A stretch of 56,248 nucleotides of DNA, filler included, from Dirinaria sp. TL-2023a (lineage: Eukaryota): the NCBI GenBank assembly GCA_051941275.1. It is 3 parts of 3 records of this genome, joined end to end, with 100 filler letters (N's around TTAATTAATTAA, not from the genome) between each part and the next. Parts side by side here need not be neighbours in the genome. Positions count along the whole stretch, not along the records: positions 18,811 to 37,491 come from JAVEBF010000372.1; 2 more parts are not named here. One strand, 5' to 3'. This document shows positions 1 to 56,248 of this stretch, in pieces. The position numbers and the translations under genes were made by a program. How positions within the stretch are numbered: position 1 is the first letter of the stretch; each line of letters starts with the position of its first letter. The notes beneath the pieces are model-generated. The model was not told the DNA's origin, ran no database searches, and saw nothing but the letters and a program-made list of their open reading frames with translations.

Positions 1-1
1 A

Positions 2-94
2 GGCAAGGGAAAGATCGTGCTGATAGGAAAGGGATTGGAAGGGTTGGATGTGCGGGCCAGTTTGGAGCGGGCGTTGAGGGATGTTGGGGATTAA
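2..94 (+). CDS. 3' end of a gene running in from the left edge; possibly the C-terminus of a CobW/Zng1-type GTPase
   Basis: Frame 2 reads GKGKIVLIGKGLEGLDVRASLERALRDVGD* (TAA 92-94). KIVLIGKGL resembles the CobW C-terminal strand. Only 30 aa are visible. Confidence 0.4.
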   Translation, partial: GKGKIVLIGKGLEGLDVRASLERALRDVGD

Positions 95-856
95 AAATGT
101 GTATATGTATGTAATGTAGGTAGACTTGAATTTCATCTACCTAAGGTACCTTAGAGAATGCGTTGCCGGCCTTTACCTTAAATATCCCCCAGAATCCCCA
201 AATCTTTTCAGATAAACGTTCTTATCTACCTTATCTACATCTACTCAACACAAATTCTCCCAGAATACCAAAACCCCATTTATCAATCAATTGCACGCAT
301 GCATACCGTATATAGAACAACAGAAAAAAAGAAGAAAGAAGTCTAATCGATACCATACTATCATTTTTTTTGTTAAATCGATAATATTATGCTTTTTTTC
401 CATGTCTATGTCTATGTACTTATGCTAAATCTCGCCTCGCCTCGCCTCGCTCGCCCTCTCGGGCTAAGAAAAAAAAAGGGGGGGGGTTATGGACAGTTGG
501 TAGGTGAGGTTTTTTGGGGGGCAAAAAAGGCACGATCTAAAAGGGGGGCAACTTCCACCGACGCCCCTGCTGCCATCAACAACTAAGTCAAGACTCCTGG
601 TCCCTGCTGTTGTGTTGATATGGGCTACCTTATGCATGCATACATAATCAATGTTTGATGTTGGTTTTTTTTTGGTAAGTTTGATATTTTCCCCCCCACC
701 ATATGAAAGATTTATGTTGCTGTTGGTGCTTTTTGTATGTGTCGTGAACTTTTCGTAGCCCGAGGGACTGAACTGTGTCTGTATGTCGGGTCTGGAGCAA
801 AAGGATCTCCAAAATGACAAAAAAAAAATCTTCTCCGCCCTTTGCTCTTCCAAAAA

Positions 857-2308
857 TCAAGCGGCACCGGCGCTCACGACGGGCTCCTGGATCTTGGTCG
901 GCTGGTTCCCCGCGCGGATGATCTTCTGCCCCTGGCTGTCGCTAACGTACTGGACGTCCTTGTTCTCGCGCTGGGCGCGCTTCCAGATCTCGACTTCGCA
1001 CCCGCCGCGGATGACGCCGACGCGCATCGTCGAGAGCAGGTTGTGCGCGGCGTTGGAGTGCATGTAGACGCCGCCGTTGAACATGGCCGTCGCGTCCTTG
1101 CCGACGCCGCTGCCGATCATGGCTTTGCCGCCCGGGTGGTCTTTAATGAAGCGCGACACATCGTGCACCACGCCCGCGACGGCGATGAGGCCGCGCCCGT
1201 TCTTCGCTTGGTCGACGTAGTCGTCCCATTCGATGACGGGGAGCTGGTCGAGTGGAACGCCCCAGTCGAGCCTCGCGCGCTTCTGGTCCAGTTTCTTCTG
1301 CTGCTGCTGCACGCGGCCTTTCTCGATTTCGTTCTGCTTGAATTGCTTCAGGTCGAAGGCCAGGCCCATTTGCTTCCAGCACCAGATGCTCCACTTGGTG
1401 GGATCGTATTGGTGCCATTCGATTGCGTTGCGGTAGTCGGAGGGGAACTCGTGGTGGAAGTTGTGGTAGCCTTCACCGAGTGTGACGAGAGCGGTGATGA
1501 CATGGTCGCGGGGCGAGTTGCGGTCGTCGAAAGGCTGATCACCCAGCCAATGGGCCAGAGAATTGACGCAGAAGGTGGCTTGCTGGACGAAGAAGATGCG
1601 AAGGATACCGGCGTAGACGAAGCCGCCTAGCCAGTCGTTCCAGCCCAAACCGCTGACCAGGGTTGGGAAGATGAGGCCCATGAAAATGACAACTTTCAGA
1701 TAGTTCTTGTGCTGCCAGATCACGACAGGGTCTTCGTTCAAGTCTGAGATGTCGGTGCGACCAATTCGCTTGGGGTTTTGCTTCATGATCATCCAGCCAA
1801 AATGGCTATAGAGCAGGCCTTTACGGACTGAGTACGGGTCCTTGTCGGTGTCGGTGTAGCGATGGTGAGCGCGGTGGTCACGAGCCCACCAACGGACTGA
1901 GCCTTCGACCGCTCCACCGCCGACAGCGGCGAGGAAGATGCGGAGAGGGAGGGTTGCCGAATAGGACGTGTGTGCCCAGAGGCGATGATAGCCTGCAGTG
2001 ATTCCAAGTCCAGTCATGAAATAGTAGGCGACTGCGAAGATGGCCGTCTGCCATCGCACAGGCGTCCAGAAGGCTTGAATGCAACCATACACGGGGATGC
2101 CGACGATGAGAGTGACATTGAGCCAGTTGACATGCTTATACCAGTTCTTCTTGGTGAGGGGCTGCTCAGTGATGTGAGGTTTCTTGGGATCGTAGGTTCT
2201 GGAGCGATTGGGCTCGGAGGATTTGGCCATCGTACCAGTGGTTCTCTCTGGCGATAGATACTGGGGGTCTTTGGCTGAGTAGCCGGCAGCTGGCTGGTGT
2301 GAGGGCAT
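857..2308 (-). CDS. ole1: Acyl-CoA delta-9 fatty acid desaturase with fused C-terminal cytochrome b5 domain
   Basis: 483-aa ORF with His boxes HRLWAH, HRAHH and HNFHH, hydrophobic TM segments, and the cytochrome b5 heme motif HPGG. Confidence 0.97.
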
Positions 2309-2719
2309 CGTAGGCGGTATGATGAAGGAGTCGAGGCTGGGCGGTTGTAGAAAGGAGAAGGTGTGAGGAGGAAGGTGAGAGAAGGAGAAGGAAGGATTGT
2401 TCAGATATCTGAGAGAGTAGTGATGTGTGAATTTGAAGCGCTAAGATCCTCACTCAGGTCTTGTGTTGGGGAAAGCTTGGGATGAGCTACTGAAAATTTC
2501 GTGAAAGGCAGCAGGATGTCTGAAGTGGTGCTTTCTACCTGGCTGGGAAGTCGTCGGTATCAAATAACATTTAAGATCCGTTCAAGTGAGTTTTTCAGGC
2601 TGCCAGATTGCAAGGTGAGAAGCAAAGGGAGGGAAAAGGGAAAAGTTCAGCATCTCAGTGTCAAATCATCACCGCCTGGAAATTCCCAACAAAAAATCCA
2701 AGTAAGCGGCTGCAGAGGC

Positions 2720-2737
2720 GCCGATTGGCCGATTGGG
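2720..2737 (-). promoter_or_regulatory. Tandem CCAAT boxes upstream of ole1
   Basis: ccgattggccgattggg gives two CCAAT motifs on the minus strand, ~420 bp upstream of the ATG. Function is inferred. Confidence 0.3.
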
Positions 2738-3417
2738 CAGATCCCTGCAAGCTGGCTGTCAGGTACGTCCCAAGTAACTCCGTACAGCTAGTACAGTTAG
2801 CTACTTTCACCCATGCTTCACTGCGTCATCGAACCGCGTCTCGCCAAGTCTCGTGCGGCTCTTCAAGGTGCAACAGTCTGAAGCGGGGACTTGGACTCCA
2901 TCCTCATCACCCTTCCATCGCCTGCAGTTCCAGTGTTGAGCGTGCAAATTCTGACCCTTTTCGGACTCCGGACATCAGACCCCAGAGTCAGGGGAAGACG
3001 GATTTGTGGGCTCAATAATACAAGCAACAAGCTTATCAGCCGAGATCCTGCGGGAAGCCATGGCGTACCACGCTAGCCGCTTTCCTCTAGCGTGTCCCAA
3101 CATTTCAACCTTCGATCCACGCTGCCTCGGCCCTCGTCACATCAAGTCCTTTTGGTCATCGCTAATCGCGGATCGCCAGAGCATCAGACGACCTTTAAAC
3201 GGTGATACTCGGGGCGAAAGTAAGACAACGTACCAATAATTGAAGGAATGGAAGTTGTACAATTACACGTGCTTGGGGCCATTGACCTCCCTACCCACGA
3301 CAAACGAAGGATACCAAATAGTCAGACACGTCACCGCGCAAATGCCAATCCATCCACATCCCCCAGAATATATGCAAATAGATGCTTCCCATATGTGCAA
3401 TACGTCCGCAGTCCATT

Positions 3418-5489
3418 TTACACCTTGCCGCTGGCGGCATCGACGTCCTTGTTCTTCTCTCCGTTGTCGCTGTCGCTTGCTGTAGACTTCCCATGTTGAA
3501 TACGGTCCCACTCGGCTTGATCATCCGGTGCGTCTGCGTCATTCGCCGTAATGCTCGCCGCTTCATCTTCAATCTCTTCGGAGAGTACCAGGTTCAGAAA
3601 CATCGCGAGGAAACCCGTAACCGCAAATCCTGTGATGTGCTCCAAGTCAGCTGTTGAGTCGGACAGGAGTGGTTGAATTGGGACGAGAGTACATACCTGT
3701 CTCCATCACAAGGACAATAGCATTAAAAAAGCCTTGCTTCGCGTGATTGCCTCCAGTGTATGTGAAAACGTACGAGAACCAAGTAGGAACAAGAGTGGCC
3801 CCGAAGCCAATCGAAAGCGATGCAGTGAGAATAAATCGATTGCGACGCGTGAACGGAACCGTCGATATGATACGGATGCCTGACACTGCAACAGAGCTGA
3901 AGAGGAAGGTCGTCATGCCCCCTAGGACGGATGCGGGAATAGCCACCAGCGCCGCGGCGAACTTAGAAAAAATGCCCATGATCAGGAGGAAGAAGCAGGC
4001 CGCGTATCCGGCCTTACGATTCGCGCACCGCGTCAACGCGATAACACCGTTGTTCTGAGCGAAGGTCGACATGGGTGTGATGGTGAAGAGACCAGCCAAT
4101 AGGCCGTTGAAGCCATCGGCCAACACACCTCCCTGTATGCGCGACTCGAACAGCGAGCCTTGAACCTCAAGCCTGGAGACATCGCAAGTAGCCGTGATAT
4201 CGCCAATTGCCTCCATCATGAGCACAATGTAGAGCGCAAGAAGTGGCAATATGACTGGTCCGTAAACAGTCAAGGGGAAGGTCTTGACCCAGATAAAGGA
4301 TGCAGCAGGCGCAGCATCAATACCTGAGCGATCGAAGTATCCCGTAGCCGCTGCAATAATGCAGCCGACGAGTAATCCCAAGACCACAGCGCAGGACTTC
4401 ATGATCGGACTTCCAAAACGTTCACTGAGAATGATGGTCACGAAAACGGCGAAGCCAAGGCCAATGTATTCTGCGCTGCCCCATGGTAAGGCATGCGGCG
4501 CCCCGACCTGAGGGCATACGGTGTAAGGACCGCTAGTCGGACGACTAAAACAGGTGCCACTGCCTCCTCCCCACCCTTCAAACCCACTTTGAACGAGGGA
4601 AATGCCGATCAAGGTTACGGTAGGTCCCGTCACGAGTGGCGGAAAGACGCGCTTGAGAATAGCTGGCTTAGTAAAAGAGAGGCCGATTTCGAGCAGCGCA
4701 CACAGACAAGCAGTGCCTATGATAGCACCATAGCCTTTGGGACAAGGTAGTTTGGTACCATCGGCGCCTGTCGGACAGTACCCGGTAGTGTACTTAAGGG
4801 TTGGTGAGTCAGCATATCTATATCGGGCAAAATCAAGGGTTCGTGGAGTATCACTCCAAAGCACCGTTCGTAAGATCAGTCTTACGACCCTCCGCAATTT
4901 ATCCACCAAAGCAATGAATGTGGCGGAAAACAGCACTCACCATTTGCTTAAAAGCGCCAGAAGTGACCGGAATGATGGCGAAGCTGGTCCCCACAACAGA
5001 AATCAGACCAGTTCCAACATAATACGGCGACTTGTAAACATGGAACCTCGTGATCTGTACCGACGAAAGGATGCCGCAAACGATCAATGATGTCGAGACA
5101 AGGTACTGCGCAGTGTCTCCATCGAGGTTGGCCCCTTCCTGTCCAGCGACAATGATTGGCGGCGTGATGATGCCTGCCAGCATAGAAAGAGCATGCTGGA
5201 ATCCCAGGAGAAGTGCGAGAAGAACTGGCATTTTGTCATTGAGCCCAAAGAACGGAGCAGCTCGTCTCGACTGTCGCATGAAAGGCAGATTCGGCTTGAA
5301 CAGGAATCCATAGTCATAGTCTCCTACTAAGCCGTCTCTAGCACAGCGTAAGCTTTCTCCTTGTCGAATTATTTACTAAACCTCTCCTTCATACCTTGTC
5401 GTAAAGGCTTTGACCAGACTCCGTACTTTATCAGCCGTTGTTTTCTTAGGTGCCATATTCGGCCCTATTGTATCGGGAGAGTCGTCCAT
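3418..5489 (-). CDS. uapC: NAT/NCS2-family uric acid-xanthine/purine permease (UapA/UapC-like), 4 exons
   Basis: ATG at 5489 (MDDSPDTIG). Introns at about 5338-5394, 4793-4940 and 3630-3696. Shows the TMS1 'GFQHALSM' motif and the NAT signature 'TFAQNNGVIALT'. Ends ASGKV*. Confidence 0.9.
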
Positions 5490-5665
5490 GACGAGCTAAA
5501 GAGCCTCGCTTTGCACTCCAGGCCTAGAATCTTCGTGAAGGTCTTAGCACAACTTTGATCCAGAAAATACCCCATGCGCAAATGTCTTACTGACGGTGCT
5601 CGCTCTGCGACACTTGCTGTCAGGATGAGAGTATCCGCTTAGTCAAAATCGAAGCGTGCGGAGGC

Positions 5666-6000
5666 AGATAACACGCCGGCCAAAGAGGTGGTCCAGAGTC
5701 CATTTATATACCGTGAAAACCCACTTGGATGAAGATCCTTAACTACCAAGGTGCCGAGCGATCAAGCTCCCAAAATACTTCGATCAAGTCGAGCAAGTAT
5801 GCACGGTGACCTAAAGTCAAAGATCGGCGGCCACCGCCGCCGATTCAATCAGAGAGCTCCAATGATGTTATCTTTTTGGTTGATCGTTTGCGTCGCCGAA
5901 GGAGCTTGGGGTGAGAGCTGCTGGGGGAGCGCAGGTACTAGAGAGGTGCTAAGGGACGGTCTAGCCCCCGCATGACACCCGGGTGTGACGGGAAAGATAA
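5666..6000. promoter_or_regulatory. Putative purine-induction/nitrogen-regulation promoter: CGG-N6-CCG (UaY-like) site, HGATAR sites and TATA
   Basis: TCGGcggccaCCGC at 5824-5837, plus an overlapping CGG-N6-CCG at 5828-5839. AGATAA at 5666 and 5995, TTATCT at 5868. TATATAAA on the minus strand at ~5703-5710. Confidence 0.45.
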
Positions 6001-6356
6001 CGAATTATTCGCTTCCAGCCCACGGACAGCCCCGCAATCGGACTCGCTAATCGTCTTCTTGCCAGCCATCATCAAGAGTAGTAGTAGTAGTGTGGTGTAG
6101 ATTGGAAGATTGGGAGCTTCTAAAAGATCAATGAGGTCCAGCACTGGCAATGGACGGGAACTTCAATAGGCCCGAGAAGAGATCTGAAAATCGACAAACC
6201 GCCTTTGCCCGGTACACAGTTGCCGTGCGACTTTGCCACCAAATTGTGGTTGTGGGCAGCGTGGAAGGCTATTGGTCTCAAGCAACCTCAAGTGCTCCAC
6301 CATCTTGTGAAGATCATTTGCCTTCAAGTTCTTCTCAGAAATTGCGCGCATTGTCT

Positions 6357-7700
6357 TCACTGCTGTATGTACCGGTGTTCGCCCGTCTCCAAGACAGTGA
6401 TGGTGTCACCAACTTCGATCTTTGTTTCTTTGATAGCAGGCACCATCTGCATGCCTAGGCATGCTTTGCCTACCGCCCCTTCGTCGATGCAGCGAAAACT
6501 TCTCAATGTCCTGTTCGGCTCCACTTTGTGTGCGAGACCCGTCGTCTGGTCTACGTTAGGCAGCATGCAGCGAACGGTGCGGCAAGACACATGGTATTCG
6601 TAGCCGCCAATCCGAATACGCTTCCATTGATCCTCAGCATAGGGTTCAAATCCAGTGAAGATGATGTTGGGCCGAAATTGCAGCGCACTGAGCCTCGGAG
6701 CGCCACGCTGAACTTTGTTCCCCACGTCTCTGACGCTCGCAAGGTTCAAGATGTGGAGCGGATAAGCATCGCCGAAGCCGACTTTGGGCTGCCACCCCAG
6801 CTGCTCTCTTCTGGGAGCACATCGGAAAACCTCCCTGGAATAGTCGTCACTGACTCTGAAAAGAGCCAACGGATTCGTACAGCCCAAGTGAGCTTGTAAT
6901 TCTTCTAGGAACAGTTTAGAACTGTTCCCAATGGTACTGCCTATGTTGAGTGACATGGGTGAGTCCTTCCATATCTCCATTTGCTCCAGCGTATAACCAT
7001 GTTGACGAATTTGTTCTGCGGAGGGGTTCAGAGGTAATTGAACGCTGTGGTGTGGCTGATCGCCTCCCAAGGCAGCCCAGATCCTTCCCATGACCCCTCG
7101 GAAGCCGTCGTTGTCGTAGGGATACTTTATGACCAGGACTCCACCAGATTGAATGTTTGGATCTTTGGTAGAATAAGCCGGCGACGCGGGGTCAGGGAGC
7201 CAAATTTCGGTCTTTACCTGAGCAAGCAAAGGGAAATTTCTCTGTGTCATGAACTTCCAACGATGCTTTGACTTCTCAGCCTCAGAGGTCTCCAGCGAGA
7301 CTGGGAAGGGGCTCTGGAGTTGCGCAAAGCAGAATACTCGGTCGAAAACCATGCCGGTATCGAGTATATCACCACTATTGAGTTCGATCCCTCTGCAACT
7401 CTTAACTGGATAGATCCAGAGGCTCTTGACTCTGCAGCGTTCACTGCTTTCTTTGCCATACGGTTTACCAAAGATGTAGCGTCTGTGATTCTCATCGGCG
7501 AGATTGCTTCGGGTCCTCAAGCCGAGCTTTCTGCAGCCTCTAGGCTGGGCGTGAATGCTCTTCTGGTCAACGTAATAAAAGATTACAAGAAGAATGGCTG
7601 GCACAAAGCAGAGAAAGAATATCAGAGCCGAGAAAGTAATAGAATTTTTAAATTCTAGGAAGTTTTCGTAACCTCCGACAGTCCTAAGTAGCATTGACAT
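6357..7700 (-). CDS. MOSC domain protein (mARC-like) with N-terminal transmembrane anchor
   Basis: Contains 'SLWIYPVKSCRG' (MOSC_N), 'FGDAYPLHILNLASV', 'FRPNII' and 'CRTVRC...PNVD'. First ATG at 7700; the ORF track starts at an upstream GTG (7745). Confidence 0.9.
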   Translation of the reverse strand: MSMLLRTVGGYENFLEFKNSITFSALIFFLCFVPAILLVIFYYVDQKSIHAQPRGCRKLGLRTRSNLADENHRRYIFGKPYGKESSERCRVKSLWIYPVKSCRGIELNSGDILDTGMVFDRVFCFAQLQSPFPVSLETSEAEKSKHRWKFMTQRNFPLLAQVKTEIWLPDPASPAYSTKDPNIQSGGVLVIKYPYDNDGFRGVMGRIWAALGGDQPHHSVQLPLNPSAEQIRQHGYTLEQMEIWKDSPMSLNIGSTIGNSSKLFLEELQAHLGCTNPLALFRVSDDYSREVFRCAPRREQLGWQPKVGFGDAYPLHILNLASVRDVGNKVQRGAPRLSALQFRPNIIFTGFEPYAEDQWKRIRIGGYEYHVSCRTVRCMLPNVDQTTGLAHKVEPNRTLRSFRCIDEGAVGKACLGMQMVPAIKETKIEVGDTITVLETGEHRYIQQ

Positions 7701-8220
7701 AGCGACTTGAAGGAGTAGTATGCCGCTTTCAGAAATTCTGGACACCGCCCAGAGAGCGGGATTGTAGCGATAGATTGCGGATGCTGATGCCTAATGGCCG
7801 GAGTGTCACGGCCTGTGAAGGAAATCGCTTCCGAGACAAGAGAAGTAATAGGAAGCACAGAGAACTAGAGTTGATCAGGATGAGATTCGGCGTCCTAAAT
7901 ATTAATTTGTTATGTTTGCTGCATATCGAAAAATATATTATTATCAAACGTGATCGGGCCGGATAATCGCGCTACCAAGGATCTACACCAGGATTAGAAT
8001 AGTTCTACGAAGCTAGCACCAGATGTCTGTGAAACTCTGAACTCTCATGCCTTGATTTTATAAATTGGCCGTCAATACTCATGTAGCAAAATATTGACAT
8101 GATTCCATTCAAGTTACTGTCCCCGTTTGCCGTCCTCTGACATCTTACCCATGGTAATTTACCAGGATTTCTAGAACGCCAAGTAGTGGAGGAAATGCTC
8201 GCAATCAATGGGGCTTCATC

Positions 8221-9625
8221 ATGACTGAACGGGACATCACTAATCTCTCTTCATCTTCCCCTCGTAGGGTACTCCTTCTGAATAACCGCGCTTTGCTTTA
8301 CTGACGGATAAGATCGACTCCCCACAAAATCCGCTTCGCAGGCACTACAGAATTTGAAATCTACCCCTTACAAACCGGTGTCTACGTCTTTACGTGGCCT
8401 TGACGCATTTCTGCAAATCCAGCGTCCATGCTCGGGAAACGTCTCTGACTCTAACACGGGAGGTATACCTCGCGGCCATGTCACTGAGATTTATGGTCCC
8501 CCAGGGGTCGGTAAGACGACTATGGGGTAGGTGAAATGGGACCCTCGCGGCTTTTTCAGCTGCAGCCAAAGTTGAATGCTAAGCGCTTAAGCCGTACGAG
8601 ACTGATTGCGCCTTTTATGCAGGCTCCAGTTGTCTGCGAATGCTCTAGATTCGGGTGATGCGGTCATCTGGATGGGTTAGGGAGTACGCCCAAGAAAAGT
8701 GTCAAGTCATTGGCTAACAGACTTTGAAGACTCATCTCACTCAGTAGCTGGTACAAGGTTCAAAAGCATATTGACGGGTTCCATCAAATCTCGAGCTTCC
8801 CACTCTTCATCTCTTACTGAAACACTGGAAGACGTTTCGAGTAGATTTCTTCACTTCGATGTTCCAACTCTACCGCACTTGCTAGCCTTGATCATGCATC
8901 CTCCCGCCTCATTCCCTCCACCAAATACAGCTCTGATGATTATCGATTCGGTATCTATATTGCTGACTTTAGCTTTCCCAAAAATGGTGAAGAACACAGA
9001 GCCCCAGAAAGACTCGAGCAGAAATAGCGGTGCCGCTCAATGGTCTGCGAGCAGGAGGTGGGCTGTCATGAGTGACCTTATGTCTAGGCTTGAGAAGTTG
9101 GCAACCACACACAATATAGCTATTGTATTAATTTCGCAGACAACAACTAGGATCGGGTTTGAATCGGACACAACCTTACATCAAGCTATTTCTGGAAGTG
9201 CATGGGACAGTGGCATTAACACTCGAATTGTCCTATTCCGGGACTGGCTGCAGCGGCCTAATGCATCATCCGTCCTTAAAAACTATATTTCGAGGGCACG
9301 GTTTTTGGGAGTCATGAAGGCTGGCGGCATCAGTTACAATAGGTTTGGAAAGATCATACCATTTATTATCAGAGAGGTATGAGCCATCTCTTACCCACCG
9401 AAAAAAAATAACAACTGAAAGATCTAGTATGGCCTCGAAGAAATCGATATTGCCCCCATCCAGGTCAGGTTACATGGTTCACCGCGCAGACTTCGTCCCG
9501 GCTCCAAACGGAAAAGAAACGAAGTAGGCGACAGCCAGTCGGAGGAGGAGGGAATTGGCTCTGATGAAGAGTATGGCTGGGTAGAAGACGATGACTCTGT
9601 TCATGTGGGGTATATGGAAGAGTGA
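8221..9625 (+). CDS. rad55: RecA-family Rad51 paralog (Rad55/Rhp55-like), 5 exons
   Basis: Spliced reading gives 'GGIPRGHVTEIYGPPGVGKTT' (Walker A), 'LMIIDSVS' (Walker B) and an acidic tail ending 'DEEYGWVEDD...EE*' (TGA 9623-9625). Confidence 0.8.
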
Positions 9626-11334
9626 CTGGCTCTATGTGCAAGGTCCTCAACCTAAGGTGTGTCACGAATCCTACCGGGAAGGTCAGCTACAGACTTTTGC
9701 TAACAGGAAGAAAAGAGAAAAACGTACGTTAGTTCGTCATCAACGTCAGGAAGGCCTTCAAAAGAGGCTTTCCAATAGAGCTCAATGCTGTGGAACGCTC
9801 TTATAATGCAAGTTATGAGGCGCAACGGAAGTAGACCAAGTGTGAAGCTCTAAGCGAACGCCGGGGAGCTTTCTTCGAATTAACGACAGTGGGCTCCAAG
9901 TGGCACTCTTCATTCACGCTTCGAGATAAGAGAAAAAGATAGAGTCTAACCTAGTAAAGCAGCGCGCATGGATGCTATGTGCATATGATCTAGATACTAC
10001 AGATCTGCATATGAGAGCGACTCACGTAGCTTCATTGATTGACCTTCCATCTCGCCGAGAGTTTGCCCGAACGCAGAATGCTCAAGGGGAGTTGAATTAC
10101 GAAGCGTCCAATTTGCCGCTAGTCAGATTTGTTTCGGCGTAGGAATTTGGTGGTGCTTGTGTACTGTAGGATCCTCGCTGACTATCAAGCCTTCCCCAAT
10201 CTCGAATATTAAGGTATGAAATGAGGTGGCTCACGTATACGTCATAATTAATTCGGAACTTCAATCGCTATGGGGGGAATGGGGTGGCAAGGTGCTCCGC
10301 AAGGGCCTGCAACCCTCGAAGATAGCGGCATCATGATCATAAAGAGGATATCGAAGCCGCAGAATAGAAGAATTGGACCAAATGGCGGCAGGCCTTCGAT
10401 AAGTGCCCTCGGTCGAAGAAGCGAAGCTCACCCATGCAAGCTTTTTGGCATACATTAGGTTGGTCTATTTAAATGTCCATGAACTGTGGGAAGCACGCGA
10501 AAGAGATGAAGATCACCTCATGCTCCCAGCTTGTTCCAGCTTGGTTTCCACTTCGCGAAACTGTGACGTGTTCTTTCCCTTATTTCCCTCACGGTGGGAC
10601 CTGCGGCTACAGGTAGGTAAGGTATCCTGTCGCCCGATGATTGCAGATTACCAGAGAGAAAAGTCGAAGCATAATCGATCCAAGGTTGAGTGTTCATTGC
10701 CGAACGGGGCGAGCTGGCTATTGGAGGACAATTTAAGCGGTGGCAGCGCGGTTCTGTGACAAGTCCAAGGACCCCCACACTGAGCGATCATACCGCCTAT
10801 TCGCATTTGACGCATACGGTGCAGTGTTGTTGGCTCCGGCGTGTTCCCATGTCTCTGGATCCGATGCACCTCTAATGCAGGCTTCGCTGCGCGCTTGCAC
10901 AAACGATATGCCCGACCTAGCAGCCTACCCCACACGAACCCCAACGTATGTGTGTCTCATCCCTTGCCCTTGCTCCCTACTGAACGAGGTAGTCCGGAAC
11001 AGGTGCAGGACGGACTTGGAGGCATCCCTCAACTTCTCATTCGTACTCCAATATTAATACCATGCTAAGACCCCAGTAGCACCCAGTAGCACGCCATTAC
11101 AGTGTTAGTATGGAGGAACGAGCACGAGCTTCAACTCGATGGTGAGGTGATCATAGCTTAGATAGTGGGACGAGCAAAGTAAATTCATAGCGGGAAGCCA
11201 CTTGCTTGTCCCCACCATGCAGCGGAGGATCTGGAGATGCAGTGTGGGGAATAATGGGTTGAGGGTTGAAGTGCCGGTGAATAAATCCATTCTGGACAAC
11301 AGGAGGATCATCACCTCAGCATATTGACATCTGA

Positions 11335-11925
11335 CCCCAGCCCAATACGGTCAGCTTTCCCCAGCACAGCGCTTATCTGAAGTACATCGGCAGTATGCTG
11401 GGCATCGATGATAGCACAACAGGCTGGATCAAAGCACGATAAGCCCTCCACGTTGGTAACGCTTTCATTTCGGAACTTCGACTAGCTCCCGGCAAAGCAA
11501 ATCTGGGGGTTGTCTGATAGTGGGTTTACCTTAGTATCACCATCTAATGGAAGGGTAGGCATCGGATCCAGAGGACCAGACTGGAGGCTGGCCTAAAGCC
11601 CGTACGGAGTAATCCGTCCCCCCAATTCAGCCCGCCCCCATACAGCCGGGGACAAGCTCCCCGGAACCCTTGTAACTTTCTACAGACAATCGACAGCGGG
11701 AGTGCCGAGATAACACCTTGCTCAGTTCGATCGGCTTCGATAAATTATCTGCCTCATCCTGCTGTTTCCCCAGGCTCCACATTTATTTTCCCCTTCAGAC
11801 GCAGGGCTGGCACACAAACCGTGGCTGCCTGACACCTGGCATACCTGGCATACCTGGCACATTCTGGCCTGTGCAGTGCTCATCAAACCCAAAGTAGGAA
11901 GCAACTTCACCACCAAGTCTCCGCA
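11335..11925. promoter_or_regulatory. Cluster of CreA consensus sites (SYGGRG) upstream of creA
   Basis: CTGGGG 11503, CTGGAG 11581, inverted pair CCGGGG-acaagct-CCCCGG 11646-11664, and reverse-strand CCCCAG/CTCCAC/CTCCGC copies near 11335, 11359, 11768, 11775 and 11919. Confidence 0.45.
11833..11859 (+). repeat. 9-bp tandem repeat (ACCTGGCAT)x3
   Basis: acctggcat acctggcat acctggcac. Confidence 0.8.
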
Positions 11926-12543
11926 GCATTTCCAAATTCGACCAGCCAACGGTGAAGGGGCCAGTCCAATAAAGTCAACGCAGTCCACTCCGTACTAGGA
12001 TCTGTCCCTGACTCCCTGTTCATCCCTCACTCACCCTTGGAGAAGACGTTCTTGCCCTGGCTCTCTTCTCTCTGTGCCCTGGCTCCCTGATTCCTCCTTC
12101 CTGCCAACAACGGGCTGCCGGTGGGTGGTGGTGGTGGGGGCAAGCAAAGCAAGGCAAGCTCCGGGCAATCCTCGTCCTTCCGTCCTCGCCGGGCCACAGA
12201 CTGCCCGACCCACAGGCCACAGTCCCACACCCCCAAAAGGGCCCCAGACCTTTTTCGCCAGCCCCAGCCCGCCAACTCAGCTTCTGACGCAAATCCTCCG
12301 ACTCCTGAATTCTCTCATAATCATAACCATTCCCCGTTTTCCGCACTCCTCAATTTTACTTTCCACCGCTCCTCCTGTCGCTACCAAGTTTCACTTGACC
12401 CCCATCGGTTGAGCTCTAGGGCACTCGATTGTATTGCCGTCCTCCAATTGTCGCCTGGCGCATCGCCCAAAAAGATCGGCTTGTTCCTTGCAGCTCGCCT
12501 ATCACCCATACCCCCCCCTGCAATCTTCCCGCATCATTTTCAC

Positions 12544-12630
12544 ATGCTACCCCAGCATCAACATATCTTCGCCTTCTCAACCCATCTTCCCCAGCTTCGA
12601 GGGAGGTTTCCGAATATTCGATTTGGGTGA
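12544..12630 (+). other. 28-codon upstream ORF ending 16 nt before the creA AUG
   Basis: ATG 12544 to TGA 12628-12630 ([28 protein letters not shown]), out of frame with creA. Confidence 0.5.
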
Positions 12631-12646
12631 AGCTGCATCAAACGAC

Positions 12647-13816
12647 ATGGACGTACCTGGAGCTTCCTTGTCTGCCCTTGCTGGAGCGGCGCAGGCGGAG
12701 CAAGATGAGCCCCGACCTGACTTACCACGACCCTACAAATGCCCTCTGTGTGACAAGGCATTCCATCGCCTGGAACACCAAACACGACATATTCGAACCC
12801 ACACAGGCGAAAAGCCGCATGCCTGCCAATTCCCAGGCTGCACAAAACGCTTCAGTCGCTCGGACGAACTGACCCGTCATTCAAGAATACACAACAACCC
12901 CAATGCTCGGAGGAGCACGAAACCACACAATCCTGCAGCGATAGCGAGCTATGCCCAGCAGCAGGAACATACAGCGCCAATCTCTATGATGCCACCACCG
13001 CGCGTGTCTATGTCTGCACCGACTTCCAAAGTTGGTTCACCAAATGTCTCTCCGCCCAACTCTTATTCTCAATACCCGACCAATACACCATCCGCACTGA
13101 GTCCCTACGCGCGCAGTAACGGAGGAAGTCCGAATAGAGCGAATTACGCCCATCTCGACATCAACCTCTTAGCCAGTGCTGCTTCTCAGGTCGAACACGA
13201 GGATGAGCACCTTCCGAATAAGACCGTCCTGCGCCATCACCACCATCACCACCACCATCATCATCCATACTATATCCACAGCAATGGAACAGGCCATCGA
13301 CTGCCTTCGCTCCATCAATACGCTTACCAATCAAGACCGATGTCACGGCAGAACTCTCATGAGGATGAAGACTTGTCACAACCACGTAAACGGTCTCGCC
13401 AGAATTCTCCCTTTTCAACCGCTCCGTCTTCACCAACATTCTCTCATGACTCATCTTCGCCAACACCTGATCATACGCCGCTCGCCACACCTGCTCATTC
13501 ACCTCGCTTACGACCGTACGGCTTGAAAGATATGCATCTCCCCGGCATCCGCCACCTGACACTGCAACATGCCCCGGCCCTTACACCCATGGAGCCCCAC
13601 GCTGACAGCGCACCTTACTACGGTAGTCTTCCGAACCAGCAAGTCTTGAACGGGGGACCTCGGATCAGCGAGATCATCCGGAGATCAGATGGCAGCCACA
13701 GGAAGTTGCCTGCTCCACCAGTGCCTAAAGTTTCTGTGCAGGATCTGCTCAACCCCAGCTCGGGCTTCTCTAGTGGAAGCTCTAGTCAGGCAGGTGATCT
13801 TGCTGAACGCTATTGA
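12647..13816 (+). CDS. creA: Carbon catabolite repressor CreA/Cre1 (two C2H2 zinc fingers)
   Basis: '[41 protein letters not shown]...[12 protein letters not shown]', the conserved '[32 protein letters not shown]' block and C-terminal 'VSVQDLLNP'. First in-frame ATG at 12647. Contains a His10 tract. Confidence 0.96.
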
Positions 13817-15154
13817 TACGAGGATTCCATTGCGCATACTGAAATTTAGTGTTCTCAGCTTCCCAGCTGAGTTTTAAGATTTAGAAATGGTATCTACATA
13901 TATACATATATGCGCCTCAGAAGGTTACAGGATTACAGCGCGGCGCGGACGGGATACATGATACGAAGGATTGCTGCGTTTGTGATACACAACATAGACT
14001 ACTCGACTTCCTCCTGTCAATTTTCTTCCTTGGTGTTTGAATTCCGGCGTGTTTGAATTTCAGCGTGTCTGGATTCCAGCACTTTTCTTCTCCATTCAAT
14101 ATTCTGCCGCACACTGGGGGTGCCAGGTAGTGATAGAACGTCCGATCAATCAGCATCCTTTGACAGATGCCATAGCGACTATGTTTTCCAAACCAAATGG
14201 CTAGAACGAGATAGACCGTGGCGATTGCACTTCTGAGATCCGCCTGGCCTCACTGCTCGGTGATTCCGTTTTGGCATGTCTCTTGGAACAGCGCAGTGAC
14301 GAAACGCACGCTTTGGATGGGCCTCGAGTCCTCATTCTTCCCGAGAAACGCGTGGTGAGACCGTTCTGGCGGTCACCTTCATGCCCAGTCTCGCAGGGGG
14401 GAATTCTGTTACTCAACCCAAACAGTCGTAGAGAACCACGCCGCAGACGGCCCCAGTAAGTCATCAGTCAATGAAAAGCGAACCAACACGAATGCAGGTT
14501 CGATTGCGCCATAACTGACTAGTGGGCAAGCCTTCCTCCGGACTCCACAGTCCACACAATCAGGGTCTTGGATACCTTGCGTCCTATCATTCAGCCTCAT
14601 TCAACACAAGTACCTTATACTTGGACGAGCTGGGGAACGAGCGGTGTGGGTGATAAGAGGCCAAGGTGAATTTCAGTGATTAATTCTCCGAAGTCGCGCA
14701 GCAAGCGGTCTGGCCATCCATAGGGAGATTGTAATCAATGGCCCAACACGATAAGACTGCGCCTAAACGAGGTCGCATAGACTGCATGTCTTGCACTTTT
14801 TTTACGTATTGGATTTTCGGATCAGATCAGGATGACTCCGTACTTTAGTCCGTACGCGTACTTGACTACTTGTGTCTGACACGCCCGTCTGATGCGGGGT
14901 CTCCAATAATACTGACTACTTACTCCGTACTTCGCTCAGCCCCCCACATCCGCCATGCGCCCAAGAGCTCGATCGACAGCCATGTTCGAGATCTCTGTCA
15001 CCGACAGTTGGGATCCGGGGAACGTAGTCCGGCAGATCCGTCCCGAGTCCCACGTTAATGTTTATGCTAATGCACCTTGTGTAAACCGTAATGCACCAGG
15101 GCCCTCGCATCTGATAAACGAACAGTTAGCACGGGCTCTTGGCTCTATGTACTG

Positions 15155-15188
<34 letters not shown>

Positions 15189-15210
15189 GTATAATGATAA
15201 TGATAATAAT
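15155..15210 (+). repeat. Compound microsatellite (TAC)n followed by (ATAATG)/(AAT) units
   Basis: Directly visible: tactactac... x~11, then ataatgataatgataataat. Confidence 0.9.
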
Positions 15211-18200
15211 ATCCGCTACGCGGTCCAGGAACAAGTTGATGTGGTCAGACTGTATGTGCAAGGTATACTCCGTAAGCTTCGATCTCTCGAATTAGTTCCT
15301 GCCCCTACGCCTTGATTACCTACAATAAACTGAGAAGCGGAGACCACATGTGTGGCAACGGGGCGTCGAGGCGTCGTCCTCAAATATTACCACCACTCAC
15401 CAACCAAAAAGGGCGTACATTGATAGGAGCGCCTGCAGCGACCACCATCGATCCCCTTTTCTTGCTTATCTTTACTGCGTTGCCTGCTGATGGCGAAAAA
15501 AAATCTTGTTTTTCGAGGTCTTGGATTCTCGTGTTGCTTCACATGCTTATCTGCGTCGATTTACCCACGTCAGCAGTGCGTGTTTCCCTGGTCTTGTGGC
15601 TGCAATATGTCGCATGCAGGTCGTTCTCGTCTCCATGTTTCACCCTCTCTCGCCGCATACACCGGGCAGCGCGCATCGTCGCCTACTGTCGGTGAACGCC
15701 GGGTTGTCTGACTGCAGATGCACAGGAGCTGCACCTTGCGTACTCTTATCAAGCTCGCGGACATGATAGGCGTTGTCAAACATTGGCTCCGAACACATCG
15801 AGCAATGAAATCGCTGTTACGGAGAGCACTCCGTAACGCACAACAGAGACACTGGCTAAAAGGAAAGCTCAACAAATATCACTGCTTGCGCTTCGCAAAA
15901 ACGGTCGGCATCAGATGATTATAGCTCACACAGACTGGCTAATGCTTGAGGAATCGAGATCCGCATGCCACATTCACGACTCCTATTTTTATTTCTGTTG
16001 TAACACGTGCACTGGTTAGGCACCGTATCCTACTCGTCTGTCAAGGGCGTCTTGTGACTACATCCGCGTAGTTCGACTGGCCTGTCTTGACTTCAGCTAG
16101 TCAACTGCAATGTTGTCGCCTGAAAATCCTAGATGCTTGAGTCCGACAGCCGAGCCAGCCAGTGGCTGCTACCAAGACAGGACAGACCTCGACCAAGCCA
16201 ATATGTAAAAAGTATCAGCGAATGTTTTCGCAGATATTCGGAGACAAAACAATGAGTAAAGACAGAAACCAGGATCGATGCTCAACTTGTCTTCAGCTGA
16301 TGCAGCCAGTATTCGAAGCTGCAGGCCGGGCAGGCATGTAACCACTGGTTTTAAGAATAAACCGAAGATCCTTTGCTCTTCGAGGCTGAGGGCAATTACT
16401 ATTTCCAGAGAACCGAAACCTCTGTTTCTAGTACTTTGCCTCAATCGTTTATGAGATGAAATGCATGGGTCAACGAACGGCAGAGCTAGGACAGGATAGG
16501 ACATATTTTAGGAATTTAAGAATACTATTCGATGCCCTGAAAAGCAACAATCTATCCAGAGACCCTTTGGCTGCTAAAGTTTACTGTTCAACCTTCCGGA
16601 CGTTTGCAAAAGGACGGCTTTTCGAAACACTTGCCATGAGAGAGAGCAATGGCTGCTTAAGACAGGCTAAAGTCACTAAGGTAAGAGCAATGGCAGAACC
16701 CAGCTGCCAAGCTATTCTTTGGCCGTAGTCCAGATACGGCGAAAAATCATCCTCAGGATTTGATGCTCACGGGATCTAAATTCGTAGCCTCTTCCTACGA
16801 TAGGGATCAATTTATTTGGAATCTAACTAGCTATGCGTCACTGCAGACGTGGGCCGGCACATTCAAATGATGGCCCTCGCCTCACTCTAAAATCTTTCAA
16901 CCAGCCAATCATCAAATGAAGATAAGGGACATGTGATGCATAAAAATACCAATCCAAAATCACTTCAAAATTGCAAACAGTTAATTTGATGCTCAACACG
17001 TGTCCAATAAGCAATACGACTTCCCTCCACCTCTCAAGGACTTCCTTATAAACTCTCTATCAATGCATTTTGTACTTACGAGGTTTTGAATCTCATACAT
17101 CAATAAGGGGTGCTTGAAGTTGTACAAATCAACTTTTCGAATAATGTGGATCTTTGGGGGGATATGAGCCTCATGGAGTATATCGAGAATATACGACGCA
17201 TCGACCTTTTCGTCCTTCGATATGGAACTCAAAATAAGAAATATGTTGCAGACAGTGACCTTTGTCAACTTTCGGATCTCCAGGGAGCCTCCGCAATCTT
17301 CTTGGTTTGCCAATTCATATCCTCGGTTACTGCAGTATTTACAGGGAGTCGGATCTCAATCAATCTCCGAGTTTTACAAATGTTAATATGCTAGGGAATT
17401 CAATATCACACTCTTCGGATCGAACTTTTTAGAGCCTAAAAGCTCTACAAAAAGCTGAGCTTCAAAGCACTTGGTTATGTGATCGTACGTATGCTGCTTC
17501 GGCCAAAAGCCTACATCTCTTTTGAAGGACGATTTATCTCTTCAGCAGTATCAGCATGATTGTTTTATGTTTGCATACAATCACAACCATCATTATTGAC
17601 TTTGCCTCGCTTATGGTCGTTGGGTTCTTTCGTACACAATGTTCCCTCATTTTGCGGGTTCCTGCGCGATAGTCTTGTACCTAATACCACGAATTGTTTA
17701 TATACAACACCTCTTTCTTTAAGATCATCATGCTTAAGAGATCGTGGACAAATCACCAAACCGCCAAAAGATGCATTCCAGGGCCGGTCAAGGTAGAAGG
17801 AAGGAGTTGATTAACTACCCAAAGACTGTTAGGTTGGTACATGAAGTACGATTCTTCAAGCAGGTTCCTGAATTTCTCTCTCAAGCACGGGTAGAGTGCT
17901 CATCACATTGATATCGCTAATAGAGATCTGCTTGCCCACAAAATAAGCACCCGCTAGTGCCAGTGTATCAGATACTATAGTAACCAATTATAATCCAGGA
18001 GGAATCACTTCGCCATGGCTTACTTTATCTCATTCAAAATCCATGTAACTAATGCCGACCACGATTCTCCTCAAATTACAAGAACGAGTATATCAAATTC
18101 TTCCACTCTATTGAATCAGGCAATATATCCGTCCATATTTCCTTGGCAGAATCATAAAGCCCCTCGTTGCCACCAACGTCTTCCATGCGCTATATATACT

Positions 18201-18710
18201 CTGTCCTATACATCACAGCACAGCATTGCCGCCCACCCACCAAATCTCTTTTCTTTAGCCAAGTATCTATAGCTAAGACTACGTTCCCTCAAGTCAGTCA
18301 TTCTCTAAATCTGATCACCAATGTCCCAAATATTTCATCGCTTCCACATAACCCCGAGAGAAACGTACCTTCATCATCCGATTCGATCTTACTTTAAATC
18401 TCACCTCCACGCTTATCTAAATAACCCTCAAATAAGAATCTGCATCCCCTTCCCCTCCCCCCTCTCCCTCCTCAAAATCCTCCGAAAAAATCCTCAACCA
18501 CAAAACACGTTTTCAACGTCTCCACGCAACGAATTACGGTTAGATCCAGCTCAAAGAAAGGGTATCCAGGCATTCGAACCTTGATTAACCATATTCTCCG
18601 CATCTCAACGCAATCGCTCTTTTGCAGCCGTGTGCGAAGGAGCGGTGGACGGTTTAAAAGGATTTTATAGAGAGCTAGATTTTGCGAGAAGAGCTCGAGC
18701 TGAGATATGG

Positions 18711-18810
18711 NNNNNNNNNNNNNNNNNNNNNNNNNNNNNNNNNNNNNNNNNNNNTTAATTAATTAANNNNNNNNNNNNNNNNNNNNNNNNNNNNNNNNNN
18801 NNNNNNNNNN
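18711..18810. other. Artificial contig-joining spacer
   Basis: N44-TTAATTAATTAA-N44, a six-frame stop linker identical to the one at 37492. Confidence 0.97.
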
Positions 18811-19407
18811 TCCTCCTCCTCCTCCTCTTCTTCTTCTTCAGCTAGATTTAATCATACCATATCAGATAAAGCTAAATCTCCCTCTCCTCTCGCATCAATC
18901 CAAAGCAAGCAAGCAAAGCAAACCCTCAGCATAGCATGAATGAAGTAGACAGGGACTTAGAACGAGGGCCTTAGGACTAAGGACGAGGGAAGTGAGGGAT
19001 AAATGCACTTCACTGCTCAGGACCGTGATTGCTGAAAGTTCTCTCTCTTCTTTTTGAGAAATTGCAAAACTACATTGCTAAGTTAAACTAGTGTAAGAAG
19101 AAAAGAGAAAGGTAAATCACCCCTTTGGGGAAACAGGTAATAACACATGCTCTCTCCAAATGTTTGATACACCAAAAGTTAAAAAAAGAAAAGCAAAGGT
19201 TATATACTGTACTCTGTGTGTATGTGAAAAATAAATGCCTCCCCTCCCTCCCCCATCTATGATAGATAAATCATGATCTAAAAAAGTTCCGCCGAGCGTT
19301 CCTGCCGCCAATTTTTCCCCTGAATATTTCATCATGAATAGGTCTTACATCCTCTTTTTCTCTTCTTTTTTTGGGCAGCAGCAGCAGCAGTAGGAAGCAT
19401 AAGGTAC

Positions 19408-22187
19408 TTAGGTCAAGCCTCTTTTCCTACGAACCCATTCCCCGCTACTGCCATCGACTTCTCCTCCGGTTTTGGATTCCCATACGACCTCTTCCGCCTC
19501 CGAAGCCAGTACCGGGCTGAAAGTGTCCACCTCCTCGATCTCATCCTCCTCGTCTTCTTCTTCGATGATCTCGCCGCTCCGTCGCCCCGCAGCGGACGCA
19601 CTGCGGTGGCTGCCGACGCTCTGGTCTCTGCTCCGGCTGGGAGGAGCACCACCACCACCTGCGGCAGAGCCCGCCCGACTGCTGCCAGGGCTGTAGCCGC
19701 TGATGGAAGTCCCCAAAGTGAGGGCAGGGCCTCGGAAGGGGGTTTTCCGCCGCTTGGCGAACACGAGGGATGAAGAACCCGGAGCGGGGCCGAAGGCTTC
19801 GTTGTAGTCGTGAGACGGTGGAGCGCGCACGAGGCGGATGTTGGACGGGAACGTTCCGAACGTCGGGGTTGCCGGGAGGACTTTGACGGATGAGTGAGGC
19901 GAGCTGACGCGGTGGTTGTTCGCCGAAGACGATTTGGCTGAGGAGTGATGGATCGCTGAGCTGGTGACGGAATTGGTGGTTGAGGATGTGGATGACGCCT
20001 TGGAGTGCGCGGGCGGCCTGTGCATGGAGCGGATGGAGGAGACGGAGGATGACGTCGATTTGCGGCCTCGCAGCCCATTCGACGTACGTCGGTATGACGC
20101 AGAGCGCGGAGTTAACGGTCCTGGGGAGAGCGATGAACGGTTGGCATGCAGGTGAGGTGGGGAAGGATAGGACACAACGGGTTGATGAGTTGATGTGGCA
20201 GTGGATGGAGGAGTGCGGTGAGAGGTAGGGACCGGCGGTGATCGACCCGGCTGCGGAGGAGTTCTCTTCTCTTGACTCACTTTGAGGGTGGATACGTCGC
20301 TTTTCGCCGACGGCGATTTCGCGCGTTTTGCGGATTCGACAAACCAATGCTTGATGTGGGCTAGCTGACTGATAAAAGTGGAATGGTGCTTCTTGCTGGG
20401 TCTTCTTTTAGGATAGCCATTTGGCGGTTTCAACAGATCTGGATTTGCATGCACTAATTGCAACGTGCTGCTTCGTTGCTTGCTCCTCGTGCTTGGCTCC
20501 TTTGGTGGTAGCGGAGGCCTTGGTCGGGATGAGCTCGACGACCGCACAGAGTCCTTCTCAATGGGAGGTGGCGGAGTGGGCGATTGCGGCGAGTCAAGAG
20601 CGGCGCCTTCTGGTAGCTGCGGAAGCTCAGGCAAGATTATTTGAGCTTTGGCGTCCTCAGCTTGGTTTCCATACGACAATCGTCTTGTGGGTAACTCACG
20701 AGTCGGTGTACTGCGTCTATGTTGCCTCCCTCTCAGCCGAGGGGCATCCGACGGCGATGGGCCGAATTGCTCCTCCTCAACCTCTTTCAGCGGAGCTCCT
20801 ATACGCTCACGACGACTGCTGGCTGCGCTGAGTCTGCGAAGAGCTTTCGCATCGGCCTCTCTCTCTTTACGTTTGCGCTCCCTCCTCTTCTCCTTTCGCT
20901 CTTCCTTCTCAATTGCTAAAGCCCACCAGCCCGCTAAAGGGTCACATCTTTGAGCAAGAACGCTCTCAATGACCCTGTCGATATCGACGCCAGCACTTCG
21001 CATCCGTTCTAAAGTGTCTTTCTCTACCGGCGTGCTGAATGGCGCAGGCTGAGTTAGCTTTAAAATGACTTGCTGCTGGGGTGCATGCTCCGCAAGAAAC
21101 GGATGCGTAAGAATGTCAGCCAATGTAGGCCGGATCAGGGGTCTTTTCGAAAGCATTAGAGTAACAAGAGCTTTGGCCTCCGGGGGTGCCTCTTCAGGCC
21201 ATTGCGGCTCAGTCGAGAGAATTTTGTGCTTCGTGACAAGATCGTCGTCGTCGTCAAATGGAAGTTCACCAGTCAGCAACGCATAGAGTATGACGCCCAG
21301 ACTCCAGACATCAACCTTTTCTCCAGCATATTTCTCGCCCTTCAGCATTTCGGGCGCACTGTAGCAGATGGTACCGCAAAACGTCTGCAAGTAGCTAGCT
21401 TTCCCCTCGTACTCGCGCGTAAAACCGAAGTCACAGAGCTTTACGTTCTCATTTTTATCGAGCAGTATGTTTTCGAGTTTCAAGTCCCGATGCACGCATG
21501 AAAGGTTATGGACGTAGGCGACAGCGCCAACCAACTGTGTAAATATTTTCTGCACCTTCTCCAAGGGAAGCCGGCCATGATTGATGAGGTAGTTATACAG
21601 CTCGTCACCTGCCATGTCTTAGCTCTGGATCCCTGCTTGCTTTGTAGCCACCATACCAGGACAATACTCCAAAACCAGCCAGACCAGATTCTCTGTGACG
21701 ATCACTTCATATAACCGAGCGATGTGAGGATGTAGAAACTGCCTATGGTGGTGTATCTCGCGAGCGAGGTTGGAGTCGTCTTTTTTTGCTGATTTGAGGA
21801 CGACCTTGTCAATATCAGTATTTGGGCCTAGAACATCAAGGTGAGGGTGTACTTTGGAGCCATTGGTGAGCTTATGTGTTGCGAGGTAGACCTTGCCAAA
21901 TGATCCCTTGCCTATGAGGCGACCCAATGTGTAATTCCCAACGCTTTGCAGATCTTTCGACGAGAACTCTCTGTATCAAGGGAGGATTAATCAGGGCGAG
22001 AGCGGTAGCAGTCAATGGCACGTAGCTTACTCCAGTAGTTCATTGTAGGAATTGGTGAGCTGGAGAGAGCGTTGTGGGTCAGCGCAAGCTTATTCAGAGT
22101 AATCCCATCTCAGACAATTCTTGGAGACTCGGTACAAACTTTGTTCTTCTGAGACTGCAACCCTGCTCTCGAATTGGCAAGCGGCAT
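19408..22187 (-). CDS. CAMK/Snf1-related Ser/Thr protein kinase (Ppk16-like) with long Ser/Pro-rich tail; multi-exon
   Basis: 'GNYTLGRLIGKGSFGKVY', 'HRDLKLEN', 'DFG', 'YSAPE', 'DVWSLG'. Probable ATG at 22187. Several short 5' introns, plus in-frame introns at 21805-21852 and 20646-20699. Confidence 0.9.
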
Positions 22188-22928
22188 ATATGTCACCGCA
22201 AAGTATTCGAGTGTCTGAAGCTTATCGACTGGATCCGAGAATGCAAACGGCGCGGCAGACCCGATGCCAATATCCGGATCGGTACGAGTGTCGTCGACGG
22301 TGCTTTAAATACCAGTAACTCAGCCGAACTCATTGAATCTAATAACGCTAGAGAAGCTTCGAACTTTAATGAGTACGTCAACTGGGATCGAGACGGCATG
22401 TCAAGCAGGTAGGCGGCGAGGTTACCAGACTGCATGATCCGCTTTACACCTGGCAAATTTCAACCTACACTGCCCCTTAATCATTTCGTTGAACTACTTA
22501 GCATTTGGCTTGCAATTGCAGAACTCTACAGATTTTTCGATGGGATTTCACTCTCATGGACTATATTCTAGAATCCAATTGAAGAAACATGCCGTGGCCT
22601 GTTTCAAGCTATATTCCTTCATGCCTTTTTGCGTTCCCTATTCCGTTGAAGAACTAGGGAAGAGAGTGGAGCTGCATGCTTGACTATTGTGGTATCGCCT
22701 GGTCCTCATGATCCATGACAAAAAACGCCTGAACTCCAGTCCCATGTCGGAATGCTACAATGGTCGTAAGTCACCGGCGGCGCGGAGGGTGCCAAGGCGA
22801 GATCTTCCACGATGTTGGCGTATTATTCTTGATATAAGTAATGATATGTTCGTTGCCTGAGTCGATGTATTTTGGAGATGCAGACAGTATGCAAACGTCC
22901 TGCGAACATTTTGGGTCACAGCGTTATC

Positions 22929-23937
22929 TCACATGAAGTCATCGTCACTATGTTATGTTAGACCGCTTAGCTACACACATGAAAAGGGGAGCGCTCACTC
23001 GGCGTCATCGTAAGCAGTTGTGTCGGCTCGGTAACTCGTGTCTCTGCTGGCGACCAGGCTGGTTTTGTTCTTTTGAGCTTTGCTCTTCTTTCCTCCCTTC
23101 TCTGCTGCTTTTTCTTCCTTCATCTTCTCGTTAGATAGCGTAGCTAGGCCACTCGCTATTTTCTTGATATGATCGCTAGGCAGATCCTTGACAAGTTGCT
23201 TCGTAAACTCCTGTAGGAAAAGCGTATATTGCGCTTTCTTGGCATTGGCTGTCAAAATGGGTACCAAGGTTTCCCGTAGCTTTGTAAATTGATCTTTGGT
23301 TACTGGGTTGAACAGGGAAAATGAAGACAGGTCGATCGCATTGTTCGGGTCTTTCGGATCTGCTACGACGACGGGTTTGGCAGACCGGTTTTTGCTGATT
23401 GCAGCACCGTCGAAGAGGTCCTCCGCATGCTTCAGATCTGCAGCCTGCTCAGTCTTCCGTAATCGTTCCCGCTTCGATGCCTCGTCTTCCTCTTCGCTAC
23501 TCGTCTCTTCCTCCTCCTCCATCTTGCGGCGCATGTTGGCCATTCGCCTCTCTTCGACTCTTTGCGATTTGGATTTCTTGTTCGCAGCGGCTTCTGCATC
23601 GGCTTTTGCTTTGGCTTCAGCAGCTTTCTTGGCCTTTTCTCGTTCAACTTCAGAGTCTTCGGCGGCATCCCATGAATCGACAACCTGTACAAATTTAGCC
23701 CTTGACTTTTCACTTAGTACATGCGCTGAAAGCATACATCGCTGTCATCTTCCTCGTCATCGAATTTGTGTCTCCGGGCTATTGCTGGCCCAGTGGGCGA
23801 GGATGGGGGTGTGCTGCTGTCTTCATCTTCATCATCGACTATGAGGTGAGCTGGTCAGTTAACGAGCTCAACAATATTGCTCTCCAATAAGCTGTATATA
23901 GATGAAACTTACAGTCATCTCTCCTTGGTGGTGCCAT
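22929..23937 (-). CDS. hcr1: Eukaryotic translation initiation factor 3 subunit J, 4 exons
   Basis: ATG 23937 (MAPPRRD). Acidic N-terminus 'KFDDEEDDSD-VVDSWDAAEDSE', 'EQAADLKHAEDLF', and final exon 'DDDFM*' (TGA 22929-22931). Confidence 0.92.
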
Positions 23938-24422
23938 CTTTTAGAGTTTTTGTGGTCAGCTAAGGGATTTATTTGGGTCGCAAAATGGGTGATTCGAGGG
24001 CGTAAAGGGTCAAAGGAACTGTTGAAGAATAAATACTTAAGTAGTTTGATGGTGGGAGAACTGCTACCGAATACCGATACGTGCATATGATACGCATGTG
24101 AAGCGGAAGCAGCCCGCGCTAAGACACATTCGGAACCAACCAGCCAACGGCTCTTCAATTGCTACCTAGTCTGGAGACAAGGGGCAGCAGGGGCAGACTA
24201 AAAGTAATTGATCTCTCACATAAAGTATTTTCTAACTTCACCACTTGTTTTCTATGAAGCTTCATCGCTATGAACAGTCTAGTAAAAACTCAGTACTGTA
24301 TAAGGCGTAGTGGCGAATCGAACTTTTTCTCATTTCGCGCACCTGTCGACGCTACGCTCTTAATACTTTGATAAAGCCACTGCAAGGACCTGATATCGCT
24401 CAAGAAACCACTGAGATCGCTC

Positions 24423-26132
<1,710 letters not shown>

Positions 26133-26857
26133 TCAAGAGCACTTGCGTTTGACAATTGGGATATGTGAAGTTGTAGATACTTGAGTGAGTAAATAATAAT
26201 GGGCCGGTCAAGTTTTCAATGTTGAAACTCAATTGGTTCTTGTCGGTAAACCCTACGGGATGCGGGGCATTGCATCAGACCCTTTCCTTTTTTTTTTTTT
26301 TTTTTCCAACCTTGCAACTCCGGACCTCCACGGTTCGGGGGAAAAAAACCCTTGGAAAGAAAACTGCTTCTAGATACTAAGTAGGGTGAAAGCTCGATTT
26401 AGCGGGTACCAAGATGTTCGCAATCAGTCCGCAGAGTCAATCCACAAGAGATGTACGATTTTATTCAGATACACTGAATTCCACTAAGTCTCCCATGCCC
26501 TAACCCGGAGTACTCGTACAAACATCGGGCAGTTCCGATAGTGCATATTACCCGAGAATTATGAGTCAACCAAGGTCAGGTCACTCATAGACAGCTTGAT
26601 GGTAGGTGATTCCTAGCATCCCGTTACGAGATGACATCTCCATATCTGTTGAGCATGCAATTTCGTAAACATGCCAACCACGGCGCAGATTTAGGCGAAG
26701 CCTTTAGTCGGCTAGAAGGGCCGCCCTAGGAGCTCGGTCCGTCGGTCCTCAATTTACTGTACCTACCAACGTCATAGCCAGCAAGCTCATGGTCGTGGCT
26801 ACGCTAAATACAGTAGGATTGTATGGGGGCAAGAACGAGATTGACTCTCTATCTTGA

Positions 26858-28123
26858 TTAGGAAGACCAGACAGTGACTCGACCATCAACACCACTCGCT
26901 GCATATCGTCAGTGTTCTGTTCAAGCTGCCTAACCAATTTTGTGCCAGACTCACTACTGAACTTCTTAACTATTCCCCCTTCGGCTTCGTCGTAAACCCG
27001 TATCGTGGATATCGTGTTCTGATGAACGGTCTTCAATTGCGTGTCGTCTTTCGTCTTTCCTTTGAGGTCCATTTGCCGGAACATGTTGAGCGCAGATTCC
27101 TCGCGCACGTTGCCCATGCCGGGCCTGCCCTTTGATTCCATGGAGCCTACTATTTGCCAGCCCTGCTCGTTGCCGCGAAGTCTATAGGCTTCACAGTCCT
27201 GTCCAAATTGGTCAGTCAGGAGTTGACGGAGCTCTGGCTCTACACTTACATATCCCGCGGCAATGATCTCGCTCTCTCCATTCCAGATCAAACTCAGGAA
27301 TGGCAGAAGCTGTGTACTGATGCTCACAATCGCATTTGGTGGTTGTTCGGGAGCACTTGGGTAGACAACGGTGATGCTGCTATCGTGCGCTGTAAAGGCC
27401 AAGGCATTACCGCTTGGCGAAAAAGCGCAGCTGTGAACCCATCCAGCCGAATTATTCAAGTACTCTCCGCAGACAGTGTTAAATGGGAGCCTTTCGCCCC
27501 ACACGCTAGCTTCGGGTCGAGCATCAACGCCTTTGATGAAACTGGAGAAAACCCTAGCATGTGCGTCTGTAGATCCGGCCGCCAATAGCACGGAATTTGG
27601 ATGCCATGACACCGTGGTGATTGTGCTCCGTATCGGCTTCTTCAGATGCTTTGATACCCACCAATCGTTCTCCTCCTCGAAATAGCAAACGGCAATGACG
27701 CGAGCGCCTGAGCCAACCGCAAATTTGAGTTCAGAAGGCGACCAGCGGACAAATGTTGCTGCGCGGTTGATTCGAAGAAGGACTAGAGTAGGCTTCCAGC
27801 CAGAGGGTGAAGGTTCCCAGACATAGGCATTGCGATCTATACGTTTCAATCAGAATTGCTCTTCAAAGGGTGGGATTGCCGCTTTCCAAGGGGGTCTGAC
27901 CTTGAGAACAGGTAACAATTCTCCCGGTGTTTGGAGCAATATCTACGCCTGTCACGGTCTTGTCATGACCCTTGAGCTCATCTTTGAGAGTGAATTTATT
28001 GCCTGACCGGCCATACAGCTCGACGTTGTTGTCTCGTGCTACAGCCAAAGTGTGCCTGTCGGCTGAGAAAGAGTGATCGGCAATGGGATGGTGGAAAAGG
28101 TGATGAACTTCCGGACCGGACAT
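26858..28123 (-). CDS. arc40: Arp2/3 complex subunit ARPC1/Arc40 (WD40), 4 exons
   Basis: '[24 protein letters not shown]', 'LVLLRINRAATFVRWSP', 'WWVSKHLKKPIRST', 'TVHQNTI'. Final exon 'SGVDGRVTVWSS*'. Confidence 0.95.
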
Positions 28124-28530
28124 GCTCTATTGCAGCGATAGGAGTTGCTCTCTACTACCGCGCTGTGCTGGAGGGGACTGCGGTGATTGGGGGTCTCCTA
28201 GAAGTAAGGTGCTGGAGGAATCGGAGCGGAGAGTTGCTCCGATTGGGTTAGGCATAAATCGGCTGATCTTCGGGTATACGATCGCGAGAACCAGCATATG
28301 TCACCGCGGAGACCCGCCTAGGTCGTACCTCTGAGGTTTGCCATAGTGCACGGGTCTTGGTCGTATTTGCTCCTGCAAAGCTGACATATTATGGAAGCAG
28401 CATTAATCAGCCTTTTGTAAGTCTGAAATAGGTATTCTTCAGGCCAAAGAATCCATTACGTCCAAGAGAGATTTCGCTGGCTGAAAAGACGCTACTCGGT
28501 CACTTCCACGTTTGAGATACCACTCCAAAT

Positions 28531-30197
28531 ATGGCTTCTCAGGTTGTGGTAGTTGATTCGTCTGCCCGTCGAGTCGTCGTTAAGACCACACCTGGGAAGC
28601 ACCTCAGCGAGATATTGCACGAAGCCTGTAGCAAATGGGGCAAGGACGCCTCTCTTCATGGGTTGAAGTAAGCTAGCAAAGCTTGGAGCGACTTACTTTT
28701 GATGTACGCACGTGCATAGACATTCAACTAAGTGTTACATATCACAGGCATAATAACAAGACCCTCGACCTTTCGAACCCGATCAGGTTGTCTGGCCTTT
28801 CATCGGGCGCAAGACTTGAACTCATAAAGATTTCGAAGTCTCCCTCTGTCGTGTCCGTAGCTCTACAGGTGCCGGAATCAGACGGCCAAGGAATCCCGAA
28901 CAATCGTATGACGGATAAATTCCCAAGTACCACATCCTTATGGCAGATCCTACGCAAATTCGAATCGGGCGCTGCAGGAGGCTTAGGGCTACATAAGAAT
29001 TTTACGGCTCGTAGCACAGCACAGATTGCTAACGGGAACACGGGGTCTGGGAGACTTTACTACGAAACGCCGGTTTTGAACTACATGGGTAGGGAAGTTT
29101 CCGACTTCGTCGGATTGCAGCAGTCGCTTGGCCAGCTGGGCTTCACTGGCGGTAATACCCTCCTGCGACTTACATTCCGTGCCACGCAAGACCCTCTCGA
29201 AACCACAATGGAAGATATCGAACGATATTTCAAGAGCGTGGAGGGACATGATGATAGCAGCAGAGGTGCCCATGCGGCCAGTGTGGGCACCGGCGGCTCA
29301 GTATCAGATACCGCTCAGCCAGCTTTGACGGAAGAGGAGGCTGGAGCCAAATCACCTGCTGAACCGCCCTCGCCATTACCACCACCGACAGAACCACTTT
29401 CTCCTGCTCGTAGCGAAGACCTTATTGCCAGTTCGTCGATCTCTGGCTCAAACGGCAGGCAAACAGAGGCCGGCACTCCTTTAGCTTCCACTCCAAGCAC
29501 CGCCTCTGAACACACAGTGACGGGCCCAGGCGGACGACTCATGGCCATCTACGCTCCATCATCGTCAACAGTTCCTCGTGCCGCTCAGCAAGCCTATAAC
29601 GAGGCCGACTACGTGCCTACGATTGCACACGCAAAGATGCACCAGAAACGACTTCAAAATGGCACCCACAATCAACGTCTAGCTTCTTATGCTGAAGACG
29701 ACAACAAGCAAAAAGCTAGGGCACAGAGACTGACTGAGATCAAGGAGCTCAAATTGAAAGTCAGATTCCCGGATCAGCAAACGATATGGGTAGGTTTCAA
29801 TGATCTTGACACAGCAACAACCCTGTACGATTGGGCCCGAAAAGTGCTGGTCCATGAAGGAGCACCATTCGTGCTGAAATACTCGACCGCAAAAGGACCC
29901 CAGGAAGTACCCGTGAATAGTACACAGCGACTGATAGCGGGACTGGGCATGGTTGGGCCCTTGCTCGTAAACTTTGTCTGGGCCGAAGGAGCTGATCCAG
30001 AAGCGCGGAGCTCATCCGTGCTGAAACCGGAGTATGCGACGAAAGCGAAAGAGATAGAGGTCCCCGAGATTCCGGGGCAAGACGTTGCAGAGGAAAACCC
30101 AGCCCCCAGTACATCGTCCGAGAATGCTAGGCCAAGCGGTGGAGGCAGCAAAGGTGGTATACCAAAGTGGCTTCAAAAGGGTCTGCGGAAGAAATGA
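28531..30197 (+). CDS. TUG/ASPSCR1-like UBX domain protein (Ubx4-like), 2 exons
   Basis: ATG 28531 'MASQVVVVDSSARRVVVKTTPGK...EACSK', intron ~28668-28748, 'LDLSNPIRLSGLSSGARLEL' (TUG-UBL), UBX 'KVRFPDQ' and C-terminal 'PKWL'. Confidence 0.85.
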
Positions 30198-30433
30198 GGG
30201 AATGACGATTCAAAGGTTCGATGGGATGCATTACGAAAGCGATAGCCTTGTAAACTAGACGATTCAATCATAAGCAGCATGGCGGTACAGGGATGGCTTA
30301 GAGCGCGGCGGGGCATAGCGAGGTGGGTGATAAGGTAGTTAATAGTGTTACCAGCAGCAGCAGCAGCATGGGAAAAAAAGCCCGTATCATCTTAAATTGC
30401 AGGCTACCGTATCATTTCTTACGTCCTCCATCA

Positions 30434-31086
30434 TCAGTGTCCCGCCCTCCTGGCCTCCGCAATGACACCCTGCAACTCATCCACCTTTCTCTTCGCCCGA
30501 CCGAAAGTCCCGAGCTAAATAAATAATCACAATCAGCCAGCCCACTCTTGCACCACAGAACCCCATACTCAAACACCCCAAACCAAAAAAAAAAGGACAG
30601 AAAAAAATAACAGATACACATACCCGCTTCTTGGCCAACTTGCGCGCCCGCTTATCCTTGCTATTCCGCAAAAGCTCGATCACACGTCGCTCGTAGGGGG
30701 CCAATCTACATCCATCCACCCCTTTTAGCCAAATTATCCAGCTTACGCAGGCAACAGGGGCGGGTGTGGTCGGGAGGAGAGAAAGGGGAGGAAAAGCGAC
30801 CGCGCACCCCGAAACCTCCTTGACAATCTCCCTCACAAACGCGGTCCTCTTGCTCAGATGGCCCTTGGTGCGCGAGATGCGCGGTTTGAATTCGCGCGGG
30901 GTGACTTTCTATATATTTCCCCAAAAATTCTCGAATCAGCGAATATGCTCTTCGCGGTTTTCCCTGGGGTTTTGGAGGGGGAATTGTTTTTGGCGAGGGA
31001 GGGAAGGAAGATGCCAGGGGAGGGGGGAGACTTACGTGGCCGGAATTGAGACCTCGAGCGAGGCCGCTCTTTTCTTTCGGCGCCAT
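30434..31086 (-). CDS. rpl36: 60S ribosomal protein L36 (eL36), 4 exons
   Basis: Spliced reading: [104 protein letters not shown]. Confidence 0.96.
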
Positions 31087-31579
31087 ACTTTTCTTTCTTC
31101 TCTTTGTGATGTGCGCGAGAAGAGGAGTGGAGAGGTGGACGGTGGATGGGGATGGGTTTGAGGTGCGGGTTTTTGGTAGTGCGGCTTGGCGGAGATGGGG
31201 CGCTAGTGGAAGCGAGGAAGCAAGCCTCAGAGGAAAAGCCCCGGTATTCGCACTGAAGTATGATTACATAAGGTACCTTAGTTTCATTTAGTCGAGGGAA
31301 GTTGCTCCTATTTCGCTATTCATAGAATTATGAAGGTTGGACTCGGGGATTTATAAATACTTTTTTTGGCGGTATACGGAGCTTCATCATCTTCTTCGTG
31401 ACAGTTATCTACAATATGCTTTCGCAGGGACACTCCTCCTTCAAGCCGATACACGATACGCAGAGCCAATGCAATCTTGCAAAAAGCAATGGAAGTTTTT
31501 CAATAACACAGAAGCGCCATAGCCAGTTGTGAAATCCGCATGTTCGTCATACACCTGATCATACACCAACGTTGCAAGC

Positions 31580-32823
31580 TCATTCAATGCGTGGAGGGCT
31601 TCTGCTCTTGGAAGCGTCTTTCCCTGGCGTTCCAGCTGGATAAGGACTTGCACTCCTTCTGCTTCTGTTAGTGCCTTTGAGGCGGTGCTGCTCCTGAATC
31701 GGAAGCAGAAGACTCACGATCTCCGTCTCTCGCCTTCCTTTCGGAAATCTTCGATCACTTTCAACATCTCCTTCCTGCCAGAAAAGGCATTGAGGAGCCT
31801 GCTGCCCATGCTCATGTTAATCTTCTCCTTCGAATGAGCCTGAAGCAGTCGTCTAAGCAGCAGGTGTTTCATTTCGATACAGACATAAACGCCGCAATCA
31901 CTCGAGTTGGTCTGCTGCGGCGAATCTTCGAGGTTAATAAATCGGAGGGGTCGGCCGAGTAGCTGACTGATTTTGTTGCTCGCATGTTGGGCATCGTGAA
32001 AATTGGCAGCGCTTAATGAATCATAATGGAAGGAGACGCCATCGACCACGCTAACAAGGAGTAATGACCAATGAGAACCACCCTCAGCCTGTTCGACATT
32101 GCGACAGTCATTGATGGGTAAAAAGATATGGGTCGTGCGGGAGAAGTCGGGCAGAGCATCCTTCAGCGTCGAAGGATCTGGGGTCTGCGTGAGCAAAAAT
32201 GACATGGATGGTCGTAAAAGCACGATATGGGAATTTCTGTATTGGGTGAGATATTCGCGCTCGAGATACCTAACCAAAGCGGTCGGAAAACCCTTAGACT
32301 GGCTTCCTAGCTTGCAAATCCGCGTAGGAGGGGAAACCCAACACTTACTCTTCCCAGAACGAAATGCACTGTTGACAAAGTCTTAGTCGCACAGCGGGGA
32401 GTTGACGATAGAACCTTGACTTACATTGTCGGTCAACCAATCATCCTTGAGAGTGTCAATATCTTCTTTAGTCACTAAAGGGCCATCAGTTGCAATATTC
32501 TGCGAACAATGGATACTGACATACACCGTACATCATGGTCTGCGGGATTGTTAGCAACGGAACGGCCACAGGTTGAAAGTTCAACCTACAGCTCAAATAG
32601 GCATCATCCGGGCTCAGCTGAGTCCGAATCATGTTAGTCTCTAATTTCCAAAGGAGCAACAGATAATTCACAGAAGGAAAACCGATGATCACAGATTTCT
32701 GAAACCTACCTGATCACCGAAATGTTTGCTTACGCGGCCTCCGAAAGGATGAAAGCCGGAGTCACGCATGCTGCCCAACTTTGGGCTCGCACTTGGCGAT
32801 GACTTGTACTTCTTGAGCGGCAT
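31580..32823 (-). CDS. denA: NEDD8-specific protease (DenA/SENP8; C48 family), 7 exons including micro-exons
   Basis: 'LSPDDAYLS-YHDVR-LTKEDIDTLKDDWLTDN-CISFWEEYLERE', catalytic 'GGSHWSLL', 'YDS' and 'QQTNSSDCG', C-terminus 'SRSPPRIE*'. Start at 32823 or at the downstream ATG (MRDSG). Confidence 0.9.
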
Positions 32824-33139
32824 ACGCAGAGCACCACTTAAGCAACCACCTTATTTGCCTACAGCATGATCGAGTTGTACACGGCCACTAGTGGCCCGGG
32901 CTGGGCAACAAAAGAGGCTTCAGGCGGTGTCCAATTGATGTTACCTACTTGAGGTCTTTAGTGCCACCGGTAATTGAGACACGCAGTGGCAGAGACAGGT
33001 GACTAAGGTAATTGGGATCAAAAAGGCCGCTGGGACTAGTAGGTAAGTAAGGTAGCTTAAAAGGCTTGGGTCTGATGTGCAGATTTTATGCGTCATCGAG
33101 GCACTTGCCATTTTTTGGATCTTGGGTTTACCTTGTGCT

Positions 33140-33187
33140 TGGCATGCCGGCGTTAGGCGGCAAATTCTAACCGCGGAATGCAGTGGC
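33140..33187 (+). repeat. Copy 1 of a ~48-bp dispersed direct repeat
   Basis: TGGCATGCCGGCGTTAGGCGGCAAATTCTAACCGCGGAATGCAGTGGC matches 34508-34554 at 42/48 positions by manual alignment. Confidence 0.85.
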
Positions 33188-33399
33188 TGTGCACGGATTT
33201 GCATAAAAGGATTAGGTTTTTTAGCCAGCAGTTTGCTATCCATCTTCATGCTGCTCAACCATAAAGTTGGCAAAACGCACATGAGAATGCAGATCGGTAT
33301 ATAATTTAACCATTTTGATTGTCAAGTGGTTCTACCAAGCACTATTCAATTACCGCCTTCAAGTGCACGCTGGACTTTGGCCATCAGCTCATCTTTAGA

Positions 33400-34369
33400 T
33401 CATCTAGCTGGGTTTGGGGGTCGTTCGTTTGCAGTACGACAGACGTTTTGAAATGTCTCGAACAAGCCCGGAACCTTGTTAATCCTTGTGATCGCTGCAC
33501 CCGCGATACCTGCCAATTGGATACCGCCCAGAGCCGATCCGCCCATGGCTGCGCTTTGACACCAAGCGAAGAGGCTGCCAGCCTTGACAGCTCCCATCGA
33601 GCCTTGCCAAGCTGCAGCAGCAGAGCCAGCCGCTGGTCCCGCCGCAGTAAAGCCTACAGCGCCAAGTATTGGCACCGCGAAGAATGATACAGCGGAAAGA
33701 GTGAGGCCCGCTGCTTGAATACCAGTGCGGTATGGATGGGCTTTAGCGTAGTTTTTCACCCCTTGGAGGAAGCTAGGGTCTTGCGCTTGAACTGCAGCAT
33801 GTTAGTAACTTTTAATGTTTCTTTTCTCAATGTCATGAAGTACCTTTCTTCTCCAACTCTTGAGAGAATTCCTCACTCCAACCCGAATAAATGGCCAAAG
33901 AGTTACGCAGGTCTTTAGCGTTATCAGGGAAATCTGCATTCCTGAAGCGATGTTGTACCTCCTCGTCGGTCAATTCTTCGAAGGGTTTTTTGCCAGATAG
34001 GATCTCGTAAAGAAGACTAGCCATTGCAAATCGCTCGGCTCTTCTCACCTGATCATTGTGATCAAGTTCACGGATGGTCGCTGGCGGTATCTGAAATCGA
34101 GCGGGGTAAACGTCGCCTTGGAGTGCTGGCATCGAGAGGAGCTTGATAGATCCGTCTAAGGTGCCGATGAAGTCCCACGACCGCAGAGAGTCGTGCATAA
34201 CTTTGAAATACTCAATTATCTTGCCAACCCATTGAAGTCGTATCTCGTCCCCTATCTCCGGGCAGTCTTTTATGTCAAAGAGTGCAGGGCTTCCTGGCCG
34301 TTCAGCGTCCCCCTCATGATTCTCAGCCTTATTCACCCGGATTCGGCAGGTAAGCTGGGAGGGCGCCAT
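33400..34369 (-). CDS. Degenerate kinase C-lobe fused to an ISG12/Ifi-6-16-like Gly/Ala-rich membrane domain, 2 exons
   Basis: ATG 34369. A 52-nt intron at 33792-33843 (GTACTT..CTAAC..CAG) joins the two ORFs in frame (ELEKK-VQAQDPSFLQGVKNY). Kinase-like 'RFAMASLLYEILSGKKPF'; ISG12-like 'AVGFTAAGPAAGSAAAAWQ...AGSLFAWCQSAAMGG'. Confidence 0.75.
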
Positions 34370-34507
34370 CCCACTTGAGTCCCCAAGATCGTTTACTAGA
34401 AAGCTGATCAAGTACCGACTAAGAAGTGTATCACCACAAATGTAGATACTGGTTGGCTTGGTGAAGCTTCCTCACTTGAGGTTGGGGCACATTTTTGTTT
34501 GCTTCGC

Positions 34508-34554
34508 TGGCATGCAGGCATCAGGCGGCAATTCTAGCCACGGAATGCAGTGGC
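34508..34554 (+). repeat. Copy 2 of the ~48-bp dispersed direct repeat
   Basis: TGGCATGCAGGCATCAGGCGGCAATTCTAGCCACGGAATGCAGTGGC. Confidence 0.85.
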
Positions 34555-36306
34555 CCAGCCAATTGCAGCAGACTCTTCGATGGTTTCACAAGCTCAACAA
34601 GCGATCAAGTTGAATTGGATGTTGAGTAGCCTGGATTTCATATTGATTTCGGCCCTTTACTCACGATGCTTGTGGTGTGGCGTCTATTTCAAACCCAATG
34701 AGGTGTATCTGAATCCCAATTCGATGCTTTACTGCCCAAATTCTCTGACCTCAACAAGAATGTCCCGAACAGAAGAATTCCGAGTTGACCGTATCAATTC
34801 CTAGGTCAGACGAGTTACAAAATGAAAGGTTTGGCATTCTTGATCTGAAAATATTGGAAACGTACTTTAAGACCGTAAGGTCATCTTAAAGTTTCTCCTT
34901 TCTTCCGCCCATTGCTGTGATCTTATTCAATTGCGCTGAGCGAGCTGACAAGAACCGAATGAGTTCATTCGTATGCTGATCAACAAACTAAGAAGAGCTG
35001 TATCAGTACAGGTACTGTTCGCGTCGTCTGTCTGCTTTAGAATTTGAGATTAGTTGGTAAGGGCCTCAATCCTTTGAAGATGAAAATATAGGTCAGAGAT
35101 ATTGAAAACCTTTCTGCACACAGACAAAGTATCCAGAGAAAGAAGTCATCAGCATTTCCTTCTTTTCCAGCTACTGCGAGCTAGAAATCTTTTCAATCCC
35201 ATAGTGGGGACAATGGGCTGAGGAGCCCAACGACCATCGTCACCAAGAGTCCTCAGGGTCTCCTGGAGAAAACATTAGACATTCTCCCTTTTCAAGTTGT
35301 TTTTGAGAACACCACCTCCACTTTGTGCAGGATTTCTACTTGGGCGCCTCTTTAGAGAGCTGTCAATGAAGCCTTCATTTCCAAACTACTATTACATCTC
35401 CATAGCTCGCAACCATACATTTTGGCCGACCCTGGCCTGCTTCAAAGTGATTTAGGAAGTTAGAAGGAAAATCCTCCTGTCTCGTTTCTATTGTGCCAGT
35501 TAGTGGGGAGATTGAAGGCTACATTAAACCCAACATCCTTTAAGCGTGAAAAAGTTTTGCGGAAAAAACTATTCTTTATGCGCCCTGATTCGAACTACAA
35601 ATCTCATCCTCAAAAAAAAAAAGTGAACATCAGCTCACGCATCGATGCATACAGTCTAAACTGACCGATACAATCTGAGCATCGTGACCAAGCCACCTGC
35701 ACAGCTACCGACATTTCCTTAGTGAAGAAGCCAGGCAATCCTCAGTATATGTAAGATTACAACATCTCTTTGAGATTTTGACTCATCTCCTCTTGTTTCC
35801 GCCTTCAATTACCTACACTTAATATATGTGTTGCTTGCAATTAATTTCGGCTTTTGTTCCATTCTCAGTCGTCACGAAGTGTGTTCATGCACGCTTATAA
35901 CATTGCTTCGTTGTAAATGCAACCTTACCCAAGCCATAATTCTTTTCATGTCACAGTGCATTGCAGCTTCTCTTATACTACAACTCCAGGTTCCTTTTTC
36001 CCAGAACTTCAGTTCTCATTTTCTTTTTCAGTCACAGAGACAACACGAGCAGACGCAGAGGTATATGCAGAGGTTTGGTTACAATGCCGCTTCAAGAGCT
36101 TTTCATGCTTCTCTCTCGCTGCTGCAGCTACGAAATCTGACTCTGACGGAAAATCCATATGAAAACCACTCCGTATCGGGGTATCTTTACAGCTAGCCAC
36201 CGTGGACGCCATCGCCGGTCTGCAGAAAGAAAGAAAAAACAACAACCGAATCGCGGACTGTACAGTATTTCAGGATAACAAGACGCCCTGAACCCCTTTA
36301 TCACAG

Positions 36307-37491
36307 TCATCGTGGATGCGCTTGCATCATCTGCACCGCCCCCAATATCTGGGTCAGCATGTTCCTCTGCTGCTTCTGCTCCTTCTCCATACGTTCAATA
36401 CGCGAAAGCAGCATCTGGCCATTTTGAGCGCGCAATGGTGCCTGATGCGCCGCCGCCGTGGTGGTATTGAGTTGTGCTCCGCCATAGTTGGTTGCATGCG
36501 AAGCAAAGCCTCCCATATGCCCTGCCAAAGCCGGCATCAGCACCGTCGGGTCCGACGCGGCGGATGGCTGGATCTGCAGTGACGCGCGCTGCTGTTGTGG
36601 AAGATTGGTGGTAGAAACCTGGGACGAAAACAACGAGTTGTCTTCCTCCGTCGGCGGCGCAAAATCGAAGCCGGAGGACGTGCTGCTGAATGTCTGGCTA
36701 TGCTGAAGCCGAGTGGGCGCCGATTCATGTCTTGCCAGGGAAGCGTTGGTTTGCTGGCTGGTCGCCATCATTGACTGCTGGTACGTCTGGCTGGGTGGAT
36801 AGCCCGCCGACGCCGGTCGCGGGTTCAGCGATGGAGGCGCATTATGAGGAACTGGAAGCTGTTGATCGAGGGCCTGTTGTTCGGTGGGCGGTTTCCGTCT
36901 CCGCCGTTTATTGCCGTTCGACTTGTCGTCGCTGTCCGGTATCCATTCCCACCTGCCACCAGGGGTAGGTCCGGGGTAGGCGCCGTTGGGGGTTTCCAGC
37001 GCCTGATCCTGCTGCACGTTCGACGTCGCCTGTTCCGCCATCTCTTTCTGCGCCTTGTACTTCTTCCTCGCGTTGTAGATGTCTCGGGTCAGCACCTTGA
37101 TGTCGGGCCAAATCTTCCTCAACTCCTCCAACGTCTCTCCCGGGGTATTTCCCGCCTCCGTCATCTCGTTGACCTTTTGGCTTTGCGCCTCGGTGAGCCG
37201 CCGCAGGGTCGGGTGCACGCTCAGGTCGTCGGACGGGGAATGGTTATGCTCGGGGTTATCCGTGGTCACCCTCCAAACGCCATCCTTTCGGACCACGGCG
37301 ACCATCTTGAACGGGCAGCCCAGCAGGCGGCTGTCACTGCGCTTCCGTTTCCGCTGCTCTGGCGTGAGGTTCCGGCGGTTCTCGTACACGCCTCCGCGGT
37401 CACACTTGAGCCACAGCCGGTTGAAGCGCGACCGGGCGATGACGATGGCATAGCCTTGCCTAGCGGCCCAGTCCTTGGCGTGCTGCAGCAG
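36307..37491 (-). CDS. FAR1/Mutator-transposase-derived Zn-binding DNA-binding protein, 5'-truncated by the contig end
   Basis: The frame is open up to the gap: 'LLQHAKDWAARQGYAIVIARS...LKCDRGG...SRLLGCPFKM...W......EHNH', then 'TRDIYNARKK', a basic NLS (KRRRRK), a Q/S/P-rich region and a terminal coiled coil. No DDE domain is seen. Confidence 0.8.
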   Translation of the reverse strand: MLQHAKDWAARQGYAIVIARSRFNRLWLKCDRGGVYENRRNLTPEQRKRKRSDSRLLGCPFKMVAVVRKDGVWRVTTDNPEHNHSPSDDLSVHPTLRRLTEAQSQKVNEMTEAGNTPGETLEELRKIWPDIKVLTRDIYNARKKYKAQKEMAEQATSNVQQDQALETPNGAYPGPTPGGRWEWIPDSDDKSNGNKRRRRKPPTEQQALDQQLPVPHNAPPSLNPRPASAGYPPSQTYQQSMMATSQQTNASLARHESAPTRLQHSQTFSSTSSGFDFAPPTEEDNSLFSSQVSTTNLPQQQRASLQIQPSAASDPTVLMPALAGHMGGFASHATNYGGAQLNTTTAAAHQAPLRAQNGQMLLSRIERMEKEQKQQRNMLTQILGAVQMMQAHPR

Positions 37492-37591
37492 NNNNNNNNN
37501 NNNNNNNNNNNNNNNNNNNNNNNNNNNNNNNNNNNTTAATTAATTAANNNNNNNNNNNNNNNNNNNNNNNNNNNNNNNNNNNNNNNNNNNN
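37492..37591. other. Artificial contig-joining spacer
   Basis: N44-TTAATTAATTAA-N44. Confidence 0.97.
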
Positions 37592-39587
37592 CTGGTGAAC
37601 CGTGCGTTGTTGTTTCTAAGGACTCTCTCTCAGAATGAGGTATAATAGCTACGGGTAGTTTTTCTTTGAGATTAGGCGATGTATGAGTAGAAAGTTATCT
37701 AGACACCAAAAGTAAATTTCAAAGATCTATTCTTTCCCCTAATAAGAACCCCCTATATCCTCACTGAATGAATGACCCACCCCTATGCCTGCCTGTTCCA
37801 AGAATAAACCAATGTACCCAGCAGGTTTCGCCGACTTCAACCCCCCATCATCGCTTTGCTTACTTGCCTAGCGACGTCAAATATCCAAAAACCCCAATGT
37901 TTCTAACACCCCCACTCCGGTGCGCAGTGGACAGCTAATAGCGCCTTTGTGCTTAGCGTTTGACATCCGCGTGGGATAGGTAGGATCTTTCGAATTTCTT
38001 TTGTTGGTTGTGTGTGGATTGTGGATTATGGATGAAATGGAAGAAAAGTCGGGGGACGAGACTTGGGCTTCGCCTGCCTGCGGAGATCTGTGAATCGTAC
38101 GGAAATGATTGGTGAGAGACTCAGAGAATCGTATGTTGTAGGAGGAGGCTGACTGAGAGTGGTTTTTTTTTTTTACAAAGGTTAAGGTAAGGTAGTTAAC
38201 GGAGAGGTTTTGTGGGGGGGGGGTTGGATATATCCCTTGCTGGGCTTTTGCTTTTGGCTCTAGGAGGATTTAAACTAGGATTTGTGATACTGGGGGTATG
38301 ATGAGATTTGATGCGGAACATATTATTGTATGGTCTGCTTTCGGGTTTTGGGGTTTGTGAGCTGAGGTTTTTTTGTGTGCATGCGGTCCTGTTTTGAGTG
38401 GCTCTGAATGAGGGAGGGGTCTTGGATGTAGGTAGGAACTTATCGGCTTGTTTGATATGTGAGTGGGCCTGTAGTGGAAACTTGTGGATGTTCTCTGTTC
38501 TTGAGAATGTGAGTTATAAAGTACAGATCAGGAAAAGGAGAGAATGGGAGGGTTGACAGTCTTCACCATCAGATCAGATTCTTCATCCAGCTTTTTAACC
38601 TAGACAGAAGCACTGATTTTAGCTTAGGAGAGTGTTTTCCTGGGAGCTAGGCTGTCGAAAGCTAGGAATGAACAGTGCAGCGAGCACGAGTTTTATCAGT
38701 CAAGACTCTGCTGATGCATGGAATATTTTGGGGAAAAGTGGAACACAGTAATGGATAGGAACACTGCGAGTGCTCATAGTTTTGGCTACAGCACTAGACC
38801 TTTCTATGAAAAAATCCTAATAATCGGACAAGTGAATATGGCAGACGACAGAAGTATTTGTCAACTCCAAAGACGCTAAGCCTGGAAAAAGAACGCTAAG
38901 AAATATAATGGACTTGACGCGTTTTGCTGACATATACAGACATCAAAAACTGCCAAAGCCAACAGATAGCCCAAGAAGTATTTCAAAATCAATATTGAAA
39001 GTATGAGACAAGACCAGTAGAATAGCCATACTCAAGAACACTGTACATTAGTATAGCAAATCAACCCAGCCCAAGCTGGCCATTGAAGATGTTCTTAGGA
39101 CTCACTTGTAGTGTTGTGTGATCTTGAGGACTCCCATGACGCGCTGTAAAGCTCACATGTGCTTTATTCATCTTCGTTTCAGACGCGACAGATTCATTTC
39201 GCACCTTCCTGCTCATTTCCCAACTTTCCATCCATACTTTTCATCTTTAGCAAGTGCTCTGAGCAAGTGCTCCTCGCTATAGCCACCAGGTATTCGACTC
39301 AGCTACACCTGCTTGATCGTAAGTATCCACAGTCCTCTGCTTGTCTTGCCTCTGTTTCTGCTGGCTCGAGATCACCCTGGCCCCGTGACTCCATCGAAGT
39401 GCTCAACTCCCTACTTTGAAGTTGAGTCTGACCCTTGAGCTTGAGTAAGAGCTTCTTTTTCAAAGATAGCGTTGCCTGCTCTCTTGTAGCCATTGAGGAT
39501 TACAAGTCTTTTTCTCGAGTAAGTTGGTCGTTACCCGAAGCTGCTGACAGGTGTACTGTAGGCTTTCCCTATCAACAGGGCTTCAAG

Positions 39588-40978
39588 ATGTCCTCAAAGT
39601 TGACCGCAGCCAAAGGCTCTTGCTGCTTGGATGGTATCGACGAAGATGCTGCAACGGGTGGCGTACTTGCTCAGAAATTCGGCGGTTGTGATCTTGGTAG
39701 TGACACGAAGGTGAGATCCCTTGCTCTATTGACAATACGCCGCTCAAGCTGCGGTAACGAAAGGATCCCGGGATCATCAACGACTTTGCTTCCTCGGAAG
39801 GTACTATTGCTCCCAGCTTGGTAGCTTCGAATGCTGGCGATGATACTATAGTGGGTCTCCTTAAGCTGTCTCGCATTGAGCGGCCAGACAACTAATCGTG
39901 GGGTAGGAGCATAAGCCAAACGTAACTTGCGAGGGTACCCTCATCGCACATAAAGCTGGAGCGTACGGCGGTGAGCCCGGGACCGGCTCCGCTAGCTCTT
40001 CAGCTACTCCCAAGGACGGAGAGGAATGGTCTAAGATTGACGAGCCCGCGATTAGCTCAGCTAGCTCTCCAGCTATTCCCCAGGACGAAGAAGAATTGTC
40101 CGAGCTTAACACCAACGCGACAAAGAGTAGCTTGTCGAGTGGTCCTGCGGATTCGGAGAAGACACAGCCGAGTCTCATCCCCGAGGTTTGGATTTTGATC
40201 GTAAGGTTTGCCATGAAGTCTGATTCTGACGGTGCGTTCATCTTCGACTGCGGTACCGGGCGAGATTTCAAGCCAAATGTGCCTACTCAACTTCTGAGAG
40301 TCAAGTATGTAATGAAACTCTCCTTTTGAGATCATTGCTCACACAGTCTGCTCAAGCCATGCGTTTTATCACGAAGCCCTAAAATCGCTCTATAGCGAGA
40401 ACATTTTCTTCTTCGATCATTTCGGGTCCGACCTTAAAGTCATCGACAAGTCAGTTGGGCTTTCAAAATGCCTGCTCGGTGGCTGTCCCACAGCCATGAT
40501 CGAGCCAAGAATCAAGAAGATGGCGCTATACATCGGATCCGAAGAGGACATGTACATGGGTAGTCTGGCATCAAGCACTTTCCAATTCGCGCTCAGAGCC
40601 CTAAGGTACAATATCCACGTGGAAGAGCTTCTGTTGCACATCCTTCCTTACGCATTTCTGAGCCCAGAGCGCGCAAAGGAATTCGCTGCAGAATTGAAGA
40701 AAATCAAGCTCTCTGGCGCCTTGACAATCACCGGCCCTGCATCTCAGGGTGTGTATGATGATGTCTACCACATCGCGGCAGCCCTCGGCATGAATCCGAG
40801 ACCGATAGAGCGTTGCGTCCAACATGATTACGATAGAGGCCTCATACAGCAAGGATATTCATATCATCGATTCGAGGTCCCGCGCCGCCGTAATCGCAAT
40901 AAAACCGGCGGACGCATTTTCGGAGGTAGCGCAACCGCCCGGGCTTCCTCAGAACGTGCCGAAGCGATCGCCAAATGA
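39588..40978 (+). CDS. Lineage-specific hypothetical protein with an F-box-like start motif, 3 exons
   Basis: ATG 39588 (tentative). Introns 39711-39915 and 40305-40356 give a continuous frame with 'SLIPEVWILIVRFAM' and 'LLRVNHAFYHEALKSLYSENIF', a motif pair common in uncharacterised Pezizomycotina proteins. Confidence 0.6.
39973..40110 (+). repeat. 69-bp (23-codon) imperfect tandem duplication inside the hypothetical CDS
   Basis: EPGTGSASSSATPKDGEEWSKID / EPAISSASSPAIPQDEEELSELN, with units starting at 39973 and 40042. Confidence 0.85.
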
Positions 40979-41117
40979 ATGTTCAGTGGGAGCGTTGGTG
41001 CTGTTCGGATCGGCAGGTAGGAAGGCTTTGAGTTTTCGTTGTGGGTTTCCTAGTGCAGGCCATTTCGAAGGCCTGAATCCTATTATCCTTAGTCACTTTG
41101 CTCTGAGCTTCTCCATT

Positions 41118-41599
41118 CTAAAGACACTTCAAGACCAAATCGATTGTATCATAGAACATAGTTCGGCTAGCCTCAACTTGACCCAATCCTAAGCCAAGCA
41201 GTACTGTTCTTTTCTCCTGTGGATCTTTCGTAGCAATGGCACTTGCAATTTGCGTGGCATAAAGCTGACCGATAATCTCGCGTTGAGATGTTGAGCTGCC
41301 AAGCAGGGTTTTAGGCGTCAAGTGGGACATTGGCAGAAGGCCATTGGTTGCAGCACTTGCTGGAAGTATAGGATCACTTGAAGAAAGATTGACGCTTGCC
41401 AAAGGTACGTGGATCTGACGCGTTATGAGTTTGGCTGACATTTTGTGTGCTGAAGAAGACAGACCCATTGTGCAAGGCGCCCATTCTGGGTTATGGTCAC
41501 CAAGATCTTGTCGGAAAAGTATGTTGAATTGACTTCAGTATATACTCCGTCAACCAAGCCAGCCGCCTGCATAGTCTTCGCTGGATATGCAGCTGCCAT
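41118..41599 (-). CDS. Proteasome assembly chaperone 3 (PAC3/PSMG3-like), 2 exons
   Basis: 'YPAKTMQAAGLVDGVYTEVNSTYFSDKILVTITQNGRLAQW-IHVPL', 'LTPKTLLG', 'QLYATQIASAI...RTVLLGLGL'. An alternative upstream ATG exists at ~41645. Confidence 0.8.
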
Positions 41600-42283
41600 G
41601 GTTGATAGTTGTTGGGATGAGTCCGAAGGAATAGATAGAGGCATGACCTGTGACCGTTCATACAAGCGCTTCAAAACGACCACATCACATATCACTTATC
41701 AAGCAGTGCCATGATTATCCGGTCAGGTAAAGAAAGGATTCTTCAACAGAAGCTTTGAAAGCCGGTTGTGCAACTAATAGATAAAGTATTGTCTAAGCAT
41801 CTGTAGTTCCAGACCAGCGACAAGTCGGTGTTCAGCTAAACTACGAATTCGATGACTCAGCTTCAGGAAAAGCTGTCGTTTTTCTTGGCGTCAATTAACA
41901 GTATATCATGAGGATTTCTACGGCATTGCTAGTAATCTGAAGGTCCATGGCTGCTGAGCTTAGAGGCGTGAGATGTCAGTCATGCTTCAGCGTTGTTACT
42001 GCTCAGATGCGACCTTCGAAACTCTTTCTTCGCGAACATCATCCCAGGTATCTCACGATTTTTATCAACGCAAGGCACTAAGCTAGGAAAAGCTTTACAT
42101 AGACAGAGTGCTAGATGACTCGATGAATATCATTTGGGGCGACTACATGGGAGCGTGTTACGTCCGAGCTGATGAAACTCTGCGCTGCCCTCACTAGTGA
42201 GTGGTGTTCTCAAAGGGTCTGGGCTAAGCGTCTGTTATGCTAACACGATGTTTCTATTTCTCCCTGTGCATTGTGTCAATTGA

Positions 42284-45200
42284 TCAATTGAAGACCTTTT
42301 CTACAAGCCAACCTTGATCTCCCTCTCTTTTTTGCAGGACCTTTTGTGCGGGTAGAGGCCACCTCCGGCCTCCTTTGTCGCCAACAAGCTCTGGGACAAT
42401 CCAGCATTCTCTCATGCCACTACCGACTTCCACAATCTTCCCAAGTGGTTTGCTATACTCCAGCAGCGGTGTGCCTTTCGCCAATCCTGCGATCTGTTTC
42501 CCAGTCACTGAACACAGCGCAGTCATTCGCGTTCTTGGCTTCTTTGCGCTTCCAATAGCGGAAATAGTACCGCGTTGCAAGTGAGAATAAACAAGGTATT
42601 CCGGGAGCTCTCTAGGCGATAACTGGGCGAGTACGGAGGACGGATGCACGAATACAGCGACGTCAACGAGATCTTCAGCTCGTCCCTGATGAGATTTGAA
42701 TAGCGTCAAATAAGGCACGTCTATTGCGCGTGTCGGTCGGCGTGGCATTTCTGGCGGAGAAGGAGCGACATCGGCCCGGATAGCTATCTGATCTAGAAAA
42801 GCTGCTGCAAGAAATTGCTGTAATGCTTTTACTTGTTTCGAAGACGGCTCGGAGAGGCGGCTTTCAAACCCTGAGGGCAGATAGGTTGGGTGGTTGTTGT
42901 ATACAATGGTGCTTAGCTGTCGACGTAAATTAGACGCCTCTTTCATTGCTTTTGAATTGAGAAACATGTCTTTGGCGAAGGCTTCAGGATCTCGTGAGTA
43001 TCCATAAGCGCAAATGGCAGAGAGAGCTTTAATACCATCACTGGTCTGAGAATTTTTGCTCAGTACTCGGTGAACCCTGTGATACTCTATTTTTCGCTGC
43101 TCTTGTGACACTTCCGCAAATCTGTCATTTGTACTATCTGTATTTTCCTGATCGCGATGTTGGGCTGACATATCAGTCTGGTTGTCTGGAATAAACAGCT
43201 CCGGCACTGTTAAGGCAGATACCATCGCAATAGTGTACGGCATGCAGCCATGTTGGTAGCCGATCACCAACATCTTTGCGTATCGAGGCGAGAGCGGATA
43301 AATAGATAGCTCACGTCCAACCGTTGTTATCTTTTCGTTGCTAGACAAAGCACCTAGGTAGGTGAGAAGCTTCTCCGCCTTCGCCAAGTCATTACGGTCT
43401 GGTGGGGTTGGGAATGGGAAGTTGAGCACATGCTGAAGATCCATGCTCTTCAGCTGTAGGGCCACTCCTTCAACGGGCATACGCAAAATCTCCGGCTCCG
43501 TGTGTTCCTTGAAATCTCGCTCGTAAACAGCAGAGGAGTAAAGTCGATAACAGTGCCCTGGGCCTGTTCTCCCAGCCCGTCCCGCACGCTGACTTGCGCT
43601 CGCTTTGCTAATCCAATCCACATCGAAACTCTGAACGCCGGTCGCTCTGTCATATCTTTTCTCTTTGGCGCGGCCGCAATCGAAAACGTAACGGATCCCT
43701 GGAATAGTAAGACTTGTCTCAGCCACATTGGTAGCAATCACGATGAGCCGGGAATCTTCCGGTGGAGGCTCGAAGACGCGAAGCTGATCCTTTGTCTGCA
43801 GCTGAGAATAGAGGGGCAGTACATGAACTCGAGACGATGCTGTGAAGGTGGAAGTCTGTTCGATATCAAATTCAGCTTCATCGTGCTCATCATCGACGCC
43901 TTCGTTCCTCGAAGCAGTACCATTAGAGCTCACGTCCCAGCTGTCTCTGCCTAGGTCTATATCTTCCGCCTCAAGCGGTGCTTCGCTTGCTACGATTGTA
44001 ACCTTTGGACCCGCGGCTTGACTTGACAGCGTACTTGCAAAGCTCTCTCTCAAACGCTTGGCCAAGTAAATTATTTCATTCTGCCCTGTCAAAAAGACTA
44101 ACATTCCGCCTGGTGGAAGCTTCTTGTGACCTTTGGAAACTTTATGGTAGATCTCGTCTAGATAGTCCCATTGGGTCCTTCGAGCAAAGTGGATCGTGAC
44201 TGGATGCTGTCGTCCTTCTACCTGTAGCAACGGAGGAGCGCCATTGCGGAAAAGAGTGGGGTTCTCGACGAAATCTGAAATTCTAAGCGTTGCAGACATA
44301 ATTATAAGCTTCAGAGGCGAGACTGTCTCATCATTTTTGCTCATAGAGTCTCGCAAGTCGACTATTCTACTGACCATTCCAATCAGTATGTCTGTGTTAG
44401 CGCTTCGCTCGTGCGCTTCATCTATGACAATCACTGAGTACTTCAGTAGAGCAAAGTCATTCGCAATTTCCCTTATGAGGATACCATCTGTCATGAATTT
44501 GATAGCTGTCTTCTCCTTTGCAGAACTTTCGAATCGAATCTGGTAGGACACTTTCTCATGGGGCCGGCCAAGCTCGTCGCTGACACGCTTTGCCATACTT
44601 ACAGCTGCGACCCTACGGGGCTGTGTTACCCCAATCATTCCGGGCGTAGGCCCTTTCGGATCACCAAAACCTGCTTCGTAGAGGAACTGGGGGACCTGCG
44701 TGGTTTTGCCACTACCAGTCGCGCCGCAGATGATTACTGAAGGGTTTTTAAAGACAGCTTCCATAATCTTCTGCTCTTCTGCAACTACAGGAAGCCGCAT
44801 GCGTAGATCTTGAAATACCTTTTCTCGCTCAACAGGGACACTGTAAGTTTTCCGCTGTGTGACGGCGGGGGTCGTGATCAACTCTTCGGGCAATGGATCC
44901 TGTTCAGGTTCCCTAGGCTTAAAGCTTGATGCTATCCTATGATGATCATCTGGCGCTGGTTGGGGATTGATAGCAGCGGGCTCGAATTCCAGAGCCTCAT
45001 TGGCTTGCTGTACTGCCCAAGTTTTAAAAGCTGATGACCTTGCGCAGGTGTGTATAGAAGCATTTACTCTTTCACTCCTATCCGACACACTGGTGTCTTC
45101 TTCTGCTCCCTCACTAGACACTGCGTCATTGCCTCCTGATGTGGTCATATCGGAGGTATCAGAGTCTGTCTGTGTTCCAGTCGACTGTATATCGATATTT

Positions 45201-45914
45201 TCTGGTTCACTTGAGTTGTTAGCTGTGCTAAAGCCACCCCATGAATCCCCATCATCATCGACAGGCCGTCTTCGAGGCTTTGGTAAACGTCTGCGTTTTT
45301 TCAAAGGTTCTAAACTAGTATCAGAGCCAAGTTTTCGCTTCAGGCCGCTTCCAAAAGCCACCAAGGGTACTTCGGGTACACGATCACGAGGCACGACCTC
45401 TGTCTCTGAAGAATCCAAAGACTCGAGTTTATCATCGGTCCTCTGATGCTGAGCTCCCGACAGAAGTTCTTGACTCTTGTGCTTGTGGGGGCCTGCGTCA
45501 CGCTTGTCAGAGGCCGTTATCAGGTTTTTATATTTAGATCCTTTCTTGGAACCCAGGTTTCGGGAGCTATGTAACAAGCTTGTGTCGTATTTTGCACTTT
45601 CTAATTTCTTAATCAGATTTAGAGTCTCTTCTTTTCGTATTTTTTTATCCTAGTATCCTTTAGTACATTCATATCTGTCATGGTAGTTAGATGAGGAATT
45701 GTACAATATATTTTGCAAGCTTTCTTTGCTTTTTGCTCAGGCTCTGAGGCTGTTCAGCAAGATGCGGATCGGTATTTATTTTCTTCTCTTCCCTCTCCTT
45801 TCGAGGAGCCGGCACAATTTCTGTCGCATCGGAAAAGCTACCAGGTTCCACTTTTCCATGTTCGGTTCGATGCCGCTTTTTGTGCTTCCGCTGACGCGGC
45901 ACAAAGATCACCAT
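42284..45914 (-). CDS. dhr1: DEAH-box RNA helicase Dhr1/Ecm16 (DHX37), 2 exons
   Basis: 'FVPRQRK' N-terminus, 'LPVVAEEQKIMEA', 'GATGSGKTTQVPQFLYEAG', 'DEAHER', 'SAT', 'TNVAETSLTIPG', 'QRAGRAGRTGPG'. Confidence 0.95.
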
Positions 45915-46786
45915 TCTACCGTCAGCTTTTTAGTTCCATCTTGAATTTCTCCGGTTTTAGTGGTGGAGTGGAGGTAGAAGCTGCTCCTAGAGCACGTGAT
46001 CGGTAGTCTCAAAAATACCTACGCGATAATTGTAATTTATTTAAAATACATGAAGTATGAACATAGATGCCTTACTGATCTCCTAAAGGTACCTACAGAC
46101 GTGTTTTACATCGTAAAGAGATCTTCCTGGACTAAGTTACTCTTGTCAAGGTAAGTCAGGAGCACTTGATGCTAGCGATAATCACAGTATGTGCACGCAC
46201 AAAACACTAATCCCCTTGATCAAATCATTCTATGACGAGTATGCTGCTGCATGAAGCACAGCATCCTGCTCTACTTTGCCTAAGCAGCATGTAGACCTAT
46301 TCCAACCCACACAAATTGGCTAGCGATTCCGGCCTTTTTTCCTTCCCCCACACCCCGTATAGTATTGATTTTTCATGCCTACAAATGATACGGAAGGTTA
46401 GCCTAGCACGTAGAATGCTAAGCCTAACGTTTGAAACTAGATGCTCTCGAGACGCCTAGCCTCTCTGCCTCCGATGTCGGTAATTCTATTCTCAGCATCC
46501 AGACATAGGTCAGAGTATCTCCTTGCGACACATCCTGTCTTTTATCAGAGTATAAAGGTCTTCAGCTACCTTGCAGGATGCTCAATTCTGTCCAACTAGG
46601 AGTGCGAACAGAGTGATATTTGTTTGTAATGCCATGGCTAGTGGAAACTTAGGAGGTGATATGGTTATTAGTTAGTCAATAACCGATTAGGAAAGGGTTA
46701 GAGGGCGTGAGAGGTACCCAATGTTTCAGATCGAAAGCCGTGGAGCAGCGTGGATTGCCAGAACACTTCCATGCCTGAAAGGAGCA

Positions 46787-47354
46787 TTATCTCCTGTCTT
46801 CGCGAACGCCACCTTCCACGCTTTCCTTAATCCTCTCCTCCTGCTTCTTCCAGTGACTACCCTCTTCGTAATCTTCACGTATTCCCAAGGCTTTTCTGAG
46901 CTTTTCACTTTCTTCTATCTTAGCTGCTGCAAGTTCATGTACTTGGTGTGGCTTGAGCTGTGCTCGTCCAGCAGCTTCACCGCGGGAGCTTCCTTGCAGA
47001 AGCTTCTTCCGTAGGGCTTCAGTCTGCATCTCGATTTCTTCTTCATCCACACTAAGCATTTTTGGCAGTCAGCCAATCATCTGCTCGAAACAGTGAATAT
47101 ACGCTGGAGAACATGCTGGCTCACCCTTCGTCTTCGAGTTTGTCACGCAGGTCGAACACTTCGACCTCGATCTCGCGCAAGCGGTCATGGTTCAGTATAT
47201 CCTTATCAGGCTTCCGTTGACGAGGCTTTAGCAAGTCGTGGTCCTTGGGATATGGAGCAAAGTTGTCACGGGGCTTCAAATGGGAGAGATTGCGCTGGAC
47301 GTAGCCCGAGGTGCCGCTACCGCGGGGAGTGGAGAGGCCGACATTCGAAGACAT
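46787..47354 (-). CDS. cwc21: Pre-mRNA splicing factor Cwc21, 2 exons
   Basis: 'MSSNVGLSTPRGSGTSGYVQRN', 'HDRLREIEVEVFDLRDKLEDEG-VDEEEIE', 'HQVHELAAAK', 'DYEEGSHW'. Confidence 0.93.
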
Positions 47355-47779
47355 ATTCATCAACAAGTCCAAATTGCGAGGTTATAATAGCTAGCTGATA
47401 GCAGCCCGCCTAAGTAGAAGGTAATCCAGAAATAATACGTCAAGACCGACAGGACCGGCGACAAATGTCCTCCATCTGGCAGGTTCTTGGGTGCAGTAGT
47501 CCTAGAGTACCTTATGTAGTGCCTGATTGATTGGTCCCGGGGCAATCTCGGCTTGAAGCGGACCCTTGCAGCCAGCGGGAGATGGCCCGAGGGGCCGGTT
47601 GCCACACGCTGTCGTAAAATGTCGTAAAATACCTTGAGTACCTTACTGTATCCTCGCTCGCCTCGTACCTTATCTTAGGGATATGAGATTAGGTAGGTAA
47701 GGTACTAGGTAGGTTCTGACTTCATCGCATCACATACCTGTTGGCCTATTTCAATTCCTTGATGGGTCTCTCAGGAGTT

Positions 47780-49024
47780 ATGCCTTCAACAATGTTGTCC
47801 GAGGGTGAAAGCTCAAACTCTTCCGTTTCGGAACAACCACTATCTCGACTTCCATTCCCACCCGTGACTCGACACCAAATTCTTCATTGCTCTTATCATT
47901 TCTGGCATGCCATGTATCGCGCAATAACACCCAAAGCTCGCTTGATCCCTCTTTCCGATGCTTTCGTGCGCTATCTGAGATCTGATGGGATCATTCTACC
48001 ACCAGAGAATAACGAGTTCAGCTCTTCTACTGATGCCGACAGCGGCGTCTTCTCCGCGTCGACCTCACCAACTGTCTCCGATTCGGAAGACGAAGATGAA
48101 GATCCATCTCTACCTTGGTCAGAAATCCACACAAGCGTGAAGCAGACGATCGCAGAGTTGAAGGGGTCTGTACATCCAAAGCTCAACTGGTCCGCGCCCA
48201 AGGATGCGACGTGGATCGCAGCGACTAACAGCATGGAATGTCGTACGCCAAATGATATATACCTCCTTCTAAAAAGTTCAGACTTCATTACGCATGATCT
48301 GGAACAAGTTTTCGATGATTGCGAAGAGGCGAGCGAGGACGACTCCTTGGATAGCCAACAAAGTGGTACCACTAGCCACAAACCTGACCCAATGCAGTCA
48401 ATTCCGTACCACTTGGTACTTCGGAAAACTATCCCTGCTTTCGTTACATCTCTCGAATTTCGTTGCTTCACCCGTAAGCGTCGCTTACTGTGCATGTGCC
48501 AGAGAGATCTCAATCACTATCAGTTTCTCCCTGATTTGGTGCCACGCCTTCGCTTTCGTACCGAAGAGTTCTTCGAAAAGTATCTGCGGGATAGTTTTCC
48601 CGATGAAAATTTCGTTTTTGATGTTTATATTCCAGCCCCGCACGACAAGGTATGGCTGATTGACATCAATCCTTGGGCTCCGAGGACAGATCCCCTGCTC
48701 TTTTCTTGGTTAGAGATCCTGGGGATGGGAGACATTGGGAAGAGTCAGGAAGCTTCTGAATATCAAGATCCCGAATATAACGACAAAATAGAGGGCATCA
48801 ACAGGGACGACAGCGAAGACATAGATTATTTAACAGAATTTAGACTTGTGAATAGAGACGACCCGGAAGCGTACAGTTTCAATACGCCTCAGTATAGCGC
48901 TCACAAGCTTCCAAAGGAAGTGGTGGATGCCTCCGGAGATGGCGAGGCCGGACTGAGAGACTTTATGGGTAGATGGAGAGACATTCTGAAGAAACAGGAA
49001 CAGGAGGACGATGAGACTGACTAG
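47780..49024 (+). CDS. cdc123: Cell division cycle protein 123 (eIF2 assembly factor, ATP-grasp)
   Basis: '[14 protein letters not shown]', '[16 protein letters not shown]', 'EFRCF', 'FVFDVY', 'LIDINPW...TDPLLFSW'. Start is 47762 or 47780. Confidence 0.95.
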
Positions 49025-49277
49025 CATTCCCTTCCTGGTGCTGCATCAAATAATTGCTTTAGATATTGTCAGTCGTCAGATTTCATTTTGAATTATTAAT
49101 TATGGCCTACGTTCCGGGCTTTGTCGTGATTGCATTGAGCCTTGGTCTTTCGAATCCTTGTGAAACCCAATGATCTGAAGGTACTGCATACCTATATTTC
49201 TCGAAGTATGTTCGATATTACCTTGGGCAAGTGACGGGACGCGTAAATACCCATACTTTGCCTAAGGAAGTCCATTT

Positions 49278-49337
49278 TAGGGCTGTCATGGGGTTTTCGA
49301 GTGCGAATGGTTTCTAGGGTTGTCATGGGGTCTCGAA
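49278..49337 (+). repeat. Imperfect direct repeat (TAGGGYTGTCATGGGGT, period 37) upstream of gpi13
   Basis: tagggctgtcatggggt at 49278 and tagggttgtcatggggt at 49315. Confidence 0.75.
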
Positions 49338-49504
49338 ATAACCAACGGATCTTCACTTCTTGACAACTTCTTTCCGCCAGTCATACTTGCAATGTTTGGG
49401 AACATGGTGGGGGGAAGAGGACGCTGCCGTGCAGCACGAGCACCTGTCGAATACTTCGAGTTTTAAGTGCCTCCTACTCCTCTGCGAAGTCTTCGTCGCG
49501 TCTC

Positions 49505-52500
49505 ATGGCCTCGAATGGTGAAATCATTCCGTTCAAGGACGACCATCCAATTACTCCACACGCTCCTGATCACTACCTAAGTGACGAAGATGAAAGAATT
49601 GCTGCTACCAACAAGCGGAAGGAAACGCAATTCAAGGCATCGCACGGACTCGTAGTAGCTTTTTTCTTGTGGATATTGTACGCTCCACAAAAATCACCAT
49701 TGCCTCGCTAACGAGCTCAGCTGTCTTCACGTTCTTGGTATATATTTCTTCACGAAAGGGTTTCTCTTGACTAGATTAGTCCTGGACCATAAGTCCAATT
49801 GCACTTCTCCTCCAGTCGAATTTCAATTGCAACAACTTGGTGATCACACCAAAGGTTGTTGGCATCCAAAGACCTTCGACAAAGCCGTGATTCTCATCAT
49901 CGACGCACTTCGCTACGATTTTACTGTCCCACATCAAGATAAGCCTCATGTTTTCCATAACAACCTTCGAGTGCTTCACGAAACAGCCAGCCAGCAGCCG
50001 CGCAACGCTTTTCTCCTTCCCTTCATTGCGGACCCTCCTACGACAACCCTTCAACGATTGAAAGGGTTGACAACTGGCACCTTACCTACCTTCGTCGAAT
50101 CTGGGTCCAATTTTGCAGGGACGGCTATTGAGGAAGATAATCTCATTGAACAGTTGCGGGTTGCGGGCAAAACGCTGGTTCATCTTGGTGACGACACGTG
50201 GCATTCGTTATTCCCTGGATATTTCGATCCAAATCTTACCCACTCTTATGACTCTTTCAATGTGTGGGACCTGCATACCGTGGATAATGGAGTCACCGAA
50301 CATTTGCTGCCTCTGCTTGGAGGATCCAATGTGAGAAAGTGGGATGTGACGTTTGGCCATTATCTCGGAGTCGATCACGCAGGCCATCGATATGGACCTG
50401 ATCATCCGGCAATGGCTGCCAAACTTAGTCAAATGGATGAAGTGATACGGCAGATCATAGACGCCATCAGCGATGAGACCCTACTGGTGGTTATGGGGGA
50501 TCACGGCATGGATACGAAAGGTGACCACGGCGGAGAATCGGACGACGAGGTAGAGGCAGCACTATGGATGTACTCCAAAAAGGGTGTCTTCGGCCGTCTT
50601 CATGACCAACACGTCGAACCCCCTGTTACAGCGAAAGAGCGACCCATAGCTCAGATAGATCTTGTACCGACACTGTCACTGCTTCTAGGGCTGCCTATTC
50701 CCTTCAACAACCTTGGAGCACCTATTACCGAAGCATTCGTCGGCAAAGGCAAGCCGGATTTCAAAAATCTAGCAACTGTCAACCGGCTTAGTGCTGCTCA
50801 GGCTAGTGGGTATCAACGCGAGTACGCACTCGCTAGAGGTTTCGATGCTGCGGCTTTCGAGAAGTCATTGATCCTTCGAGACAAAGCTTTCGCTCTCTAC
50901 GAAGAGATAGCTTCAGTTTTTCAGAGTCCTGAAGGGTATAGAGCGGCATTTGAAGCGCTTATGCACTATCAGAAGGAAACCTTGAGTGCATACAAAGACC
51001 TTTGGGCCAGGTTTGACGTGTTAAGCATGGTCGAAGGCATTGCTACATTGATTTGCGCTGCGGGTGTACTGGGACACTACGCAAGGTCAGCAGCCGTAAA
51101 TAAGACCGCTGTCGTCCCACTTTATTTGAAAAAATTTGGAGTGTTTAGTATGGTTGGTGCTATCGCGGGCATTTCTGTGAGGTCTTTCTATTCCATCACT
51201 GCTTCGGACATGATTCTTATCGTTGCTGGAGCTGGAGTTACCGGCTTTTCTACCGCGGCGATTCAAGTGGAACCCGAGAGCTACAAGATGCCGACATCGA
51301 TTTCCACGTGGAGCTGGCTATCTATCGTTTCCACATTGCTCCCAGCCATAGGTTTTGCTTCAAATTCCTACACTATTTGGGAGGATGAGATCTTATTGTT
51401 TTTCTTAGGCACCTTCGCAATGATTGCTTTGGTCTCCTCATTCCGCCAGAGCAGTATGCCCGACCGAATTTTGGGTATTTCTCAAGCGGCTTTGTTCTTT
51501 TCCCTTACACGCGTGGCTTCGTTGTCCCGACTTTGTAGAGAGGAACAGATGCCGTACTGCAGATCGACATACTACGCCTCGTCTAACTCCTCGACGTCGG
51601 CCCCCTGGCAGCTTCTGATCCCAGCGGTCCTAGCCCTGTTTCTACCATTGGCTATCAAGCTATACTATCAACGAACACTTTCGTATGAAGGATCGGCCAT
51701 TCTATGGATTGGCGTCGCGACAAGGATAGGACTTCTGGGAGCGGCCATTTATTGGGGTCTGGATGCGGCAGACGATAATGAATGGCTTACCTCCAACAAG
51801 CCCAGGCTCAGGACACTGAAGAGCGTCTTGGCGCAGCTGGTATTGGGCCTTTCTTTCGCCGCGGGTACCACCATGTTCATTTGGGCTAAGCCGTGCATCA
51901 GTATAGAGCTGGCGCCGACAACAACCGGATCTGTGAACAGCGTTCGACCACCCAAGCTGAAGACGGTGACGGTGTCAGGCTACGCGAACATGCACGGATC
52001 TCGCTATTTCTTGCTTGTCGCAAATTGGCTAATCGCTCTTGTTCTGCTGGAGAAGCCTATGGGTGGAGGTGCGATTGGTGCCCTTGTGATTCAGATACTT
52101 GCCTTGCTGGAGATTGTCAATGCCAACAATCTTTCGGAAGCTGCCATCGCCCCGGTCGTCCTGGGCCTTCTCGGCAATTTTCATTTTTTTAAAACTGGCC
52201 ATCAAGCAACTTTAGCGAGCATACAGTGGGAATCAGCTTTCATTCCTTTGAAAACAATTCGATACCCTTGGACACCGCTTCTTTTGGTCTTGAATTCCTT
52301 CGGAGCGCAAATCCTTACTACAACAGCTGTGCCTCTGGTCGTCTTATGGAAGCAGCCACCGAAGAAGCCTGGCCTTCTAGGAGATGTAGCCAAGGCTGTG
52401 GCTACCTATTTGCTCTATCATGCGATCATAAATCTGACAACCACAATGTGGGCTGCTTGGCTCCGGCGGCACTTGATGCTGTATCGGATCTTTAGCCCAC

Positions 52501-52616
52501 GATTTATGACAGGAGCAGCAGTTCTGCTTGTTGTGGATGTGATTGGAATCATCGTGGCTATGGGCGGAGTCAGATGCAACGTTGTGAGCATTTCTGAGGT
52601 TTTCGGATGGCAATGA
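49505..52616 (+). CDS. gpi13: GPI ethanolamine phosphate transferase 3 (Gpi13/PIG-O), 2 exons
   Basis: Intron ~49678-49720. Motifs 'FFTKGFLLTR', 'IIDALRYDF', 'ADPPTTTLQRLKGLTTG', 'GVDHAGH', 'GDHGM', 'SNSYTIWED', 'WLRRHLMLYRIFSPRF'. Confidence 0.96.
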
Positions 52617-53033
52617 GGGGGCTTGTGATATTAAGGATGGTTGCATGTATTCTGAGATACCCGGCCCATAGCCTGTACGCATGTTGAGAACGTTTAGAAT
52701 GTACATAGCAAAAATATAAAATTATACGAATCACAATTGGTCAGCCCGATTCGTCAGCTAGAATTCCTGTGATTTTGGCTTGTACATCCTGAACGGCGTA
52801 CACTTCGACAAAAGGAAAGTCAGGTACATTAGATATGCAGAAGCATGTTCCGCAAACCGAGATTTGCGCAGACTAGAGCTTCCACCAACTTGGATCATAA
52901 AGTAGATATATCTAAAGTACATAGTGTTGGCTCTGAAGCAAGCGCCAAGCCTAGCGCTGATAGCGTGATGAAGCTTAGGTAGATCTCGACAATACAGAGC
53001 TCCAGATACTCTTCCAATCACAGCCACGCCATC

Positions 53034-55593
53034 ATGGCCGAAGCTCCTGATCCCAAGACCTTCGCGTCATGGGAGGATGCTTTCAGGTATCCTGTTGCTG
53101 CGGTCCAGCAAATGGAGCGCCAGCTTCGGGGTGATATCAACACCAACAGGGAAAGACTGAGATCTCTAGTCGGGTATGGCTTTCTGACAGGGCTTCAAAC
53201 GCACATCTAGCTGACATGGAGACCTCTAAAGTGCAAGCTACCGCGATCTCCTCGGGACAGCAGAATCAATCATCGAAATGAACACTCAAATGAAGGATAT
53301 TGAGGTCTACCTTGGAAACATGAGCAGCAAATGCAATACTAGACTTTTGGAGAAGAAGGCCTCCAACCTGAGCAGCTGGGACAAGAATACAAGTATCGGA
53401 GGTATGTTGATGAGTGTTCATAGGTCTGATATACCTAGGCTGATTCCTCACATACCAGATAGCGATCGCTACGCTTTCGCGTCGCAACTGGCTGTGCTAC
53501 GAAGCTGCCCCGACGTGATTTCAAGACTTTTAAAGGAAGCGGCATCTGTACTCCTGGCAGCAAAGGTGCTTGTTCTATCTAGACTGTTGCATACAAAATT
53601 ATCGCAGCGTCCACAGCCATGTCCATACCTGGAAACTCTCCGTCATCATTTGGCTACTCTTCGTCGCAGACTCCTAGCAAAGGTTGACAGGATCATGAAG
53701 AAGGTGGATCAGTCAGGGGATCTTCTAGTAGACGCCATGTGTGCTTTTGCCTTAGCTACGAGTTCTTCTCCAACAGATGTCCTAAGACACTACCATCATG
53801 TGCGATTAGAAGCCATTCGTGAGCGAGAACAGGGCCATGGCATCAAGAGCAGTATATCACGGTCCTTGAAAATGTACGTCAACACATTGAAGAGTACTCG
53901 AGCAGTGATCCCAGGTCAGCTTTCGCAAGCTCTTAGAGCCCTTAAATCCGCTGCTATGTTGGAGAAAGCAGATATGCTCAATCTTATTGAACTCAACCTT
54001 GAATTTTATGAGAAAAACCTTGGTGACGAGATCAGGAAATTTACGCCTTACATCCGCCTTGAAAATCTTCAAAGTTCTGACTTAGAAAATCTACTCCAAA
54101 AATGGGCGCAGCAAGCCTTTTCAAGCTTGCTCGAACATGTCCGTGCCAATCTCAAAGAGATAGATGACAGCCATCAACTCATGGTCCTGCGTACTGAGAC
54201 GTTTCAGCTTTGGTTTTCAAACCAGCAGTATGTCACAGGCATAGCATCTACAGAAGTGGTCGATGAACTCCGGGATGTCTTTAATGCTCAATGGTTTAGC
54301 ATCGTAAGGCGACAGGCTGCTTCGCTCGCCCAGCTAAGCTCGACCGTCCACGAGATATTCCAGAACTGGCAAGACAGTGTATTAGACGATGATCTCTCGC
54401 TGTGGGCGCCTTCAATGATATCACAGGAGACGGCTAATGGCGCAAAACACTTCCGAGAGGCTCTCATGACGAGATTACAAGGTCGCAGTGGAGAGCTCAA
54501 CCTCGCCGTCAATCAATACACAAGGTGGACAATGAATATCAATGCCATTGATGACAGCATCCGGACGGCCTCAGGAACAAAATGGGCCGACGACCTGAAT
54601 GACATCGACGATGATGACGACATCCTCAATGATAAGCAACAACTTTTAAGCGAAGAGGACCCACGCACGATTCGACTAGAACTCTCAGAGTCCGTTAAAG
54701 CTGCCTTCAACGATCTCCAAGAATCATTAAAATCAGCCGCTGACGATGACTTGGGAGAGCAGGATCGTGGTCGAAAAGCCGTATTCTTGCTGCGGCTGTG
54801 GAGGGAAATCAGACAACATCTCCCAAAGAGCCACCCCAACGTGAGCCTGGGACTAGACGCCATCGGAAGCCTTCATCGTCTGATTACGCGGGTTGCTGCT
54901 GATGCGCCATTGGAGCGCGGCAAGGTACGTGCAAGGAAGACTTACAGCAAGTCGAGGGTGCCAGGCAGACCGCTTTGGGAAGGCGATCCTGCACTTCCTC
55001 GCTTGCCTTCGCCTTGGGCCTTTCGCTTGCTGCGGGAGCTTTCATGCTCCATGGCGGATATGGGCAGCGATGTCTGGAGCCGGCAATCCTCTGCTATTAT
55101 GAAGAAACATTTGAGAGAGTCTCTCGCGGCCATTTTCCAAGAGCTTAACCACACCGAGCCACACATTCCTTCCCCACCCAACGAAAGCGACGACAATGAT
55201 CAGCCCACAGACCAAGAAAGCACCTCGCAAAACCCACAAATCGAACCCGTCGCCAATGGATCTCAGCATCTACCTCGTGCGCAAAGCAACAGCCCTCCTC
55301 TACAGAACGGAGACGCGCATCCTTCTCCTCCCTCCAATAATCCCTCCTCCTCCTCCCAGCAGGAAACCGCCATCCAACGACTCTTCGACTTCCTATACCT
55401 TATGAACGCAACCGCCCCGACAATGACAACGGAGACCCAAATGCCTCAAGACCATCACGATCCGTGCCTGCCTCGCGAGCTGCAAGATTCTGCCGCAGAA
55501 TTAGATCTTAGCGCGGAATCCCTGACGAGGATGCAGAGAGCCGCGGAGGAGTATTGGGCGCGGACGGCGCTGCTGTTCGGCTTGCTGGCTTGA
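53034..55593 (+). CDS. cog1: Conserved oligomeric Golgi complex subunit 1 (Vps51/Vps67 N-terminal domain), 3 exons
   Basis: ATG 53034 'MAEAPDPKTFASWEDAFRYP...REKLRSLVG-ASYRDLLGTAESI'. C-terminal 'EEYWARTALLFGLLA*'. In-frame intron at 53402-53458. Confidence 0.85.
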
Positions 55594-55930
55594 GTTGAGG
55601 AGATTAAGTGGTGTAGGTTAGATAGATATTCCACCTCCGTGTGGTGGAAAAAATTTTTTCTTTTCAGGCCTGAGGCAAATATGCACAAAAAAGTGAGTCT
55701 AGGAGCTTGGAACAGCTATCATCAATCATCATCATCTCCCTATTAATAACTCTCCTGAATTTAAAGCAGTATATCCTTTTTTAAAGAAAAGAAATACCTC
55801 TCTCTCTCGTCTGGCAAAGAAAAAAATTTTTTTTTTTTTTTTTTTTTTTGGTCCTCTATATCCGGCAATAGTTATCGCGCCCCATGTATATACATACACC
55901 GTGGCACCGCGTATGAAATCAAGAATAAAC

Positions 55931-55968
55931 AAGGAAAGGAAAGGAAAGGAAAGGAAAGGAAAGGAAAG
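55931..55968 (+). repeat. (AAGGA)n pentanucleotide microsatellite
   Basis: About 7 units directly visible. Confidence 0.9.
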
Positions 55969-56115
55969 GGGGAAAAGAGGTGTTTCGGTCGGTATTTGAA
56001 TACTATAAACTAACATGTACCCACGGTACTCGTACTCGTACTTCCCAACCCATTCGAAAAAAATTGTCTGACAAATTTATTTATTTTCTAAACCAAAAGC
56101 AAAGACAACTATGTC

Positions 56116-56247
56116 CTATCCAAGACTGACATATCCAGGCCCAGCTCCACCGCCCGGTTCTTCCTCGACGCTCTTCAAGAGCGCTTCTGCTTCCCCTCCA
56201 CCATCACCAGCACCAGTACTAGAAGGAGAATTGGGATTATTACTCGT
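56116..56247 (-). CDS. Probable 3' end of an unidentified gene entering from the right edge
   Basis: Minus frame reads TSNNPNSPSSTGAGDGGGEAEALLKSVEEEPGGGAGPGYVSLG*, followed by a T-rich 3'UTR-like region. Confidence 0.4.
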   Translation of the reverse strand, partial: TSNNPNSPSSTGAGDGGGEAEALLKSVEEEPGGGAGPGYVSLG

Positions 56248-56248
56248 C

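Follow-up and report, generated by a model that had tools for sequence, protein, structure and literature searches.

Two open reading frames on the minus strand of the Dirinaria sp. TL-2023a genome, one resembling part of a protein kinase and the other a membrane domain of interferon-induced animal proteins, raise the question of whether they form a single gene and, if so, what their joint product might do in a fungus. The first-pass annotation of the window (the whole stretch of 56,248 nucleotides that was analysed) had joined them in frame through a canonical GT..AG intron of 52 nt into one protein, and this joining was upheld (Table 1). The intron is of phase 1 and splits a Val codon between G at 33844 and TT at 33791-33790, so that exon 1 joins exon 2 in frame, and the spliced product has 305 residues (175, the split Val and 129). 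RNA contigs of a close relative, so called because they are ~94-95% identical to the window, skip exactly 33792..33843, as predicted for this junction; there is one such contig in each of four RNA runs, which represent one sample of one study. NCBI already has the identical model: its protein P0003 of Dirinaria sp. TL-2023a, a hypothetical protein of 305 aa, matches exon 1 at 100% identity and contains the spliced C-half. An intron-sized gap is present at the same codon in 24 of 26 related loci, and in all 19 of the intact related loci the intron is of phase 1 and 47 or 53 nt long. Three independent lines, namely the RNA of a relative, the NCBI model and the introns of related loci, confirm the junction, and the peptide strings that had been quoted from the two halves were all found in the translations of exon 1 and exon 2. 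The gene is real and spliced, and its expression is evidenced in the RNA of a relative.

Table 1. Features of the gene and its immediate surroundings, with positions counted along the window.
Feature	Position	Strand	Basis or detail
ORF, 212 aa stop to stop	33833..34471	minus	ORF listing
ORF, 133 aa	33400..33801	minus	ORF listing
Exon 1	33844..34369	minus	ATG at 34369; 175 codons and base 1 of codon 176; codes for the kinase C-lobe-like domain
Intron, 52 nt, phase 1	33792..33843	minus	GTACTT...TACTAAC...CAG; skipped in RNA contigs; same position in related loci
Exon 2	33400..33791	minus	last 2 bases of codon 176, 129 codons, TGA at 33402-33400
Exon 2 products	33400..33791	minus	linker helix, ISG12 membrane domain and C-terminal helix
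Spliced RNA contig extent (approximate), close relative	33300..34458	minus	~1.05-1.11 kb; contig limits, not mapped transcript ends
Predicted kinase C-lobe-like fold, residues ~28-175	33845..34288	minus	AF2 models, fold searches, profile alignment to Aurora B
Ifi-6-16/ISG12 motif, residues 208-277, Gly/Ala-rich, hydrophobic	33487..33696	minus	Pfam PF06140, hydropathy
Conserved C-terminal helix, residues 285-298, consensus L-x-E-x-F-x-x-V-x-R	33424..33465	minus	full-length model, family alignment
48-nt direct repeat, downstream copy	33140..33187		repeat search, blastn-short
48-nt direct repeat, upstream copy	34508..34554		repeat search, blastn-short

The N-half was modelled by AF2 at pLDDT ~90 across residues 30-175, with these elements in succession: an alphaE-like helix (41-55), a relic of the catalytic loop (HDSLRSWD, 59-66), a short beta pair, a PPA relic of APE (95-97), an alphaF-like helix (104-125), and then alphaG-alphaI-like helices. 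Kinases made up all 50 of the matches listed in both runs of a VIA structure search, with Z up to 10.9 over ~140 residues, and Foldseek, again in both runs, listed nothing but kinase chains and kinase-containing complexes (best E 7e-4, probability 0.99-1.00). Sequence matches in the PDB were all kinases among the best 60 of 91 and the best 60 of 98 (E 0.016-0.17), and the nearest clusters in the ESM Atlas were Ascomycota Pkinase clusters (score 0.94). With the window protein the Pfam Pkinase profile (PF00069) gave no match at E<=1, and with 7 of 26 relatives it gave matches below cut-off, the best of which reached E 5.8e-4 and 19.8 bits against a cut-off of 31.7. The predicted fold and these weak but exclusive sequence matches support the identity that had been proposed for the N-half, a kinase C-lobe only. 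The MLKL pseudokinase was nominally first in the VIA search with each of two independent models (Z 10.2 in one; Z 10.9, rmsd 6.2 and 141 aligned residues in the other), and mouse MLKL, AtMLKL3 and RIPK1 were also among the matches listed; no specific kinship to MLKL is indicated, however, since among those matches WNK3 (Z 10.6), WNK1 (10.2), ALK (10.1) and Csk (10.0) tie within 1 Z unit with MLKL (10.9 for 6vbz, 10.4 for 4btf).

An N-lobe with Gly-loop, VAIK Lys and alphaC Glu is absent from the protein, which begins ~40 residues before the alphaE-like helix. A hidden upstream exon encoding an N-lobe was rejected on the basis of the RNA contigs, which stop ~90 nt upstream of the ATG and contain no further 5' exon, and of the start Met and first 12 residues, which are kept family-wide. 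When HDSLRSWD is aligned to HRDIKPEN in a profile alignment to Aurora B, Ser61 falls at the position of the catalytic Asp, and no DFG was found after the beta pair in the N-half. With no N-lobe or ATP site, Ser for the catalytic Asp and no DFG, the N-half is, to judge from its sequence, catalytically dead. The first-pass annotation had listed N-lobe, HRD and DFG as missing, which holds for the N-lobe, the catalytic Asp and the DFG but has to be amended for the HRD, of which a degenerate relic (H59-D-S-L-R-S-W-D66) aligns to HRDxKxxN. A complex prediction of residues 1-180 against the tail (274-305), which made no use of the alignments given, returned no verdict (scores 0.01 and 0.02) and speaks neither for nor against an interaction.

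The C-half matches Pfam PF06140 at 40.4 bits against a gathering cut-off of 29.1 (E 2.8e-10, profile positions 5-81 of 84), and the same profile is matched by 26 of 26 diverse family members. Residues 196-280 comprise 23 Ala and 15 Gly among 85, with three charged residues; Kyte-Doolittle hydropathy peaks at 2.0 at 206-227, in one strong span (~197-227) that is followed by a Gly/Ala-rich stretch, and small residues have a zipper-like spacing in the C-half. Motifs that are invariant or nearly so across classes are LG-xx-GF, GP-AGS-AA-WQ and AGS-F-CQS-MGG. Low-complexity noise was excluded as the source of the match by the above-cut-off score and by the motif lying in register in all 26 members. 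In agreement with the earlier assignment, the profile score above the curated cut-off supports an ISG12/Ifi-6-16 domain at residues ~197-277. In the full-length AF2 model the ISG12 region has pLDDT ~30 and the C-terminal helix 83-88.

The two-domain architecture is kept across Lecanoromycetes, Leotiomycetes, Geoglossomycetes, Sordariomycetes and Dothideomycetes, and ISG12 is present in 22 of 24 distant N-half homologs that are at least 293 aa long, 19 of them above cut-off. The family is widespread in filamentous ascomycetes, in genetically tractable species as well as lichen fungi; no assembly occurs twice among the 120 listed of 165 matches. The N-half keeps the surface-helix motifs F114, A115, Y121, W164 and F168 family-wide. 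Among the longer proteins searched there was no full two-lobe kinase form, which is weak evidence, and a search for fused or longer forms gave three matches: a Trapelia protein of 772 aa with two Ifi-6-16 stretches, a Cudoniella protein with bHLH and Ifi-6-16, and a Stromatinia protein with an OTT_1508 deaminase and a copy with an internal motif deletion. All three resemble gene models that have been merged, or copies that have degraded. The fungal architecture of half-kinase and ISG12 was not found described in the literature searched, and to that extent it may be called undescribed, although the protein and the Pfam domain are already in public databases. One row of a published secretome table lists a different protein, with Ferritin_2 and Ifi-6-16.

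Values of dN/dS between lineages are 0.24-0.31 for both halves (about 0.25), with a range of 0.16-0.34 for the N-half, and climb to 0.5-0.8 within one lineage, where changes are few; no sign of diversifying selection was seen in these comparisons. Of the 55 differences between the window and the close relative's RNA contig, 40 were listed; 36 of these 40 are coding, 20 of them synonymous and 16 non-synonymous. These fall as 15 synonymous and 5 non-synonymous changes in the N-half and as 5 synonymous and 11 non-synonymous changes in the C-half, the latter mostly in the linker and tail. The gene is under moderate purifying selection. Broken copies were found, with an 80-nt deletion in two loci (L020 and L021) and with a frameshift and in-frame stop in two others (L022 and L023), and because they occur in some lichen lineages, the gene is dispensable there.

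The neighbours of the gene in the window encode an Ulp-type protease, RPL36, a TUG-UBL1 protein and a FAR1-type factor, and identifiable neighbours in five representative related loci encode a USP7-like protein, an RsmB-type methyltransferase, an AAA_11/12 helicase and a DUF3723 protein. Neither in the window nor in these five loci did the neighbours include an NLR/STAND, HET or HeLo gene or an amyloid motif; several flanking ORFs have no Pfam match. A tblastn search of eight neighbour ORFs of the window against the 26 related loci gave no match outside the window, and gene order is evidently not conserved, the window's neighbours being shared by none of the 26. Two copies of a 48-nt direct repeat (87.5% identity) bracket the transcription unit in the window; the repeat is absent from the 26 related loci by blastn-short. 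A 1-nt indel distinguishes the two copies, which is why a pattern search with up to 3 mismatches picked up one of them. Base composition over 30-38.5 kb has no island-like anomaly around the gene. The locus had been described as accessory-looking, which suits the unshared neighbours in 26 loci, the broken copies and the flanking repeats, but not the broad conservation and constraint of the family.

The explanation that we consider best, and to which an even chance may be given, is that the protein is a membrane-anchored remnant of a pseudokinase, a KIND-like docking module on an organelle membrane. KIND is reported to be a kinase C-lobe without N-lobe or catalytic residues that serves as a protein-interaction module (PMC2064798, PMC5928657), and the ISG12 proteins IFI6 and ISG12a are reported at ER membranes (PMC8228428) and at mitochondria (PMC5578005), respectively, each with a link to apoptosis control. 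By analogy we infer that the ISG12 domain, in a presumed membrane topology, would insert, like IFI6 and IFI27, into an internal membrane (the ER or the outer membrane of mitochondria), and that docking by the kinase lobe would bring a partner to that membrane or sequester it there. The process served could plausibly be the homeostasis of organelle membranes, or a threshold for stress or cell death.

The ISG12 domain might instead do the work by itself, in a constitutive structural or chaperone-like factor that, for instance, shapes or protects ER or mitochondrial membranes; the lobe, having no specific partner, would then be an appendage for stability or targeting. Such a role would be in keeping with the ISG12 motif being the most strongly conserved part across classes, and with the reported ability of IFI6, with help from BiP, to prevent ER membrane rearrangement, which it does 'somehow' in the wording of a review (PMC8228428); we hold it to be rather unlikely, given that the N-half is also under purifying selection by both measures above, that its surface-helix motifs are retained family-wide and that the fusion is kept in nearly all of the distant full-length members. 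The notion of a non-functional relic or annotation artefact, a decaying kinase fragment joined by chance to a hydrophobic ORF, scarcely deserves credence: the catalytic residues are gone and some lineages have broken copies, but the gene is spliced and present in the RNA of a relative, its intron phase is the same in the 19 intact orthologous loci, its architecture is retained in at least five classes and its dN/dS is well below 1.

More would be asked of the lobe in an executioner resembling MLKL, the idea put forward in the first-pass annotation, where the dead lobe would be a switch, thrown by phosphorylation or a partner, that frees or oligomerises ISG12 to permeabilise a membrane in fungal cell death, allorecognition or defence. 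We judge this improbable, even with MLKL as the nominal top structural match in two independent models, because that match is tied with those of other kinases, the domain order is reversed with respect to MLKL, and no Pfam match to a 4HB/HeLo-like executioner domain was found in the window protein or 26 relatives, the N-terminus being taken by the kinase lobe. Nor does the protein have an N-lobe or nucleotide pocket that could serve as a switch for nucleotide or phosphorylation. Immune-type genes are often dispensable and non-syntenic, as this one is, dispensable at least in some lineages, but it lacks NLR, HET or amyloid-motif neighbours in the window and the five representative loci, and its dN/dS of ~0.25 and its invariant architecture do not suit arms-race evolution. 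The lack of repeated assemblies among the matches listed also weighs against the idea. In its favour, ISG12a has been reported to make mitochondrial membranes unstable and to further apoptosis (PMC5578005), and membrane-targeting effectors are described as the core of fungal cell-death systems (PMC10197012). Similarly doubtful is a module for regulated cell death or organelle permeabilisation parallel to MLKL, in which a lobe bound or phosphorylated by an upstream kinase would gate the oligomerising of ISG12 in the mitochondrial or ER membrane; ISG12-type membrane effectors would then be an ancient opisthokont device for cell death or defence that later came under interferon control in vertebrates.

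Whichever of these roles applies, a conserved fungal family has been defined in which an ISG12 domain and a folded, presumably cytosolic kinase-lobe module form a permanent fusion. Since the family occurs in genetically tractable ascomycetes as well as lichen fungi, the action of an ISG12 domain can be studied in it free of interferon. It further provides a case of a domain limited to the kinase C-lobe beyond the animal-lineage KIND family, and if the cell-death reading were true, it would represent a new type of effector for fungal immunity. For now the family is well defined but uncharacterised, and does not amount to a demonstrated mechanism.

Among known systems, the HeLo/HELL effectors (HET-S type, NLR-controlled) resemble the protein in being fungal and having a membrane-targeting part (PMC10197012), but there is no HeLo/HELL or gasdermin domain and no amyloid motif in the protein, nor an adjacent NLR in the loci examined. 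Animal and plant MLKL likewise combine a dead kinase module and a membrane-active module in one polypeptide; whereas MLKL has a complete two-lobe pseudokinase at its C-terminus and an N-terminal four-helix bundle, the fungal protein has a C-lobe only, at its N-terminus, together with an unrelated ISG12 domain. The ISG12 (FAM14) family of IFI6 and IFI27 was reportedly defined by Parker & Porter 2004. The fungal protein shares with it an ISG12 motif of ~80 aa that is above the Pfam cut-off, Gly/Ala-rich and hydrophobic, but the animal members are little more than this motif and are interferon-induced, whereas the fungal motif occupies the C-terminal portion of a protein of 305 aa, behind a folded kinase-lobe domain of ~175 aa, in a host without an interferon system. 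KIND, the original description of which is said to be that of Ciccarelli et al. 2003, is found in metazoa and their relatives, inside large multidomain cytoskeletal or signalling proteins and without fusion to a membrane domain. No KIND entry was among the 50 VIA matches listed in either run, and because Pfam KIND gave no match at E<=1 with the window protein or 26 relatives, the fungal protein is not a KIND sequence member; in view of this and of the sub-threshold Pkinase matches in 7 of 26 relatives, the analogy is a functional one and not a family assignment. What the two have in common is their design, that of a non-catalytic, C-lobe-only module derived from a kinase.

The minus-strand gene is spliced, conserved and, in a close relative, expressed. 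Its product has 305 residues, 175 from exon 1, 129 from exon 2 and Val176 from a split codon (G at 33844, TT at 33791-33790). The first-pass annotation had joined two ORFs in frame through a 52-nt intron, and this junction is now backed by three independent lines of evidence (RNA contigs, an NCBI gene model and related loci); the peptide strings that it cited were all found in the exon translations. Four runs from one sample of one lichen metatranscriptome study each yielded one contig of 1048-1111 nt, and at about 94-95% identity to the window their source must be a close relative, not the same strain. Reaching from about 33300/33353 to 34445/34458, these contigs have exactly 33792..33843 spliced out, a stretch bordered by CT..AC on the plus strand and hence GT..AG on the minus strand. 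Because they measure only about 1.1 kb and extend some 90 nt beyond the ATG on its 5' side, they leave no space for an upstream N-lobe exon, although contig ends do not mark true transcript ends. The gene model is already public as P0003, the NCBI protein 'MAG: hypothetical protein Q9191_003266 [Dirinaria sp. TL-2023a]' (305 aa, Pfam PF06140), which has 100% identity to exon 1 and is the same sequence as the spliced product. By tblastn, an intron-sized gap occurs at the same codon in 24 of 26 related loci from lichen metagenomes, with GT donors in 22 and GC donors in two. The intron at this codon is in phase 1 in every one of the 19 intact loci (47 nt in 15, 53 nt in four), whose proteins are 298-307 aa long. 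In L005-L008, splicing at the first AG (47 nt) would bring in an in-frame stop and the frame is recovered with the following AG (53 nt), so a shifted acceptor is apparently in use in this lineage.

Features of the gene and its surroundings in the window
Feature	Position	Strand	Detail
ORF 1, stop to stop	33833..34471	-	212 aa
ORF 2, stop to stop	33400..33801	-	133 aa
Exon 1	34369 (ATG) to 33844	-	translates to 175 residues
Intron	33843..33792	-	52 nt, phase 1; donor GTACTT, branch box TACTAAC, acceptor CAG
Exon 2	33791 to TGA at 33402-33400	-	translates to 129 residues
48-nt direct repeat	33140-33187 and 34508-34554		87.5% identity, spacing 1368
Enolase-like ORF	within 25043-32382 run		reading of translation
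ARPC1-like WD-repeat ORF	within 25043-32382 run		reading of translation
Ribosomal protein L36-like exons	within 25043-32382 run		reading of translation
TUG-UBL1 protein	within 25043-32382 run		Pfam
Ulp1-family protease	31714-32382		Pfam
FAR1/AFT-type DNA-binding protein	36307-37491	-	adjoins N-run
DEAH helicase	42284-45649		reading of translation

The N-half is a dead kinase domain consisting of the C-lobe only. No Pfam kinase match at E<=1 was obtained for the window protein, and phmmer comparison of exon 1 with PDB sequences gave 91 matches, the best 60 of which were all protein kinases (E 0.087-0.17); with a profile of 46 exon-1 sequences there were 98 matches, the best 60 again all kinases (E from 0.016). 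Residues 30-175 were modelled by AF2 at pLDDT ~90 in both the full-length protein and the N-half. Among the matches listed by Foldseek against the PDB, there were solely kinase chains or kinase-containing complexes (probability 0.99-1.00; best E 2.9e-3 and 7.4e-4 in two runs), and all 50 matches listed by VIA-align against 48,161 representative chains were kinases in both runs; the closest ESM Atlas clusters were Ascomycota Pkinase (score 0.94, 189 shared features). The nominal first VIA match was the rat MLKL pseudokinase domain (Z 10.2, rmsd 2.9, 140 aligned; second run Z 10.9, rmsd 6.2, 141 aligned), and since scores within one Z unit count as tied, and WNK3 (10.6), mouse MLKL (10.4), WNK1 (10.2), ALK (10.1) and Csk (10.0) all lie within that range, the predicted fold is a TKL/TK-like kinase C-lobe for which these scores indicate no particular kinship with MLKL.

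The Aurora B profile alignment pairs HDSLRSWDF with HRDIKPENL, YPARFQIPPA with the P+1/APE segment and ERFAMASLLYEILSGKKPF with the DxWSxG alphaF helix. The catalytic Asp is replaced by Ser61, the Lys by a nearly invariant Arg63 and the alphaF Asp by Glu112; thus the earlier statement that HRD is missing is right about the catalytic Asp, but a counterpart of the motif can still be aligned. The predicted absence of DFG, on reading against kinase motifs, and of the N-lobe was borne out in the window protein. The family's conserved start Met and C-x-x-R-V strand begin only ~40 residues ahead of the alphaE-like helix, and no longer two-lobe form was found among the family matches listed for lengths of 161-686 (all of them at most 423 aa) or in a second search at 535-2000 aa.

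The C-half, likened in the first-pass annotation to the ISG12 motif, is by profile comparison a bona fide ISG12 domain. Exon 2 matches Pfam Ifi-6-16 (PF06140) over profile positions 5-81 of 84 (E 2.8e-10, 40.4 bits; curated cut-off 29.1 bits). PF06140 is also matched by all 26 of 26 diverse full-length members, in whose alignment the best-conserved part of the protein is LG-x-x-GF-x-A-x-GP-x-AGS-x-AA-x-WQ-x-S-x-G-x-V-x-AGS-x-F-x-x-CQS-x-x-MGG. Beyond a single strong hydrophobic span centred on 206-227, the sequence stays moderately hydrophobic and rich in Gly and Ala up to ~277, and R197, K245 and R278 are the only charged residues within 196-280. The AF2 model has pLDDT ~30 across the ISG12 region and does not fix the number of spans or the topology; a short C-terminal helix (residues 285-298, pLDDT 83-88) is kept across the family.

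Of 154 candidates from a protein search, 97 reached E<=1e-3. PF06140 is present in 13 of these, one without a name and 12 each from a different Lecanoromycetes species (Dirinaria, Fulgogasparrea, Circinaria, Wetmoreana, two species of Psora, Stereocaulon, Flavoplaca, Letrouitia, Variospora, Lambiella and Diploschistes), the bulk of the others being ORFs of about 180-230 aa that cover exon 1 alone, a product of prokaryote-style gene calling in metagenomes. With the exon-1 profile, 443 of 1.84 billion cluster representatives matched at E<=1e-3 (210 at E<=1e-10), and Ifi-6-16 was found in 22 of the 24 scanned matches of at least 293 aa, 19 of these above the cut-off. Going by organism names in the source databases, two-domain members occur in many genera of Lecanoromycetes, in Lichinomycetes (Peltula), Leotiomycetes (Lachnellula, Botrytis aclada, three Monilinia species, Cadophora, Halenospora, Mollisiaceae, Rhexocercosporidium, Claussenomyces), Geoglossomycetes (Glutinoglossum, Geoglossum), Dothideomycetes (Piedraia) and Sordariomycetes (Lasiosphaeria, Monosporascus), and in Cirrosporium. 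Some carry the UniRef name 'Protein kinase domain-containing protein'. This spread over several classes, together with an ESM Atlas Ascomycota cluster of 107 members (~308 aa, PF06140 in 75%), argues that the fusion is old and stable within Pezizomycotina. Three longer database models probably reflect gene models run together, or copies that have degraded, rather than true fusions: P0308 (Trapelia coarctata, 772 aa) has two Ifi-6-16 stretches, P0309 (Cudoniella, 632 aa) a bHLH domain, and P0310 (Stromatinia cepivora, 622 aa) an OTT_1508-like deaminase plus a copy without 25 residues of the ISG12 motif.

Nei-Gojobori dN/dS on spliced CDS was 0.24, 0.28 and 0.24 for the window against lineages A, B and C, and 0.29 between lineages A and B, dS in these deep comparisons being partly saturated at 0.7-1.3; pairs within lineage C, with only 10-23 changes, gave 0.47-0.84. 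The ratios are alike for the N-half and C-half and point to purifying selection of moderate strength rather than to an arms race. Among 40 listed of the 55 differences between the window and an RNA contig, 36 are coding (20 synonymous, 16 non-synonymous), with 15 synonymous and 5 non-synonymous in the N-half and 5 and 11 in the C-half, the latter mostly in the linker (codons 186, 189) and tail (codons 274-301), outside the core motif.

At some loci the gene is broken or lost. L020:6001-6879 and L021:6001-6879, from two different assemblies, share an exon-1 deletion of 80 nt that breaks the frame (compare L011:6001-6962); their flanks match those of the intact L011 and L017, which suggests that one lineage of lichen fungus has a null allele or has recently lost the gene. 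Degraded copies (2-nt deletion, in-frame TGA at the Trp of IRPWDF, GC donor) at L022:4465-5421 and L023:6001-6957 lie in assemblies where an intact copy is present as well (L011, L010); they represent a pseudogenised paralogue or stem from a second fungus in the sampled material. In L026 unrelated sequence has replaced exon 1 over its 5' half, L024 is set apart from L003 by a single additional C within a C-run, which may be an assembly error, and L025 is truncated by a contig end.

A run of ordinary genes does lie on one side of the gene, as had been noted. None of eight window neighbour ORFs was found within 6 kb either side in any of the 26 related loci, and gene order is thus not conserved; flanks are common only within one lineage (L011, L017, L021, L026). 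The description 'accessory-looking' fits this shifting order and the broken copies, but not the apparent age and stability of the fusion. The transcription unit is bracketed by a 48-nt direct repeat just beyond the RNA-contig span, with no further copies elsewhere in the window or the 26 loci, which could be a duplication scar or regulatory element. Base composition around the gene is not unusual. An N-run at about 37492-37539 (15 X codons in translation) breaks the 5' end of the FAR1/AFT-type ORF. In one lineage, a DUF3723 ORF and an ORF that matches TPR_12 weakly and below threshold are among the neighbours of the orthologue (L006:3599-4297 and L006:371-1912), and no NACHT or NB-ARC domain was seen in them.

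On inspection, the protein has no signal peptide-like N-terminus, and Lys, His and Arg residues directly precede the first hydrophobic span. This would leave the kinase lobe on the cytosolic side, anchored in the membrane through the C-terminal ISG12 domain. By analogy with IFI6 at the ER (PMC8228428) and ISG12a/IFI27 at mitochondria (PMC5578005), that membrane is probably an internal one. Lacking an N-lobe, the C-lobe would be unable to bind ATP in the canonical cleft, which, with the docking precedent of KIND, favours a membrane-anchored docking or sequestering role, a reading with about an even chance of being right. A role in membrane homeostasis driven by the ISG12 domain is the main alternative, possible but doubtful. 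An MLKL-like executioner, to which the nominal first structural match might point, is improbable: that match is tied with WNK3, WNK1, ALK and Csk, selection is purifying, and no NLR, HET, HeLo or gasdermin gene adjoins in the window or in five representative related loci (flanking ORFs scanned with Pfam, several without a match).

The protein had been proposed as undescribed, and no description of a fungal kinase-lobe and ISG12 architecture was found in the literature searched, but with the protein and its Pfam domain already in databases it is not a new gene; it belongs to a family without functional description that combines two known kinds of domain in a new way. The one fungal match in that literature, a row in the secretome table of PMC10051545, is a different protein, with Ferritin_2 and Ifi-6-16. 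KIND, the sole known class of C-lobe-only domains, acts as a protein-docking module (PMC2064798, PMC5928657); the C-lobe-only module of the present family is, judged by its sequence, not a KIND member.
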